Positions 1 through 64,000 of a stretch of DNA of 64,000 bases are shown here, in pieces (position 1 is the stretch's first letter; every line of letters starts with the position of its first letter). Location of the stretch: positions 1 through 64,000 of IMG/VR virus record IMGVR_UViG_3300044825_000904; one strand, written 5' to 3'. This DNA comes from a virus. The position numbers and the translations under genes were made by a program. Below the pieces are notes generated by a model, which saw only the letters and a program-made list of their open reading frames with translations, ran no database searches and was not told the origin of the DNA.

Positions 1-1
1 A

Positions 2-2689
2 ATTGCCTATTACGACTTTATCGGCATTGCCTGTACCTGCAAATGTTCCGCTAATCCAACTTCCTGATGTTGCCGCAACCTGTAATCTAACCGCATTTAC
101 ATTGGATGTTGTCGCAACCGAAATTGCATCACCGTGATCATATATAAGGCTATTACCTAAAGTCGTCGAACCTGTAGCTTTAGGAATGTAATTAGTACCC
201 AATGAACCCGTAATACCACCTGCAGGCCCTGTTGATGTTGATCCATCAGCCATTAAAAACTGAGATGATGTACCACCTGATTTAATAAATTTATTAGCAG
301 TAATATCTCCGCTGAATGATGCTGAACCACTAGCGTTTAAAGTAATTCCACCAACCATTGATAATGGCTCGGTAACAAATGCAGCTCCATCTGCTTTTAC
401 ATAAATACCTGATGAAGTAGGGTCTGTGTTAATAAAGTTAGCAATATAGGTATCAACTGCAGCAGCACTTACTGTAATATAAGTTCCACTGTCTGTGATG
501 ATACTATCTGCAATTGTATTAGCTCCTGTTGCTTTAGGTACTTTTGTTGCAGTTAACGTACCCGTAATCTGACCAACAGGAGTTGTTCCTGACGTACCAG
601 ATGTACCGTTTGCACCTGAGGTCCCTGAACTACCGCTTAATCCTGAAGTCCCATCAACGCCTGAAGTTCCGTTAATACCTGAAGTACCTGATACACCTGA
701 CGTACCGCTTGCTCCTGAGCTACCGCTTGTTCCGCTAACTCCCGAACTACCACTAGTACCATTCACCCCACTTGTACCATCTACCCCTGACGTGCCACTA
801 ACTCCTGATGTGCCGCTAACTCCGCTAGTTCCATCAGCTCCTGATGTACCTGCGGTTCCAGATGTACCGTCCACACCACTTGTACCCGTTGTACCTGAAG
901 TTCCACTTACCCCTGATGTACCTGAAGTACCATTTACACCACTTGTACCTGATGCAGCAGCAATAGATGTAGTAACATATGAGTACTCACTATCTTCTGT
1001 GTACCATTCTGCAGTTTTTGCAGTGCTTACATTATTGTTATAGTAAATCTTGACAATCATTCTGTCTGTTGCAGAAATTGTCGTATGTGGAAACACAAAG
1101 TCTACTGTAGTCTCTGCAATTACACCTGTTCCAAACCAAGCTAAAAGAACTACAGATGAAGTAGCTAATGTACCATAAGGAGTACCTGTGGAGTCAGCAA
1201 GTTGTAATGTTACATAAACTTGAATGTTGTCATTATCCTGAGGCTTTAATGTATGAAGATGAAATCTTTGTACACCTGATGGGATAATAGTAAATCCTAA
1301 TTGCTCTGTTATAAATTGCTGAACCAACACATTTTGTTGGTTACCAGTCATATTAACAGTTATAGTCTGTAATGCACCTAATGTAGGTTCAGTAGACAAT
1401 ACTTTGTATGGAGAAACAGATGATGATTGGCTATTATTAAAATAATAAACACGACCACCACTAACACCGTCAACACCCGAAGTACCACCTGTACCTGATG
1501 TACCTGTAGTTCCTGATGTTCCTGAAACTCCACTTGTGCCTGTCGTGCCTGACGTACCACCTGTGCCATCTGTACCTGAAGTAGCTGATGTGCCTGAGCT
1601 TCCTGATGATCCACTAGTTCCATCAATGCCCGATGTACCATTTATTCCTGAAGTTCCATCAATACCCGATGACCCACTAGAACCAGATGTGCCTGAAGTA
1701 CCTCCTGTTCCGTCCGTACCCGATGTGCCACCTGTGCCGTCTGTACCACTTGTACCTCCTGTACCTGATGTACCGTTAACTCCACTAGTTCCGCTAGTTC
1801 CACCTGAACCGCTAGTTCCATCAATTCCTGATGTACCGCTAGTTCCAGTTGTACCACTAGTACCTCCCGTTCCATCTGTTCCACTAGTCCCTGATGTACC
1901 ATCTGTACCGTCGATACCGTCAATGCCTGAGGTACCTGATGTACCACGTGTACCTGACGTACCGTCTGAACCGTTTGTACCTGAAGAACCTGATGTACCA
2001 CCTGTACCTGAAGAACCTGATGTTCCTGTTGTACCTGATGAACCCGACGTACCTGTTGTACCTGATGAACCTGAAGTGCCTGTAGTACCTGAAGTGCCTG
2101 ATGTTCCATCAATACCTGATGTTCCAGATGAGCCTGAGCTACCGCTACTACCCGAGGTTCCTGTTGTTCCTGATGTGCCACTTACGCCTGAGAATAACCC
2201 AAATGTAACTGGCTCATCTTCGTTAACAATACCTGAATGGCCACCAATAAAATCTAAGTCTAAGAAATAGTAATCACCATCTTCAACAACAGCAGTTACT
2301 TTATATAATCCATACTCACTAGGAAATCCTGGACGGTTAACAAGAATAATTTTATCTAACCAAGCCTGCTCAATGAAGATACCTGGCTCAGTATTAGCCA
2401 TTGTCAAGAAAGAAACCTTGATGGTTCCTGCAAGTCCAATTACATCTACTGTGTCGTATGGATGGTCAACTAATTCAAACGTCTTCGCAGGTTGAGATTC
2501 TGTCGGAGCATACATTCTGTATGACCAGTTGAAACTACCTGTATCGATAATACCTACTCGATTAAAATAATCGGCAACAGCATTTGCTGTAAAGTTTTTG
2601 GTTATGAAGTCGTTGTTGGCGTCTGAGCCAATCCATTTATCATTACCAGTAACATATATGTCGTTTGGGTAGGTTTGTATTCTCGCCAT
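2..2689 (-). CDS. Tail fibre protein with Gly-Thr-Ser (collagen-like G-X-Y) repeat blocks; 3' end runs off the left edge
   Basis: ATG at 2689 (MARIQTYPND...). Frame open wherever spot-checked down to position 2 (...VRLQVAATSGSWISGTFAGTGNADKVVIGN). Absent from the ORF track, as expected if no stop lies in the window. Confidence 0.8.
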   Translation of the reverse strand, partial: MARIQTYPNDIYVTGNDKWIGSDANNDFITKNFTANAVADYFNRVGIIDTGSFNWSYRMYAPTESQPAKTFELVDHPYDTVDVIGLAGTIKVSFLTMANTEPGIFIEQAWLDKIILVNRPGFPSEYGLYKVTAVVEDGDYYFLDLDFIGGHSGIVNEDEPVTFGLFSGVSGTSGTTGTSGSSGSSGSSGTSGIDGTSGTSGTTGTSGSSGTTGTSGSSGTTGTSGSSGTGGTSGSSGTNGSDGTSGTRGTSGTSGIDGIDGTDGTSGTSGTDGTGGTSGTTGTSGTSGIDGTSGSGGTSGTSGVNGTSGTGGTSGTDGTGGTSGTDGTGGTSGTSGSSGSSGIDGTSGINGTSGIDGTSGSSGSSGTSATSGTDGTGGTSGTTGTSGVSGTSGTTGTSGTGGTSGVDGVSGGRVYYFNNSQSSSVSPYKVLSTEPTLGALQTITVNMTGNQQNVLVQQFITEQLGFTIIPSGVQRFHLHTLKPQDNDNIQVYVTLQLADSTGTPYGTLATSSVVLLAWFGTGVIAETTVDFVFPHTTISATDRMIVKIYYNNNVSTAKTAEWYTEDSEYSYVTTSIAAASGTSGVNGTSGTSGVSGTSGTTGTSGVDGTSGTAGTSGADGTSGVSGTSGVSGTSGVDGTSGVNGTSGSSGVSGTSGSSGASGTSGVSGTSGINGTSGVDGTSGLSGSSGTSGANGTSGTSGTTPVGQITGTLTATKVPKATGANTIADSIITDSGTYITVSAAAVDTYIANFINTDPTSSGIYVKADGAAFVTEPLSMVGGITLNASGSASFSGDITANKFIKSGGTSSQFLMADGSTSTGPAGGITGSLGTNYIPKATGSTTLGNSLIYDHGDAISVATTSNVNAVRLQVAATSGSWISGTFAGTGNADKVVIGN
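580..960 (-). repeat. Second (GTS)n repeat block of the tail fibre
   Basis: Same 9-nt units, separated from the first block by a ~165-aa non-repetitive domain; boundaries approximate. Confidence 0.85.
1470..2190 (-). repeat. Long degenerate 9-nt coding repeat encoding (GTS/GTT/GID/GSS)n
   Basis: Plus strand shows recurring cctgatgta/cctgaagta/ccactagtt units; boundaries approximate. Confidence 0.9.
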
Positions 2690-2730
2690 TGAAAATGTCT
2701 TTACTTATTATCTAGCAAAAATACGCAAAT

Positions 2731-3177
2731 TTATCTAAGTACTAGAAATTTGAAATAGGCATATAATATAATAATAGCCGACTCTATTAGGATAACTATA
2801 ATAGCCCAAGTAGGAACTAAGTATTTAATAACCTCAACGTTTTTTACACTAATGCTAGAATTATTTTTGCTTCTATACTTATCTTCGTACACTTGAGCGA
2901 TTGAATCAATGTCAACTGTGGCCTCAATCTTGCCACGTACGGAGCGAATTACTACTTGCCCTTGCGGTATCTTGATCTTGCTATAGAACGTGCTTAAAAT
3001 GCCAGAAGAATCGCATGGATTCTCAATTAATAATGTATCATGTACAGCTGGAAGTATTTTTGCTTCACGTTCAATTTTAAACGTATCTACACGCACAACC
3101 TCTTTATATTCAGTAATTGTTTTTGTTGGACGACAAGAAACTGTTATAATTAACAATAATAAAAACAATCTTTTCAT
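2731..3177 (-). CDS. Putative unimolecular spanin
   Basis: N-terminal lipoprotein signal (MKRLFLLLLIITVS-C), C-terminal TM helix, directly downstream of the endolysin. Confidence 0.7.
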   Translation of the reverse strand: MKRLFLLLLIITVSCRPTKTITEYKEVVRVDTFKIEREAKILPAVHDTLLIENPCDSSGILSTFYSKIKIPQGQVVIRSVRGKIEATVDIDSIAQVYEDKYRSKNNSSISVKNVEVIKYLVPTWAIIVILIESAIIILYAYFKFLVLR

Positions 3178-3662
3178 TAGCTTACTAGTTTTTCATTTCC
3201 TTTGTATGGTAAATAAACAGTTTTGCCTGCCTTTTTTGTCGCAACTAATATCTGATTGTTATTTAAGCCGTCTCCATACGCCACGTGTACCCATCCTAGC
3301 TTGCCAGATTCAGGGAACTCAGCAATGAGTTGCTTGAACTTTAGATTATCCTTAATCCAATGGAATATATCATTGTTTGTAACACCCGAACTAGATCCAT
3401 CCATATCAATGTCAATAGCTCTGCCATAACAGTGGTCAGAAGTAGATGATCCCCCAACAGATTTGTTGAGTTCTTTCGATCGATATCCGCTTGAAATGTA
3501 AATAGGTACACCGAAGTGATTACGAATAGGTTCAAATACATGCTCGGCAAGTCTTTTGAAGTTTTCTAAATGTTCTGGTGTTGGAGTATTAGCAATGCCT
3601 TTTCTTTTGGCTGAATCTGACCTTGTAACTTCTGATAAGTCTAGGTGCTCTGATAGTTTCAT
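3177..3662 (-). CDS. Endolysin, peptidase M15A family
   Basis: SGYRS..LN..VGG...SDH..GRA.D and WVHV zinc-peptidase motifs. Confidence 0.9.
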   Translation of the reverse strand: MKLSEHLDLSEVTRSDSAKRKGIANTPTPEHLENFKRLAEHVFEPIRNHFGVPIYISSGYRSKELNKSVGGSSTSDHCYGRAIDIDMDGSSSGVTNNDIFHWIKDNLKFKQLIAEFPESGKLGWVHVAYGDGLNNNQILVATKKAGKTVYLPYKGNEKLVS

Positions 3663-3778
3663 TTGATTATCTGTCTAATTAAATCTTCATTAAAAAAATG
3701 CAAGAAAATAAAAACAAGATCTATACACATAGCTAGTGCTACTATAGCCGACACTACATAAGTAGTTAATTTTATCAT
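3659..3778 (-). CDS. 39-aa single-TM protein in the lysis cassette
   Basis: MIKLTTYVVSAIVALAMCIDLVFIFLHFF...; ATGA overlaps with both neighbours. Confidence 0.55.
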   Translation of the reverse strand: MIKLTTYVVSAIVALAMCIDLVFIFLHFFNEDLIRQIIK

Positions 3779-3894
3779 CCTTGACCTCTCGATTTCTTTG
3801 ACTTGCAATCTTTTGGCCCACTTGTTTTAGAGTGCTTACCTTTTCGTCTTACGCCAAAGGTTACCTTTTTAGATTCGTTATTTGCTTTTGCCAT
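3775..3894 (-). CDS. 39-aa basic protein ending in RGQG
   Basis: MAKANNESKKVTFGVRRKGKHSKTSGPKDCKSKKSRGQG, translated by hand. Confidence 0.6.
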   Translation of the reverse strand: MAKANNESKKVTFGVRRKGKHSKTSGPKDCKSKKSRGQG

Positions 3895-4099
3895 TGATTG
3901 ATTTATACCCTGCTATACCTAATGCAGATGCAGAATATATTAATAGTGAATTAAAAATAAACTCTTTTACGGTTAAGTCATTACCTAGAATACCAGCAAC
4001 AACATCAGCCAAAGCAATAATAGCTACCAACCCAAGTGCTATAAATGCAGCAACAGATTGCTCATTTACATCGTTTGAGTCTTTAAATATATTCCACAT
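3878..4099 (-). CDS. Holin-like 2-TM protein
   Basis: Two hydrophobic helices; upstream of the endolysin. Confidence 0.6.
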   Translation of the reverse strand: MWNIFKDSNDVNEQSVAAFIALGLVAIIALADVVAGILGNDLTVKEFIFNSLLIYSASALGIAGYKSINGKSK

Positions 4100-4254
4100 T
4101 ACTCTTTGCCTTTAATTAAGTTATATAACTTAAACCCTGTGTAAATAATAGACACAGCCAACAATGCCAACCGTAAGGCAGCTTCGATATTTGTGAACGA
4201 CAAGATCAATGTCGATGCGTTCAATAGTCCTATTTTCAAATCCTCTTCCGTCAT
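4099..4254 (-). CDS. Holin-like membrane protein (51 aa)
   Basis: MTEEDLKIGLLNASTLILSFTNIEAALRLALLAVSIIYTGFK...; start moved to ATG 4254. Confidence 0.6.
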   Translation of the reverse strand: MTEEDLKIGLLNASTLILSFTNIEAALRLALLAVSIIYTGFKLYNLIKGKE

Positions 4255-4255
4255 A

Positions 4256-4519
4256 TTACCAAAGAGCAACAATGTTAGTAGCTGCTGTTCCTGTAGAGAA
4301 AACTCTCTTAACACGAACTTGAAGAGTTGTGCCTGCTGGTACTGCGTAGAAGATAACCTCGTCACCACCAATAGTTAACACCTTTAAGTTACCAGTACCA
4401 CCAATGTAAAGGATACATCCCTCATCATTTGTGCCACCTGATACGCTAGGAATATTATCAGTGTTTGATGGCGTTACTGCTGCAGCACGCCCCGACTGTA
4501 CGTAATTTAAAACACCCAT
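4256..4519 (-). CDS. Head spike-base-like protein (RcGTA Rcc01079-like)
   Basis: AAAVTPS...LYIGGTGNLKV...VPAGT.L.VRVKRV..TGT.ATNIVALW signature. Confidence 0.7.
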   Translation of the reverse strand: MGVLNYVQSGRAAAVTPSNTDNIPSVSGGTNDEGCILYIGGTGNLKVLTIGGDEVIFYAVPAGTTLQVRVKRVFSTGTAATNIVALW

Positions 4520-4520
4520 C

Positions 4521-4649
4521 TTATTTCTTCTTTTTGTTTTTCATTGCAGCTTGAGCATTCTCAGCATAGTGCTTACGTGCAGCAGGCTTTAATTTTTGAT
4601 TACTAGCTTCTTTGATGTCGAACGCTGTTTTTTTGCTAACCTTTTTCAT
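4521..4649 (-). CDS. Small Lys-rich protein
   Basis: MKKVSKKTAFDIKEASN...KNKKKK; TAnnTTTG element just upstream. Confidence 0.6.
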   Translation of the reverse strand: MKKVSKKTAFDIKEASNQKLKPAARKHYAENAQAAMKNKKKK

Positions 4650-4677
4650 TATCTTGATATTTTGAATTACAAAGATA

Positions 4678-4884
4678 TTACTTTTTTGTTTTATAAGGAT
4701 TCTCTCTATGCCACTTACGAATCGACTCAATACCATCCTCTATTGTCTTGGCTTTGGCCTTTTTAGTTAGGTTAATTTTATCCCATTTGCCAGCAGGTCT
4801 ACCTGCTGTATGGTCTACAATTACATCGCCCTGTTTATTCTTGAAAACTTTGTGGGTCTGCCCACCAACTTTTAAGATAGCCAT
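4678..4884 (-). CDS. Hypothetical basic protein
   Basis: 68-aa ORF packed in the minus-strand operon. Confidence 0.65.
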   Translation of the reverse strand: MAILKVGGQTHKVFKNKQGDVIVDHTAGRPAGKWDKINLTKKAKAKTIEDGIESIRKWHRENPYKTKK

Positions 4885-4890
4885 TACTTT

Positions 4891-5166
4891 TTACTTTTTC
4901 TTACCTCTTGCACGACGATCACCAGGCATATTTGAATGAGATCCACGGTTCTTGCTGGCTGATTCCTCAACGATACGGCCATTTCTTTTGTGGCTCATAT
5001 CTTTGCCATCGCCATCGCCATATTGACCACGGTCACGGTTGATTTTGTTAAGCTCAATACGCTTTTTTAATTGATCAGCTCTCTTGTTATATTCAGCCTG
5101 ATATTCAAGACGTTTTTTGCGAGCCTCCGGATGAGTCTTATAGTATTCAGATGTCCGTCCTGCCAT
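4891..5166 (-). CDS. Small basic protein with degenerate HNH-like motif
   Basis: GDGKDMSH...SKNR motif. Confidence 0.55.
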   Translation of the reverse strand: MAGRTSEYYKTHPEARKKRLEYQAEYNKRADQLKKRIELNKINRDRGQYGDGDGKDMSHKRNGRIVEESASKNRGSHSNMPGDRRARGKKK

Positions 5167-5309
5167 TACTTTTTCTTCTTTTCTTTAGCAACAATTTTTT
5201 TTTCTTGCTTTAGCATTTCCGCAGTTGGCTTCTTTCCACTTCCTGATTTGGCACGGATATTATTCCACAAAGAGTTTTCTACTCCTAACTTATTTAGTTT
5301 CTTTTTCAT
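5166..5309 (-). CDS. 47-aa basic protein
   Basis: MKKKLNKLGVENSLWNNIRAKSGSGKKPTAEMLKQEKK..., translated by hand; fills the gap exactly. Confidence 0.65.
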   Translation of the reverse strand: MKKKLNKLGVENSLWNNIRAKSGSGKKPTAEMLKQEKKIVAKEKKKK

Positions 5310-5310
5310 A

Positions 5311-5583
5311 CTAACAGTTCCATTTTCTTAGTGCTAATGCTTTTCTTGTTGGCTCGCCATTTGGCTTCTTCATTGGTCCTTCTACGCCTGACATGCGAGC
5401 ACAGAATGACTTGCGTCTAGCAGCATCTCTGCTGCCCGCTTTTAATTTAGATGGGGGTGTAGTCACTGCTGTTTGCAGTTTGCTACCCGGATTCTCACGT
5501 CGGTACGACGCAACGCCTTTAGCGTTCAGACCACCAGTTTTACTTTTACCCTCTGACCGTTGCCATGCTGCTGTTTTAGCCAT
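5311..5583 (-). CDS. Conserved phage protein (DUF6321-like)
   Basis: GGLNAKGVASY...PGSKL...RRKSFCARM...ALRKWNC. Confidence 0.75.
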   Translation of the reverse strand: MAKTAAWQRSEGKSKTGGLNAKGVASYRRENPGSKLQTAVTTPPSKLKAGSRDAARRKSFCARMSGVEGPMKKPNGEPTRKALALRKWNC

Positions 5584-6100
5584 TTTGTTTGTTATTAAAA
5601 TCAACAACTGATTTGCACAAATTTATAAAATTATCAACAGATGTATTACTCTTTGATATATTTACAATACGACAAACCAACTGTATATTTCCTTCAACAT
5701 ATCCTATTGATGAATCTATTCTATCAATGCTACAATTTGTTTGTATAACACCTTCCCCTAAAACCATAGTCATATCCCAACCAGTTAAAGCACATTTACC
5801 ATTTTGTTTATCCCAAAGGCTAATTAAATAGTCTATGTTTATATTATCGTCTTTCTTTCTGCCTAATGCTTTAGCCCTTAAATAAGACAAATATGATTTT
5901 ACTGATTTGGTTCTTTTAAAAGAAGTATACTTTAACTTATCTTCTCCCCAAGTTTGTTTGTGGTATAAAGATTGTTTTTCTAATATACATTTTTTACACC
6001 AAGAATTATACTTAGGTTCCCCTGATACTTTTTTCCCTGTTGTATAGAAGTTACTTAAATCAAAAACATTATTGCATTTTGTGCATTTTTTTGATGTCAT
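5576..6100 (-). CDS. HNH-type homing endonuclease
   Basis: N-terminal CxxC pairs; QNGKCALTG...SIDRIDS..GY..GNIQLVC..VN..K. Confidence 0.75.
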   Translation of the reverse strand: MTSKKCTKCNNVFDLSNFYTTGKKVSGEPKYNSWCKKCILEKQSLYHKQTWGEDKLKYTSFKRTKSVKSYLSYLRAKALGRKKDDNINIDYLISLWDKQNGKCALTGWDMTMVLGEGVIQTNCSIDRIDSSIGYVEGNIQLVCRIVNISKSNTSVDNFINLCKSVVDFNNKQNG

Positions 6101-6266
6101 TACTTGATTGTATTTTATTATTTACTTCTTTATTAAATGGGAATGCCCTGTTTAGTGCATCTCTTCTAGCAGCACAGCCGCAGTCATCACCTGCGACGGC
6201 TTTAACAGCGGCTGCAACGCCTGTTACTTTAGCAACATGCTCGACTACGTCTCCTAAGCCTTTCAT
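6069..6266 (-). CDS. Conserved small phage protein (GLGD...DCGC..R...LN)
   Basis: Motif in the translation. Confidence 0.7.
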   Translation of the reverse strand: MKGLGDVVEHVAKVTGVAAAVKAVAGDDCGCAARRDALNRAFPFNKEVNNKIQSSNDIKKMHKMQ

Positions 6267-6267
6267 A

Positions 6268-6408
6268 TTAGCACATTTTCTTGATTGCTTTAGCAGCCTT
6301 AACTACCTTAGCAACCTTAACTGCTTTTTTAGCAGCTGCAATTTTAGTAATGCCCATTTGTGTTTTAGGCATTGGACGTGTCATTGGTGTTTTTTCTTGC
6401 TTTGCCAT
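6268..6408 (-). CDS. Histone-tail-like Lys/Ala-rich small protein
   Basis: ...KIAAAKKAVKVAKVVKAAKAIKKMC. Confidence 0.6.
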   Translation of the reverse strand: MAKQEKTPMTRPMPKTQMGITKIAAAKKAVKVAKVVKAAKAIKKMC

Positions 6409-6409
6409 C

Positions 6410-6700
6410 TTATTTCTTATTGAATAATTGTGAAGAAGAAGGAAGAGGTACATCACGACCCTTAGTTTTTGAGTCGATCAATCCTTGGTAACGCTCTGCG
6501 ATTGGTGCATAGTATGCGTTCTCCTTGCGTAATTGTGCAATGCGAGATGCAGCAGCCTTATCTTGATCTGGAGCTAGTCCTAAGTTGCGGTTTTTTTGAA
6601 GCATTGTACGCTCGTCTTCACGCTCAGTCATTGCTTTTCTCATGCCACCAACGACTCCCTTCAAGTCGCCAATCTTAATCATTGAATTTTTCTTAGCCAT
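6410..6700 (-). CDS. Hypothetical protein
   Basis: 96-aa ORF; TATCTTTG element on the minus strand at 6720-6727. Confidence 0.65.
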   Translation of the reverse strand: MAKKNSMIKIGDLKGVVGGMRKAMTEREDERTMLQKNRNLGLAPDQDKAAASRIAQLRKENAYYAPIAERYQGLIDSKTKGRDVPLPSSSQLFNKK

Positions 6701-6752
6701 AATTTTTCTTATTATTCAACAAAGATAAGTAATTTTGTAAAAATAAAATCTA

Positions 6753-7259
6753 ATGATAAAAACATACATGAAGCCTAGGAAGATTAAGCCTAGAGCTATT
6801 AAAGTGCGTGAATATAAAGTCAAGCCTATCGTAGTTAGACGTGAGGCTGTCGACAAAGACTTTCTAAAATACATCAAAGTTGTACGTGCCTGGGCTCGTC
6901 ATAAGCACGGATTGAGCCTAGAAGACTTTGAGATGCTATGTTATTTGTACTCCGAGCACGTTTTTGACGCCAATCAGTTCGACCAATACTGCCAAATATT
7001 TGGATTTACTAAAAATAGACGGCAAGATTTGATGCAGAAAGGTTTAATCGTGCATTTTCGCAAGCCTGAACCGGGCAAACGTGCGATTTATGAGCTGTCT
7101 TACCAAGCTAAGTCCATTATGCGACAGGTTTATGAGATGTTGCAGGGTGAAAGACCCATTCCAAAGCTATCTGACATCAAACCTAAAAGCAATAAACCCC
7201 ATCACTTTGCCACAAGGCAATATGACAGGGTCATTGGTAGACTTAATAAAGATTTTTAA
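6753..7259 (+). CDS. Putative winged-helix (MarR-like) regulator
   Basis: Solo plus-strand gene; LSLEDFEMLCYLY...DLMQKGLI...IYELSYQAK pattern. Confidence 0.55.
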   Translation: MIKTYMKPRKIKPRAIKVREYKVKPIVVRREAVDKDFLKYIKVVRAWARHKHGLSLEDFEMLCYLYSEHVFDANQFDQYCQIFGFTKNRRQDLMQKGLIVHFRKPEPGKRAIYELSYQAKSIMRQVYEMLQGERPIPKLSDIKPKSNKPHHFATRQYDRVIGRLNKDF

Positions 7260-7263
7260 AAAT

Positions 7264-7330
7264 GCTGTCTTTCCAGCTGTCAAGCAAGTTCTCCAGATTA
7301 ACGGACTGAATGCCATATTGGAAGATTGCT
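7264..7330 (-). ncRNA. Structured RNA A: hairpin-UGAC-hairpin with GAAAGA loop
   Basis: AGCAA...TTGCT stem, TGAC-A, GCTG-GAAAGA-CAGC, then a U-run. Confidence 0.6.
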
Positions 7331-7339
7331 ATCTCTCCG

Positions 7340-7459
7340 TAGCCAGTCGGGATTCGAACCCGCAAGTCACCGTGACAGCGACTATGTTTGTTATTATGCT
7401 AACACACCTATTGGATGCAAACCAATTCACATAGTGTATACCAATTCCACTACAGGCTA
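7340..7459 (-). ncRNA. tRNA-like element 1 with expanded, branched anticodon domain
   Basis: TAGCCTG/CTGGCTA acceptor, D-arm GTGGAATTGGTATACAC, T-arm CGGG-TTCGAAT-CCCG; 120 nt; no CCA. Confidence 0.7.
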
Positions 7460-7464
7460 AAATT

Positions 7465-7523
7465 TGATGTCTTTCCATCAGTCATTAGTTTAGTTACTAT
7501 GCTATAGTAACCAACATCACTAA
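7465..7523 (-). ncRNA. Structured RNA B, same architecture as A
   Basis: TTAGT..TTGGTTACTAT/ATAGTAACTAA..ACTAA, TGAC, TGATG-GAAAGA-CATCA. Confidence 0.6.
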
Positions 7524-7528
7524 AAGTG

Positions 7529-7601
7529 TAGTTAGGACATGAATCGAACATGTATCTTCGAGCGTTTCAGCCAATTAGGTTACCATTACCCCACCTAACT
7601 A
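7529..7601 (-). tRNA. Degenerate tRNA-like element 2 (GAA in loop, anticodon stem unpaired)
   Basis: AGTTAGG/CCTAACT acceptor, GGT-AATGGTA-ACC D-arm, ACATG-TTCGATT-CATGT T-arm. Confidence 0.55.
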
Positions 7602-7605
7602 ATTA

Positions 7606-7669
7606 GTACCGTTCCTATCTACTTTATGAACATACGGTACAAAATGCTTCATCATAACCTTCGGATAGG
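7606..7669 (-). ncRNA. Structured RNA C: pseudoknot with loop-E-like GAA/AGUA internal loop
   Basis: CCTATC/GATAGG, TTATGA/TCATAA; loop GTACCGT pairs with 3' ACGGTAC. Confidence 0.55.
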
Positions 7670-7675
7670 TAAGTT

Positions 7676-7858
7676 TAGTCAGGACAGGATTCGAACCTGT
7701 AAGCCTTGGTGCCAGCCGCTAATGCGAGCCACGAACCAGGGATTGTCTTATTTAGACTCGCTTCCACACTATGATAGTTTAATACTACCCTACGAGTTGG
7801 CTTTTTGCGTCTACCTTCGGCCGGGAACTCCTGATACGACCCTTCCGCCACCTGACTA
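7676..7858 (-). ncRNA. tRNA-like element 3 with inserts in the D-loop and anticodon region
   Basis: AGTCAGG/CCTGACT acceptor, TGGCGGAA...GGTAGACGC D-arm, ACAGG-TTCGAAT-CCTGT T-arm; 183 nt. Confidence 0.7.
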
Positions 7859-7863
7859 ATATT

Positions 7864-7989
7864 TTAAAATCTTATCCACCAAGTGTGTGTCAACCACCCG
7901 AACATAAGTTCCCTTGTTCCATCTTCATGCATTTCAAATGCAATTAGTGGTAGGATAATTAAAGCAAACCCTTTAGATTTCTTCTCCAT
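7864..7989 (-). CDS. 41-aa hypothetical protein
   Basis: MEKKSKGFALIILPLIAFEMHEDGTRELMFGWLTHTWWIRF, translated by hand. Confidence 0.55.
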   Translation of the reverse strand: MEKKSKGFALIILPLIAFEMHEDGTRELMFGWLTHTWWIRF

Positions 7990-7998
7990 ATTATTTAA

Positions 7999-8256
7999 TT
8001 AAAGAACTACTACCACATCTTTCTCTGTGATGACCGTATATAGGTCCTCATTGATGCGGATGGTGTGGCCAGCTGCACGATCAAAGTAGATAAATGAGCC
8101 TGGCTTAATTCCATCTACTAGCGAGCCTTGTGATACCACGGTTGCTTTCTTGTAGCGTAGCTCATTTGCATCCATTGCGGTCATAATTAAGCCGCCCTTG
8201 GACTTTGTCTCCTCTTCTTGAGGCACGATTAGAATATTCTTTCCGATTACTTTCAT
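7999..8256 (-). CDS. groES: Co-chaperonin GroES
   Basis: MKVIGKNILIVP.EEETKSKGGLI...ATVVSQG...IKPG...ITEKDVV. Confidence 0.9.
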   Translation of the reverse strand: MKVIGKNILIVPQEEETKSKGGLIMTAMDANELRYKKATVVSQGSLVDGIKPGSFIYFDRAAGHTIRINEDLYTVITEKDVVVVL

Positions 8257-8279
8257 AACATTAATTATATTTTACATTT

Positions 8280-8530
8280 ATTTACAAATTTGTAAATTTT
8301 ATTTAACCTTATTATCAGAACTTGCAACTTTTTACAAGTTTCGTCAATAGTGTATATTAGTAATGCACACTTCCAACCTGTTCCAAATTGTAACGGTTTG
8401 GATAATTATCATTTACCATCCCATATTGGTTTGGATTATTAACATTTGTTAACTTATAAGTTAACATTTTTGTAACGTATTTTGGCAAAATTTGTTACAA
8501 AACTCGGAATTTTTCCGAATTTGTAAATTA
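8280..8530. repeat. Array of distinct short palindromes
   Basis: Includes perfect ATTTACAAATTTGTAAAT (8280-8297) and TGTTAACTTATAAGTTAACA (8447-8466). Confidence 0.75.
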
Positions 8531-8531
8531 T

Positions 8532-9122
8532 TTAATAGCTCCCTCTTGGCGTTTTAACTAAAGGCATCAATTCACATCCCAATATATCAAGTACTGTTTC
8601 TATATTTGATATGGTAGAATTTTTATCTTTGTTTTCCATATTATGTATTGTAACCCTTGATATTTTAGCTAAATCTGCCAACTCTTGTTGTGAAATATTT
8701 AATTGTTTTCGCCTATATTTAATAAATTCACTTATACAGGACATTCCATTTATTAAATTCCTCACTAAAGAAATTTTGTCATTAAGTCTAGATTCTTCTT
8801 TATCAACTTCTTTTTCAAGACCTTCTATCGCTTTGCCTTTGTACTTAATATGGTTAAACAATATACATCCAACTCTTTGATAATATTGAATCCAAAAATG
8901 TTCTTTTATAACTAATTCACTTTCTTGGCATTGTTCAATTACATCAACCAAAGGAGCCAATCCTTCTTCTCTTAATTCAAGAACCCAGTGATTTACTGAT
9001 TCATTGTGCGAATAGGTTAGGTGTGATTTAGCTCTATTAATACCACTTGAACTTTTGCCTATATACCTATAGTCATCTGTCTTTGGACACCTAAGTCCAT
9101 AAATTAAATATGTCTTTGTCAT
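8532..9122 (-). CDS. GIY-YIG nuclease fused to an XRE-type HTH
   Basis: LIYGL...YRYIGKS....R...H, E..WI; C-terminal IKYRRKQLNISQQELADLAKISRVTIHNMEN. Confidence 0.8.
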   Translation of the reverse strand: MTKTYLIYGLRCPKTDDYRYIGKSSSGINRAKSHLTYSHNESVNHWVLELREEGLAPLVDVIEQCQESELVIKEHFWIQYYQRVGCILFNHIKYKGKAIEGLEKEVDKEESRLNDKISLVRNLINGMSCISEFIKYRRKQLNISQQELADLAKISRVTIHNMENKDKNSTISNIETVLDILGCELMPLVKTPRGSY

Positions 9123-9149
9123 ACTGTAAAGTTAAATATATTTTACAAT

Positions 9150-9250
9150 ATGTGCAATATATTATACATTTATATGCCAAATGATATAATTGTTGACTTT
9201 CTCCACCATTAAGTGCAATATTATGCTCTAATGTTGGTTATTACCGTCAT
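9150..9250. repeat. Second run of imperfect ~20-bp palindromes
   Basis: Five abutting inverted repeats, e.g. ATGTGCAATATATTATACAT, TTATATGCCAAATGATATAA, ATGTTGGTTATTACCGTCAT. Confidence 0.55.
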
Positions 9251-9465
9251 GGCTTTAGCTTTAATATTTCTATTTTTACTTCATCCCAGTATTCCTCAGA
9301 AAACCTATCATTTTCAAATTGTTTAGAAAAATGTTTTGTGCATTTTGCTATTTCATTTATTGAAAAAATAGCTGATTTTTTGCATTCATCTGGTGTTAGA
9401 TTAGTAAATCTATAAATTCCTACTAATAATTCTTTTGCTTTTTCTTTTGGTGTCATTGTATTCAA
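9247..9465 (-). CDS. Hypothetical phage protein (MTPKEKAKEL...YW.EVK.EI family)
   Basis: Motif in the translation. Confidence 0.7.
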   Translation of the reverse strand: MNTMTPKEKAKELLVGIYRFTNLTPDECKKSAIFSINEIAKCTKHFSKQFENDRFSEEYWDEVKIEILKLKP

Positions 9466-9965
9466 TTAAGATACTTGTTTATTATATTATTTTCATTTTG
9501 AAAATCTATTCTTGCCTTATGAGCTAAATCTTCATTGTCAAATGCCCCCAAATGTACTTTTTTATTTTTAAAATTTATATAGGAAGCCCATTTATTTTTT
9601 TCTTTGCTCCAAGCAACTCCAACATATTTACTACTAGTATTATTATTTAGATTTTTATGAAAATGATTTTCAATAGTAGATACCCATTCTAAATTTTCAA
9701 CTCTATTGTCGGATTTTATTTTATTAATATGGTTTATCTGATTTTGGTAATCTTGCTTTTCTAGTAAAAATGCTTCTGCTACTAATCGATGAACATTATA
9801 ATACTTTTGTTTGCCCTCTTTCCAAAATCCTATCCTAAGATATCCATCTCTTTCTACCTTAGGCTTCATTATTTTACCTTTCCTTGTGAATAAACTGTTT
9901 ACTCTTCCTAGGTTACTGACTTCATATAAGTCTTCATAACCCTTAATTGGTTTCCAAATTTCCAT
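9462..9965 (-). CDS. NUMOD4-HNH-AP2 homing endonuclease
   Basis: MEIWKPIKGYEDLYEVSNLGRV; VHRLVAEAF..INHIN..KSDNRVENLEW; SKYVGVAW...KW...HLGAF. Start moved to 9965. Confidence 0.9.
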   Translation of the reverse strand: MEIWKPIKGYEDLYEVSNLGRVNSLFTRKGKIMKPKVERDGYLRIGFWKEGKQKYYNVHRLVAEAFLLEKQDYQNQINHINKIKSDNRVENLEWVSTIENHFHKNLNNNTSSKYVGVAWSKEKNKWASYINFKNKKVHLGAFDNEDLAHKARIDFQNENNIINKYLN

Positions 9966-9968
9966 AAT

Positions 9969-10057
9969 AAAAAAACCCCCAACGATTGCAGCGAAGGGGG
10001 CGGTCAAGTTTCCTTGATAATCCGAATTAGTAAGCTGCAATATTACCAACTCGGATT
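9969..10057 (-). promoter_or_regulatory. Structured leader with kissing-loop and terminator-like hairpin
   Basis: 15-bp stem with loop ATTGCAGC complementary to GCTGCAAT in the loop of CCCCC/GGGGG-T7. Confidence 0.6.
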
Positions 10058-10084
10058 TGTATATGCAAATATAATTAATAAAAT

Positions 10085-11644
10085 CTACATTTGACGTACA
10101 TTTGTTATGACAGTTTCTGTAGATAATAGTGTTACTGCAACAGATACAGCATTTTTTAGAGCCTCCTTGCACACTTTAGTCGGGTCAATGATCCCAACGC
10201 TCATCATGTGGCAGTATGCCCCTGTAGCTACGTTCACCCCTATGCCTCCCTTAGACAACTGCTTACCTTCATCAAAGTCTGCACCATCCACATCTATGCC
10301 TGCATTGGATAGTATCTTGATCATTGGAGCCAGCATCGCCATTTGTAATATCTCGGTGCCTTTGTTCTCCACGTCCATAGTAGCAGCGATATCTTTTAAC
10401 GCCACGCCACCACCTGGAAGGATGCCTTCTTCTAGTGCTGCACGTACTGCACACACCGCATCGTCCACCCGGTCCTTCTTCTCTTTCTGCTCAATGTCTG
10501 AGTTAGCACCCACCTTGATGATAGCCACCCCACCACCTAGATTAGCGATGCGTTCTTTTAAGAATTCTTTCTCGACAGCCTGCATCTCCACCTCTATCTG
10601 CTCTTGCAACTCTTGCACTCTCTCATCCCCTGCTCCAACAGCATCGAAGATAATTGTATTGAACCGTGAGCTCACCACCTTGCCTGCTTGTCCGCAGTCG
10701 TCAATAGTGACCATCATTAAGTTGTCACCTGTCTGCTCAGAGAAATACTTAGCCCCTGTCGCAATAGCGATGTCCTGCATGATCTGATGACGCTTGTAGC
10801 CAAATGACGGAGGAATAATAGTGCTTACTTTTAGACCCAACTTAATCTTGTTCACGTTAAGTGAGTTTAGTGAGTTCTCATCGAGCTCCCCAATAATAAG
10901 CAATGAATGTCTGCCTTGGTGGATGAACTCTAGAATAGGCAAGATGTCGTTAAGGTTTGTAATGGGCTGGTCAGTCACCAAGATGTATGGCTTGTCTAGC
11001 ACAGCCTCTTGCTTCTTATGGTCTGTCACAAAGTACTTACTCGCAAACCCTCTGTCTATCTTCATGCCACTGACCACCTCAGCGTATGTGTCCGATGTCT
11101 CGGATGCTCCAACTGTCACTACACCACTTAAGCCAACTTGATTGTACGCATCAGCAATGATCTTGCCAATCTCCGCATCGCCATTGGCCGAGATAGTCGC
11201 CACGTCCACCAACTTATCTGATGTAATCTCCGTTGACATAGCAGTTAGCTCCTCAGCCACCTTAAGTGCTGCAGCCTGCACATCACGCAATACTTGTGTG
11301 GTATTGTCTTCTGGTGTAAGCACACCCATTGCCGAATGGATGATGGCTTGTGCCAGCACCATACTCGTCGTCGTCCCATCACCTGCTGAGTTAGCCGTCT
11401 TCTCAGATGCTTCTCGCATGATCATCACAGCCAAGTTCTCAGCTGGATCCATTAAGTTAATTGACTTAGCGACGGTCACACCATCCTTGGTTACTGTAAT
11501 GCCACCAACGTGTTGCTCCGACTCAATAAGCACCGTGCGACCACGAGCTCCTAGTGTAGACCCAACTGCATTTGCAATTGTATTAACACCCTTAATTAAT
11601 TTCTGTCTGCCTTCATCTCCGAAGACGATCTCTTTTACTATCAT
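10085..11644 (-). CDS. groEL: Chaperonin GroEL
   Basis: TLGARGR.V, TKDGVTVAK, AGDGTTT, GGVAIIKVGA, EEGILPGGG, GIIDPTKV. Confidence 0.97.
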   Translation of the reverse strand: MIVKEIVFGDEGRQKLIKGVNTIANAVGSTLGARGRTVLIESEQHVGGITVTKDGVTVAKSINLMDPAENLAVMIMREASEKTANSAGDGTTTSMVLAQAIIHSAMGVLTPEDNTTQVLRDVQAAALKVAEELTAMSTEITSDKLVDVATISANGDAEIGKIIADAYNQVGLSGVVTVGASETSDTYAEVVSGMKIDRGFASKYFVTDHKKQEAVLDKPYILVTDQPITNLNDILPILEFIHQGRHSLLIIGELDENSLNSLNVNKIKLGLKVSTIIPPSFGYKRHQIMQDIAIATGAKYFSEQTGDNLMMVTIDDCGQAGKVVSSRFNTIIFDAVGAGDERVQELQEQIEVEMQAVEKEFLKERIANLGGGVAIIKVGANSDIEQKEKKDRVDDAVCAVRAALEEGILPGGGVALKDIAATMDVENKGTEILQMAMLAPMIKILSNAGIDVDGADFDEGKQLSKGGIGVNVATGAYCHMMSVGIIDPTKVCKEALKNAVSVAVTLLSTETVITNVRQM

Positions 11645-11695
11645 TTTAGATTTTATTTGTTACAAATTTATATACAATTGTAATGCCAAGCAAGA

Positions 11696-12013
11696 TTATT
11701 TGTCCTCATATTCTAGCCCATAGCCAAAATGTCTTAGTATAAGACCCTTCATGCTACTCGGACTTGGTCCAAAGAAACTAAAAGTGTTAGACAAGCCGTT
11801 TCTAGAGTTCTCCCATTCACGACACTGGATAGTTAACTTCTTGTCATATGGATTAGAATCTGCACTCGTTACCATCTCGTGAGAGAATCCCATTAGCTCT
11901 TGAGCACATTGCAATAAGTCGCAATCCTGGAACATTAAATGCTCAGTGTCACAACCCTCCTGAGAGATGTTAACTCTGATCAATTTTGTAGGTTTTGAAA
12001 AGTATGGTTTCAT
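11696..12013 (-). CDS. Hypothetical protein
   Basis: 105-aa ORF with TATATTTG element upstream. Confidence 0.6.
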   Translation of the reverse strand: MKPYFSKPTKLIRVNISQEGCDTEHLMFQDCDLLQCAQELMGFSHEMVTSADSNPYDKKLTIQCREWENSRNGLSNTFSFFGPSPSSMKGLILRHFGYGLEYEDK

Positions 12014-12024
12014 ATTATATTTAT

Positions 12025-12290
12025 TAGTTGTACAAATATACTAAAAACAAATGAAATGTACAATATGTAAACTTGCAAACTTTTTTGCCACATTACGTAA
12101 ATATATTTTTTTATTTTGAGCGTGTGAAATTTTTTTTACTTTTCTTATTTATTTTGTTCATTTTGTTCATAAAAGAATAAATACTTAATATAAATAACTA
12201 ATAATCAATAAGTTAAGTGGTTGTAAGAAAATACAAGTTGTACATATTTTGTACACAAAGAAGTCACAAAAGTGTACGAATTGTATAAAC
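12025..12290. other. AT-rich origin-like region 1 (TGTACA-type repeats, IHF-like site)
   Basis: Several TGTACA/TGTTCA units; AATCAATAAGTTA at 12203-12215; homologous to 21600-21815. Confidence 0.45.
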
Positions 12291-12364
12291 AGACAAGATA
12301 ATGAGCAAAAAAAAGACTCAGCATAGCCAAGTCTCTTTAAATAGTACGATGTTTAAAATAAAAA

Positions 12365-12505
12365 TTATTTCTTTTTCATCTTTGGAAAGACACCTTTCTT
12401 CTCCATCTTCTCTACCTTCTTGCCTTCCTTTTTCTCGTGCTTCATCATAGCAGACTTAGAAGCGTACTTCTCCTTGCCACCATATTCTTTAATCATTTTT
12501 GCCAT
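12365..12505 (-). CDS. 46-aa Lys-rich protein
   Basis: MAKMIKEYGGKEKYASKSAMMKHEKKEGKKVEKMEKKGVFPKMKKK; TAACTTTG element upstream. Confidence 0.65.
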   Translation of the reverse strand: MAKMIKEYGGKEKYASKSAMMKHEKKEGKKVEKMEKKGVFPKMKKK

Positions 12506-12554
12506 TGTTTGTTTGTTTTGGTTTAGGCAAAGTTAAAAATTTTATTAGATAAAT

Positions 12555-12835
12555 ATGGGTTTTGGGTAACACCACCATCTCAGCCGGCCGGGGCCAATCC
12601 GGAAACGCCCTGGATCTTGGTACGGGGGGTACGATTTGGGAAAATTGCCGTAGATTTTTTGGCTTTTCTGGGTGCCATGGGTCACGGCGACGGGCTCCGC
12701 TCGTTTGGCTCCGCTCTGCCCTCTGTCTGTTACGATTTCGCACGGCTCAACACAGACGTAAACAAAAAGCGGTTGAGGTGTACACGCTGACTCTGTTACC
12801 CACCGCCACAAATCCCGCACGATTTCAAACGCTCA
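12555..12835. other. GC-rich non-coding island at the late/early divergence; candidate genome terminus or packaging site
   Basis: Abrupt GC rise, no credible ORF, lies at the strand switch. Confidence 0.4.
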
Positions 12836-12959
12836 ATTTTTTTCACGCACTCGACTACACACGCCAAAATATTTTTAACACAAAACACGTCAATACGCTA
12901 CAATTAGCCATATTTTAAAAATATCGTAAAAAACTTTGCATTTTTTTTTACGTGTTGTA

Positions 12960-12989
12960 TTGTTTATTCGAAATCTTTTTTTACCTTTG
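12960..12989 (+). promoter_or_regulatory. Bacteroidota sigma-A type promoter for early genes
   Basis: TTG (12960-62)-N19-TACCTTTG (12982-89). Confidence 0.75.
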
Positions 12990-13024
12990 AAAAAGAAATC
13001 AAACACACCTTAAAAAATAACGCA

Positions 13025-13237
13025 ATGAACAATTACCTAGAAATTCAAAATTTGACCGGCGTAAACAAAGCTACAAAGGGGGAAAAATCCGTAGTAATTT
13101 CCAAACTACTTGACAAGGTTGTAATTGAGTTTTACTTCCAAGAAAAATACAATACGTTAAAACTTTATTTGGCTTCTGAAATTGACGAAGCGAATAAGGA
13201 CGCAAATACATTTTTAGATTTTGGACTAGTCCTATAA
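13025..13237 (+). CDS. Early hypothetical protein
   Basis: First ORF after the promoter. Confidence 0.65.
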   Translation: MNNYLEIQNLTGVNKATKGEKSVVISKLLDKVVIEFYFQEKYNTLKLYLASEIDEANKDANTFLDFGLVL

Positions 13238-13266
13238 ATAATTTAATCACCTTAAAAAATACTACT

Positions 13267-13500
13267 ATGGAATTCACTAGAATAAACAACGACACAAACG
13301 GAAACCCTCGCTACGTTACGCACTTTTTAAATATACCTATTGATGGCGAAGGCTTAAGCATTGACCAAAAATACGCCCTTGCATGCAAGAAGGCGAACAC
13401 AATAGGCGGGAAAAAATATCATACTAAATCCTTCGGTGGTGGTATTGTGTTCCAATCTTACAATATTAACGACTTAGAAAATCAAATTAACAACCTATAA
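13267..13500 (+). CDS. Early conserved hypothetical protein
   Basis: RINND.NGNPRYV.HF...GGGIVFQSYN motif. Confidence 0.75.
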   Translation: MEFTRINNDTNGNPRYVTHFLNIPIDGEGLSIDQKYALACKKANTIGGKKYHTKSFGGGIVFQSYNINDLENQINNL

Positions 13501-13510
13501 AAATACGCTC

Positions 13511-13678
13511 ATGGATACCTACATTTTTAACGCTTATTATTTCGGAGGCGAAAAGAAAGAAATTAAAGTAAAAGCAAATAGCAGATTTTCCGCATACGGA
13601 AAGGCTACAATTTTAGCCACGCAATACAATAATAATCTAGATTTAGTCGAATTAGAAAAAACTATTTACCATTGTTAA
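13511..13678 (+). CDS. 55-aa early hypothetical protein
   Basis: MDTYIFNAYYFGGEKKEIKVKA..., translated by hand; preceded by the junction motif. Confidence 0.6.
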   Translation: MDTYIFNAYYFGGEKKEIKVKANSRFSAYGKATILATQYNNNLDLVELEKTIYHC

Positions 13679-13702
13679 TCACATTTTAAAAAATACGCAA
13701 TC

Positions 13703-14353
13703 ATGAAAAAGTACACACAAATCCAAAAGTTAGTTTACAAAATGTTAACAGAAAACACGGGCGTGCACTTCCTCGATTCAGGTGGGACAGATGGCCGGAT
13801 GTGGCAACGCAACGCAAAGAAAACAATCGAAGACTTTGCAAATGAGCCAGCGGAACTATATATAAAATATAGAAACGATGATTATATCGAGCGGAGTGTA
13901 TCCGTATTTCATTACATTTCAATGACGCACGAATTAGACTCTATTTGTGATAAATTCAACCGCATTAAATCCACAGACTGGGACGGCGATTTCTACGGAG
14001 TATCCGCAAAGCATCAAGCATTTTTAAACGAGATCGGATATGATAAAAACCCCAGAGAGTGGAACACATACAATGGAGATAGCGACCTTTCCCAAACTTT
14101 GCAGGGTGTCTCATTGCGTTTATTTGTAGACGGGCAATATGAGGATTACGCACTTATTCAAATACACAATGGTGCAGACGTTCGCGGAGGGTACACAGAT
14201 GCGAAATTATTCAAGGTCAACGAATATGCGGAATACATTTCTGAGTACATGGGACAAAGCGAAATTGAGGACGAGCTAGAATATATCACCGTGGTAGATG
14301 AGCACGGGGTAGAATACACCGCCGAAGAACTAAATTTAATCACCTCAAACTAA
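13703..14353 (+). CDS. Early conserved hypothetical protein
   Basis: MLTENTG.HFLDSGG..GR.WQRN; NTYNGDS.LSQ.LQ; QIHNGADVRGGYT. Confidence 0.8.
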   Translation: MKKYTQIQKLVYKMLTENTGVHFLDSGGTDGRMWQRNAKKTIEDFANEPAELYIKYRNDDYIERSVSVFHYISMTHELDSICDKFNRIKSTDWDGDFYGVSAKHQAFLNEIGYDKNPREWNTYNGDSDLSQTLQGVSLRLFVDGQYEDYALIQIHNGADVRGGYTDAKLFKVNEYAEYISEYMGQSEIEDELEYITVVDEHGVEYTAEELNLITSN

Positions 14354-14361
14354 ATACAATC

Positions 14362-14625
14362 ATGAAGAAGAAATATTTATTAGAAACACTGAAACAATTA
14401 GAAGGACTTATAAATCACTTTGAAAGTATAGGATTAGAAGTTATTGAAACGTCAATGGCTGAAGGAACAATTTGGTTGCATTTCAAATTTGACTTTGAAT
14501 TTATTAAGGCCATGATACGTGCGAACTATGAAATTGTAGAAGAAATTTCATGCATTAAAATAACATTCAAGAAAGATAATGTATTTTTTACAACCTATAG
14601 ACCATACGGCGATGAAGGCAAATAA
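14362..14625 (+). CDS. Hypothetical protein
   Basis: Packed ORF in the early operon. Confidence 0.6.
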   Translation: MKKKYLLETLKQLEGLINHFESIGLEVIETSMAEGTIWLHFKFDFEFIKAMIRANYEIVEEISCIKITFKKDNVFFTTYRPYGDEGK

Positions 14626-14806
14626 GCTATTAGAATATCTTTTAGAACTAGACAAAGTCTACGATTTATCAAAGGTCGACGTGTATTATCGAACAGATAG
14701 AGATTCAGATGACGAGGCGGTTAACCACGCAGAAGAGGACCTATACGATGAGCATACAAATTCAGAATTAATATCTATCATGCTATTAAATAACCCACAA
14801 AACTAA
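14612..14806 (+). CDS. Acidic hypothetical protein
   Basis: MKANKLLEYLL...; start moved to 14612. Confidence 0.6.
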   Translation: MKANKLLEYLLELDKVYDLSKVDVYYRTDRDSDDEAVNHAEEDLYDEHTNSELISIMLLNNPQN

Positions 14807-14994
14807 TGAACGTAACGATAAACATTTTAGAACTGGCTAGTGAACTGGCCCACGCTGATTTAATACTGCATATGAATTATGGTGCAGTATACAAAGACGG
14901 CGAAGACTCGACGACTTACACAGAAGAGGCACAAGATGAGTTCAATGAGTTATATGATAAATATTATTCAATTATAGAATCATGCACGATATGA
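14806..14994 (+). CDS. Acidic hypothetical protein
   Basis: INILELASELAH...YTEEAQDEFNELYD.Y. Confidence 0.65.
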   Translation: MNVTINILELASELAHADLILHMNYGAVYKDGEDSTTYTEEAQDEFNELYDKYYSIIESCTI

Positions 14995-15275
14995 AAGACT
15001 TAAAAGAGTTTAGCACCACTGAACTAACCCGTGAATTATGGGCCCGTGGTTACGACGTGTACCACTCAAAAGAGTATGCAACAGATACGATGTGGTTACT
15101 TGATGACGCAATCGATACCTATTCAGGAATTAAGAGTATATATTTTACTGAGAATGAACTGACTCATGAGCAGTTGATGCAAATACTGAATGAAGCGATA
15201 TCTTCATCGGTTGTAATGAGTGCAATATCTGAGTTACTATATGAAAAAATTTATCAAAACTTATTCGAAAAATAA
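14991..15275 (+). CDS. Hypothetical protein
   Basis: ATGA-coupled ORF. Confidence 0.6.
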   Translation: MKDLKEFSTTELTRELWARGYDVYHSKEYATDTMWLLDDAIDTYSGIKSIYFTENELTHEQLMQILNEAISSSVVMSAISELLYEKIYQNLFEK

Positions 15276-15484
15276 TGGCACGCAAATCATTTAAGACCGC
15301 AGGGTATACCTTATACTTAACCACCTCGATCGGTGGCTTAATTAAATCCCAGTTAGTGGACAAACTAACTCGAGAAGAGGTGGAACAGAAATATTTCACC
15401 TCAATGAACGACGAGCTCGAAGACTATCTTACCTCAATTGGGGTGAGTGTGACAAAGGTGCAAGATTATTTAAACGCAATATAA
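15275..15484 (+). CDS. Hypothetical protein
   Basis: TAATG-coupled ORF. Confidence 0.6.
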   Translation: MARKSFKTAGYTLYLTTSIGGLIKSQLVDKLTREEVEQKYFTSMNDELEDYLTSIGVSVTKVQDYLNAI

Positions 15485-15485
15485 A

Positions 15486-15824
15486 ATGGGACTAACTAAA
15501 TCACAAGACATTTGGTCGTGCCACGAATGTGGTGAACTGAAGGGTCGACATGACCTTTGGTTTGATGGAATTTGTGAAGACTGCAATACAGAGAAGCAAG
15601 AATTTAAATTAGATTCCACAAAACCATCAAATAAATTTAAAGAGTACTTAGCAAAATATATGGCTGAAATAGATTTCATAAATTTCCCTAGCAAAACATT
15701 TGACCAACATTACGCCAACAATATGGAGCTAAGAGATTTTGATTTACTCAAGTACTGGCTAGAATACAATGGAGTGTTTGATGGTGGCGAAGAGATGTTA
15801 AATAAATTAAAAATCCTTTTATAA
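15486..15824 (+). CDS. Hypothetical protein with N-terminal Zn ribbon
   Basis: CHEC...CEDC. Confidence 0.65.
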   Translation: MGLTKSQDIWSCHECGELKGRHDLWFDGICEDCNTEKQEFKLDSTKPSNKFKEYLAKYMAEIDFINFPSKTFDQHYANNMELRDFDLLKYWLEYNGVFDGGEEMLNKLKILL

Positions 15825-15844
15825 AAAACTAAACGCAATTTAAA

Positions 15845-16066
15845 ATGAATACGACCTTAGAAACGCAATTACAAAAAGCAATGAATATAGTCAATTGGGA
15901 CAATTGGACTGACGACGAGACAAATGAGCCTTTAAAATTAGGTGATGTTTACTATTGCAAACTTGATTGGATTAAAGACCACTTAGAAGATGAAGAGATG
16001 ATAGACATCATTAATGATTTACAAGAGACTATTGTTCCAATTTTAAACGAACTAGATAAATACTAA
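15845..16066 (+). CDS. Acidic hypothetical protein
   Basis: Packed ORF following the junction motif. Confidence 0.6.
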   Translation: MNTTLETQLQKAMNIVNWDNWTDDETNEPLKLGDVYYCKLDWIKDHLEDEEMIDIINDLQETIVPILNELDKY

Positions 16067-16067
16067 C

Positions 16068-16349
16068 ATGACATACAACGAATGGTGCGAGTATGCTCAG
16101 TTCGGGCAGGCTTGCGAATACGATAATCAAATCTTACAATTTGTGGAGCAATACAATAATGCAAAGCATCAGCAATTCTTAGACCAACAAAATAATGATA
16201 GAGCAAATAGACAGATTCAGAGAACTGATAATTTCTGGCACGAAAGGGGGGACATTCTACCTACCGACCGCAACCAAACGTACGGTGCAAATGAAGTTTA
16301 CACGAGATCCGATCACCAAGAAATATATTCTCCAGTGCTACGATGGTAG
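16068..16349 (+). CDS. Hypothetical protein (only the 5' half clearly coding; overlaps the next gene)
   Basis: MTYNEWCEY...; long 3' overlap with 16195-16437. Confidence 0.4.
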   Translation: MTYNEWCEYAQFGQACEYDNQILQFVEQYNNAKHQQFLDQQNNDRANRQIQRTDNFWHERGDILPTDRNQTYGANEVYTRSDHQEIYSPVLRW

Positions 16350-16437
16350 CGATTGGCTATGGACTAGCTACGATAATATCAGTAAGAATTTAATCAGAGA
16401 TTTCGATGAGATTATCTCTCAATATACAGAGCTTTGA
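16195..16437 (+). CDS. Hypothetical protein
   Basis: 80-aa ORF with A-rich initiation region. Confidence 0.55.
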   Translation: MIEQIDRFRELIISGTKGGTFYLPTATKRTVQMKFTRDPITKKYILQCYDGSDWLWTSYDNISKNLIRDFDEIISQYTEL

Positions 16438-16501
16438 AAACAAGAACAATAATTATTTTGTGGATACTGACCATTTTGGTCGCAATAATTGGACATTTAC
16501 T

Positions 16502-16666
16502 ATGAATTCACTATTTAAAATTTCCTATGGGCTATTTGCCTTGGTCCTTTTGTCAGCCTATCTAGGCTACATGACTGCCACCTTTTTATTATTTACTGCC
16601 GGCGTGCTAGTACTAGCACTAGGTGTTTACGTTAATGATTTAAAAAACAATGATAACAGACGTTGA
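16502..16666 (+). CDS. Small 2-TM membrane protein
   Basis: MNSLFKISYGLFALVLLSAYLGYMTATFLLFTAGVLVLALGVYV. Confidence 0.6.
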   Translation: MNSLFKISYGLFALVLLSAYLGYMTATFLLFTAGVLVLALGVYVNDLKNNDNRR

Positions 16667-17006
16667 TGCAATGGACGTTATAGCACGCAAGGTGTGCTAT
16701 CGTCACCGAATTAGAAAGAAAGATATATTTCTCAATACCAGATTCCACCCAGTGGTCAGGGCCCGACAACATTTTTATTTTTTGTTGCACGAGGCAGGCT
16801 TTAAAATATCTGAGATACAAAGATATTGTGAGCGTTACGGCTATCCAGTTGAGCATGCCACAGTTATTTATGGCATCAAGAAGATGAAGGAGTACGAACA
16901 AGAACTAATCAAGGCAGGCAAAAAGAATTTAGTCACTGGTTTATCATTAATTGAGCAGAGACAAGAAGAGCGTGCCATTAAACAAATGCAATTAGATGGA
17001 GAATGA
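16650..17006 (+). CDS. Stand-alone DnaA domain IV-like HTH protein
   Basis: TR...VVRARQ..Y.L......SEI......HATVIYG.KK. Confidence 0.75.
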   Translation: MITDVDAMDVIARKVCYRHRIRKKDIFLNTRFHPVVRARQHFYFLLHEAGFKISEIQRYCERYGYPVEHATVIYGIKKMKEYEQELIKAGKKNLVTGLSLIEQRQEERAIKQMQLDGE

Positions 17007-17126
17007 GAAGTTTAACTGCAAGGAAGTCTCAGAGATTGCCTTCAGACAATTTGTTATTGGTGCTATTATTGGTGTATCAGGTACACTTAGTGCACTGCTT
17101 TGTATTTACATTTTAATTAGACTATC

Positions 17127-17393
17127 ATGACAAAGAAACAAACGGCAATGCAAGAAATGTATTCTGATTTGATACAAAAGCATATTGTGTATACAAAATC
17201 AGGAATGATTAACGAGGCCACGTCTTTAGTATCATCAATTGAATTAGCAGAACACTTAATTAGTAAAGAGAAAGAACAAATAATCGATGCTAATGACTCA
17301 GGATTTGAAGATGGAGTAATGTTTACGCAAATTGGTACTCCAATTTATGATACACCTGAACAATACTATAACAAAACATATGGAAAGATATAG
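17127..17393 (+). CDS. Hypothetical protein (KQTA...EKEQIIDA...YYNKTY family)
   Basis: Paralogous to 27066-27308. Confidence 0.7.
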   Translation: MTKKQTAMQEMYSDLIQKHIVYTKSGMINEATSLVSSIELAEHLISKEKEQIIDANDSGFEDGVMFTQIGTPIYDTPEQYYNKTYGKI

Positions 17394-17664
17394 AATAATA
17401 GAAACCAAAGTACCAGTGTTATCCCAAAACACACAGGGAATTGCAAATTTTGTACCCGAAATTGAATATGAATCAACTTATCATGTGCAAGAATTAGTAA
17501 TAGAAAAATTTTTATGGATGACATTTAAAAGATGGTATGCAGTTCAATTTTATAGAGTATACGGATCTACCGAAGGGACAAGATTCAAATCTATTGAAGT
17601 AGCAAAGAAACATATTGAATTCAGAGAAAAGAAAATAGAAAGAAAAGTTGTATGCAAAGAATAG
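17380..17664 (+). CDS. Hypothetical protein
   Basis: MERYRIIE...; start moved to 17380. Confidence 0.6.
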   Translation: MERYRIIETKVPVLSQNTQGIANFVPEIEYESTYHVQELVIEKFLWMTFKRWYAVQFYRVYGSTEGTRFKSIEVAKKHIEFREKKIERKVVCKE

Positions 17665-17936
17665 CTAGATCCCGAGAAGGATACGAGGAATCCAATACGG
17701 CATGCCCATGGTGTGGGCACGAGCACGATGTGAATGTCTTACGTAAGATATTTGAACGCTCAGGTAACAAGACAACGATGCACACTACCTGCGATGTGTG
17801 TGACAAGCGTATGTTATTGCAACGTCACAAATTAGGTCACTTCAGTTTTTACAAATACATTGACTATAAGAAGAGACGCTTAATTAAATCTGGTCATGTG
17901 CCAGTACCAAGAAATGGGACGCAAGATTACGCCTGA
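17652..17936 (+). CDS. Zn-ribbon protein
   Basis: CPWC...CDVC. Confidence 0.65.
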   Translation: MQRIARSREGYEESNTACPWCGHEHDVNVLRKIFERSGNKTTMHTTCDVCDKRMLLQRHKLGHFSFYKYIDYKKRRLIKSGHVPVPRNGTQDYA

Positions 17937-18174
17937 TGGACTATTGTCCAAGACACGCAGACACCTTCGGGAGAGAGGGTTGCGGTACGCAAGTGTGGTA
18001 GGTGGTAAGAATTTATTGGTGCTTAAAGCATCAGGCGATTACCACTACCTACTCATCCAATTCGATGCTCTGCCTGAGCACTGGTTGGAGCAACAACGCT
18101 ACTTTAACATTAAGATAGCGAGTGCTTTAAATTACGAGCAATTAACTAACGCAATAGACAGATATTTAGTATGA
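17914..18174 (+). CDS. Hypothetical protein
   Basis: Packed ORF. Confidence 0.55.
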   Translation: MGRKITPDGLLSKTRRHLRERGLRYASVVGGKNLLVLKASGDYHYLLIQFDALPEHWLEQQRYFNIKIASALNYEQLTNAIDRYLV

Positions 18175-18362
18175 CACAAGAAGAATCAGAAAAAGAATAC
18201 AAGGCAGATAGTCTAGTTATTATTATAAAAACTAAGGATGATACATATCATCAAGTAGCATTAAATAAAAAAGAAGTAGCATTAGTATTTGGTTTAATAG
18301 ATCAGATGCACAATGGAGTAGTAAAAGTTTTAGAAGAAAAAATTAATTACTTAACATTTTAA
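18171..18362 (+). CDS. Hypothetical protein
   Basis: ATGA-coupled ORF. Confidence 0.6.
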   Translation: MTQEESEKEYKADSLVIIIKTKDDTYHQVALNKKEVALVFGLIDQMHNGVVKVLEEKINYLTF

Positions 18363-18373
18363 ACAACAAAACA

Positions 18374-18637
18374 ATGCCAGAATTTAATCACGATGTTGAA
18401 ATAGATATCTCTCCGTGGGAGTACGTAAGAGAATGTTCAGATAGCGAAATTAAAGAATTGCTTGAAGAAATTAGAGATAAAGGGTATAACATACCTAATG
18501 GTATTTTTAGAGATACTCATAAGTTAAGTGTCAGGGAAATTGAATTTGAGGATGCAATTGAAAAGATTAACTTAAACTACCTTAGATTATCTTATGAACA
18601 AGAAGAATACATTTTAAATTTATCTAAATCATTATGA
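18374..18637 (+). CDS. Hypothetical protein
   Basis: Starts within TAAACAACAAAACAATG. Confidence 0.65.
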   Translation: MPEFNHDVEIDISPWEYVRECSDSEIKELLEEIRDKGYNIPNGIFRDTHKLSVREIEFEDAIEKINLNYLRLSYEQEEYILNLSKSL

Positions 18638-19134
18638 AAAAGAAAATTTGCATTATCGGTCATGCAAGGCATGGGAAAGACACTGTTGCTGAGTTTATTA
18701 ACAAGCATTATGGGTACAAAAGTGAGAGTAGTTCGCAAGCTGCATCAAGATTGTTTTTATTTGATGCTTTAAAGGAAAAGTATGGATACAAAACCGAGGA
18801 AGAATGTTTTGAGGACAGGGTAAATCATAGAGCTGAATGGTTCGACATGATTTGCGAATACAACAAAGACTATCCCGGTCAACTAGCTAAAGATATCATG
18901 AATCACAACCAAATTTATACTGGTATGCGTAGTGATAAAGAACTAGATGCTTGCTTACGTGATGGCATATTTGATTTAGTTATTGGAGTGTACGACCCAC
19001 GCAAACAAGATGAACCTTTGGATTCTTTTGATATCAATATATTACGAAAGTCACATATTATTATACCTAATTCAGGTGATTTATTTGATTTAGAGAATAG
19101 AGTTATCTTATTAAAAGAACTTTTTGAGAAATAA
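18634..19134 (+). CDS. Deoxynucleoside monophosphate kinase-like P-loop protein
   Basis: ICIIGHARHGKDT Walker A; GMR...E; IIIPNSG. Confidence 0.75.
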   Translation: MKKKICIIGHARHGKDTVAEFINKHYGYKSESSSQAASRLFLFDALKEKYGYKTEEECFEDRVNHRAEWFDMICEYNKDYPGQLAKDIMNHNQIYTGMRSDKELDACLRDGIFDLVIGVYDPRKQDEPLDSFDINILRKSHIIIPNSGDLFDLENRVILLKELFEK

Positions 19135-19139
19135 TTTTT

Positions 19140-19169
19140 TTGTAAATATCAATTTTAATTTTATCTTTG
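19140..19169 (+). promoter_or_regulatory. Bacteroidota-type promoter for recombination/replication genes
   Basis: TTG (19140-42)-N19-TATCTTTG (19162-69). Confidence 0.75.
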
Positions 19170-19193
19170 TCGCTCACTTTAACTTAATCTAAT

Positions 19194-19787
19194 ATGTCTA
19201 ACAAATCAGTGTTCGAGCAGTTATCTGCTCTCAACCTCTCATCCAAAGTCGAGAAGAGGGGTCAATTATCTTACCTTTCTTGGGCTACTGCTTGGGCAGA
19301 ATGCAAGAAATTATTCCCTGACATGACACGTACGGTGTACGAATCAGAGACTGGGATGAATTACTTTTCAGATGGGGCTACGGCTTGGGTCAAGGTTGGT
19401 GTTACCATCAATGGCTTGGAGTACATTGACTATCTACCAGTAATGAATCACATGAACAAGTCTATCCCACTAGCTAGTCTTACATCGTTCGATGTGAACA
19501 AAACTATTCAGCGTTCCACGGTTAAGGCGTTGGCATTACACGGCTTGGCTCTTAACATCTATGCCAAAGAAGATTTCCCTGAGGCAACCGATGGCACTCC
19601 TGCTAAGGTGGTGGCTAAACCTGCAGGCAAGATTGCTCTTGTGGTAGGGGATGCGAACTGGGAGAAAGTAGTCAACTATGTTGTCGATAACATAGGGCTA
19701 AAGTCTGAGGATGTGTTCAAGAACTTATCCAAGAAGTATGAGTTATCAGATCAAGTCAAGTCAGCAATCAATAAACTTAAGAAGTAA
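19194..19787 (+). CDS. Sak/Sak3-type ssDNA annealing protein (DUF1071)
   Basis: VEK...LSYLSWA.AW; VKVGVTI; LPVM...NK; NKTIQR..VKA.A.HGL.L.IYA.ED. Confidence 0.85.
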   Translation: MSNKSVFEQLSALNLSSKVEKRGQLSYLSWATAWAECKKLFPDMTRTVYESETGMNYFSDGATAWVKVGVTINGLEYIDYLPVMNHMNKSIPLASLTSFDVNKTIQRSTVKALALHGLALNIYAKEDFPEATDGTPAKVVAKPAGKIALVVGDANWEKVVNYVVDNIGLKSEDVFKNLSKKYELSDQVKSAINKLKK

Positions 19788-20182
19788 TGGAGAATGTATT
19801 TAAAAAAGGAGATAAGGTGTTTCATTATTTATATAAATGGGGAACCGTCACAAATGATTATAAAATAAATAATTCAGGTGATTTTTATGTAGAAGTTAAA
19901 TTTGATAATAGTAGTCAAAATTATTTTCAAAATCTTAAAGATGCATTTCTGCTATCTTTTACCGAATATACACTTGAAGGATTCAGCCAAGAGCGACCTG
20001 AAGAATTACCTAAGAAAGGTCAGATTGTATGGGGAAGAGATAAAGATTATCAAAATTGGCACATATATCATTTTTCACATAAATCAGATGATGGTTTATA
20101 TCATTTATCAAGTGATAATTCAAGAAGTGCATATATTTTAAAACAAATAACAACTGAAAATCCATACGCAAATGAGAAATAA
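19787..20182 (+). CDS. Hypothetical protein (FK.GDKVF...LSFTEY.L.GF family)
   Basis: Paralogous to 21828-22127. Confidence 0.7.
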   Translation: MENVFKKGDKVFHYLYKWGTVTNDYKINNSGDFYVEVKFDNSSQNYFQNLKDAFLLSFTEYTLEGFSQERPEELPKKGQIVWGRDKDYQNWHIYHFSHKSDDGLYHLSSDNSRSAYILKQITTENPYANEK

Positions 20183-20906
20183 CATCTTAGAAACATTGAA
20201 AAACGATTCAGAATACTATTCTGGAATTGGTAAGCAGTACCTATCTAACTCAGACATCGGAGCTCTATTGTACAACCCTACGCAGTATGGTGTGCCGAAA
20301 GAAAAGACTCCTGCTATGCTTGCAGGGTCTTACTTTCACACGTTCATCCTTGAGCCTGAGAAGTTAAAGAACTTTATGGCAGTGGAGGCATCGACACGTA
20401 CGACTAACTTGTACAAAGATGCGTTAGCCTCCTCAGGTGCTGACATGTTATTACTTCAGAAAGAAGTTGATGATTGTGAACGCATGGCTAAGGCATTGAT
20501 GGGAAACCTAACGTTTTACGATATGATCCGTGACTCAGCTAATGCGTACGAGGTTCCGGCAATCGGTGAGATTGGTGGCGTACAATGGAAAGGTAAGTCG
20601 GATATTGTAGGTGATGAGATTCTTATTGACCTAAAGACCACTGCTAACCTTGATGACTTTAAATTCTCTGCACGTAAGTATAACTACGACTCGCAGGCTT
20701 ACATCTACAACCAATTATTCGGTAAGCCTATGGTGTTTATCGCAGTAGAGAAAGATAGCTGTCGTACGGGCTTGTTTGAATGCTCAGATGAGTTCTTAGA
20801 TCGTGGCAGAGAGAAGGTCTACAAGGCCATCGAGGTGTACCAAAAGTTCTTCGGGCCAAATGCGACCGATGACATTACTCAGTATTTTAAATTAGAAACG
20901 CTATGA
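20172..20906 (+). CDS. RecE/ExoVIII-like PD-(D/E)XK exonuclease (DUF3799-like)
   Basis: LSNSDI; GS.FH..ILEP; KGKSD...IDLKTT; YNYDSQA..Y. Confidence 0.85.
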   Translation: MRNNILETLKNDSEYYSGIGKQYLSNSDIGALLYNPTQYGVPKEKTPAMLAGSYFHTFILEPEKLKNFMAVEASTRTTNLYKDALASSGADMLLLQKEVDDCERMAKALMGNLTFYDMIRDSANAYEVPAIGEIGGVQWKGKSDIVGDEILIDLKTTANLDDFKFSARKYNYDSQAYIYNQLFGKPMVFIAVEKDSCRTGLFECSDEFLDRGREKVYKAIEVYQKFFGPNATDDITQYFKLETL

Positions 20907-21057
20907 TAAAATTTATCATAAAGGAACAAATAATGTTTGGTGAGATTTACTACAATATTTACATTAGATTTTTTTGGTTTATTGATGTATTTTATGAAAG
21001 GTGGAATACATATGAAAGTGCAAATCTTCGGTTAAGTGAATTAAATAAAACAAACAT

Positions 21058-21258
21058 ATGACACCTAAAAAAACATATACTCTTTTATATAAAAAAGATA
21101 TCTATTCCATTGATGCAGATTATTTCGTGGAGCATTATGAAGGAAATAGACTTTCATTTTTTACAGGGAAAGAAACATATATTCATATGACAATGAATCC
21201 ATTAGTCGCATCCTTTCCGTTAAAAAAAACAGCAATAGTTAAAATAGTAAACAATTAA
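21058..21258 (+). CDS. Hypothetical protein
   Basis: 66-aa ORF. Confidence 0.55.
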   Translation: MTPKKTYTLLYKKDIYSIDADYFVEHYEGNRLSFFTGKETYIHMTMNPLVASFPLKKTAIVKIVNN

Positions 21259-21272
21259 ACAAACAATAAATT

Positions 21273-21581
21273 ATGGCACAATTATTTTCAGCATCATTAG
21301 ATGTAAAAAAAATCACTAAATCTAAATTAGTGGAAGGTAAGAAAGGTACTTACGCAAATGTAACTATCTCGATTAATGACGAGGCAGACCAGTATGGTAA
21401 CACTGCTAGTATTTATGAGTCTCAAACACAAGAAGAACGTGAGGCTAAAGCCCCTAAAGTTTACTTAGGTAATGCAAAGCTAGTATGGTCATCTGATGGT
21501 GGCTCTACGGCCAAGCAAAGTGCACCTGCTCCAGCTCCTGCACCAACTCCAACGGTGGAAGAACAAGACCTTCCTTTTTAA
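21273..21581 (+). CDS. Phage single-stranded DNA-binding protein
   Basis: DQYGN...YLGN core, Pro/Ala linker, acidic DLPF tail. Confidence 0.75.
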   Translation: MAQLFSASLDVKKITKSKLVEGKKGTYANVTISINDEADQYGNTASIYESQTQEEREAKAPKVYLGNAKLVWSSDGGSTAKQSAPAPAPAPTPTVEEQDLPF

Positions 21582-21599
21582 AATGGAAGTTTTCTAAAC

Positions 21600-21815
21600 T
21601 ACCGTTCTAGTGTACAAATGAACAAAATATGTGGGACTTAGATGAATATATATTTTTTCTTTTTAGATAAATTATTTTTTTCTCTTTTCTTATATATTTT
21701 GTTCACTTTGTACATAATCAAAGAGTAATAAATATAACTTATTATAAATCAGTAAGTTATAAATGTAAACTTTAAAAAAAAGTGTACACTTTTTCGTGTA
21801 CAAATGTAAACTTTA
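21600..21815. other. AT-rich origin-like region 2 upstream of primase
   Basis: TGTACA x4, AATGTAAACTT x2, AATCAGTAAGTTA at 21747-21759. Confidence 0.5.
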
Positions 21816-21827
21816 ACTTAAAACGAC

Positions 21828-22127
21828 ATGGAAAGATTTAAAGCAGGTGATAAAGTATTCGATATAAGATATGGTTGGGGGGAAGTTGGAAGAGTAGCAA
21901 CAGATGATTACGTATATGTTTTTTTTGATGATATATCTCTTTGGTATAGAGGTGAAGGTTCTCGAATTCTTTCATTTACTGAATACGCATTGCAAGGATT
22001 TACCGCTGAAAGGTTAGAACCTAATTGGGATTCGATTTATAAGGATTGGTCTAATGATGGCAGCGACCTTAAATACAGAGAATATTTAGCTATAAACTTC
22101 GAACCACCAGTACGCAAATGCAAGTAA
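21828..22127 (+). CDS. Hypothetical protein (paralogue of 19787-20182)
   Basis: FKAGDKVF...GWG.V...LSFTEYALQGF. Confidence 0.7.
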   Translation: MERFKAGDKVFDIRYGWGEVGRVATDDYVYVFFDDISLWYRGEGSRILSFTEYALQGFTAERLEPNWDSIYKDWSNDGSDLKYREYLAINFEPPVRKCK

Positions 22128-24496
22128 CTATTTTTTCTAACATAAAAGAGACATCTGTCCCATTCTACCGGGATGTCTTGGCTATACTCTCAAGAGTCAA
22201 GGAGGGTAAGTCCAAAGACATTGTCCGCAAGATTAGATTGGAGAAAGATAAGGAGCTACGTAACAAGCTCAAGCAAGAGTTGCCTGCGATATGTTTCTCA
22301 GGTACGTTCTCTAAGCGTGAAGACTCGGCTCTTATGGAGCATAGTGGTCTGATATGTTTAGACTTCGATAACTTCCCATCAAGTGATGAGATACTAGCCA
22401 AGAAAGATGAACTGGCTAATGACCCTTATACGTTTTCAGTTTTTATATCACCATCAGGTAATGGCCTGAAGGTATTGGTTAAGATACCAAAGGATGCAAG
22501 CAAGCACAAGTCATTCTTCAATGCACTGGAGGCTTACTATAACTGCGAGCAGTTTGATAAGACATCCAAGAATGTGTCACGTGTGTGCTACGAGTCATAC
22601 GATCCGACCATCTTTGTTAATGTAAACTCTATTGAGTGGAACAAGGTGGATGATGCAGAGATTGAGCACGTGACTAAAGACATGAGACCAACCATCCCTA
22701 TCGATGATGAGAACGAAATCATTAATAGACTTGCTAAATGGTGGGACAATAAGTTTGGCTTCGTGTCAGGTGCACGCAACAATAATTTGTTCGTGCTTGC
22801 TATGGCGTTCAACGAGTATGGCGTATCTAAGTCTGAGGCGATGTATCGTATGATGGCGTTCGCATCGGAAGACTTTACAACCAAGGAGATTCAGGGTATC
22901 ATTGACTCAGCTTATCGTCATACAGACAAGTATGCTACCAAGTACTTTGAGGATACATCACGTGTTGACTTTGCAAAGAATCAACTTAGCCGTGGCGTGC
23001 CAAAAAAAGACATCCGTTCTCAATTGAAAGCCTCCGGAGTGGAGGACGGAACGATTGATTCAGTACTAACTAGAATCGAGGAGGAGCAAAGCAAGAATAC
23101 ATTCTGGACTAAGAGTGACAAGGGTGTGGTGACATTGATACACTACGAACTAAAGACATTCTTAGAAAACAATGGGTATCGCAAGTATGTACCTGAGGGT
23201 AACAAGGGTTTCATCTTTGTACGTATTAATCAAAACTTAATTGAGATGTGTACTGAGGATGACATCAAGGACTTTGTGTTAAACCATATCCTTAATAACT
23301 TCCAGGACCTAAGCGTATATAATTACTTTGCTGACAAGACTCGCTTCTTCAGGGAGGACTTCTTGTCTATGCTTGACTCGGTCAACATCTACTTTGTAGA
23401 GGACACAAAGGATGAGGCGTACCTATACTTCAAGAATGGTGTGGTCAAGGTGACTAAGAATCAAACTGTCCTATTAAACTATGAGGACTTAGGTGGCTAC
23501 GTTTGGTCAGACCAAGTTATCCAACGTGACTTCATATTCTGTCCTGCAGATGAGTGTGATTACAAAACATTCATTCGCAACATCGGTGGCAATGATGACC
23601 AACGTGTGGCATCCATCGAGTCAACCATTGGCTTCATCCTTCATGCATTTAAGAATGGTGGCTACTGCCCTGCGGTAATCATTAATGATGAGGTGATATC
23701 GGAGAATCCTGAGGGAGGTACTGGTAAGGGTCTATTTATGAACGGCATAAGTCGCATGAAGAAGGCAGTCACCATTGATGGTAAATCATTCTCATTTGAT
23801 AAGTCTTTTGCTTATCAGTTAGTTAGCACAGACACGCAGGTGTTGGTGTTTGATGATGTGAAGAAGAACTTTGACTTTGAGCGTTTATTCTCTGTGGTTA
23901 CTGAGGGTATCACGGTTGAGCGTAAGAACAAGGATGCAATTAAGATTCCATTCCATAAGTCACCAAAGGTTGTCATCACTACTAACTATGCTATCCAAGG
24001 TAAAGGTAACTCATTTGAGAGGCGTAAGTGGGAGATGGAGTTCAAGCAATTCTATTCTAAAGACTTCACACCTCAGGATGAGTTTGGTCGATTGTTGTTC
24101 AATGATTGGAGCCAAGATGATTGGTGTGCGTTCGACAACTATATGATCAAAGTATTGCAAGGGTACCTGAATACTGGTCTAGTTAAATGTAACTTTGTGA
24201 ACCTTAAAGAACGCAAGTTCAGGGCAGAGACTAACGCTGAGTTTGCTGAGTGGGCTCACGAGTTTGGGCCATCATTCATACCGATGAATCAGCGATTCAG
24301 ACCTGATGATGTGTTCGATAAGTTCATAGCGGATAACAACGGCATGTTCCGTATGCTATCTAAGCAACGATTTAATTCGTGGCTACGTACCTACTGCTTG
24401 CATATGACAGGAAGCAACCCTGTAGAGGGTCGTGATGGTGCAGGGAAGTGGATGGTGTTCCCATTAAAAGAAGATAAACAATTAGAACTATTATAA
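22118..24496 (+). CDS. Primase-helicase (BT4734/VirE-N primase-polymerase + PriCT + SF3-like helicase)
   Basis: KQELPAI.FSG.F; SGLICLDFD; FISPSGNGLK; GARNNNLF; GGTGKG Walker A; VFDD; TTNY. Confidence 0.88.
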   Translation: MQVTIFSNIKETSVPFYRDVLAILSRVKEGKSKDIVRKIRLEKDKELRNKLKQELPAICFSGTFSKREDSALMEHSGLICLDFDNFPSSDEILAKKDELANDPYTFSVFISPSGNGLKVLVKIPKDASKHKSFFNALEAYYNCEQFDKTSKNVSRVCYESYDPTIFVNVNSIEWNKVDDAEIEHVTKDMRPTIPIDDENEIINRLAKWWDNKFGFVSGARNNNLFVLAMAFNEYGVSKSEAMYRMMAFASEDFTTKEIQGIIDSAYRHTDKYATKYFEDTSRVDFAKNQLSRGVPKKDIRSQLKASGVEDGTIDSVLTRIEEEQSKNTFWTKSDKGVVTLIHYELKTFLENNGYRKYVPEGNKGFIFVRINQNLIEMCTEDDIKDFVLNHILNNFQDLSVYNYFADKTRFFREDFLSMLDSVNIYFVEDTKDEAYLYFKNGVVKVTKNQTVLLNYEDLGGYVWSDQVIQRDFIFCPADECDYKTFIRNIGGNDDQRVASIESTIGFILHAFKNGGYCPAVIINDEVISENPEGGTGKGLFMNGISRMKKAVTIDGKSFSFDKSFAYQLVSTDTQVLVFDDVKKNFDFERLFSVVTEGITVERKNKDAIKIPFHKSPKVVITTNYAIQGKGNSFERRKWEMEFKQFYSKDFTPQDEFGRLLFNDWSQDDWCAFDNYMIKVLQGYLNTGLVKCNFVNLKERKFRAETNAEFAEWAHEFGPSFIPMNQRFRPDDVFDKFIADNNGMFRMLSKQRFNSWLRTYCLHMTGSNPVEGRDGAGKWMVFPLKEDKQLELL

Positions 24497-24641
24497 TGAG
24501 CATACTTAAAAAGATGAAGAAGCAGTGGTATAAAATAAATAAAGATAACATTGAGGTCATCAAAGAACAGAGAGACGTAAGAGAATTGCAAAAGTTCATT
24601 AAAGAAATTCAACAACTTTATAGTATTAAATCTTATAATAA

Positions 24642-25040
24642 ATGAATGATTCAGAAAGACTAGGTCGAATTGAAATGGCTATTATTGGAATACCATTACA
24701 TTATGAAAACCTAAAACAAATAGAAGAAATGAAACTAGAAATGTTTGAAAAATTGTACGATAAAATAACAAAAAACAAAGAAAAATATAGGATACAAGAA
24801 AACTATAATGGATTTGTTGCTCAGGTAAAATTAGTAGGAGATACTTGGTATAGAGATATTCATAGTAGCTGTCCATTATCTCATCATACTTTAGATCACC
24901 CATTAGATTCAAGTAATTACGTAGATTCATTTGATAAAGCTAAAGATGTTATTGAAGCAAGAAAGAAAGCGATTAAAGATAGGCAAGCCTTTTGGGATGC
25001 AAATCGCAAACCAGAACCAAAATATCATAACATAGACTAA
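24642..25040 (+). CDS. Hypothetical protein
   Basis: 132-aa ORF. Confidence 0.6.
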   Translation: MNDSERLGRIEMAIIGIPLHYENLKQIEEMKLEMFEKLYDKITKNKEKYRIQENYNGFVAQVKLVGDTWYRDIHSSCPLSHHTLDHPLDSSNYVDSFDKAKDVIEARKKAIKDRQAFWDANRKPEPKYHNID

Positions 25041-25041
25041 C

Positions 25042-25698
25042 ATGCCATACTTAAATCATAATATCCCAACACTAACTTGCTTCATTAGAAATGAGTTCTT
25101 GTTTAACCATACCAAAGGACATGGAGAGCACACATTGTGTGACGTTCACTCGGTCGCATCAATAGAGAAGAGAACGCCTTTGTTTGAGGCATTCTTGGAG
25201 AACGGAGTCAACTGGACACGTAGACCTATTCACGCATTCTGTTGGAGAAAAGATGCAGAGGAGCTACCACTGACTGAGTACATGTATTGGGACTGCTTTA
25301 GTTCATACGTAGATGTTCAGGTAAGAGCAAGAATGTCAGGACTGAGAGCAGATTTGCTGTCCATCTCAGGGATCAAGAGACAAGGCACGTACTTGTTTAC
25401 ATTGGACTGGGCATTTGAGAACAGAAGTATGTTAGATACCAACTTCTCTGAGACACCTGAGCATAAGTGTGGTCATGTATTCAAGATGGACAATGGCAAT
25501 TACTTTATCTACCCAAACAATAGAATTATTTGGATGGATAACGCTTGGACTTATAACAGAATAGATAAGAATCCAGGCTATCAAATTGATATGTCGGTTT
25601 ATTCTATTGAGAATAAGGCAGGATACGAGACAGATTATAGTTACCTAACAGAATTTAAACCACAAGACAATGCCAATATACACAGGATATTCAGATGA
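25042..25698 (+). CDS. Conserved phage hypothetical protein
   Basis: YLN.NIP...WDCFS...YLFTLDW...EHKC.H...NGN...PNNR. Confidence 0.8.
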   Translation: MPYLNHNIPTLTCFIRNEFLFNHTKGHGEHTLCDVHSVASIEKRTPLFEAFLENGVNWTRRPIHAFCWRKDAEELPLTEYMYWDCFSSYVDVQVRARMSGLRADLLSISGIKRQGTYLFTLDWAFENRSMLDTNFSETPEHKCGHVFKMDNGNYFIYPNNRIIWMDNAWTYNRIDKNPGYQIDMSVYSIENKAGYETDYSYLTEFKPQDNANIHRIFR

Positions 25699-25900
25699 TG
25701 GTTCAGATATGCAAGAATTTCAAGGTATGCATGTTTCATCGTGTGGTAACTTTTGGGGATCTGAGCCTTTCACAAAGCAACAAGAGAAGGCTATGAGGAA
25801 GGATGCCTACAAAAAGAGAATAAGAAATATAATGAACTCACAGTTTAATTCACAGAAGGACATTGATGTCCCTCTGTCAAAACAACAAGACAATGGATAA
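25670..25900 (+). CDS. Cassette ORF 1, hypothetical
   Basis: ATG in the repeat; ends KQQDNG. Confidence 0.65.
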   Translation: MPIYTGYSDDGSDMQEFQGMHVSSCGNFWGSEPFTKQQEKAMRKDAYKKRIRNIMNSQFNSQKDIDVPLSKQQDNG

Positions 25901-26102
25901 TATAGTATACTTTCAGTCACCTGATATCAACCCAAGATACTGCGAAGCAGGAATGATTTCTGAAACAGACAAGGATTACATTTGGTATCTAGAAGAACCA
26001 TGCAAAATATTAATAACAGATGTAAAAATGATACCCAAAGAAAACGTTACTTACAACAAGAAGCGTAGGTTATATGAGCTTAAACCACAAAACAATGACT
26101 GA
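25893..26102 (+). CDS. Cassette ORF 2, hypothetical
   Basis: ATG in the repeat (MDNIVYFQSP); ends KPQNND. Confidence 0.65.
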   Translation: MDNIVYFQSPDINPRYCEAGMISETDKDYIWYLEEPCKILITDVKMIPKENVTYNKKRRLYELKPQNND

Positions 26103-26409
26103 AGATAAACTATATAGTGCTATAGAAAATGCCATTATCAAATGGGTTATTGATGGTACTAAAACAGCAGGTTCTCTAACAAGAGAGATTATGTTAATAC
26201 TTAAACAACAAGACATCTATTGGAGAACAGACAAGCCCCCAAAAGTTGGTCAATACATCATTAACATTGGTGCTAATGGTATCAGTTGGGGATGGTGGGA
26301 TGGTAACAATTGGAGAAAATTATGGCACGAGTATCAGATAGATGTATCTGGTTGGTTGCCTACACCTTTACATAAACAACAAGACAATGGGATGGAAATC
26401 AACAATTGA
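26095..26409 (+). CDS. Cassette ORF 3, apparent fusion with a DUF551-like C-terminal half
   Basis: MTEDKLYS...KQQD-IYWRTDKPP...W.WWDG..W...V.GWLP.P; internal repeat copy. Confidence 0.65.
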   Translation: MTEDKLYSAIENAIIKWVIDGTKTAGSLTREIMLILKQQDIYWRTDKPPKVGQYIINIGANGISWGWWDGNNWRKLWHEYQIDVSGWLPTPLHKQQDNGMEINN

Positions 26410-26581
26410 TATAACGAGGACGCAAGCTCTTGCTCTTGTTATAGATTACGCATTACAATGCGGTACTTTGTCTGACTCAGAACTAGAGGACTTATTAGAG
26501 ACTCTTGGCTACGGAGACAATCAGACGTTACCTTATTTTGGATATAATTTTAACATAACTAGACAACAAGACAATGAATGA
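26387..26581 (+). CDS. Cassette ORF 4, hypothetical
   Basis: MGWKSTIDITR...; ends RQQDNE. Confidence 0.65.
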   Translation: MGWKSTIDITRTQALALVIDYALQCGTLSDSELEDLLETLGYGDNQTLPYFGYNFNITRQQDNE

Positions 26582-26807
26582 TGAAATTAAAATGTACGAA
26601 GATAAACTAAAAATGGCTGACACAGGTGGATATACTATTAAAGGATTTATACCAAGCCCGTTTAGTGTATCATTTAGTTGGGAAGGAGAAACTATTACAA
26701 TAGAATTAAAAGAAGGTAAGGATGTGCTAAAACTTGCATCAGTTTTTTCTTTAATGCTTACAGAGAATGGTATTGAACACAATATTAAACAACAAGACAA
26801 TGCCTGA
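26574..26807 (+). CDS. Cassette ORF 5, hypothetical
   Basis: Ends KQQDNA. Confidence 0.65.
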   Translation: MNDEIKMYEDKLKMADTGGYTIKGFIPSPFSVSFSWEGETITIELKEGKDVLKLASVFSLMLTENGIEHNIKQQDNA

Positions 26808-27093
26808 TATAGCAAAATGTAAAGGAGATGAGTGCCAAAAGAAGCAGATGTGCTATAGGTACACAGCAAAAGCGAGTGACTACCAGTCATACTTTATGAC
26901 TCCACCAATGAAGGAGGATGGCGAATGCGATCACTTCATGGAGATATGGGATAAACCCAAGGAGTTAATGCGAATAAAAAACGGACAAGTCTACATTGAT
27001 GGAGAACTTATACCTGAAGAATTATTACTATCGGTTTACAGAGAATTTTTAAGCAGTCAATACCCATGGAACAAAGAAAACAAACAGCAGTAG
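26800..27093 (+). CDS. Cassette ORF 6, Cys-rich hypothetical
   Basis: MPDIAKC.G.EC.....CYRY...YQSYF..PP.....C. Confidence 0.7.
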   Translation: MPDIAKCKGDECQKKQMCYRYTAKASDYQSYFMTPPMKEDGECDHFMEIWDKPKELMRIKNGQVYIDGELIPEELLLSVYREFLSSQYPWNKENKQQ

Positions 27094-27308
27094 AGTGGTT
27101 AGAAGAGTTGTTGCACTTTGAATGTAAATATAGTCTTAATAATGAAGTAATAATTAATTATGATGTATTAGATAACATTATTATGAAAAGCAAACAAATG
27201 GAGGAAGATAAAATAAGAGAGGCTTATTACAGGGGTGTCCGAGATGAGATGCAAAACATAGGGAAAGACTTTGAAGATTATTATAAAGAAACTTATGGAA
27301 AAGAATAA
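27066..27308 (+). CDS. Hypothetical protein (KQTAVEWL family)
   Basis: KQTAVEWL...I.EAY...YYKETYGK. Confidence 0.7.
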   Translation: MEQRKQTAVEWLEELLHFECKYSLNNEVIINYDVLDNIIMKSKQMEEDKIREAYYRGVRDEMQNIGKDFEDYYKETYGKE

Positions 27309-27579
27309 AACAACATTAAGGTATTTTATGGAGAAGATTATCCGAATGCCTACAGATAGTATACCGAACTTTCTTAGAGTTATTGGATTGCAGTATCTTA
27401 TATCTGAAAGAAAACAAATACTTGACGCTTGGAACGATGGCTACGAAAAGGGTTTAAGAACAAGAGAAGAAAAGATTTCTAACCCTGCATTTGATGCAGA
27501 AACTTATTACGCAAATAATTATGATACAACTAAGGGATTACCAGAAGAAGATAGTAAACGACGGGCTTGGCATTATTAA
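27295..27579 (+). CDS. Hypothetical protein
   Basis: ERKQILDAW..G...AETYY; start moved to 27295. Confidence 0.6.
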   Translation: MEKNKTTLRYFMEKIIRMPTDSIPNFLRVIGLQYLISERKQILDAWNDGYEKGLRTREEKISNPAFDAETYYANNYDTTKGLPEEDSKRRAWHY

Positions 27580-28756
27580 AGAGCATGGTCTGCTGTATCT
27601 TTCTATGGAAGTAAGGACCGGTAAGACCATGACATCACTAGCTATCTGCGATGCATTAGGTGCTAAAGAAGTATTGTTCATCACTAAGTTAAAGGTGGTG
27701 CCAGGTATTAAGAAAGACCATAAAGATTTAGGTTGTAACTTTAACCTTACGTGTGTAAACTATGAGTCATTACATAAACTTGAGGGGACAAATTGGAACC
27801 TCATAATTTGTGATGAGGCACACACCATGGGTGCATTCCCTAAGCCTAGCAAAAGAGCGAAGCAAGTTAAAGATTTGGTGAAGAAGTCTAACGCAAAGGT
27901 TATATTTCTATCGGGCACACCGACACCTGAGAGTTACTCTCAGATATACCACCAGCTTTATGTGCATCCTAATAACCCATTCAAATCTTATGCTAACTTT
28001 TACCGGTGGGCTAATGACTATGTTAAAGTAAAAATAAAGTACATAGGTGCAATGAAAGTTAATGACTACTCAGGTGCGTTGAAAGATAAAATTATGGATG
28101 CCATCAAGTATCTAATGATATCATTCACCCAAGAGAAAGCAGGCTTCACTACATCAGTAGAGGAGGCAGTGCTTAGAGTTGGCATGAGCCCTTTGACTTA
28201 CAAGTTGGCTAACAAACTGAAGAAAGATTCAGTTGTGCAAGGTGATGATGACACGATACTTGCTGACACTGGGGCTAAGATGATGAACAAGTTACATCAG
28301 ATGTACTCAGGCACCATCATCCTTGAGTCAGGCAGAAGACTAGTGTTTGACTACACCAAGGCTACCTACATCAAGGATCAGTTCAAGAACAAGAAGATAG
28401 GAATCTTTTATAAGTTCAAGGCTGAGTGGGATGCATTAAAGTTTGTGTTTGGTGATGAGTTGACTGATGACCTTGAGGAGTTCAATACAACTAGCAAGAA
28501 CATTGCTCTTCAGATTGTATCAGGACGTGAAGGTATTAGCCTCCGCAACGCTGACTTCTTGGTGTACTATAACATAGATTTTAGTGCAACATCTTATTGG
28601 CAAAGCAAGGATAGGATGACCACCATCGACCGCAAGTTTAACAAGGTGTATTGGGTGTTTACGATTGGAGGAATCGAGGAAAAGATTTACGAAGTGGTTC
28701 AACAAAAAAAGGACTATACCTTAAACTTCTTCAAGAAAGATTTCTTAAATTCGTAG
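27521..28756 (+). CDS. SF2 (SNF2-like) helicase
   Basis: QLRDYQ; MEVRTGKT; DEAH; LSGTP; SGREGISL; QSKDR. Confidence 0.9.
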   Translation: MIQLRDYQKKIVNDGLGIIKEHGLLYLSMEVRTGKTMTSLAICDALGAKEVLFITKLKVVPGIKKDHKDLGCNFNLTCVNYESLHKLEGTNWNLIICDEAHTMGAFPKPSKRAKQVKDLVKKSNAKVIFLSGTPTPESYSQIYHQLYVHPNNPFKSYANFYRWANDYVKVKIKYIGAMKVNDYSGALKDKIMDAIKYLMISFTQEKAGFTTSVEEAVLRVGMSPLTYKLANKLKKDSVVQGDDDTILADTGAKMMNKLHQMYSGTIILESGRRLVFDYTKATYIKDQFKNKKIGIFYKFKAEWDALKFVFGDELTDDLEEFNTTSKNIALQIVSGREGISLRNADFLVYYNIDFSATSYWQSKDRMTTIDRKFNKVYWVFTIGGIEEKIYEVVQQKKDYTLNFFKKDFLNS

Positions 28757-28760
28757 CCCC

Positions 28761-29066
28761 ATGTCAGAACAACAAATACAATCCAAACGAATTAAGCAAC
28801 TAGAGAAAGAAGGGTACTATGTTCTTAAGTTAATCAAGACTAACAAGAACGGTATACCTGACTTACTAGCTTTGCATCCGACCAAGGGAGTTTTGTTTAG
28901 CGAGGTGAAGACACCAACAGGAAAAGTATCAGACTTACAAAAATTTAGACTAAATGAACTCAGAAAACACGGATTTAGTGTCGAGGTATTTCGAGGAGAG
29001 ACAAATGGTAGCAGTACCGCAGAGTCTCTTCAAATGGATGAGCTCGATGCGGGAGGATACTTTTGA
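28761..29066 (+). CDS. VRR-NUC nuclease
   Basis: SE..IQ; GIPDL; EVKTP.GK.S.LQ. Confidence 0.85.
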   Translation: MSEQQIQSKRIKQLEKEGYYVLKLIKTNKNGIPDLLALHPTKGVLFSEVKTPTGKVSDLQKFRLNELRKHGFSVEVFRGETNGSSTAESLQMDELDAGGYF

Positions 29067-29349
29067 TCAGATAGCTGATGCAATGGTTCACTTCTCTAAT
29101 GAATTAGACAGAGATATTGAACGTGTAATTGCGTTCAGTGTTGTCGAAGAAGAGCCTAAGTATTTTAGGTTTTACGCTTCTGAAGGCGAGATATATCTTG
29201 ACCATAAAGAAGAACCAGATAAGGTGGTTACAGTCGAATTGCTTGAGCAAATAGACATTGACCAGTTCTTGGATGAAATATCAGATGGGAACTTAATAGT
29301 TAAAGACAAAACAATAAAACGATTTATAGCATCTTATGAGTTTATTTGA
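28954..29349 (+). CDS. Hypothetical acidic protein
   Basis: ORF overlapping VRR-NUC and nrdB; start uncertain. Confidence 0.55.
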   Translation: MNSENTDLVSRYFEERQMVAVPQSLFKWMSSMREDTFDQIADAMVHFSNELDRDIERVIAFSVVEEEPKYFRFYASEGEIYLDHKEEPDKVVTVELLEQIDIDQFLDEISDGNLIVKDKTIKRFIASYEFI

Positions 29350-30328
29350 AAAACGTATTGCATACAAACCTTTTGAATACCCAGAGTATTACACAGAAGG
29401 ATGGTTGAAACAAGCCCAAGCATTCTGGTTACACACAGAGATTCCTATGTCATCCGATGTAAAAGATTGGAATGAGAATCTAACAGAGAATGAGAAGCAC
29501 GTGGTAGGCAATATCCTACTTGGATTTGCTCAGACAGAGTGTGCTGTGTCTGACTACTGGACAGGCATGGTGACTGATTGGTTCCCTAAGTATGAAATCA
29601 TTCAGATGGCTATGATGTTCGGAGCTCAGGAGACTGTTCACGCAACGGCTTACTCGTATCTTAATGATACTCTTGGTCTTGATGACTACGAGGGGTTCAT
29701 GCACGAGCCTGCTATTGCTAGTCGTGTGGAGGCGTTAACATCTGTGCCACACCATTACAACTATAAGATTCTTTGCACGAGTGCACCAGCTCGTAGAGAT
29801 GTGGCTAGATCATTAGCTATCTTCTCAGCGTTCACTGAAGGTGTAGCATTGTATAGCTCATTCGCTGTGCTCTATTCATTCCAATTGAACAATAAACTAA
29901 AAGGTGTTGGTCAACAGATGAAATGGTCAGTAAGAGATGAGGCTCTGCACTCTAAGATGGGGTGTCAATTGTTCCGTCATATGTGTGAGGAATTCCCTGA
30001 CCTAAAGACAGATGCAAAGGATGCCATCATTGAAGCGGCTAAGTTAACCTTGGATATGGAGATGAAATTCATTGACAAGATATTTGAAAGAGGTGACTTA
30101 GAAAACTTAAAGGCTTACGACCTTAAACATTTTATGCACAAACGCATCAACGATAAGTTAGTAGAGCTAGGCTATGATGCCATCTTTGCTTACGACCCAG
30201 GTGCTGCCGAGCAATTAGATTGGTTCTACCAATTAACAGCAGGCGTTGAGCACTCAGATTTTTTTGCAACCAGACCAACTGCTTATAGCAAAGCCAATGA
30301 AGGCGAGGACTGGAGTGATATGTTTTAA
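29336..30328 (+). CDS. nrdB: Ribonucleotide reductase class Ia beta subunit
   Basis: FW...EI.M..D..DW; QETVHA.AY; EGV.LYSSF; RDEALH; DFF..RPT.Y. Confidence 0.95.
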   Translation: MSLFEKRIAYKPFEYPEYYTEGWLKQAQAFWLHTEIPMSSDVKDWNENLTENEKHVVGNILLGFAQTECAVSDYWTGMVTDWFPKYEIIQMAMMFGAQETVHATAYSYLNDTLGLDDYEGFMHEPAIASRVEALTSVPHHYNYKILCTSAPARRDVARSLAIFSAFTEGVALYSSFAVLYSFQLNNKLKGVGQQMKWSVRDEALHSKMGCQLFRHMCEEFPDLKTDAKDAIIEAAKLTLDMEMKFIDKIFERGDLENLKAYDLKHFMHKRINDKLVELGYDAIFAYDPGAAEQLDWFYQLTAGVEHSDFFATRPTAYSKANEGEDWSDMF

Positions 30329-30349
30329 CTTAAACTAAATATAATAACA

Positions 30350-30658
30350 ATGGAAGAATTATCTTTTGACCAACTAATTATTAATGTACATGACTGGGCT
30401 AACGACAAAGGTTTGATTGACCCATCATTTGTAAAGTCTCAATTCGTAAAAGTAATTGAGGAGCTAGGCGAAGCGGCATCCGCTATCAGCAAGAACAAGC
30501 CTGATGAATTGATTGACGGCTTAGGTGACACGTTCGTTACTCTTATCATCTTGACAATGCAATGTGGGTTAACACCACAAGAAGCATTGAACTCCGCATG
30601 GAATGAGATTAAGCATCGCAAAGGAAAAACAACTAACGGAGTCTTCATAAAGGAATGA
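30350..30658 (+). CDS. MazG-like NTP pyrophosphohydrolase
   Basis: K.IEELGE...D.LGD..VTL; AWNEIK.RKG. Confidence 0.85.
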   Translation: MEELSFDQLIINVHDWANDKGLIDPSFVKSQFVKVIEELGEAASAISKNKPDELIDGLGDTFVTLIILTMQCGLTPQEALNSAWNEIKHRKGKTTNGVFIKE

Positions 30659-30954
30659 TAAAGCACCATCCTATCCATGAGCAAGACCTAATAGATTTAG
30701 GTTTTGAGAAAGTCTTTATCTCTAAACATGAGTCAGGACATGAGTACGATTTTTACTACTATGTATATGTAGTATCCAAGCATACTACGTTAATTACAAA
30801 TGAGGATGATGCGGCAAAACTTAGCACATGGAAGGTTTATATATTCGATGATGAGTATATGTATTTTGATGAGATAGAACCTTTAACCTCTTTTTTAACA
30901 TCATTTAGCTATGCCAAATTCCCCAATAAAGATGGAGATAGTGTTGCCCGATAA
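30655..30954 (+). CDS. Hypothetical protein
   Basis: EQDLIDLGFEK...YYY motif. Confidence 0.65.
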   Translation: MIKHHPIHEQDLIDLGFEKVFISKHESGHEYDFYYYVYVVSKHTTLITNEDDAAKLSTWKVYIFDDEYMYFDEIEPLTSFLTSFSYAKFPNKDGDSVAR

Positions 30955-31040
30955 GTCAACCGCTTCCATAGATGCAAGCAGCTCAGAGAGTGCTGTGCAA
31001 ATGATAGAATTTTTACTTGAACTAATTAAATCTTTAGAAA

Positions 31041-32804
31041 ATGATTAATCACGCAGAGAACCTAGGATGGGAACTAGATGTAGACTTCCCAGCTTGGGGT
31101 AACTCACCCGAATACGTAAAGACAATCTCAGGTGGATACCTGCTTGCAGGAGAGAAACCAATAAATGCATACGCACGTGTATCTCGTGCTGTAGCTGATA
31201 GACTTGGTAAGCCTGAGATGGCTGACAAGTTCTTTCAATACATCTGGAATGGATGGTTAAACCTAGCTACACCTGTGCTATCTAACACAGGCACTGATCG
31301 AGGCTTACCTATCTCTTGTTATGGTATTGACATAGCTGACTCAGTCTATGACATTGGTACTAAGAACTTAGAGATGATGCTACTTGCTAAACACGGAGGT
31401 GGTGTAGGAGTAGGCTTTAACCGCATCCGTCCTGCAGGATCAAAGATATCTAAGAACGGAACATCTGATGGTGTTATCCCATTCACTAAAATCTTTGACT
31501 CTACCATTCTTGCAACATCACAAGGCAATGTTCGTCGTGGTGCGGCATCTAGTAACCTTAACATTGAGCACAAAGATTTTGAGGATTGGTTGGAGATTCG
31601 TGAGCCCAAGGGTGATGTGAATCGCCAGTGCTTAAACCTACACCAATGTGCTGTGGTGGGTGATAAGTTCATGCGTAAGCTAGAAGAAGGAGACCCGGAT
31701 GCACGTCGCAAGTGGGGTAAGTTATTACAGAAGCGTAAGGCTACAGGTGAGCCATACATCATGTTCAAAGGTAATGTAAACAAGCAGAACCCTGAGGCAT
31801 ACAAGAAGAATAGCTTGAAGGTGTACATGACTAACATCTGCTCGGAGATTGTGTTACATACAGATGAGAGCCATAGCTTTGTGTGTTGCCTATCATCAGT
31901 CAACCTAGCTAAGTACGACGAGTGGAAAGACACAGACTTAATCTATGTAGCTACATGGTTTCTAGATGGTGTGCTTGAAGAGTTCATTCAGAAAGCTAAG
32001 AATATGAAAGGCTTCGAGAACGTAGTTCGATTTGCTGAGAAAGGTCGTGCTATTGGACTAGGTGTTCTAGGATGGCATACATACTTACAACAGAAAGGTA
32101 TTCCGTTCGAAGGATTGCTTGCTCAGTTTGAGACACGTAAGATATTCTCTCAAATTAAGATTGAGTCTGAGCGTGCATCACGTGACATGGCTGTAGAATA
32201 TGGCGAGCCATTATGGTGTGTTGAGACAGGCATGCGTAACACACACTTACGTGCAATAGCTCCAACCGTATCTAACTCTAAGCTAAGTGGTAACGTATCT
32301 GCTGGTGTTGAGCCTTGGGCTGCTAACGTATTCACAGACCAATCAGCTAAGGGTACATTCATTCGCAAGAACAAAGAGCTCGAGAAAGTATTGAAGAAGA
32401 TTGGTATTAACACCAAGGAGATATGGGATAAGATTCTTGCTGATGGTGGATCAATCCAAGACATTGCTGAACTAGATAACTGGTTCTATGTGAACGGAAA
32501 GTTGACTGAGAATCCTGAAGGCGATGACCATATCCCAGTTAAGGATGTATTCAAAACATTTAAGGAGATAAACCAATTAGAATTAATTAAGCAGGCAGGT
32601 ATCCGTCAGCAGTACATTGACCAATCTGTTTCATTAAACCTAGCGTTCCCATCTCAGGCTACACCTAAGTGGATTAATCAGGTACACATGGAGGCTTGGA
32701 GACAACGTATTAAGACATTGTATTATATGCGTACAGAATCTGTTTTGCGGGCTGATATTGCTACACGTGCAACGGATCCTGATTGTTTATCTTGTGATGG
32801 TTAA
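31041..32804 (+). CDS. nrdA: Ribonucleotide reductase class Ia alpha subunit (short, no ATP cone)
   Basis: ATPVLSN; PISC; GGGVG; RRGA; TNICSEI; CCLSS; AIAPT.S; DQS.S.N; KTLYY; C-terminal CLSCDG. Confidence 0.95.
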   Translation: MINHAENLGWELDVDFPAWGNSPEYVKTISGGYLLAGEKPINAYARVSRAVADRLGKPEMADKFFQYIWNGWLNLATPVLSNTGTDRGLPISCYGIDIADSVYDIGTKNLEMMLLAKHGGGVGVGFNRIRPAGSKISKNGTSDGVIPFTKIFDSTILATSQGNVRRGAASSNLNIEHKDFEDWLEIREPKGDVNRQCLNLHQCAVVGDKFMRKLEEGDPDARRKWGKLLQKRKATGEPYIMFKGNVNKQNPEAYKKNSLKVYMTNICSEIVLHTDESHSFVCCLSSVNLAKYDEWKDTDLIYVATWFLDGVLEEFIQKAKNMKGFENVVRFAEKGRAIGLGVLGWHTYLQQKGIPFEGLLAQFETRKIFSQIKIESERASRDMAVEYGEPLWCVETGMRNTHLRAIAPTVSNSKLSGNVSAGVEPWAANVFTDQSAKGTFIRKNKELEKVLKKIGINTKEIWDKILADGGSIQDIAELDNWFYVNGKLTENPEGDDHIPVKDVFKTFKEINQLELIKQAGIRQQYIDQSVSLNLAFPSQATPKWINQVHMEAWRQRIKTLYYMRTESVLRADIATRATDPDCLSCDG

Positions 32805-32944
32805 TAAGGTTTACCCATTTAAAACCACTAAGGCTTTGGTCGGTGGTGTCCTTGAAAATGGGTTCTTATAAATTTTTTATTAAAAATGTACAAGTAATTA
32901 GATATTTAACTAAATTTACAAAGGTTAAAGTGATAATTTTTTTG

Positions 32945-32983
32945 AAGGGGAGGTGTTTATCGTTTTACACTTCCCCTTTATTT
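32945..32983 (+). terminator. Intrinsic terminator-like hairpin after nrdA
   Basis: AAGGGGAGGTGT / ACACTTCCCCTT followed by a T-rich tail. Confidence 0.55.
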
Positions 32984-32987
32984 GTTT

Positions 32988-33188
32988 ATGAAAGAGCATA
33001 TTGACTATACTAACACAACAATTCGCTTCATCAATAAGATGACAGACGAGATATATGAGGCTCTTATAGACAAAGAGTACGAAGACCTTCAAGACTCTAT
33101 TTCAATTCTAATCGAAAAATTAAATCAATTACGTGATGAAACCTTACCTAGAATACGCACTAGAACTACACCAACAAGGCGATCTTAA
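32988..33188 (+). CDS. Hypothetical protein
   Basis: MKEHIDY...IN.MTDEIYEAL.D. Confidence 0.6.
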   Translation: MKEHIDYTNTTIRFINKMTDEIYEALIDKEYEDLQDSISILIEKLNQLRDETLPRIRTRTTPTRRS

Positions 33189-34266
33189 CAAAGCTGAGAT
33201 TGCTAGAAGAGTACAGGAGAATTATAATATGCACGACAGAAATGTCGATACGCTACGCAAAAGAATTTCCGAATACATTTTAAGAACAGAACATCGCAGC
33301 CTAAACGATGAGTGTGATAAAGAAGGTGCACCAATCGGTGAGGTATCGCACTACTGGCTGAAGACTGATAAGCAGTCTATTTTTGTCAAGGTTGACAAGA
33401 AAGACCCGGTACAAACATATCATGACATGCGAGCTGATATCGTGGCTGAGATGCAAAAGCACGCACCTGTATATCCCAAGTTAGATCGCAGTAACATTCA
33501 GGATGGTCACCTATTAGTTGTTGACCCAGCTGATATTCACATTGGCAAGTTAGCCTCTTCTTTTGAGACTGGCGATGACTACAATAATCAGATTGCTGTT
33601 CAGCGTGTACTTGATGGTGTACGTGGAATCGTACAAAAAGCATCTGGTTTTAACATTGACAAGATTCTTTTTGTAGGTGGTAATGACATCCTTCACATAG
33701 ACACCCCAAAACGTACGACTACAAGCGGAACTCCACAGGATACGGATGGAATGTGGTACGACAACTTTAGAGTCGCTAAGAAGTTATATATCGAGGTCAT
33801 CGAGATGTTAATTGGTATAGCTGACGTTCACTTTGTATTTAATCCATCAAACCACGACTACACTAATGGCTTCTTTTTAGCCGATGCAATCGAGTCTTGG
33901 TTCCATAATAATCCAAACATCACATTTGATTGCTCTATTGCCCACCGTAAGTACACTCAGTATGGCTCAAACCTAATTGGCACAACACACGGAGACGGGG
34001 CTAAGGTATCAGACTTACCCCTATTAATGGCTCATGAAGCAAGTAAAGAGTGGGCAGACTCAAAACACCGCTACATTTATACTCATCACGTGCACCACAA
34101 GTCTTCTAAGGATTACATGGGCGTTTGCGTCGAGTCTCTCCGATCTCCCAGTGGTACCGATAGTTGGCACCATCGTTCCGGATATCAGCATTCTCCCAAA
34201 GCTGTTGAAGGTTTCATTCACCACAAAGAGAATGGGCAGGTTGCACGACTAGTGAATATATTTTAG
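33133..34266 (+). CDS. Calcineurin-like metallophosphoesterase with N-terminal HTH-like region
   Basis: DIHIGK; GND..H.D; SNHD; HGD; HHVHH. Confidence 0.85.
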   Translation: MMKPYLEYALELHQQGDLNKAEIARRVQENYNMHDRNVDTLRKRISEYILRTEHRSLNDECDKEGAPIGEVSHYWLKTDKQSIFVKVDKKDPVQTYHDMRADIVAEMQKHAPVYPKLDRSNIQDGHLLVVDPADIHIGKLASSFETGDDYNNQIAVQRVLDGVRGIVQKASGFNIDKILFVGGNDILHIDTPKRTTTSGTPQDTDGMWYDNFRVAKKLYIEVIEMLIGIADVHFVFNPSNHDYTNGFFLADAIESWFHNNPNITFDCSIAHRKYTQYGSNLIGTTHGDGAKVSDLPLLMAHEASKEWADSKHRYIYTHHVHHKSSKDYMGVCVESLRSPSGTDSWHHRSGYQHSPKAVEGFIHHKENGQVARLVNIF

Positions 34267-34289
34267 TATTTTTGTGAAAATATAAGATT

Positions 34290-34643
34290 ATGACAGTCCA
34301 AGAATACGTTAGCTCATTATTATAGATTCAAGATATCTCACACATTGCTCACTTGCAAACATCATCATTCGCAGAACACAAGGCTTTGAATGAATTGTAT
34401 GATGGCATTACGGATCAATTTGACGCTTACGTGGAGGCTTACCAAGGTAAGTATGGTATCATTAAAGGATACAAATCTTTTAAGCTAGAAGAGGGTCTTG
34501 ATATGGTAGATTACTTGAAAGAAAAGATGACAGCATTTGAAGGATACCGTGGTACTTTAACCGATGGTTACTTACAACAAATGGTTGACAACACTCAAGA
34601 GTTATTAAGCTCTACACTTTACAAATTAAGATTTTTAAGTTAG
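34290..34643 (+). pseudogene. Ferritin/Dps-like (DUF5856-like) gene with in-frame TAG at codon 12
   Basis: ATG 34290 MTVQEYVSSLL*IQDISHIAHLQTSSFAEHKALNELY...D..VEAYQG.YG...YKLRFL; TAG at 34323-34325. Confidence 0.65.
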
Positions 34644-34666
34644 AATTGCGTATAAGGTGATTAATT

Positions 34667-34694
34667 AAAAAGGGGACTCATGGTCCCCATTTTT
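34667..34694. terminator. Bidirectional terminator between convergent blocks
   Basis: AAAAA-GGGGAC-TCATG-GTCCCC-ATTTTT. Confidence 0.75.
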
Positions 34695-34695
34695 A

Positions 34696-37600
34696 TTAGT
34701 TCGTCTTATTAAATTCGGCTTCCATTTTTTTATCATAATCCTCTCTTTTAAGAACATTCTTAATAAAGTTTTTCTTACGTTTATTCTGAATGCTTCTATA
34801 CTCGGTAGGGAATACTGTTATTTCACCTGGAGCCAAATACATTCTATTCAAAATTTTCTGCTTTTCTTCTTCGGTATATGGATGGAATTTATCGTACTTA
34901 TCTGTGTATCCTCCTTTATATAGCTCCATAAAGTTGTCGAATATAACCTTTTTGCCAACTTCATAAGAAACAGCTGTCGTACCACCCATTAGGCTCATCA
35001 TTGCATCGAACTTACCTTCCGTCTCAGGAATAAATATTCTTAATGGTTTATTTATTTTCTCTTTTGTTTTCTTTCTTTGTTTTTCCTCATAGGTTTCAGG
35101 CATAGACTCTTCACCACCCGACTCAAACTTTTTCCAAGCAGCTTCTTGCTCTGGACTCATTTTACCATCTTCTTTATTAGTAATATAAGCGTGAAGATAG
35201 TCAACTAAGTCTAGTAACCCATTTATAGCATATTGCTCTGCCTCTTCCTCTACAAAGGGAAGTGATCCAGTAAATGATTGCAATGTGCTAGTACCCATCC
35301 TTTGAGCCTCCTGCATTGCTTTGAGTGTTTTAGTATCCTCATCTTCCTCCTCATTATCAATGTAGTTAGCCACACCAATAAAAAATGCCCCAATACCCCA
35401 TCTTAATCCATTGAACATAGTTTGTTCTATCAATGTAGCCACCATAGATTTGGCTGCATCAGCTTTCTCTTCTTTGGTTGCTTTGAAGTTCGTGTCAAAT
35501 AAAATAGCTGAGTTAGCTTTTATTTTATCTTTCATTGCCATTGAGTATCCAGAGAATGGACCAAAAGCCATCCTAGCGAATTTTCTTGCAGAGTCTTTAC
35601 CTGAGTATAGTCTAGGCAATAGCTCAGACATACTTTGGTTATGCTCCTTTTTGACAATTCGCTCAGCTTCTTTTGCCGCTTTAATACTTTCTGGGCTATC
35701 ATACCCATCAAAATCAAAGTCTTTGACACCAAGTTTTTGTAGTTCGTTCAAATAAATAGCAAGCCAAGAAGTACGAGCAATGTAAACATCGGCAGGCACT
35801 AATCGCTTATCGATAATAAAATCCAAGGCACTCTTAATTGACTTTGCGGCCTTATCCTTAGTCGAGTAATCGCCTTTATCTAATAACTTTGATGCAAAAT
35901 CTATAGACGTAACAGACTCCTTACTCCTTACACTAACTGTATATGGCATCTTATTCATCCACTCCATAACCTTAGGGTCATTAATAATCTTCATTGCCTC
36001 AAGCATTTTACCTGAATTTTTATTCAAGTAAGTTAATGTATTTAAGAACAATGGTAGAGTCTGCTTACTAGCCGCAAAAACTGAACTAAGTCCTAATCTA
36101 GCACCTGCCTTTCCAAGGTAACTATATAGTGGTGCTAAGAAATCAAAGATAGCTCCTGACTTAGGAGTTTTTGCGTTATTAGTCAAACTACGAATAGTGT
36201 AGTCCATCTTATCTTTAAATAAATCTCTAGAGTACTTATTCTTGATAATGTATCTAAACGCAGGTGAATTAACAAAGCCCAAATACTGATTCATGCCAGG
36301 TGCAGTCTTTACATTACCAATAGTAGACGTAAGTGCTCTGTTATTATTTTGAAAGAAATCAAAATTAATAATTTTATTTACACTACCATCTGCGTTTCGT
36401 GGTAATCCATCAGGGTATTTAGGTGCAATAAAGTTTCCTGCCGGCTTTGTATTAACAATATCATGACCGATACTAAATCCTCTTGTCGAGAACACGTCAG
36501 CCTCTGGATCATAGTCAACAGTCTTTTCCCAGAAGTCAGGCAAGTAGTTAGCGTCAGGTGAAAGTATAATACCAAACTGCTCCTTAGCAATTCTAGCAAA
36601 CTCGGGATACCATTTTTGATACTCAGAGATGTAATCATTAAGTGCTTCACGAATAACAGGATTAGCTCTATCAAAAACTTCCTTGCCACTAGTAGCATTC
36701 TCAATATCTAACTTTTCGTAAATATCACGAAGTCTTTCAGCTAAGTCCTTATTCTCTTCTTGCTCTTCTAAGTACTCAATAGTCTCTTTTATGTTTTTCT
36801 TTCTTTCATCAAAATACTGCTTGGTATCCATATTGGTTGCCTCTCTGTACAAAATACCAACCATAGCCAATTCATTAGCTGTATATGATGTCAAGAAATT
36901 ATGCTCACCATTTTTTCTATCCTTATACTTCTCCTCTATTTTATTAGAGAAATCAATTACTGCTTGTTTTGTTTGAACAGCTCCTTGCTCAATTCTGTCA
37001 TATCCCATCGCCTCTTTTATATCTTCCCATGGTTTTCCAAAATATGTAGAACCAAAATTATCTATATGACCTAACTCCTTCAACCAATTCTCTTGGTAAA
37101 CATCAGATAGCTTCTTTACTTTTTTATTGCTTAAGTAATACGGAATATCTCCTAAAGCATATACATATTTTTTGTAGCCTCCTAGCTTTATTTTTTTATC
37201 GACAACACGCTTCTTGTACTCAAGCAACTTTAGCATTTGATCTGCTTTCAAAGCACCTGTGTATGTGTCAAGTATAAGACCCATGTTTGCCGTAGATCCG
37301 TTAACAATAAAGTTCTCTAATGATTTAGCGGCTTTAAACGCATCCATTGATGACATTCTAAGCAAGTTCATGTCAATAAACTTCTTAATCAATGGTAGGT
37401 CTTCTTTATTAACCTCTCCATTCTTAATCATCTCAAGTACCTCTTTCTTTGAATCCTCAAAGAACTCTCTAGAGTCCTTTAGTACTTGAACAGACTTAGG
37501 GTAATCAAATGATTTAGGGTTTTCTTGTACACCTTTTAAATAATCCTCGATATCAGCAACATTCATATTGCTGGTAACTTTCCCCTCCTCCAATAGCTTA

Positions 37601-40600
37601 TCGTATTTAGCCGACATAGCATCATCTAATGCTTTCTGCTGTATTGTGGCTTGCTTGTTTAGGTAATCATTAAACTCCTTGTAATTAATTACTTTAGGTT
37701 TAACTGTTTTACCCTCAACAACCTTTGGAGCAGACACAGACTCAATGAATGCGGTAGCTTTATTTATGTACTCAGGTAGGTTAGTTACTAAATCAGGGTT
37801 AATAGAAGTAAATCCTTTAGCAATGTTCTTATCTTCAGGAGATAAGTTTTTTCTTTTTGCTATACTAGATATTCTACCTTTAAGTTTATTGGCATCAAAC
37901 AAGTCTTTTGCATAATCTGCTTTCTCAATAATTTGTTGCACTTTAGCAATGAATTTATCAAGCATAGCTGGGTTAGCAAGGTTAGACTTTAACCCATTGA
38001 AAATAGCTGATTGTTGAAAAGGTGTAATAGCCCCTCGTGAAACCATTGACTTCAATGTTTCGCTAAGACTTTTTGTAATTCTTTTTACAAAGTCTACACC
38101 TTTCTTAGCTCCTCTGATCTCAGCCTCGATTTGACTAGACACTAACTTAGCATTACTAATAGCTACCTTATCCTCTGACTTCTTAAAAATATCTAATACT
38201 TTACCTATAATAACACTTCTTTGCTCAGCCGTCTCTGCTTTACCATCTAAAGCAGTTAATAAAGAATTAATTGCTTTTGTGTCCAACGCACCTTTAGGTA
38301 ATTTTTTGAGTGTTAAATTAACAAGTTTTTTAGCCTTGTTTGCAAAGTCCATTCCACTCTTAGCAGCTTTCTCTTGTAGTTTTAGTTTCTCTTGTAATGA
38401 CTTCATCTCATCTACAAGAATCATTGTTGGTTTAATACCCAACACCTTCTTTACAGATGGAGGTGATACTTTCTTAGCTGTACCAAGTGAATAGTTCATT
38501 TGTCTGATCATCTCTTCTTTCTGAGTTTGGTCAGCATCGATGTACTCTTGGTTTGTTTTTTGAAATTCAGTTATAGCTTTTTCTTTTACAGCTAATGGCT
38601 GACGTTTAGGGAATGCTTTAACTAAATCTTCTGCTTTTTTAATACCGTTTTTTATTGCTGAATTTTGCTCATCAGACAATTTTGTAGCTTTAGGTGTTTC
38701 AGTAGGCTCTTGTTTTTTTGACAACAAAGATTCAATCGCTTTTGGATATTTTTGCTGCATTTGTAAATCTTCTGCAGCCGTAATCTCCTCGCCATTATAT
38801 ATTCTATCTGCTAATTCCTGGACTTTTGTCCATTCCTCTTGAGACATCTCTGTTGGCTGAGCTACTTCTTCGACTTTAACTTCTTCGGTAGGGACTTGAG
38901 GTTCTGATTGGGGTTCTCCTTCCTCCACTTCTCCGCTAACTCCGGTTTCTGGCTGTACAGGTACTTCACTTGTTGTTTGCTCTTGAATGGCATTTTTTGG
39001 TAGTTTAGATAGTTCTTGATTATTTTTTTCTATTTGTGCTTCTTTTTCTTTCATTGAAGCAGTAACATCTGTAACTAAATTAGGGTCTTTACCTACAATA
39101 GATTCAGACATCTGCTCTAATTCAGATTCAATTTTAGCATTATCTGCTAATATAGTAAATGCTTTTCTTTGACTTTCTACAGGAATTTGATCAGGTATTA
39201 AATCAAGAATTCGCTTAGATTCATTTAATGCTTTTAATTGATTTTCAGCATCCTCTTTTGTGATGACGCCAGTTGATAAATCAGTTGTTATTTTAGATAT
39301 TGTTAATTGTGCATTTTCTGGGTCTTGAATCAAAGACTTCATTGCAACAAAATCATCATTAGATAAGTCTTTGCCTTTTAAAGCAGATTGAGCTGCCATG
39401 ATAGGTGCTCCCATAATTAGACCACCAATACCTTCAACATTAGCATCGTATATAACTTTGCCTAGAAATTCTTTAGAAAGTATTTCAGGATTCTTAAATA
39501 AATCTATGTTATTTGCTTTATCATAAATTTCTTTAGTAATCATTTCTGCAGAAGATTGTAATGCTCCTGTTTCAGCTTCAACTCCATAAGACTTTGCAGC
39601 ACTTTCTGCAGTCTTTAATAGTAATTTACCAGCAGTACTTTCTGCAAACTCTTTGGTTGCTTTGCCTATTAAATCCATTGTTGCGTTTGCAGGTATTTTT
39701 GATAATACCGCAGAAACAAATTTTCCAACAACAGGAGTTAATGCAGGAGCACCTTGTTTTAATAATCTACCAAAGCTAACATCTTCTAAATAACCAGATA
39801 TAATTGCAATAGGTAATGTGATTTTTTTCCTTTCATTTTCATCCATTGATGCCAATGCCGGATCATTATCCATTTGTTCGTTTAGGCTTGCATATGTTTG
39901 CATCGCACCAGTAGCAAAACGACCATATCCACCAGATGCCATTATAGGTAAACTTTCAGCTATACCTAATGTCGCAAGTGGAAGAATTCCTTCTTTCTTC
40001 TTCTCTTGAATAAATTCTTCTGTAGTTCCCTTTGACTTTACTTCTTCGTATCCCTTTTTAAGAATAGGTTTGAATGTATTTATAACTTCCTTTTTAGATA
40101 AGTCTTTAACTTTTGAGTTAATCTCCTCTTCAGTAAGTTTACCTTTACCTTCTTTTATAACTTGGTTTCTTAATTCAGCTTTCTTTTCCTTGCTTGCATA
40201 ATCTATACCCATTAAATCAAGCAATTCAATACCTGCATCAATAGTAGACCGTTGAAATCCTTGTGCAGAACTTTCCAGACCATTTATAATTGAATTCCAA
40301 AGAGCTCCTCCCCAATTACCTTGCTCTGCTTTTTTCTTATAGTTTGCTACAGCTTTCTTTTTTAATTCAAGATTTGCTACATCAACCTCACTTGCTTGAT
40401 TATTAAGTGCCTGAGATCTTTGGTTTAATTCCTCTTGTCTTTTTTGTAAGTCTTTTTGAAGTGTAATTAATTGGGGATCAGACGGATTAAGTTCAGCTAA
40501 TTGCTGAAAAGAATTTAAGTCATCTTGAAACGATTTCGAGTCAGCATTAAATGCCTTGATATCAGATGCCACAAGTTTTGATTTCTCAATGACGCCTTTA

Positions 40601-41043
40601 CTTAAAGCATTAACATCTTGTTTATTTTCTAACCAAGATTTATCTTTTAAATTATATGGTTTTGGTTTTTCTGGTGCACGAAGAAGCTCGCCCTCGGTTG
40701 AAGGTAGTTCTTGTTTAGTAGGCTCTTGTGCTAAAAGTTTACTTCCTGATTGACCAAATGATGCCGATGGTCCAGTTACTATCTGACCTTTGGAAACCGA
40801 AGAAGGCTTCGTAGTTTCCGAAGGAGTAGCTGAAACCATACCTTGAGTCTGGTCTTTTTTTTTTGACCAAAACTGGCCTACAAATTCTTGTTCAGATTTT
40901 GTATAAAGATTCTGCTCCTTTAAGGTATTATACAATCTCTTCTGTCCATCAGGACTACCGAACTGATTAACAAACTCATCATAAGATTTGGTATATAATT
41001 TGTCCTTACTTAATTGATCGTATAATCTTTTACCGTTATCCAT
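34696..41043 (-). CDS. Very large (2115 aa) internal virion/DNA-ejection protein
   Basis: Size, helical composition and last position in the podoviral virion operon; no catalytic motif recognised. Confidence 0.65.
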   Translation of the reverse strand: MDNGKRLYDQLSKDKLYTKSYDEFVNQFGSPDGQKRLYNTLKEQNLYTKSEQEFVGQFWSKKKDQTQGMVSATPSETTKPSSVSKGQIVTGPSASFGQSGSKLLAQEPTKQELPSTEGELLRAPEKPKPYNLKDKSWLENKQDVNALSKGVIEKSKLVASDIKAFNADSKSFQDDLNSFQQLAELNPSDPQLITLQKDLQKRQEELNQRSQALNNQASEVDVANLELKKKAVANYKKKAEQGNWGGALWNSIINGLESSAQGFQRSTIDAGIELLDLMGIDYASKEKKAELRNQVIKEGKGKLTEEEINSKVKDLSKKEVINTFKPILKKGYEEVKSKGTTEEFIQEKKKEGILPLATLGIAESLPIMASGGYGRFATGAMQTYASLNEQMDNDPALASMDENERKKITLPIAIISGYLEDVSFGRLLKQGAPALTPVVGKFVSAVLSKIPANATMDLIGKATKEFAESTAGKLLLKTAESAAKSYGVEAETGALQSSAEMITKEIYDKANNIDLFKNPEILSKEFLGKVIYDANVEGIGGLIMGAPIMAAQSALKGKDLSNDDFVAMKSLIQDPENAQLTISKITTDLSTGVITKEDAENQLKALNESKRILDLIPDQIPVESQRKAFTILADNAKIESELEQMSESIVGKDPNLVTDVTASMKEKEAQIEKNNQELSKLPKNAIQEQTTSEVPVQPETGVSGEVEEGEPQSEPQVPTEEVKVEEVAQPTEMSQEEWTKVQELADRIYNGEEITAAEDLQMQQKYPKAIESLLSKKQEPTETPKATKLSDEQNSAIKNGIKKAEDLVKAFPKRQPLAVKEKAITEFQKTNQEYIDADQTQKEEMIRQMNYSLGTAKKVSPPSVKKVLGIKPTMILVDEMKSLQEKLKLQEKAAKSGMDFANKAKKLVNLTLKKLPKGALDTKAINSLLTALDGKAETAEQRSVIIGKVLDIFKKSEDKVAISNAKLVSSQIEAEIRGAKKGVDFVKRITKSLSETLKSMVSRGAITPFQQSAIFNGLKSNLANPAMLDKFIAKVQQIIEKADYAKDLFDANKLKGRISSIAKRKNLSPEDKNIAKGFTSINPDLVTNLPEYINKATAFIESVSAPKVVEGKTVKPKVINYKEFNDYLNKQATIQQKALDDAMSAKYDKLLEEGKVTSNMNVADIEDYLKGVQENPKSFDYPKSVQVLKDSREFFEDSKKEVLEMIKNGEVNKEDLPLIKKFIDMNLLRMSSMDAFKAAKSLENFIVNGSTANMGLILDTYTGALKADQMLKLLEYKKRVVDKKIKLGGYKKYVYALGDIPYYLSNKKVKKLSDVYQENWLKELGHIDNFGSTYFGKPWEDIKEAMGYDRIEQGAVQTKQAVIDFSNKIEEKYKDRKNGEHNFLTSYTANELAMVGILYREATNMDTKQYFDERKKNIKETIEYLEEQEENKDLAERLRDIYEKLDIENATSGKEVFDRANPVIREALNDYISEYQKWYPEFARIAKEQFGIILSPDANYLPDFWEKTVDYDPEADVFSTRGFSIGHDIVNTKPAGNFIAPKYPDGLPRNADGSVNKIINFDFFQNNNRALTSTIGNVKTAPGMNQYLGFVNSPAFRYIIKNKYSRDLFKDKMDYTIRSLTNNAKTPKSGAIFDFLAPLYSYLGKAGARLGLSSVFAASKQTLPLFLNTLTYLNKNSGKMLEAMKIINDPKVMEWMNKMPYTVSVRSKESVTSIDFASKLLDKGDYSTKDKAAKSIKSALDFIIDKRLVPADVYIARTSWLAIYLNELQKLGVKDFDFDGYDSPESIKAAKEAERIVKKEHNQSMSELLPRLYSGKDSARKFARMAFGPFSGYSMAMKDKIKANSAILFDTNFKATKEEKADAAKSMVATLIEQTMFNGLRWGIGAFFIGVANYIDNEEEDEDTKTLKAMQEAQRMGTSTLQSFTGSLPFVEEEAEQYAINGLLDLVDYLHAYITNKEDGKMSPEQEAAWKKFESGGEESMPETYEEKQRKKTKEKINKPLRIFIPETEGKFDAMMSLMGGTTAVSYEVGKKVIFDNFMELYKGGYTDKYDKFHPYTEEEKQKILNRMYLAPGEITVFPTEYRSIQNKRKKNFIKNVLKREDYDKKMEAEFNKTN

Positions 41044-41055
41044 AAATTCTTGTTA

Positions 41056-42507
41056 TTATTTATCGTCCAATAGACCTGGTTTTTTATTCGTACCCTTGTA
41101 ATCAAATAAGGTTCTGTTAGGATTATTGCCAGCTTGAACCCAATCTCTTTTTGCTGTTTCGGACGTACCATATTCCTCGCCCATTCTATTGTCCTTTGTT
41201 AATCTTTGGTATATAGCATCTGGGTCTATTCGTATTCTATCATATGTTCCACCCACATTAGATCCCTTTACTTTATTTCCGTTTTCGTCTTTTTTAAATA
41301 TATTAAATCCAATTACATCATTACCACGTTTTAATGGTTCGACTATAACTGAACCTGTTGGGTACAATCCAGCTATTTCAGATAATACTTGTGGGTTTGT
41401 TGGGTCTTTTCTAAATGTTTCGGACATACCTACAGCGTGTCCATATAAATCTCTTCTTTTTGTTACAGCTTCAGGAGTTTTTTCAGCTTTATCCGGTTTA
41501 GGAGGTGCCCACCCAGCAGTCTCACTTTCCTTCTGCCCAACACCTACTTCAATTTGGTCTCTAACATAAGACTGTGCTGCTTTCTTTTGAGTATCAGTAA
41601 GCACTGGAGTAAGAACCCCATTTACTCTTTCTGCAGAAATAATATTCTCAGCAAGCACTCCATTTGCTATTAATTGTTTTTTCTCAGCTTCTGTTTCCGC
41701 AAATTGGTATCCTCCTGCATAATCCATTAAAACACTAGCGGCTTTAAATGGCGTTACTGTTAATGCATTAACTTGAAGTTCAAGTGCATTTTTATATGAA
41801 GAATTTTGTCGAGCATTTTCAATAAGTTCAATTCTACCTCCTCCGAGATTTTTAGCAATACCATAATCAGATACACGCTTTAAGAATTCGGTAACACCAT
41901 TATTCAAGTCAACTTTTTCATCAATAATATTATATTGATTAATCATTGACACTGGACTATATACATTAGTTGGTGCATCAACAAGACCTGTTTTAGGATT
42001 TACTTTAGCTCCATAAACACGTAATGTGTCTGGATTAACATAAAGTTTTCCGTCTTTAATATCAAGTTGTTGACCATATTTTTCTGAACGATATCTACCA
42101 AATCCAGACATTTTTCCGCTTGCATTCATTTTTTGAATGCCTTCCATAATCCCTGCATTATTTTTAAGGGCTTTTGATACATTACCCCAATCAGTCATAA
42201 GCGTATTTTTCTTCAGCTTATAATCTGCCATAGTAATGGCACCTTTCTTCAATAAATCGTATTGAGTTTTTAGTGCATTACGAGCTTCATCTACACCTTT
42301 ATACAAATATTCATTTGTTGTTTGGTCTGTAGTACTTTCGTATTCACCAATTTTTTGAAAAGTTTCAGAAAAATCATTTTCAATTTTTTCTTTTTCTGCT
42401 TTTCTATCTTCATTTATCTTGTTATACTGATCAAATAACTGCGTACCAATCTTACCCCAATCTGTTGGAGGAACTTGATTGCCTACATATCCTGCGTATT
42501 CTGCCAT
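41056..42507 (-). CDS. Internal virion/ejection protein
   Basis: Synteny; TDWGKI N-terminus. Confidence 0.6.
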   Translation of the reverse strand: MAEYAGYVGNQVPPTDWGKIGTQLFDQYNKINEDRKAEKEKIENDFSETFQKIGEYESTTDQTTNEYLYKGVDEARNALKTQYDLLKKGAITMADYKLKKNTLMTDWGNVSKALKNNAGIMEGIQKMNASGKMSGFGRYRSEKYGQQLDIKDGKLYVNPDTLRVYGAKVNPKTGLVDAPTNVYSPVSMINQYNIIDEKVDLNNGVTEFLKRVSDYGIAKNLGGGRIELIENARQNSSYKNALELQVNALTVTPFKAASVLMDYAGGYQFAETEAEKKQLIANGVLAENIISAERVNGVLTPVLTDTQKKAAQSYVRDQIEVGVGQKESETAGWAPPKPDKAEKTPEAVTKRRDLYGHAVGMSETFRKDPTNPQVLSEIAGLYPTGSVIVEPLKRGNDVIGFNIFKKDENGNKVKGSNVGGTYDRIRIDPDAIYQRLTKDNRMGEEYGTSETAKRDWVQAGNNPNRTLFDYKGTNKKPGLLDDK

Positions 42508-42517
42508 GTTTGATTAA

Positions 42518-43429
42518 TTAAAAAGTAGAATTAGCATACCACTCATTGTTAATTGGATTCCATGCATACTGCTGGTCAAATGCACTTTGTGGTGCACGAA
42601 GTCCCGATAATTTAAAAGCATCATATTGTCCTTGAGCAGCTCTTAACCCTTGTAAATTTTGGTTATAATTAAAATTAGACTTCATTGCACTTTGAGCAGG
42701 AGTCATAATTCCTTGCGGCATCATTTTATTTAACTGTGGAGCTAATGCTTGTTGTGCATTAGTGCCAATTTGTTGAGTCTGCTGATTAGTTAATTGACTT
42801 TGATACGGCTTTAAATTAACTCCTGTTGTATCTTGTCCCCATAAAGGTTGGTCTTTCATATATTGACCAGCAAGATTGCCAGCTGTCTGAGCAATTCCTT
42901 GAATCCCCATGTTGATTTGGCTTTGTCCATAAGCAGCCGCAGCTTGAGCTCCTTCTAACCGTTGCTGTTCTAATCCTGATTTTCTAGCTAAATTTCTTTG
43001 TTCTACCCCTTGAGCATTTTGTGCTTGAGCTAAGTCACGTGCATATTGAGCTTGTTGAGCTTGTGCTGCTAACTGTAAATCTTCTGCTTGACCTTGTTGG
43101 TTTAGTGCAGTAAGACCACCTAATACTCCAGCTGCACCAATATCCCTTAACCCTTGTAGCTGTTGTGCTTGTCTGGCTTGAACATTTTGTTGAGCCATTT
43201 CTAATCCAAGAGTAGGAACTTGCAAACTTTTAAATTTGTCAGCCTCTTGCATTTGGGCTAAAGATTGAGCTGCTTTGCTTGCTGCATCTTCTGCTTCTCC
43301 TTTAGCATTTGATCCTTGAATAATATTTAATGCAGAACCACCAGCAGCTACGGCTCCTGTGACACCAGCTGCTATTATAGGTGCTGTTAATGCTGTTCCA
43401 GCTATTAATGATGCTGTTATTGCTGCCAT
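42518..43429 (-). CDS. Ejection (pilot-like) protein
   Basis: Ala/Gly hydrophobic N-terminus, Gln/Ala coiled coil. Confidence 0.65.
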   Translation of the reverse strand: MAAITASLIAGTALTAPIIAAGVTGAVAAGGSALNIIQGSNAKGEAEDAASKAAQSLAQMQEADKFKSLQVPTLGLEMAQQNVQARQAQQLQGLRDIGAAGVLGGLTALNQQGQAEDLQLAAQAQQAQYARDLAQAQNAQGVEQRNLARKSGLEQQRLEGAQAAAAYGQSQINMGIQGIAQTAGNLAGQYMKDQPLWGQDTTGVNLKPYQSQLTNQQTQQIGTNAQQALAPQLNKMMPQGIMTPAQSAMKSNFNYNQNLQGLRAAQGQYDAFKLSGLRAPQSAFDQQYAWNPINNEWYANSTF

Positions 43430-43430
43430 G

Positions 43431-43838
43431 TTATAATAATTTAATCATTTCTGTACAATTGGTATTTGATTTTGTAAATCCACATTTTTCGTATTTACTA
43501 ACCAAACTCTTATTAATAAGACAAGTCCAAACAGCTTTATGCCCTGCATCCTTACAAGCCTGAGATATTGTTTCAATTAATAACTCAATAGCCTCGTGTC
43601 TATCCTTATCCTTATATTTAAAATTAGATACTATAAACTCACAAAATGCGATCCCTGAATTAGTGAAATATGCAAAACCTGCACAAACATCCACATCTCC
43701 TTTTGAAATCATAAAACCACCTAATCCATTGTTGGGTAGCATTTCTTTTGGAGGGGCTTGCCATCTCCAATCTTTCCACCATTTTACCAATGTATTATCG
43801 TAGTCACTTTCGTTTAGTAACCTAATATTAAATTTCAT
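43431..43838 (-). CDS. GNAT-fold protein in the virion operon
   Basis: IRLL...DY...WW..W; L..KYEKCGF; position like T7 gp13. Confidence 0.6.
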   Translation of the reverse strand: MKFNIRLLNESDYDNTLVKWWKDWRWQAPPKEMLPNNGLGGFMISKGDVDVCAGFAYFTNSGIAFCEFIVSNFKYKDKDRHEAIELLIETISQACKDAGHKAVWTCLINKSLVSKYEKCGFTKSNTNCTEMIKLL

Positions 43839-43859
43839 TCTACAAATATAATTAAATTA

Positions 43860-44588
43860 TCAAGGATAACTCTTGAATACGTCAGAAGTTACCATATACA
43901 TTTCTGTGTAATCTGTATCGTTATTTGTAAACTCTACGCTCAAGTAAGTTCCCCTTGTTGGGCTAGACTCAGCTACCGGGCTCTTCTCGTAAAGAATAAA
44001 GCTACCATTTGTTGGTGCGGTCCCAGTCACACTCACGGTTACTGTAGTCGCAGTGTGTGCAGTGATTGTTCCAATTAACGTAAGTACGCCTGCGTTAACC
44101 CAATAAAGAACGTCTCCTGTGCTAATTATATCACCAATATTAAACGCAAACGTAAGTACACCTGCCGCATACGTAGTCACATTACCTATGCCCTGTACAG
44201 ATGTCATAGACACATCGCTATGTGTGGCTTCGTTACGTCTGATATAAGCGTACCAAGTACCTTCTTTTAACGCATACCAATCTGCATCGATATACCCTTC
44301 TCCTTGGTCAGCTAAGATAGCTGTTTCCCAAGCAGTCGTTGAGTTGGTGGCTATTGTTTTAAATGACTTTGTTTGAGACGGCTCGTTATTAAATATGGTT
44401 GTTATTTTAGACGGGTACAATGTCCCATAGTAACTATTTCTAGTCGTATTGGAGTTATGCTTGTATAAATTACCGTTCTTAAATGTGTACAAATAATTAT
44501 TCATAGACACCATCCACTCTGGTAAATATGAGTGGTATGATGTCCATCCTGATAATCTCGGAGAATATGTTATTGTATAGTTAGCCAT
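43860..44588 (-). CDS. Tail structural protein
   Basis: GWTSY.SY.PE.M...NN..YTFK.G.LYKHN; resembles the C-terminal part of tail stabilisation proteins. Confidence 0.65.
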   Translation of the reverse strand: MANYTITYSPRLSGWTSYHSYLPEWMVSMNNYLYTFKNGNLYKHNSNTTRNSYYGTLYPSKITTIFNNEPSQTKSFKTIATNSTTAWETAILADQGEGYIDADWYALKEGTWYAYIRRNEATHSDVSMTSVQGIGNVTTYAAGVLTFAFNIGDIISTGDVLYWVNAGVLTLIGTITAHTATTVTVSVTGTAPTNGSFILYEKSPVAESSPTRGTYLSVEFTNNDTDYTEMYMVTSDVFKSYP

Positions 44589-44615
44589 ATGCTTACAAAT
44601 TTACTTATTTTAATA

Positions 44616-47600
44616 TTACGGACAACTATAGAACGATGTTATTTGAATTGAACCATTATATCCAGGAGGAACAGTAGTTTGTGTTAATGTGGCTCCTGTA
44701 TAAGTATAGAACTTCTCTGTTGGATATGGCAATACATATCTTCTACCAACTGATCCAGGAACAATCGTAGTGTATGCATATCCTGTACCAGGAGAGCATT
44801 CTGATAACTCATAGTAAGTAGTTAATGTCTCACAACCCGTTTCTCCTGTAGGAGTAATTGCTAATAATGTCCCACCAGGGTTGTATTCTATTTCACCTGT
44901 AATAACATACGTACTACCCCCTGATGTAACTCTGTCATCTATGTTAAATATGCCGGTAGCATAACTTTGAGAGTTAGCAGTAGAGCTATCAAAGCAGTTA
45001 AACAATTGATACCAATAAGCAGCAGGAGTAGGACATCCTTGAAGTCCTGTAGGCTCAACATCTATTAAAACTCCTGCAGGCTCTTCATGTAAAACCTCAA
45101 TGATATTAAATGTAGAATCACCAAAAGTGACACGATCATTAAGTTCATAAGTACCTGCCGCATACTGAATTGTATATGGAGTACTAAATACATCACAGTT
45201 TAATAATTTATACCAATCGTATAATACCTCTTGACTGATATTTAATACTACATCATCAGCACAACTATTTATTGTTATGTCTAAATCTCTAGCAGTTGTG
45301 GTATTTTCTGTAACTGTAACTGTAATCAATTGATTATTAGAACCAAATCTATCACTTAATGTAACCCAAGTGTTAGTCGGAACAGTTATCTCCCAATCAG
45401 AATTAGACTCAATGTAAAATGTTTTGCTCTGAGCCAAACCATCAAATGATAAAGATGTAGGTGTTACCGATAATGAGCAAGTTTTAATTTGTCTATCATT
45501 ATCTAACGCTAAAACATAATGCTCAAAGTATGGATCAAACATTCCTAGTTTTACTGTATTAGTATCTAAGTTTGCTTTAAACCAGTTCTTCATTCCTTGG
45601 GATGAGACCTCAAATAAACCATTAGGTTGTAATGCCATAACAGCACCACGTCTAGCGTCAGTAAAGAATAAATCATTACCCCACTTAGTAAAACTTTCTG
45701 GGTTTAAACTAATACCATATTCTCCTTCGTAAGAAATTTGAGTACCCAATACCTCAGGAATAGATGCAACTACGCCTCCACCTGTTGAATCACTCAATAA
45801 ATTCTTACCATAAAGAACTTTAGATATCTTATTCTCTTGCAATACAACTAAATCTGTATCACGAGAGAATAGTTTTTGGATAGAACCAAAGAATCTATCT
45901 AAGTATTTAAAGTTTCCAAGTGATAAGTTAAACTCATTTAATCTATTAATTGCAGATGTCTGAGTATAAATACCGCTGTATGTAAGAGCTTGAACTAAAG
46001 TTTGCTGCTCATATCCCTCAATGGTAGAGTTTACACGTGGGCTAAACTGCATTGTTGCAGAATTCCACGCATCCCTAATTCTAAAACTTTCAACACCATT
46101 ACCAAAAGTAAATGCATTAAAATCAGAATTAAAGTCAAGTGTATTTAAATCTATTATCGCCGGAGCCCCCAATGCAATATTCTGATTGTCAACATTTCCA
46201 TAGTGATTGCCATCGATAATAGGATACGTTTGTGAAAGCTCATAGTATATATCTTGGTTAGTGTCAGTTGGAACAGTCTCAAATAAAGAAGGGAACTCAG
46301 ATTGTTGTAACGAAAATTCCGTATCAATAGCTGGTTCTGCTCCTCCTTGATAAGAGTAGAAATACATATACACAGGGTAAGCTAAAGATGTCGAACTTAT
46401 AGTTGATCCTTGCGATATACTTCCTGGTCTTCCCGAAGATAACTGTAAACCTCTTCTAAAACAAACATTTTTAGGACCAACATTTTCATCACTAGTTCCT
46501 AATGCAACCCATTTTTGGTATGCCCCATCCTCAACAAACCATTCTTCAATATTAACATAATCTCTTGTAGAGATAAATGTCTGGGTAATCCATTGGTCTG
46601 TCCCGTTTGTTTCTTTATACTTAAATGTTAATATAGCTCCCGCTTTAACAGGTCTATCTTCATCGTGAGCAGCAGTAGGGTCCCAATTATTTAATGTAAA
46701 GAATACTCCTGGTACAGGAGTATTATAATCTATGTAACCTCCGAATATATTTAAACATACTTCTGCTACATTCCCTCTGCAATTAACAACCCAATAATCT
46801 TTAAATGTATATCCACTATTAGCCGCAAATCTAATAGAACAAGTTCCACCCGAATAGGTTAATACTTGGTCTGCAGCAGAGTTAATAGTAATTCCACTAG
46901 CAACTAAAACTTTATAATTACCATTTTGAGATGCGTAATATTTAAAAGTAGTTCCTGCAACATTATCAATTTCTACATAAAATCTAGTATCATTGTCTCC
47001 AGTGTATACATTAGATGCACCTGTAGTCATTGTATCTAAACCTGAACCGTAGAATATAGCATTCTCAGCAACATTAAATCTATCAAAAACTAAAGTTGTA
47101 GCTGAACTAGGGTATCCTCCAACATTATAATCTTTATAATATGTTACAGGAGGTAACTCTGACGCTTCAATTTTTAATTTAAAATATACACCTGCAGGCT
47201 GAACTGAATCAGCACTGTTTAAGAAGTTGGCATTTTTAGATTCAATATCTAATACTTTATATTGAACATTAGTATTAGTTGCAGCACTTTTTAAATACAA
47301 ATAAGAACCAACCGATATTTTATCTTGGTCAGCTTGGTTAATTAAAAACCATTTAAACTGACCATCATTAAAATAAGTTAATGGGAATACATTATAATAG
47401 TCCTGCTTATCCTGCTTAATCATAAAGCGATAATGTGTAGCAAAAGATGGTGGCTGGTAAGTACCATCAATTGTGATACGAATATTATTCGCATCAACAG
47501 CATTAACAGGAGGTATGTAAATTGTATTAGTATTATCTGTTGGTGTAATCACAGTAGTTGTTCTCCCGTAATCATCCAAGTAGACAATACCAATCTCATA

Positions 47601-48734
47601 GTCTCTATTGCTTTTAAACGTAGGAGTAGGTGTTCCACTGACTACTGAATTAGATAATAGTGATACTGAGAAAGCTGGATTAATGGGTTCTTTGTTTTCC
47701 TTTAACAAATCAAAGAATTGAGTATAATTACCATATACCAATCTACTTCCAATTAACTCTTGAGACTTCGCCTTAATAGGCACGTTATCAAACAATCTAT
47801 TTACTTGCTCAATTGGCAATAATGTAAATACTTTATTGTTTTTAAACTTATATTGATATTCCGAATCGTCGTCGTAATTATTTAGAGATTTAACTAAATT
47901 ATCAATCACATAAGTATTAGTACTTAATGTATCTCTAAAAACCAACTGAATCTCTTTTACAGTTTTAGGCCCAGAGTTGAAAGTTATATCTGCTGTGTTA
48001 AAGTTGTTAACCATAGATACGTTCTCTGATACACCATAATCGTATGCATATTCTTTTGGAAAGAATGCTACAGGTGAGAATGGAGATAGAGCACTATACT
48101 CGTTGTCTAAATATTTATATCTGTAAGAAAAGTATAAAAATTTATTCTCTAAGTTGTTAGCTTCACCCTGTGAATATAAATTAATTGTTGGTGCCGATAA
48201 AGGAGGAGCTAAGATAACATTGATGTCAGCCTCAGTAAATCCATTTACAGCATAATTCTTCGCACGATCAATATTAATCCTGCGTGGAGGATTTAGATTG
48301 TCAGTCCAAAAAAGCAACCCGTTAATATAGTTGATACCTGTAACAAAAAACTCTTTATTAAAGCCAAGTTTTGAGGTTGTAGTAGGCGTTTTAGTTGCCT
48401 GAATAACAGGTGTTGTTAAATCTAATGTTTCATTGTATTCATAAATAGCATCCAAGTAATCAGATGCTACTAACCAATAGATACAATTGTTAGCCTCATA
48501 AGCAAGTGAACCAATACACATTGCATTGGTTAACTCGTAGTCCGTTCCCTTTAATACGTTACCTAAATAATTTTGTGCTACCCCATTATGTGAGCCTTCT
48601 TCAGAAACAAATGTTCCATCAGAATCGCCCACAATAATATTGAGTGCATCTCTATATGCACCATCAGGTAAAAAGTGAGGGTCAAGATCTTTATTCATGA
48701 CCCCCGAAAGGAAATTTCTTTGAAGTTCTATCAT
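44616..48734 (-). CDS. Tail tubular/stabilisation (nozzle) protein with C-terminal BACON and Cys-clamped modules
   Basis: F..G.MNKDLD...LP.G.YRDALN; LFWTDN.NPPR.IN; RLVYGNY; GEYGIS.NPES; FTDARRG. Confidence 0.8.
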   Translation of the reverse strand: MIELQRNFLSGVMNKDLDPHFLPDGAYRDALNIIVGDSDGTFVSEEGSHNGVAQNYLGNVLKGTDYELTNAMCIGSLAYEANNCIYWLVASDYLDAIYEYNETLDLTTPVIQATKTPTTTSKLGFNKEFFVTGINYINGLLFWTDNLNPPRRINIDRAKNYAVNGFTEADINVILAPPLSAPTINLYSQGEANNLENKFLYFSYRYKYLDNEYSALSPFSPVAFFPKEYAYDYGVSENVSMVNNFNTADITFNSGPKTVKEIQLVFRDTLSTNTYVIDNLVKSLNNYDDDSEYQYKFKNNKVFTLLPIEQVNRLFDNVPIKAKSQELIGSRLVYGNYTQFFDLLKENKEPINPAFSVSLLSNSVVSGTPTPTFKSNRDYEIGIVYLDDYGRTTTVITPTDNTNTIYIPPVNAVDANNIRITIDGTYQPPSFATHYRFMIKQDKQDYYNVFPLTYFNDGQFKWFLINQADQDKISVGSYLYLKSAATNTNVQYKVLDIESKNANFLNSADSVQPAGVYFKLKIEASELPPVTYYKDYNVGGYPSSATTLVFDRFNVAENAIFYGSGLDTMTTGASNVYTGDNDTRFYVEIDNVAGTTFKYYASQNGNYKVLVASGITINSAADQVLTYSGGTCSIRFAANSGYTFKDYWVVNCRGNVAEVCLNIFGGYIDYNTPVPGVFFTLNNWDPTAAHDEDRPVKAGAILTFKYKETNGTDQWITQTFISTRDYVNIEEWFVEDGAYQKWVALGTSDENVGPKNVCFRRGLQLSSGRPGSISQGSTISSTSLAYPVYMYFYSYQGGAEPAIDTEFSLQQSEFPSLFETVPTDTNQDIYYELSQTYPIIDGNHYGNVDNQNIALGAPAIIDLNTLDFNSDFNAFTFGNGVESFRIRDAWNSATMQFSPRVNSTIEGYEQQTLVQALTYSGIYTQTSAINRLNEFNLSLGNFKYLDRFFGSIQKLFSRDTDLVVLQENKISKVLYGKNLLSDSTGGGVVASIPEVLGTQISYEGEYGISLNPESFTKWGNDLFFTDARRGAVMALQPNGLFEVSSQGMKNWFKANLDTNTVKLGMFDPYFEHYVLALDNDRQIKTCSLSVTPTSLSFDGLAQSKTFYIESNSDWEITVPTNTWVTLSDRFGSNNQLITVTVTENTTTARDLDITINSCADDVVLNISQEVLYDWYKLLNCDVFSTPYTIQYAAGTYELNDRVTFGDSTFNIIEVLHEEPAGVLIDVEPTGLQGCPTPAAYWYQLFNCFDSSTANSQSYATGIFNIDDRVTSGGSTYVITGEIEYNPGGTLLAITPTGETGCETLTTYYELSECSPGTGYAYTTIVPGSVGRRYVLPYPTEKFYTYTGATLTQTTVPPGYNGSIQITSFYSCP

Positions 48735-49631
48735 TTACTTAATCCACTTAGATTGGCCTCTCATGCTCATTAACAAGCGACCTGGGTGTAAATTACTTAA
48801 TCTAATCTTTGCGTTTCTCCAATTAGAAACTTTTTCTTTGCGAGCTCGTGAAATAACATACTCAGGCTGGTTTGCCTTTGTGTTTAAGATAGCCCATTTA
48901 ATGTATGAGTAAATATACTCTTCTGCTAACTTAGGAATAGTAATCTGAGCGTCGTCACCTGGATACAATCCGTCTGAAATATATTCTAATACAACAGAGC
49001 GATTAAACATACCTGAGCTAAAGTTAATAACTCCAGCTGCTTTGTCTACTCTAAATGTAGGGTTTACGTTTGCTACTTCAGTATTCAATCCATAAGCAGC
49101 ACCGAATCCCCAAGTGAAATACCAAAGACCATCTACATACCAACCCCACTGATTATTGAATGGGCATAGCATATAGTTCTCTCCATCAATACGAGACAAG
49201 TCTAGTTTAGATGTTCCTTGTAGGGCATTGCCTTGGTCATCAAATAAAATCTGATACTCATCATCCTGCAAAAATTCAATAGATGAATTAGCCTGAGGAT
49301 TCTCAGTCATTGGGTATAAGTTTCCACCCCAAAATAAAGATACACGAACATAGTTCACGTAATCAGGAGGCAATATAAACTTAAGGTCATGTCCAACTTC
49401 TAACTGCAAAGCATTAATCTGACGATTACCATCGTAGTTTAATTCCTGTACAGCTCTTTTGGCGTGGAATAATACCTTGTATCTGTTGATGTTATTCAAC
49501 AAATCGCCATCATCTGTATACATTAAGATGAAGTTATTTACAACATCGCCTAATGTTACATTCTGATACGTGCCCCAATTGGCATCGGTAGGGGTGACCC
49601 CATCATTGGTATAATATTTCTCCTGATTCAT
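48735..49631 (-). CDS. Head-tail ring/structural protein
   Basis: VLFHAKRAVQELNYD; LPPDYVNYVR; LEYISDG. Confidence 0.7.
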   Translation of the reverse strand: MNQEKYYTNDGVTPTDANWGTYQNVTLGDVVNNFILMYTDDGDLLNNINRYKVLFHAKRAVQELNYDGNRQINALQLEVGHDLKFILPPDYVNYVRVSLFWGGNLYPMTENPQANSSIEFLQDDEYQILFDDQGNALQGTSKLDLSRIDGENYMLCPFNNQWGWYVDGLWYFTWGFGAAYGLNTEVANVNPTFRVDKAAGVINFSSGMFNRSVVLEYISDGLYPGDDAQITIPKLAEEYIYSYIKWAILNTKANQPEYVISRARKEKVSNWRNAKIRLSNLHPGRLLMSMRGQSKWIK

Positions 49632-50323
49632 TATTGTTGTTTTTGATCAGTGTATGCTTCTTCTGCTCTTGCCGCTTGAACCACATCCATTTCTCTAATG
49701 TTAACACCTGCATATTCACAAATCTTAACGACTAACTTAGGGAAGTCAGATATAGCCAACTCGAAATCTTGGTAGTCATTAGCCGATTGATTAAACAAAG
49801 GGCTACCGTTAACTACTGTATAAGTCCATTTAGGATCTAACGGGTATCTAACGTAATAGATATTAATGTTATCCGTAATGGTATTCGGGTACACAGTAAC
49901 TTGATTACCTTGCATAACATACGTAGGGTATGTTTCTGTAGGTGCTGTTAAATTGGAATTAAGCAAATAATATAATTTACCTTGGTCCACATGAGTAACC
50001 TCTTTACCATTATAGTATAATACATTTAATAAGAAAAAGTTTGCAGGTAAGTCGAATCTACTATCTCCTGAATTGTATACCAAGTCTTCGTTCTTAGAGA
50101 AATAGTCAATAGTTTGGTCTATTTGCTTAGTGATATCGGAGTACCCACTGGTCTCCATACCCTTCATATCTTTTATCTTAGCCTGCTGAAAGTCAAAGAA
50201 GTATTGTTGGAACAATTCTAACTGAGCTTGCTTTGCAAAGCTGTTGAATTCTTCTGGTGTAATAAACCCATTATTATCCTTATTGATAATATTTAGGACA
50301 GTATTTCGTACGGAATTTATCAT
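49631..50323 (-). CDS. Head-tail adaptor/ring protein
   Basis: MINSVRNTVL...K.NNG.ITPEEFN..A.QAQ; Y.RYP.DPKW; start moved to 50323. Confidence 0.7.
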   Translation of the reverse strand: MINSVRNTVLNIINKDNNGFITPEEFNSFAKQAQLELFQQYFFDFQQAKIKDMKGMETSGYSDITKQIDQTIDYFSKNEDLVYNSGDSRFDLPANFFLLNVLYYNGKEVTHVDQGKLYYLLNSNLTAPTETYPTYVMQGNQVTVYPNTITDNINIYYVRYPLDPKWTYTVVNGSPLFNQSANDYQDFELAISDFPKLVVKICEYAGVNIREMDVVQAARAEEAYTDQKQQ

Positions 50324-50338
50324 AATGACAAAGATAAT

Positions 50339-50363
50339 AAAAAAAGGGCACTCAGTGTGCCCT
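50339..50363 (-). terminator. Intrinsic terminator
   Basis: AGGGCAC/GTGCCCT hairpin with a T-run on the minus strand. Confidence 0.7.
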
Positions 50364-50369
50364 CTTAAT

Positions 50370-51116
50370 TTAGCGATATTTTTTAGATAGTAACTCGTAG
50401 ACATCTAAACCATCATTGCTTTGGAGCCATGACACAAGTAGTTTGGTTGGGTCTTCTCCAAATGGAACGCCCATTAACTTATTCTTATTGTCAGGCAGGT
50501 TAAAGAAGATGTCACGTTTTTTATTCTTCAATACAAACGTACCATCTTGCAATGCCTTAGCTGCGATATCATTCAACTTAAGCTCAGGATCATTTAACAT
50601 GTTCATGAATTCGTAAGGATGGTTACGTGCATATAAAATTAAGTCACGTCTCAATTCCTCTGTAGTTAAACGATCAACACGAGCACCTAATAGTACACGT
50701 CCTAATGCATCAGCTGTATTGATATCTAAATCACGTGCAGCAAGTTGTGCATCCAATTGAGAGTACATAACCTCAATCTGATTGTTTGCATCTCTTTGAG
50801 TATCAACCTCTTCGAACAACACACCATTGTCTGGGTGTAATTCTAGGAATTGTTGTAATACCTGGTTGTATTTGTTAACAGCTAACAAACCATCTTCAAA
50901 GATGATTGGCTCTAAAATGAAGTTACCATCTTGCTCATCTTCAAATGGAGACTTCTGGTTAACTGCATAACGTAAAGCTCTATTAAGACCTTTAGAAGCG
51001 TCAAAGTATAGTAATGATTTGTTTCTAGTATTTCTACTAGCAAGCATAAAGCTGATAGGGAATGTTTTTCTTTTAAGGACATAGATCTTGTCCTTTAATT
51101 CTTTCTGAGTTGACAT
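50370..51116 (-). CDS. Conserved protein downstream of the capsid gene
   Basis: RALRYA.NQKSPF.DEQ; FEDG.L; FLELHP.NG. Confidence 0.75.
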   Translation of the reverse strand: MSTQKELKDKIYVLKRKTFPISFMLASRNTRNKSLLYFDASKGLNRALRYAVNQKSPFEDEQDGNFILEPIIFEDGLLAVNKYNQVLQQFLELHPDNGVLFEEVDTQRDANNQIEVMYSQLDAQLAARDLDINTADALGRVLLGARVDRLTTEELRRDLILYARNHPYEFMNMLNDPELKLNDIAAKALQDGTFVLKNKKRDIFFNLPDNKNKLMGVPFGEDPTKLLVSWLQSNDGLDVYELLSKKYR

Positions 51117-51145
51117 TATATTTGATTTTAAAATTTAAACAAATT

Positions 51146-51171
51146 AAATAAGGGGAGACCGAAGCCTCCCC
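51146..51171 (-). terminator. Terminator after the major capsid gene (UUCG tetraloop)
   Basis: GGGGAGGC-TTCG-GTCTCCCC-TTATTT. Confidence 0.75.
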
Positions 51172-51180
51172 CTAAGTTTA

Positions 51181-52596
51181 CTAGTTCTCGAACAAGAAGA
51201 AGTTGTTCGCACCAAGAGTACATAATGCACGCTCAGATAAGAAGTTAACTTCCATTGCATCTAAAGAACTTGTTTGAGCACCACCAGCAGAACCAGTGAT
51301 CCAAGTTTTGTAACGACGATCTTCAGTTTCAGAAGCACGGTAACGTACGTGTAAGAACGGACGCTTAGCATTCTTTCCTAAGATTTGATCGTATACGTTA
51401 GTAGAACCTGCAGGTACCAAGATACCATTGATAGCTCCACCTACGATTCCACCACGAGTAGTTGCATCGTTTAAGTATTTCCAGTCAGTCTTGTAGAAAT
51501 CGTATCCACGCTTAAAGCCTGTGAAACCTAAGTTTAACGCCATAGTCTCGCTGTTGTCGAATAAACCGTAAGAAGTACCACCTGAACCATAAGAGTTTTG
51601 TGATGCCAACATATCGTCGATATCAAAACCAAACTTACGGTTTAAGAAGATAACATTCTCTTGGATTGCTCCTTGCTTATCAAGACGTTGGATGATAGAA
51701 TCGAAGTCAGACAAAGTAGTTGGGTTACCACCTGCCCATACGTTTCCACGCTCAGCAACAGCATTGAATAAACCTTGAGTACCAGCAGCACCAGGTTGTA
51801 CTTGAGAAGAAGCTACAGTTAAGTAAGTAGCAGCAGCTGAACCAGCTTCTGCAGGAACACCTTCAACCATTGACATCTCTAAGTAATCTTCGAAACGTAA
51901 ACGAGTCTCGTGCTCAGACTTGATGTACCATAAGTAACCAGTAGCACCGTTCTCAGAAGTTACTTCAACCCATCCGATTTGAGCCATGTCAGAACCAGAA
52001 ACAGCGTACTTATCTTTGATGATAATTGGCTTGTTTTCGAAGAAGATATCTTGAGACTCTAAAGAACCGTCCATTCCTAATGAACCTTTAGTGAATTCAG
52101 AACCGTAAACGAATGCAGTAGAAGCAGTATCTACAGCGATTGATTGTCCTGAAGCAGCATAGTAAGCTACTGTGAAAGTGTTAGCAGTTGTATCTACTGC
52201 AGTGATAACCGCTTTATCAGAAGCAGAACCAGAGTTTGCAGATAAGAATACAGTTTGGTTAACACGGAAGTTAACAGTTACATCTGCATCTTCAACAGTC
52301 CACACAGCTGTATCTTGTCCTGCAGCAGCTGCTGAAGTACAGTTTACATACTTAGTGTGTAAACGACCTTGCTCTGCCCATTTGATTAAGTCAGAGTTAG
52401 AAGGTAATTCTGCACCTACCATACGTAAGAAAGATGCAATAGAACGATTACCATAACGCTCGAATTCAGCCTCGTAAGTATCAGGAAGATACTGATTTAA
52501 GAAATCGAAGTTAGTAATGTAGTTTGTAGGCAATGTTGCCTTTACCGCTGAGGGCTCTAATTGAAAGCCCGGGGTAGCTTGAACTGATCCAGCCAT
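51181..52596 (-). CDS. Major capsid protein
   Basis: QYLPD.YE.E.ERYGNR; W.EQGRLH; strong codon bias; follows scaffold; terminator downstream. Confidence 0.88.
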   Translation of the reverse strand: MAGSVQATPGFQLEPSAVKATLPTNYITNFDFLNQYLPDTYEAEFERYGNRSIASFLRMVGAELPSNSDLIKWAEQGRLHTKYVNCTSAAAAGQDTAVWTVEDADVTVNFRVNQTVFLSANSGSASDKAVITAVDTTANTFTVAYYAASGQSIAVDTASTAFVYGSEFTKGSLGMDGSLESQDIFFENKPIIIKDKYAVSGSDMAQIGWVEVTSENGATGYLWYIKSEHETRLRFEDYLEMSMVEGVPAEAGSAAATYLTVASSQVQPGAAGTQGLFNAVAERGNVWAGGNPTTLSDFDSIIQRLDKQGAIQENVIFLNRKFGFDIDDMLASQNSYGSGGTSYGLFDNSETMALNLGFTGFKRGYDFYKTDWKYLNDATTRGGIVGGAINGILVPAGSTNVYDQILGKNAKRPFLHVRYRASETEDRRYKTWITGSAGGAQTSSLDAMEVNFLSERALCTLGANNFFLFEN

Positions 52597-52615
52597 TGTT
52601 TTTGTTTTTTTGGTT

Positions 52616-53704
52616 TTAGTTTTTTAAAGATTTAATCTTAAGTCTGTTACCATGGTCACTATCCAATGCTGTTACTTTAAACCCACCTTTGTCGATATTT
52701 TGTGGAGCATTTCTAACGCTCATATCGATGTTCTTGCTTTGACGAACTGAGTCATCAATTGCATCTGCTTTGCCCATATCATAAAAGAATTTGGCCATCG
52801 CATCCGGGTTCATTGCCGCAGCAATTGTTTTGTGATACTGTTTAGCATCCTTAATGTATCCATTTTCATCAACGAAATTAGTGAAGAATTTGGAAATGTC
52901 TGTTTGTTGAGCTTTCAGCTGCTCTGGAGTTCCAGGTTTATAAGATACTTCCTTATCTCCAACTTTGAAATCAAAACCTTTGAATTCATCAGAGAATAAT
53001 TCATTTGTCTTATTCATAAAGTACTCCGACTTTTTAGCCTGCTCTTGCTGCATAGCAGTAGATTGGCTGATATATTGCTTGTAAGATTCCAAAGCCTCTT
53101 TGTCCTCAGCAGGAATAGCAGCTTCCATCCTCGACTCAAGGGGAGCTTTGTATTTTTCCTTTTGTTCTTCAAAGTACTTTGACGCCTTGCCAAGTTCTTT
53201 TTTAAGTGCTAACTTCTTGCGTTTGATTTCTTTTTCGTCATCCATCTCCTCATCGTATCCAAACTTTGATTCATATTCGAATGCGATATCCTCATCATCA
53301 AAATCAGGATTAGTCTCACGCATGTAGTCAGCTAGAAGTCTTTCTGGGTTAACCTTAGAAAAATCTTGGTTAACACGATAGAAATCTTCTAAACCACGCC
53401 CTGTGTCTTTCTTGAATTTTAAGAAAGCATTTACGTCTTCAGGAAGTAATTCCTGTTGTGGTCTCTCTGTAAATAATTCATCCAAAGAGTTTACCTCCTT
53501 GTTGAACTTTGTTTTTAAATATGAAAGAACGTCGTTGTCACCAAATTGCGGCGACTCTACTACAGGTGGCTCTTCTACATGTGTCTCCTCTACAGGAGCT
53601 ACATCTTCAGCCATCTTTTGTTCGTGCTGATCAAGCAACTGTTGCTCGATTTCTTGCACAGACTTTTCTTCAAAGTCTACAAGTTTTACTTGAATATTAT
53701 CCAT
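52616..53704 (-). CDS. Putative scaffolding protein
   Basis: Acidic, helical, between portal and MCP. Confidence 0.7.
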   Translation of the reverse strand: MDNIQVKLVDFEEKSVQEIEQQLLDQHEQKMAEDVAPVEETHVEEPPVVESPQFGDNDVLSYLKTKFNKEVNSLDELFTERPQQELLPEDVNAFLKFKKDTGRGLEDFYRVNQDFSKVNPERLLADYMRETNPDFDDEDIAFEYESKFGYDEEMDDEKEIKRKKLALKKELGKASKYFEEQKEKYKAPLESRMEAAIPAEDKEALESYKQYISQSTAMQQEQAKKSEYFMNKTNELFSDEFKGFDFKVGDKEVSYKPGTPEQLKAQQTDISKFFTNFVDENGYIKDAKQYHKTIAAAMNPDAMAKFFYDMGKADAIDDSVRQSKNIDMSVRNAPQNIDKGGFKVTALDSDHGNRLKIKSLKN

Positions 53705-53741
53705 TTAATTAAATTTAGTTGCACAAAAGTAATAATAAAAA

Positions 53742-56174
53742 TTATCTTGGGTTGAATTGCTCTAAATCAAAGCCATCTAGAGAGTCTTCTTCTGATTCGA
53801 AGTTCATCGCTGGAAGGTCTTTTTGACGTTGTTCAATTAACTTAGATTGTTGAGTAGCTTGAAGTTTTGTGCGATCGTCTTTAGCTTTCTCCTTATCCAT
53901 ATCCAACTGCTTAACCTTCTCTACCTCCATGCCTCTTAATTGCATGTTATAGTTAAATTCAACAGCCATAAGTTGTTCTTTAATCTGAGCTTCTGCTTGC
54001 ATGCGTTGAATATCAAACTGCATCTGTGCTTGAGCAATTTGTGCTTTAGCTTGTGCTTCTGCTTGTACTTTTTGTAATGACGCTTGAGCTGCCGCTTGAG
54101 AAGATTGGATATTACCCTGAGTCTGCATTTGAATCTTAGCTTGCTCATTCTCCATATCTTTCTTACCCTTATCCTTACGCTTCATCTTAAGCAACTCGTT
54201 AGCTAACTTAAGATTCTTCATTTGACGGATATCAATAGCATCCTCAAGAGTAATTTGATCACGCTGTAATGCCATCTGAATGTTAGCCTCTAATTGAGCC
54301 TTCTCTTCTTCGTCAGGAGCAACCTCAATGAAAATACCAAAGTCGTGTAAGTACAAGTCTTTAATCTCCTCTAGAAGACCAACAGCATACTTACCGATTT
54401 GCATCGTAAACTCTTCTTTGAAATCAGAGTATTCTAAGATATCGGCAACACGAAGCGATAACGCTTCAGATAATCTACGAGTAATAAATAAACTTCCTTC
54501 TAAGATGTGGCGAGTTGCTGTGTTTGAATTTAATGCAGCAAGTTTCTGTACGCCAACTAATGCATCAGGATTAGGAGTAGAAGCATCACGAGCTTCATTC
54601 AATCCTGTTACATCACGTATCATGCTCATGTACTGATTGTATGCATTAATCAATGCAGTAATCTTACCTTGACCACTATTAGTATTAAGTTCTTGAATAG
54701 GAATACGACCATGGTTTAAATCACCATCGGTAGTCATACTACGTCCAATAACACTACCAGTTTGGAAATACAAACGAAGAGCATCTTCAGGATTGTAAGC
54801 ACCACCAGTTCCTAAGTCAACCTCATTGATACCATCAGCATCGATGAACACACCATCCGGCACAACACGTTGTAGAACTTGTTGTAATTTAAGGTGGGTC
54901 ATTTGAATTAAGTCAGCAAAAGGAATCATACGACGAGTCAATGACTCGATGATACCTTTGTACATTCTTGGTGCTACAGCGATGTAGTTTGGTAACGCAT
55001 ACTGAGAAGCAGACTTAGGGCGAACCATATTGCGAGCAAGCTCCCACTTAAGTAAATAAGGAGATCCAGGTACCATAATACCTTCGTACCATACATCAAT
55101 TCTCTTTTCAATTCTCTCGAATCTTTCTTCAGTTCCTTCAGGAGGGTTGAAATTTTCATCTTTTTGGATTACACGAACGCCATTGTTCTCAAGGTATTTC
55201 TTCTTGTAAACAAACGTCTTGTCAGTTTTATAATTAAAATATAATAACGTAACTACATCTCTGTTAAAGATGTCGCTACGATAAGGACGCATAATTCCAT
55301 AATAATTGTACCACGCTGTTCCTAATTGTTGAATCTCTGCCAACTCCTCTTTTGTAATGTCTGGCTTAATCTTAATTAGTTCAGTGATTGGTACTTGCTT
55401 TACTTCTCCCCAATAGAAACAATCGTCAAATGTTGGAGATTCAGTGTAACTATAAACAATGTTAGCGGGGTCAACATACTCAACACGAACTCCTGTTCCT
55501 GGTACAAATGAGTGCTTTACTACTCCGATACCGATTGTTGTGATGTCGTAGTCGACCCTTTTACGAACGTCTTGATAATGATTTAAATCTAAGATAGTAT
55601 TGATTGCCTCCTCTTCAGCAATCTCAATTGCAGGCTTATAATTAAGCTGCATATATAACGATAACTCTTGGTCGTTCTCTGGTAAATCTTCCTCAGGAAC
55701 ATTAAATGCATCAATACCAAACTCTTGCTTAGTTTGAACTAATAGGTCTTTAGCAATCATATCTGCCTCAACCATCTCTTGAAACTTAGAGCGTTTGTTT
55801 GATGACATAGCATCTTGTGCATATGCTTTAACCTCAAATAATCGGTCATGCATACCGTTAACAACGATGTCAACAAACTTAGGGATGATTGGTACAGGAG
55901 TCCAGTCTAGGTTAATGTGCGACATGTCGCCATCAACTTCTAATTGGCTTTTATATTTAGCTACTGGTTGTTCACCACGAGCATAAAGTCTAACTCTATG
56001 GAAATCAATCCATTGTGAATAGTATCGGCAACTGTTGCCTGTCTTTGCAAACCATTCATATGAAATGCTTTGCCCAATTCTTAAGCCATATTCCCATGAT
56101 GCCTTTTCCTGATCAGTCGCTAACTGCGAAGGGAATTGGGTATCTGGCATTAATATTCCAAGAGGTTTGTTCAT
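53742..56174 (-). CDS. Portal protein
   Basis: RLYARGEQ; LDW.PVPIIPKFVDIVVNGM; Gln-rich C-terminal barrel; follows terL. Confidence 0.88.
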   Translation of the reverse strand: MNKPLGILMPDTQFPSQLATDQEKASWEYGLRIGQSISYEWFAKTGNSCRYYSQWIDFHRVRLYARGEQPVAKYKSQLEVDGDMSHINLDWTPVPIIPKFVDIVVNGMHDRLFEVKAYAQDAMSSNKRSKFQEMVEADMIAKDLLVQTKQEFGIDAFNVPEEDLPENDQELSLYMQLNYKPAIEIAEEEAINTILDLNHYQDVRKRVDYDITTIGIGVVKHSFVPGTGVRVEYVDPANIVYSYTESPTFDDCFYWGEVKQVPITELIKIKPDITKEELAEIQQLGTAWYNYYGIMRPYRSDIFNRDVVTLLYFNYKTDKTFVYKKKYLENNGVRVIQKDENFNPPEGTEERFERIEKRIDVWYEGIMVPGSPYLLKWELARNMVRPKSASQYALPNYIAVAPRMYKGIIESLTRRMIPFADLIQMTHLKLQQVLQRVVPDGVFIDADGINEVDLGTGGAYNPEDALRLYFQTGSVIGRSMTTDGDLNHGRIPIQELNTNSGQGKITALINAYNQYMSMIRDVTGLNEARDASTPNPDALVGVQKLAALNSNTATRHILEGSLFITRRLSEALSLRVADILEYSDFKEEFTMQIGKYAVGLLEEIKDLYLHDFGIFIEVAPDEEEKAQLEANIQMALQRDQITLEDAIDIRQMKNLKLANELLKMKRKDKGKKDMENEQAKIQMQTQGNIQSSQAAAQASLQKVQAEAQAKAQIAQAQMQFDIQRMQAEAQIKEQLMAVEFNYNMQLRGMEVEKVKQLDMDKEKAKDDRTKLQATQQSKLIEQRQKDLPAMNFESEEDSLDGFDLEQFNPR

Positions 56175-58384
56175 ATCTTGTTAATTCTACTGAAGGAACC
56201 AGTGTTATCGTAAGTTGCAAATTTAATGCTTATTTTTGACTCTTTTTTCTCAGGCAAATATACGTGCTTTTGATTTGCCATAATAGCATATCCTGAACTA
56301 ATTGACGCATCAAATTTAGTTCTGTCGTTTACGTCGAATCTAGCCCAGTCCTGAAGTGTCTTATTGAACGGCATATCGCCTATTTCATCAGGCTGACGGT
56401 AGTTACCCTCCATATCTAATCCCACAAAACGCTCTATGTATGTCTCGATTGCTGTGGCGTGTGCTTGCTTAATATCTTCACTTGATGACGGTATACCACC
56501 AATCTCTCTTTCTGTGAATGACAGTTTGTGTGCGTGCTTATCAGGACGGTTCATTGAGAACCCACGGTAGCCTCTATTCTTAAAGTGATAAAGTAGACGT
56601 GCTTTGTTGTTCTCACAAAGAATAGGCATGCCATAGAATACGCAAGCCATCAGCACCTCTTCGAAGAATATCTCTGCTGTCTGTGGACGAGCAATATATT
56701 CTAAAAAGAATTGGTTGGATGGTGCACCTGTCATATTAAACTTGGTTAACCCATGGAGCGAACCGTTTGATCCACCAAAGGTCGCACCTGAGATGTCGTA
56801 GGGGTCACAGCCAAACGCACCAATATGCTCATTACCCGGATATCTATTCCCATTCTTAGTAATATAATTATTGTTGATGCCTGGTCCAGGTATCCAAGAT
56901 ACTAGGAACCGACCATTCTTATCGGGTGTCCAAACAACCTTGGTGTCCTTCTCTCCGTTAGCCCAGTGAAAATAGCCACGTGTTACGACGTGGTCTTGTA
57001 CCAAACTGTCATTGTAGTCTATCTGCTGATAGATTTTAGTCAAGTTAAACAGAGATGACTTGGTCTCATCACGGAAAGCGTGTGACTCTGTTCTAGGGAA
57101 CTGACGATAGAATTCATTCAGTGCATCAGGGTTAGCCTTTAACGATGCCACCTCATTGTTCCAATACTCAATTACGCCTTGTGTTATCCAAGTACCCTCT
57201 GCTGAACGCACAGGCTTCTCAGGACGTTCTAATACTGCGTGACCGTACTCGTCAATATATCCCTCAAAGTTATACTCCATTGGAATAAAGAGCGAATATA
57301 GACCCGATATAGTCTGACCATTCTGGTTTCTTTTCCTGACGTTCGAGTCATAATAAATACGTTTATAGTTTTCTCCACCTTTATCTAGTGCATTAGATGT
57401 TGATCCCATCATACACTTACCGATAATCCTAGCACCTAGACGAAGACAAGTTTTTCTGACACGCCAACCGTTCTCTATGTTCATAGGACGCTCTAACTTA
57501 GCGGCCTCATCTTCAACCAAATATAATAATTTTTCTCCATCATAGGAGTTGTCTGCTGTGTTACGCCAGTCAATCGTTGTATCCAATCCATCAATCTCTT
57601 CCTCGTTCTCCTCGTGCATATTCTTACGAGTAATCTTAGAAGCTGGTACACGGAATGCAAGTTCAGTCTTTGGTGTGGTCATACCATCACGCACTGGTTG
57701 AAAAAAGAATGGATAGTTATTTGCAATCGGAACTACCTTATCGGTAAACATCTTTTTAGCATCGGGACCTGTCTTAGATGTTAAACCTATACGAGCATCT
57801 TTAGCTAAAGTTGCAATGTTAACAGCTTCTGATGATGCCATAAAAGAGAAACCTGAACGACGGTTCTTAAGGTAGCACATACCAAAGCATCTACTATCAG
57901 CCTTGCATGCTTCCCAAAATATAAAGAATACTCTGTTTGATTCACGGAAGTCAGGATGACCTACGTCGGTCTTTGACCATTGCAGATACATATAATGTGC
58001 ACCTGTGATGTAAGTCTTCTCGCCATTGTTAATAAACCAATAGCCAAGCTCACGTCTGTCAAACTCTTTTTCGATGTAGTCTACCCATTGAGACTTAAAT
58101 GAATTGTCACGACGGTTCCAATCAAAGATGGTCTTGATACGAGATAATTCTTTTGGGAGCTCGGTGGCTTTCCACTTGTTGCCATCGTAGTCAACCTTAT
58201 CAGGAGCTAGTGGCAGAGCAACTCTTAGACCGCTGATATTGTACACCTCTCCAATCGTGCCATCTTTTGACACTACCACAAAGTCATACTCAGGATCCCA
58301 TCCATACTCCCAATCTTTCTTTGCATTTCTTTTTGCAAGGATTTTTTCAGGAACATTAGAATCTTCAATGTAGAATAAACTCAT
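56171..58384 (-). CDS. terL: Terminase large subunit
   Basis: KNRRSGFS Walker A variant; LVEDE Walker B; GST; GCDPYD nuclease motif; ENN. Confidence 0.9.
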   Translation of the reverse strand: MSLFYIEDSNVPEKILAKRNAKKDWEYGWDPEYDFVVVSKDGTIGEVYNISGLRVALPLAPDKVDYDGNKWKATELPKELSRIKTIFDWNRRDNSFKSQWVDYIEKEFDRRELGYWFINNGEKTYITGAHYMYLQWSKTDVGHPDFRESNRVFFIFWEACKADSRCFGMCYLKNRRSGFSFMASSEAVNIATLAKDARIGLTSKTGPDAKKMFTDKVVPIANNYPFFFQPVRDGMTTPKTELAFRVPASKITRKNMHEENEEEIDGLDTTIDWRNTADNSYDGEKLLYLVEDEAAKLERPMNIENGWRVRKTCLRLGARIIGKCMMGSTSNALDKGGENYKRIYYDSNVRKRNQNGQTISGLYSLFIPMEYNFEGYIDEYGHAVLERPEKPVRSAEGTWITQGVIEYWNNEVASLKANPDALNEFYRQFPRTESHAFRDETKSSLFNLTKIYQQIDYNDSLVQDHVVTRGYFHWANGEKDTKVVWTPDKNGRFLVSWIPGPGINNNYITKNGNRYPGNEHIGAFGCDPYDISGATFGGSNGSLHGLTKFNMTGAPSNQFFLEYIARPQTAEIFFEEVLMACVFYGMPILCENNKARLLYHFKNRGYRGFSMNRPDKHAHKLSFTEREIGGIPSSSEDIKQAHATAIETYIERFVGLDMEGNYRQPDEIGDMPFNKTLQDWARFDVNDRTKFDASISSGYAIMANQKHVYLPEKKESKISIKFATYDNTGSFSRINKI

Positions 58385-58842
58385 ATCTTTTTTAAGAATG
58401 CAACCTGTATAATTCTAGAATATTCTCCTTGCCCATAGTTATCAAAAATATTTCTTGAGTGAAGAATTGTAGAATCAAATATAAATAGTCTATTAAACTT
58501 TGCGTTGGTAATTAGTATCTTATTATAAGATTCGTCATACAATGTAGTGCCGTCATCTTTAGGTGGATTCTTTGTTAGATATAATATGGCAGTCAAATCT
58601 CCCATCATCTCATCCGTATGAATGAAGTTTGGCTCTATTTGGCCATAAGGAGATAGACGAATAAAGTTATGAGCAATCTCATAATCAGGATACATATTAA
58701 GTAGCAATTGAGCTACCTCATCCCCATCCCTAGGTTGTATGCCTTTGAAGACTTTATGTCCATCGGGCACATCATAGAATTGACCACTTAAAACATTCTT
58801 TAAGTGATGGTCAGGATTCGGTAAAAAATTATCTACTACCAT
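58381..58842 (-). CDS. 2OG-Fe(II) oxygenase-like protein
   Basis: VVDNFL..P; IHTD; ILYL; GT..Y; FNRL.IFD....HS; R..QV.F. Confidence 0.75.
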   Translation of the reverse strand: MVVDNFLPNPDHHLKNVLSGQFYDVPDGHKVFKGIQPRDGDEVAQLLLNMYPDYEIAHNFIRLSPYGQIEPNFIHTDEMMGDLTAILYLTKNPPKDDGTTLYDESYNKILITNAKFNRLFIFDSTILHSRNIFDNYGQGEYSRIIQVAFLKKI

Positions 58843-59123
58843 TATTTACCTTTTGCTCTTTGTTCTGCAAACCCACGGTTAGTAGGTGCAGAGTTTCCAA
58901 CTACTCCCTCAATAATATTATTCTCCTCCTCGACTCTTTTAAGAATCTCAAAAGCATCCATGATGGCTAACTTCTTTGCTGCGGCTGCGTTCTTTAATTT
59001 GTCTGCAGACAAGTCATCATCCATGTGGGTAACAATCTTCTCCTCAGCAACTTTAATCAACTCTTCAACGGCTTTATATCCAGAGTCAATGATGCGTTTC
59101 TTTAACTCAGTTATTTTGTTCAT
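58842..59123 (-). CDS. Putative terminase small subunit
   Basis: Helical 93-aa ORF upstream of terL; KNAAA.KKLAI.DAFEIL, GFAE.R. Confidence 0.5.
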   Translation of the reverse strand: MNKITELKKRIIDSGYKAVEELIKVAEEKIVTHMDDDLSADKLKNAAAAKKLAIMDAFEILKRVEEENNIIEGVVGNSAPTNRGFAEQRAKGK

Positions 59124-59670
59124 CTAATTTAATTGTTAAATTCTTAGTATACATACGATACACTTTCTCACCATCAATATAGAATGGATACTCGCTCTCA
59201 GGCTCAAACGTGACCGTGTCACCCTCTTTTAATCCTAGTGCTAGTACTTCTTCGTTTGGATACTTTATCGTGCCTACAAGAGGCTTCTCTGCGTCCGCAG
59301 TAAGTATGCCTGTGCTATAGTTCTCTACCGGAGAGATGAACACGTAGCGACCAATACCAATCCAATCGGACCCTGGCTTCTTGTATGCATACGGATCATC
59401 AATAAAGTACAAGTCATCTCGGAAGTAATTCCAAGCAGACTTCTCTCTACCACGCATATCGTAATACAACCTAAAAGTATTGTGATGCACAATGACCGTG
59501 TCGCCTGGTTCAACAGGACCCTCGTATCCAATAGGCGTAGAGATAACAACAGCCTCACGCATAGTGGCAAGGTGGTCTTCTTTCGATGTAGAAATAATAA
59601 GCTCTCCCCTCGTGTTGTCATATCTCTTGCCATCACGGGGTTGCACTATAAAGTAAAATGGGGACTTCAT
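59107..59670 (-). CDS. Tandem GroES-like domain protein
   Basis: Two repeats of FIV.P/VFISP...G.V/I...GDTV. Confidence 0.6.
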   Translation of the reverse strand: MKSPFYFIVQPRDGKRYDNTRGELIISTSKEDHLATMREAVVISTPIGYEGPVEPGDTVIVHHNTFRLYYDMRGREKSAWNYFRDDLYFIDDPYAYKKPGSDWIGIGRYVFISPVENYSTGILTADAEKPLVGTIKYPNEEVLALGLKEGDTVTFEPESEYPFYIDGEKVYRMYTKNLTIKLDEQNN

Positions 59671-59671
59671 A

Positions 59672-59890
59672 TTAGAAATCTATATTATATTCAATTAAGA
59701 ATGGCATATTGCCATTAATCTTTTTCCATAAGACCACCTCATCGTTAGCCTCAATGAAGATTTCAATATCTCCTGCTTCGGTCTGACGAATCAAATGAAT
59801 CTTGTAGTTTCCTTGGAGTACAGATTGATTATGCATATAATTCATTGCATTCTTATAATCTGCACCAACTGATATTTTACGAATTACCAT
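59672..59890 (-). CDS. Conserved hypothetical protein
   Basis: IRKISVG.DYK.AM.Y...WK.....MP..IEYNI.F. Confidence 0.7.
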   Translation of the reverse strand: MVIRKISVGADYKNAMNYMHNQSVLQGNYKIHLIRQTEAGDIEIFIEANDEVVLWKKINGNMPFLIEYNIDF

Positions 59891-60131
59891 CTTTGTTCTT
59901 GATTTCTCCAGTCGCAAAGTCAATCGTGATATCTCCGTACTTAGCGTGTAGTTCTTGTTGGATAGCAACGTGTGTTGTACCAGCTGTATCTAACTGAGCT
60001 AAAATAGATTGTTTCTCTACTTTGGAATTGTGAATTGATATCTCAGCATCTGCTAATGCGTTGCGAAGATTTCTGATTTCTGTATGAGCGGCTCTGAAAC
60101 GATCCAACTCGTCTTGTGTTAATTTATCCAT
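59877..60131 (-). CDS. Coiled-coil hypothetical protein
   Basis: KYG...ID..TGEI C-terminus. Confidence 0.7.
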   Translation of the reverse strand: MDKLTQDELDRFRAAHTEIRNLRNALADAEISIHNSKVEKQSILAQLDTAGTTHVAIQQELHAKYGDITIDFATGEIKNKDGNS

Positions 60132-60180
60132 TGTATTATATTTTTTTGTAAAAGTACTAATTATATTTTAATTTTAGCAT

Positions 60181-62208
60181 ATGAAGCTACTATACTTAAT
60201 TCCACATTGCTCAACTGGAGGGATGCCCGGTTTTGTTTTAAAGAGTGTTCAAACTCTTTATAAGACATTTGAGATTGAGGTAGTAGAATATCAATGCCAT
60301 AGCTTAGACTATGTCGTGCAACGAAATGCTATCAAGGAGCTAGTTTCTTTTCATACTTTGCACGAGGACAAGATGGAGTTGTTCAACATCATCGCAAAAT
60401 TCAATCCCGACATTGTTCACATTCACGAGCCATCTGAGCGATTTAATCGTGATATGATTTCTGAGTTATATCGGGAAGACCGAAACTATCGAATCGTGGA
60501 GACGTGCCATGACGTGTCATTTAAACATGACATAGAAAAGATATTTCACCCTGATGCGTATTACTTCTGCACGCCATATCACTTAGAGACATTCGCTTCA
60601 TCTCCATCTTACAAAGAAGTGATTGAGTTTCCTATTGATGACAGGACTAGTGAGACGTATGAGAATCCTTTTTATACAAACAAAATAAACATAGTAAACG
60701 TAGGTCTTTGGACTCCTGGTAAGAATCAAGCTGAGGGGATTGAGATAGCTAGAAAGTATCCCGAGATGGACTTTCATTTTGTCGGAAACCAAGCTATAAA
60801 TTTCAAGCATTACTGGGAGCCATTAATGAAGGATTTGCCATCTAATGTTCACGTGTGGTTGGAGAGAAATGATGCACATAGGTTCATTAAGATGGCAGAT
60901 ATCTTTATGTTCAATTCTACGTGGGAGTGTAACCCACTAGTATTACGTGAGGCAATATCTTTTGGTAAACCAATCATTGCCCACAACCTGCCACAGTACG
61001 GCTCGATGTTTGATAAGTATATTCAGCCTATCGACACCGATCTAAATACTATTAAATGTAATTACAATGTACCTACAGATAATACATCAGTTAAATTCTG
61101 GGACAAGCAAAAGGCATTCTACAACAAAGTAATGACGCTAGACAAACAAGAACAAGATGTTAAAATCATCCAACACTTTGTTGGTCAGCCATACCTAGAG
61201 ATTAAGTCAGGACTGAAAGCCGACTTTAAGGTACAATACTTTGATGCTGACAAGTTAGTCTATGAGAATACTATCGGATCAAACTGTTGGGTCAAACTTA
61301 ATAGACAATACTATACTAAGTGGCATAGTAAAGTCTATATGGATGGTAGACTAATACACGATAACGTACTTGACCTAGAAGGCAAGCGTGTGTATATCGC
61401 TTTATCTAGTAAGTCATTAGGCGATACAATTGCCTGGGCACCATATGCTGAAGAGTTTCAGAAGAAACATAAGTGTAAGGTAATATTATCTACATTCTTA
61501 AATAAGATATTATTTATGCCTGAGATAGAGTTAGTGGAACCTGGAACGGTTGTGCCTAATATCTATGCTCAGTATAACATTGGTTGGTTCTATGATTCAA
61601 ACAAGGAGCCTGAGTTACCAAATACTATTAAACTACAAGAGGCAGCTACCAAGATTCTTGGTCTTGAGTTCAAAGAGATTAAGCCAACAATAATATATCC
61701 ATACAAAAAAGTAATAAACGACACTAAGTATGTGACCATTGCTACCAACTCTACATCAGGGTGTAAGTTTTGGACAAAGGAAGGTTGGCAAGGAGTAATT
61801 AACTATTTACACGAGAAAGGCTATAAAGTAATTAACGTATCGCTTGAAGAGAATCCGTTCGATAATTGTGAGCAGATTATTAATCACAACATCTTTGATA
61901 CGATGGCGTTGATCGACCACAGTGAATTCTTTATTGGATTGGGAAGTGGTGTGAGTTGGCTTGCTTGGGCTCTAGGTAAAGAAGTAGTTATGATAAATAA
62001 CTTCGCTGAAGAGGACCACGAGTTTGAGTGTATACGCATCACAAATAAAAATGTTTGCAATGGGTGCTGGAACAATCAGAACTTTAAATTTGACAAATCG
62101 TGGGACTGGTGCCCTATATACAAAAATACTCCTCGACAATTTGAATGTCAGAGGAGTATAACTGCTGATGATGTAATTAATAGACTAGTCCTTCTTAAAA
62201 ACATTTAA
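60181..62208 (+). CDS. Fused glycosyltransferase: GT4-like N-domain + TibC/Aah-like O-heptosyltransferase (GT9 fold)
   Basis: PH.STGGMP; VGLWTPGKNQ; WECNPLVLREA; V.I...SKSLGDTIAW.PY..EF..KH.C; FFIGLGSG.SWLAWA; CNGCW..WCP..FEC. Confidence 0.85.
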   Translation: MKLLYLIPHCSTGGMPGFVLKSVQTLYKTFEIEVVEYQCHSLDYVVQRNAIKELVSFHTLHEDKMELFNIIAKFNPDIVHIHEPSERFNRDMISELYREDRNYRIVETCHDVSFKHDIEKIFHPDAYYFCTPYHLETFASSPSYKEVIEFPIDDRTSETYENPFYTNKINIVNVGLWTPGKNQAEGIEIARKYPEMDFHFVGNQAINFKHYWEPLMKDLPSNVHVWLERNDAHRFIKMADIFMFNSTWECNPLVLREAISFGKPIIAHNLPQYGSMFDKYIQPIDTDLNTIKCNYNVPTDNTSVKFWDKQKAFYNKVMTLDKQEQDVKIIQHFVGQPYLEIKSGLKADFKVQYFDADKLVYENTIGSNCWVKLNRQYYTKWHSKVYMDGRLIHDNVLDLEGKRVYIALSSKSLGDTIAWAPYAEEFQKKHKCKVILSTFLNKILFMPEIELVEPGTVVPNIYAQYNIGWFYDSNKEPELPNTIKLQEAATKILGLEFKEIKPTIIYPYKKVINDTKYVTIATNSTSGCKFWTKEGWQGVINYLHEKGYKVINVSLEENPFDNCEQIINHNIFDTMALIDHSEFFIGLGSGVSWLAWALGKEVVMINNFAEEDHEFECIRITNKNVCNGCWNNQNFKFDKSWDWCPIYKNTPRQFECQRSITADDVINRLVLLKNI

Positions 62209-62454
62209 GAATTGAGCCTTAGCTAAGATAGTAACAGTCTCGCTATCTTTAATAAAGGTCTTAAGAGTCTCTTGGTCAGATGAGTCTAGGTCAAGGATAT
62301 CGCCTTTGTTTAAAGCAAGAGCCCATTCCCAATACTTCACAGCATCACCTTTGGTTTGCTGAATAAGTGTGTTAGCTAATAACTTTCCTGCATTAGCACC
62401 TTCTAGTTCTTTACCGTCTAAATCGGTTAGATTAAAATTAAAATTAAGTTTCAT
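62185..62454 (-). CDS. Hypothetical protein
   Basis: 89-aa ORF after the tail fibre genes. Confidence 0.65.
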   Translation of the reverse strand: MKLNFNFNLTDLDGKELEGANAGKLLANTLIQQTKGDAVKYWEWALALNKGDILDLDSSDQETLKTFIKDSETVTILAKAQFLNVFKKD

Positions 62455-62474
62455 AATATATTTTTTTTGTAAAG

Positions 62475-62810
62475 TTACACAATAGGTTCTTCAACTACAA
62501 CTTCTTCTTCTACAATTGGCTCAGGAGGTACTGGAGGAACATATTCTCCTGTAATAACTAGGTTTAATTGACCTGCAATCCAATCCCAAGCATAAGTATC
62601 TTGTGACCATTCTGCATAAGCCTCTCCTGTCATAGACAGATTACCTTGAGCAACTTGCACTCCTACATTGCCATCTTCGGTTGTAGTAAATAATCCGTAC
62701 CAAAAAGTAGCAGATGTATTTAAAGTTACATTTACTGCATAAGAGTTAAGGATAGTCGCTTGTTGTACTGTACCATTGTCCCAAATTGAGACTGCTTCGA
62801 TAGTTTTCAT
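62475..62810 (-). CDS. Putative tail-fibre-associated protein
   Basis: GNL.M.GE.Y..W....AW.WIA..LNL, acidic Pro tail. Confidence 0.55.
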   Translation of the reverse strand: MKTIEAVSIWDNGTVQQATILNSYAVNVTLNTSATFWYGLFTTTEDGNVGVQVAQGNLSMTGEAYAEWSQDTYAWDWIAGQLNLVITGEYVPPVPPEPIVEEEVVVEEPIV

Positions 62811-62839
62811 TTATATATTTTTTTTAAAATTACTAAAAA

Positions 62840-63274
62840 TTAAGGACAAAAAAGTTGTCCTGATACAATTTGTATCGATCCGTTATATCCAGCAGGTAAT
62901 GTAGTTTGAAATATTCCATTGTAATAATAGAACACAGGACTACCACTTGGTAGTACATAACGCTGACCCAATCCCAATACAGGAGTAATCTTAGTCCACG
63001 CAGCAGGTCCACCTGAGCAATGATTAAGTTGATAATAAGTGTAAGAAGATGCTACTAAATTGCTTTTAACTACTAATTGATTATCAGTCTTACCCGATAA
63101 AGGAGAAGTCTGAATATCCACTGTTGTTAAAGCACCTAGCTTAGTAACTTCCCTATTACTAGGTATACCTGGAGGAGGTATAGTTCCAATCTGTATAAAT
63201 ACATTATTATTTACCGCATCCTGAAGATTAGCCCAACTCACACATTGATTACTTGCTATTCCTGCCCAAGACAT
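62840..63274 (-). CDS. Small virion protein with Cys-clamped module
   Basis: C-terminal ~65 aa homologous to the C-terminus of 44616-48734. Confidence 0.65.
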   Translation of the reverse strand: MSWAGIASNQCVSWANLQDAVNNNVFIQIGTIPPPGIPSNREVTKLGALTTVDIQTSPLSGKTDNQLVVKSNLVASSYTYYQLNHCSGGPAAWTKITPVLGLGQRYVLPSGSPVFYYYNGIFQTTLPAGYNGSIQIVSGQLFCP

Positions 63275-63275
63275 A

Positions 63276-64000
63276 TTAGTTTAAGTTTAATAATTGTTCT
63301 AATTCTGATACACGTTTCTCTAATCTTGCAATCTTTGCTGTATGCACCTCACGATAAGAAAGACTCAGTAATCCGTCTGTTCCTTTGCTAACTGCACTTG
63401 GTAATATTTCTTGTACATCTTGTGCAAAGTATCCAAGTTCTTCTTTACCATTCTTAATATACAACTTAGCTATAATAGATTCAATACCTTTAGTTTGATA
63501 ATTATCTTCAATTAAAGTCTTAATAGTTTTATCTGAAGATTCAAAGAAACTTGCAGCTGTTACAGCACCACCATTTGTCATTGTTAATAATGCTGTACTA
63601 TTTCTTCCAATCGCAAATTTATCTGTTCCGACAGAACAAACACCAATCCCAATATCCCAATACATATCTGCAGCCGCATTTCCTGCCATTCTAAGCATTG
63701 CACCATATGTAGTTCCTGTATATCCATTAACCCCATTTTGAGTGTATGATACGTGAGGATTAATGTGCATCACCCATCTATCATTAGAACTTCCATATAA
63801 TGTTGGATATGATGCACTTCCTGCCCAAGATGCTTGTACTCCTCCTAATATCGCCTTAAATGAACCGGTATCCATTGCAATTTGTCCATTTACATAAACA
63901 TTGTATCCTGCATCTGTATTAGTGTTTATTAAAATATTTCCATTTGTATTGATTTTTAAATATTGAGTACCACTAACATTGAATGATTGGTAATTATATG
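63276..64000 (-). CDS. Tail fibre C-terminus with intramolecular chaperone (peptidase S74-like); 5' end beyond the right edge
   Basis: SD.TIKT; ELGYFAQDVQEILP.AV; LSY; coiled-coil end. Frame stays open to the window edge. Confidence 0.85.
   Translation of the reverse strand, partial: YNYQSFNVSGTQYLKINTNGNILINTNTDAGYNVYVNGQIAMDTGSFKAILGGVQASWAGSASYPTLYGSSNDRWVMHINPHVSYTQNGVNGYTGTTYGAMLRMAGNAAADMYWDIGIGVCSVGTDKFAIGRNSTALLTMTNGGAVTAASFFESSDKTIKTLIEDNYQTKGIESIIAKLYIKNGKEELGYFAQDVQEILPSAVSKGTDGLLSLSYREVHTAKIARLEKRVSELEQLLNLN

Follow-up and report, generated by a model that had tools for sequence, protein, structure and literature searches.

A repeated 17-mer start junction between accessory-gene cassettes of a phage, and its possible use as a short-homology crossover point

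The modular theory of Susskind and Botstein is said to have postulated boundary or ‘linker’ sequences for the exchange of modules between lambdoid phages, and boundary sequences have been noted in HK620/Sf6-type genomes. Phage accessory-gene regions are sites of turnover of anti-defence and host-takeover genes, where the swapping of whole, undamaged genes has so far been explained mostly by chance and selection. In T4-type phages, promoter-early stem-loops (PeSLs) have been described, for which exchange between neighbouring repeats gives excised mini-circles (Arbiol et al. 2010, PMC2839356; Comeau et al. 2014, PMC4122927). The start-associated sequence (SAS) of Cluster K mycobacteriophages is a 13-mer with a Shine-Dalgarno (SD) core complementary to the 3′ end of 16S rRNA, located 3–7 bp before the start codon; it belongs to a high-GC actinophage setting and was not linked to cassette shuffling (Pope et al. 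2011, PMC3203893). Here we describe a 17-mer which, judging from sequence comparison, probably serves accessory-gene cassettes as a portable start junction and at the same time as a site of short-homology crossover. It supplies a concrete, testable rule for whole-gene swapping.

The window analysed comprises 64,000 nt, positions 1 to 64,000 of the IMG/VR record IMGVR_UViG_3300044825_000904; the whole record, of 104,271 nt, resembles two joined phages. A search of the window for TAAACMACAARACAATG with up to two mismatches gave seven matches against 0.11 expected, and the motif is clearly non-random, a count of seven being reached in 0 of 100 shuffles. All of the matches, which begin at 18360, 25656, 25879, 26081, 26373, 26560 and 26786, lie on the + strand. 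The motif is asymmetric and no inverted copy was found in the window. Six copies, together with one degenerate copy that has no ATG, are located between the primase and SNF2-helicase genes. The initial annotation had listed seven copies in this array, of which six are present; the one at 26202 is degenerate, matching at 14/17 positions and having lost its ATG. The copy placed at 25880 is also present, but the match begins at 25879, with an A there replacing T. An eighth copy, reported at 18360–18376, was found there, on the + strand. It is used differently: the upstream gene (18171–18362) ends at its TAA, and the gene at 18374–18637 starts at its ATG.

The array lies in a hyperplastic region in which all of the genes are on the + strand. 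Its conserved left anchor is a VirE-like primase/helicase gene (22118..24496), and its conserved right anchor is a SNF2/ResIII-type helicase gene (27494..28756). The primase gene is followed by two accessory genes of 49 and 132 aa (24496..25040) without the motif and by a 218-aa gene (25042..25698, phrog_3704), the 3′ end of which bears motif copy 1 (25656..25672). Next come an ORFan cassette of 76 aa (25670..25900) with copy 2 (25879..25895, one mismatch), an ORFan cassette of 69 aa (25893..26102) with copy 3 (26081..26097), and a two-cassette fusion of 104 aa (26095..26409) that contains the degenerate copy (26202..26218) and copy 5 (26373..26389). Two further ORFan cassettes, of 64 aa (26387..26581) and 77 aa (26574..26807), carry copy 6 (26560..26576, one mismatch) and copy 7 (26786..26802), respectively. 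The last copy leads into a semi-conserved Cys-rich gene of 97 aa (26800..27093, phrog_20586), beyond which are two more variable small genes (27066..27579) that are motif-less in this genome. Each cassette overlaps its neighbour. Pfam and PHROGs searches of the accessory genes returned no family other than phrog_3704 and phrog_20586.

The six array copies provide the ATG of the ORFs starting at 25670, 25893, 26095, 26387, 26574 and 26800, in agreement with the first reading of the locus. Each upstream array ORF reads through the 17-mer as K/R-Q/P-Q-D/N-N, again as previously noted, and stops 2–9 codons further on. The ORFs had also been called unrelated, and the cassette proteins indeed have no detectable mutual similarity (best pairwise E-value 0.011).

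A common peptide tail raises the question of whether the repeat is simply the conserved C-terminus (KQQDN) of one diverged protein family, or else an artefact of metagenome assembly. K-Q-Q-D-N does end most of the upstream ORFs, the comparison genomes (designated here by L numbers) are metagenome assemblies without exception, and the window's own record has the composite appearance noted above. We nevertheless regard this explanation as hardly credible. At 27 17-mer junctions the upstream ORF reads through the motif in 21 cases, stops at the motif TAA in three and does not reach the motif in the remaining three. The 17-mer is a nucleotide-level element rather than a peptide tail, given these three frame contexts. 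Descent from a peptide tail or from paralogues was rejected because conservation is just as strong at junctions where the motif is non-coding or supplies the upstream stop through its TAA, and because the cassette proteins are unrelated. Two genomes from different samples, L136 and L139, have identical gene maps in the primase–helicase interval, which argues against an assembly artefact. A repeat of 17–20 nt is also shorter than the k-mers that assemblers usually employ, and this too counts against an artefact.

We also considered the possibility that the 17-mer is the usual start context of this phage. Over 14 positions, the array copies have 0–1 differences from the consensus, whereas all 86 other gene starts of the phage have 4–13; the distribution is bimodal and this possibility was rejected. 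Conservation is sharp-edged, extending from −15 to +3 with a sudden drop beyond. The genes of this phage in general lack SD sequences, an SD-like 4-mer being present at 6/91 gene starts against 8% of random windows. In Bacteroidia, the determinants of SD-less initiation are A at −3, −6, −12 and −13 within an A-rich −14 to −11 stretch (Baez et al. 2019, PMC6847099). The 17-mer has A at −1, −3, −5, −6, −8, −9 and −11 to −13 and so reproduces the pattern of PMC6847099. The phage-wide start profile, with A peaks at −14 to −12, −6/−5 and −3, follows the same pattern. The motif RNA is predicted to be unstructured (84th–99th percentile of predicted unpaired probability), and its sites are thus predicted to have the low structure around the start that accompanies SD-less initiation in Bacteroidia. 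The motif additionally has a conserved C at −10, −7 and −2 and G at −4, for which generic starts of the phage show no preference.

A stop codon in the −1 frame within three codons of the ATG was found in 67% of motif-preceded genes compared with 16% of controls (Fisher p ∼9e-7). This makes the cassettes plug-compatible, and translational coupling between them probable. The initial annotation held that coupling is maintained across the junctions; the built-in −1-frame stop past the downstream ATG supports this indirectly, and coupling itself we infer. On the mRNA, the motif would present an unstructured A-rich initiation region in, or just past, the end of the upstream gene. Because each cassette opens with an out-of-frame stop, a ribosome on the upstream gene would terminate 2–9 codons past the downstream ATG, and it could then start the next gene, such that coupling would consist of termination and re-initiation. 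Since each cassette ends with a start region and begins with a stop, any crossover at the joint should yield two expressed genes.

Sequence conservation of this kind might also mark an RNA operator through which a phage factor co-regulates the cassettes, with recombination being secondary. Precedents exist in T4, where RegA is a translational repressor and RegB a processing nuclease. Two observations would suit an operator: the exact conservation goes further than generic initiation calls for and takes in the AUG, and the motif is limited to early/accessory genes on one strand. We consider this distinctly unlikely, however: no candidate regulator was identified, the scanned accessory genes being without family, and the motif drifts at orthologous joints where the gene is retained. 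A PeSL-type role as promoter or terminator was rejected, there being no consensus boxes and no hairpins. Neither sigma-70-like nor Bacteroidota −33/−7 boxes occur in or at the 17-mer, and promoter and terminator consensus sequences are not in excess in the array, as judged with Bacteroidota promoter models that are crude. A putative promoter is located near 21.7 kb.

Among 22 close relatives the primase–helicase interval varies from 196 to 4107 nt, and its gene content differs in nearly all of them. Alignment to related phages had been proposed as a check on the initial annotation; gene content proved not to be fixed, and shared blocks start and end in the motif. Blocks shared with L120, L140 and L145 stop at 25672–25674, in copy 1, and resume at 26781–26786, in copy 7. 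The L145 alignment has a block beginning at 25880 (copy 2), both L140 and L145 have blocks beginning at 26080/26081 (copy 3), and these two genomes have blocks that stop at 26215 in the degenerate copy. L120 fuses 25674 straight to 26785, and the 20-nt overlap at this point is the motif. The recombinant joints at the motif are seamless to the base and each recreates an identical 17-mer.

Individual cassettes are found in different company in different genomes. A homologue of the 25670 cassette lies in L132 at an upstream locus, ∼5 kb upstream of the primase gene and between two motif copies, and L127 keeps a 27-nt remnant of the same cassette. The 25893 cassette in L145 directly follows the 218-aa gene and is itself followed by a different cassette. 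For the 26387 cassette, a homologue with 93% aa identity follows a copy of the motif in L050, a short unrelated contig, where the upstream neighbour differs; the 26574 cassette has no homologue among the fetched loci. The Cys-rich 97-aa gene has at least nine different upstream neighbours across genomes. The first gene of 27066..27579 has motif-preceded homologues in L121, L127, L132, L137 and L138. A second cassette hot spot is marked by the copy at 18360, as L128/L129 have two extra motif-bounded genes inserted at the matching position and the L132 homologue of the 25670 cassette occupies this upstream locus. Taken together with the alignments, the 17-mer joint appears to be a place where relatives acquire, drop and rearrange whole genes.

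The gene at 26095..26409 illustrates fusion. In L140, L145, L123, L128/L129 and L005, the first 42 codons form a gene of their own. Counted from the sequence, the cassette periods are 1 mod 3 throughout and 0 mod 3 only at the 26202 copy. This fits a 1-nt deletion which, together with a change of ATG to ATC, would have put both cassettes in one frame.

Rearrangement is not confined to the motif. The two accessory genes at 24496..25040 are missing from L120, L140 and L145, and their junction has only ∼10 nt of microhomology (24496–24510 against 25042–25055). Other motif-less rearranging joints include the primase stop, with its TAATG/ATGA variants; a breakpoint near 26921 lies within the Cys-rich gene, and the 27-nt remnant of the 25670 cassette in L127 is a further case. 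The proposal of a shared junction allowing gain, loss and shuffling of cassettes thus holds in that breakpoints fall in the motif, but needs qualifying, since there are also motif-less joints and breaks inside genes. Furthermore, the genes overlap, so that selection against broken genes would likewise restrict the surviving breakpoints to the joints, and a match of breakpoints to the motif cannot be separated from a match to gene ends. The 3′ joint of the 218-aa gene also counts against the junction reading: it drifts among relatives, reading KPQDN, KKEDN or KEEKK, and the exact sequence is therefore not required for expression.

These observations bear on the most serious alternative, in which the motif is merely an expression signal for early accessory genes and has no causal part in the shuffling. 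Genes would then be moved by ordinary illegitimate or microhomology-based recombination, and selection would retain the arrangements that leave genes intact. The 17-mer has at least an equal claim to be a translation start region of the Bacteroidia type, common to diverged phages, and recombination may therefore be a side effect of conserving an expression signal. The agreement with Bacteroidia initiation determinants, the lack of structure, the conservation in diverged phages and the equal variability of motif-less joints in the same region all fit this explanation. Against it, the joints are base-exact and always recreate the same 17-mer, and the C residues at −10, −7 and −2 and the G at −4 are conserved, unlike in generic starts. 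Finally, distant relatives have their own, different repeated start-proximal sequences, which fit within-lineage homogenisation better than an optimum imposed by the host; other junction dialects were seen in L174, L157 and L164. We regard the expression-only explanation as doubtful, while giving it real weight.

If the 17-mer is indeed also a crossover point, its action on DNA would be simple. The 17–18 identical bases flanking unrelated genes would act as short direct repeats, between which crossover or strand annealing could take place inside a single genome, during co-infection by relatives or from one locus to another. Whole genes would be lost, added or put in a new order by such exchange, and now and then fused, with a working joint always rebuilt. 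The likely catalysts would be the phage's own enzymes. As had been stated, the phage encodes a Sak-like annealase and a nuclease: a Sak-type single-strand annealing protein is encoded at 19194..19787 (+ strand; PF06378, E 6e-33) and is conserved in all close relatives, and a PDDEXK (DUF3799) nuclease at 20172..20906 (+ strand; PF12684, E 3e-22) is the likely exonuclease partner of Sak. A length of 17–18 nt is short for annealase-driven exchange, however, and this counts against recombination at the motif.

Among the matches listed, several motif copies each were present in L005, L011, L019, L050, L051, L059, L061, L081 and L111, divergent phages that were picked up by the motif search itself and so are subject to ascertainment. 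The second phage within the window's record also has several copies. Searches of a phage collection with DNA and protein gave distant matches only, and no named cultured relative with the motif was found; relatives of the primase occur in phages of Flavobacterium, Nonlabens, Polaribacter, Cellulophaga, Maribacter and Bacteroides. The carriers would form a clade that infects Bacteroidota hosts in which initiation does without SD pairing. A more far-reaching possibility, which we think unlikely, is that the 17-mer is a universal linker of this clade, with a host or phage factor driving SD-independent re-initiation and with unrelated Bacteroidota phages trading single genes from a shared pool. 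The phages concerned would include ∼64-kb phages, a DnaB-type phage and a 288-kb contig. Were this true, it would be true integrase-free cassette exchange, each cassette terminating its predecessor and starting its successor.

The array had been described as an ‘integrase-free, integron-like array’. The integron-like part of this label fails on two features: a search with PF00589 over the whole 104,271-nt record gave no match, with controls positive in 14/14 genomes, and the site is no attC-like hairpin. Identity with an integron was rejected on both the missing integrase and the missing attC-like structure. A true site-specific, integron-like system in which an unrecognised recombinase acts on the 17-mer could account for the single orientation of the array, its identical boundaries, the lack of a detected internal promoter and the occurrence of the same cassettes at two loci. 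It is very improbable, given that a search of the 104-kb record for tyrosine recombinases gave none, that the motif is asymmetric, unstructured and without an inverted copy, and that crossovers also occur in degenerate copies, as between L121 and L136, where the crossover lies at 5 nt of microhomology.

The portable start junction that we favour may have uses beyond phage evolution. For Bacteroidia, in which SD-less translation remains poorly understood, the 17-mer would be a compact natural signal for initiation and coupling that might find use as an expression part. We found no description of it in the literature on Bacteroidia initiation, on PeSLs or on shuffling at start-proximal or RBS repeats.

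The 17-mer shares features with each of the systems described at the outset. PeSLs, like the 17-mer, are short repeated regulatory sequences bordering ORFans in hyperplastic regions; in both, the repeats are where the indels and replacements that distinguish close relatives have their breakpoints, and recombination is homology-driven with no need of an integrase, which for the 17-mer is judged from comparison of genomes. A PeSL, however, is an intergenic sigma-70 promoter with a terminator hairpin, whereas the 17-mer has neither and is only 17–18 nt long. It includes the start codon, sits in the upstream coding sequence and would act on translation within one operon. The SAS and the 17-mer are both short and asymmetric, have one orientation, lie directly upstream of the starts of non-structural genes of many families and are rare elsewhere, and for both a role in translation initiation has been proposed. 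Unlike the SAS, the 17-mer is A/C-rich with no SD core; it runs up to the start codon and contains it, most upstream genes read through it, and rearrangement breakpoints coincide with it. Integrons resemble the array in their same-orientation single-gene cassettes, repeated boundaries and lack of a detected internal promoter; the array differs in having no IntI, attI or attC hairpins and no evidence of site-specific excision, and exchange in it looks homology-driven. Lambdoid linkers are likewise short conserved border sequences that would permit the homologous swap of non-homologous modules. Those linkers are few and contested, whereas here one defined 17-mer stands at many single-gene borders in diverged phages.

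We searched the 64-kb window, which opens a 104-kb IMG/VR virus record, for the pattern TAAACMACAARACAATG, allowing up to two mismatches, and obtained seven matches, all on the + strand, at 18360, 25656, 25879, 26081, 26373, 26560 and 26786. Shuffling gave an expectation of 0.11 matches, and none of 100 shuffles reached seven. An eighth copy, at 26202, is degenerate, keeping 14 of the 17 positions and having lost the ATG. Start codons for small ORFs at 25670, 25893, 26095, 26387, 26574 and 26800 come from the six intact copies of the array. At each of these six joints the upstream ORF reads the motif as K/R-Q/P-Q-D/N-N and stops 2–9 codons later. This is the arrangement described in the initial annotation, except that one position, 25879, differs by a base. 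Mutual comparison of the cassette proteins detected no similarity between them, and almost all are without a Pfam or PHROG family.

The array lies between the genes for a VirE-type primase/helicase (22118–24496) and an SNF2-type helicase (27494–28756), within a long run of early and replication genes on the + strand. Other products of this run are a Sak single-strand annealing protein (PF06378, E 6e-33), a PDDEXK nuclease and a VRR-NUC nuclease. Relatives of the primase are found in phages of Flavobacterium, Nonlabens, Polaribacter, Cellulophaga, Maribacter and Bacteroides. A T-rich 44-nt direct repeat with TTTG-containing boxes (12129–12172 and 21674–21717, 89% identical) has both copies in non-coding regions that open early gene blocks, at ∼12.1 and ∼21.7 kb, and an inverted repeat (21783–21802) adjoins the second copy; early promoters and operators may reside here. 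Because no promoter or terminator consensus stood out in a search inside the array, and given the candidate early promoter region at the 44-nt repeat, the array probably belongs to one polycistronic transcript.

The genes of this phage are without Shine-Dalgarno (SD) sequences, an SD-like 4-mer being present at 6 of 91 starts compared with 8% of random windows. Around the gene starts, adenine frequency rises to peaks at −14 to −12, −6/−5 and −3. The same pattern has been described in Bacteroidia, whose initiation is promoted by A at −3, −6, −12 and −13 (PMC6847099). The motif has an A at every one of these favourable positions, and structure prediction places its RNA in the 84th–99th percentile of the region for being unpaired. 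Among 28 distinct copies from the window and its close relatives, conservation is limited to −15 to +3, with background levels on either side. The motif is not simply the generic start context of the phage: over the 14 upstream positions, array copies have 0–1 mismatches to the consensus, whereas all other gene starts have 4–13. Ordinary starts show no preference for C at −10, −7 and −2 or for G at −4, all of which the motif conserves. The KQQDN peptide can also be rejected as the conserved unit. Across 27 junctions, the upstream gene reads through the motif at 21, the TAA of the motif is the upstream stop codon at three, and at the remaining three no upstream ORF extends to the motif; with three frame contexts in use, the constraint must act on nucleotides rather than on the peptide.

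Of 27 distinct motif-preceded genes, 67% have a stop codon no more than three codons from the ATG in the −1 frame, the one used by the upstream read-through, compared with 16% of 90 control genes (Fisher p ∼9e-7; Mann-Whitney p ∼5e-8). Therefore, each cassette opens with a terminator for its predecessor and closes with a start region for its successor, as would be expected if the joints were interchangeable and downstream translation relied on ribosomes that terminate a few bases beyond the start. We infer that translation is coupled at the joints. The cassette periods equal 1 mod 3 at all joints except the degenerate copy at 26202, where the loss of 1 nt and a change from ATG to ATC would have brought two cassettes into a common frame and fused them. 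Codons 1–42 of the 104-aa ORF that spans this copy (26095–26409) stand as a separate gene in the IMG/VR loci L140, L145, L123, L128/L129 and L005. The degenerate copy thus fits with plug-compatible cassettes.

A primase search of IMG/VR provided 80 loci for comparison, 22 of which have core genes 78–96% identical to the window at the DNA level. Across these 22 close relatives, the primase–helicase interval is between 196 and 4107 nt long and carries a different set of genes in almost every one, and the blocks in common with the window start and stop in the motif. In L120, 25674 is fused straight to 26785, the motif forming a 20-nt overlap; in L140, 25672 meets 26080 and 26215 meets 26781; and L145 joins 25672 to 25880 and has an unrelated cassette after its counterpart of copy 26081. 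The single joint of L136 combines the left half of one degenerate L121 copy with the right half of another, the crossover falling within five shared bases. The 42-aa gene occurs in five different contexts and the 69-aa gene (25893–26102) in two, and at least nine different genes precede the Cys-rich gene (26800–27093) in one genome or another. A second hot spot, whose place in the window corresponds to the copy at 18360, lies 3–6 kb upstream of the primase; it contains the 76-aa gene (25670–25900) in L132, and the 42-aa gene with two extra inserted cassettes in L128/L129. The initial annotation had proposed cassette exchange at the motif, as opposed to fixed gene content or breakpoints elsewhere. 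As content is variable and the blocks end in the motif, the alignment favours exchange.

Overlap between the genes means that surviving breakpoints would also be concentrated at the joints by selection that keeps genes intact. The same region also rearranges at motif-free joints, such as the primase stop, and one breakpoint is near 26921, inside the Cys-rich gene. L127 keeps a 27-nt remnant of the 76-aa cassette, and the motif has drifted between relatives where orthologues of the 218-aa gene (25042–25698) end. The comparison genomes are assemblies throughout. Usual assembler k-mer sizes exceed a 17–20-nt repeat, and L136 and L139, from separate samples, have identical gene maps in the primase–helicase interval.

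Within the Cys-rich gene, the N-terminal 40 residues are conserved in nearly all relatives and the C-terminal part is replaced, and a conserved tail overlapping the helicase start is joined to the gene in L122 and L140, so that shuffling also occurs at the level of domains within the gene. The starts of the 49-aa gene (24496–24510) and the 218-aa gene (25042–25055) have ∼10 nt in common after the ATG; because L120 is without the 24496–25040 insert, this microhomology is the apparent joining point of the insert. The 218-aa gene (phrog_3704) has 66–67% DNA identity to Synechococcus myophage genes annotated as PurM or hypothetical, and is therefore an accessory gene common to phages whose hosts belong to different phyla.

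An exact-pattern scan of IMG/VR matched more than 119 loci, most of them single copies that probably match by chance. Ten unrelated or distantly related contigs, including one of 288 kb, have 2–5 copies within a few kb beside homologues of the window's cassettes, a set biased by having been found via the motif itself. Bases 64001–104271 of the window's own record, the DnaB-type replicon of an apparent second phage, encode a DnaB-type helicase. They carry one exact motif copy, at 92451, which follows a gene whose family has the motif at its end in several lineages. The close relatives of the window phage are contigs of 60–68 kb, and the rest of the record matches window DNA in two short stretches only. 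The 104-kb record appears to hold two different phages and may be a chimeric assembly.

The motif is absent from relatives whose primase is 53–59% identical. Some of these have repeated start-proximal sequences of their own, and repeated palindromes too. L174 (3350–7319), L157 (1635–4400) and L164 (3517–4718) have stop-spacer-start junctions of 12–13 nt ending in ATG, with 3–6 copies each before different small genes, which resemble further dialects of this architecture. Such lineage dialects fit better with homogenisation by recombination, or with phage-factor co-evolution, than with a single host-imposed optimum. A perfect 16–17-nt palindrome has many early-region copies in L163 (12 copies), L170, L195, L191, L167, L162 and L165, with lineage-specific variants in L174–L176, L187 and L190; these may be operators, terminators or elements similar to PeSLs.

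The most economical reading of the anatomy, statistics and comparative pattern has two parts. In the mRNA, the 17-mer would be a portable SD-less start and coupling joint; in the DNA, it would be a short direct repeat and a site of annealing or crossover. Exchange at this repeat would delete, insert, reorder and sometimes fuse genes, with Sak and the PDDEXK nuclease as the likely catalysts. The observations of the initial annotation are confirmed and its motif-based cassette exchange is partly supported; its likeness to an integron does not hold: the array differs in having no tyrosine recombinase in the 104-kb record and no attC-like hairpin at the motif. Closer parallels are the PeSLs of T4-type phages, in which modular shuffling breaks at a regulatory sequence repeated at the borders of ORFans (PMC2839356), and the Start-Associated Sequences of Cluster K mycobacteriophages, which are conserved, oriented, start-proximal repeats before unrelated non-structural genes (PMC3203893). 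PeSLs, however, have a promoter and terminator, whereas the motif has neither and would act within an operon; and unlike the Start-Associated Sequences it is SD-less, contains the ATG and is tied to rearrangement. The element is a further variant among these known shuffling and start-repeat systems, distinguished by its Bacteroidia-type SD-less design, its built-in −1-frame stop, its three frame contexts and its occurrence across diverged phages.
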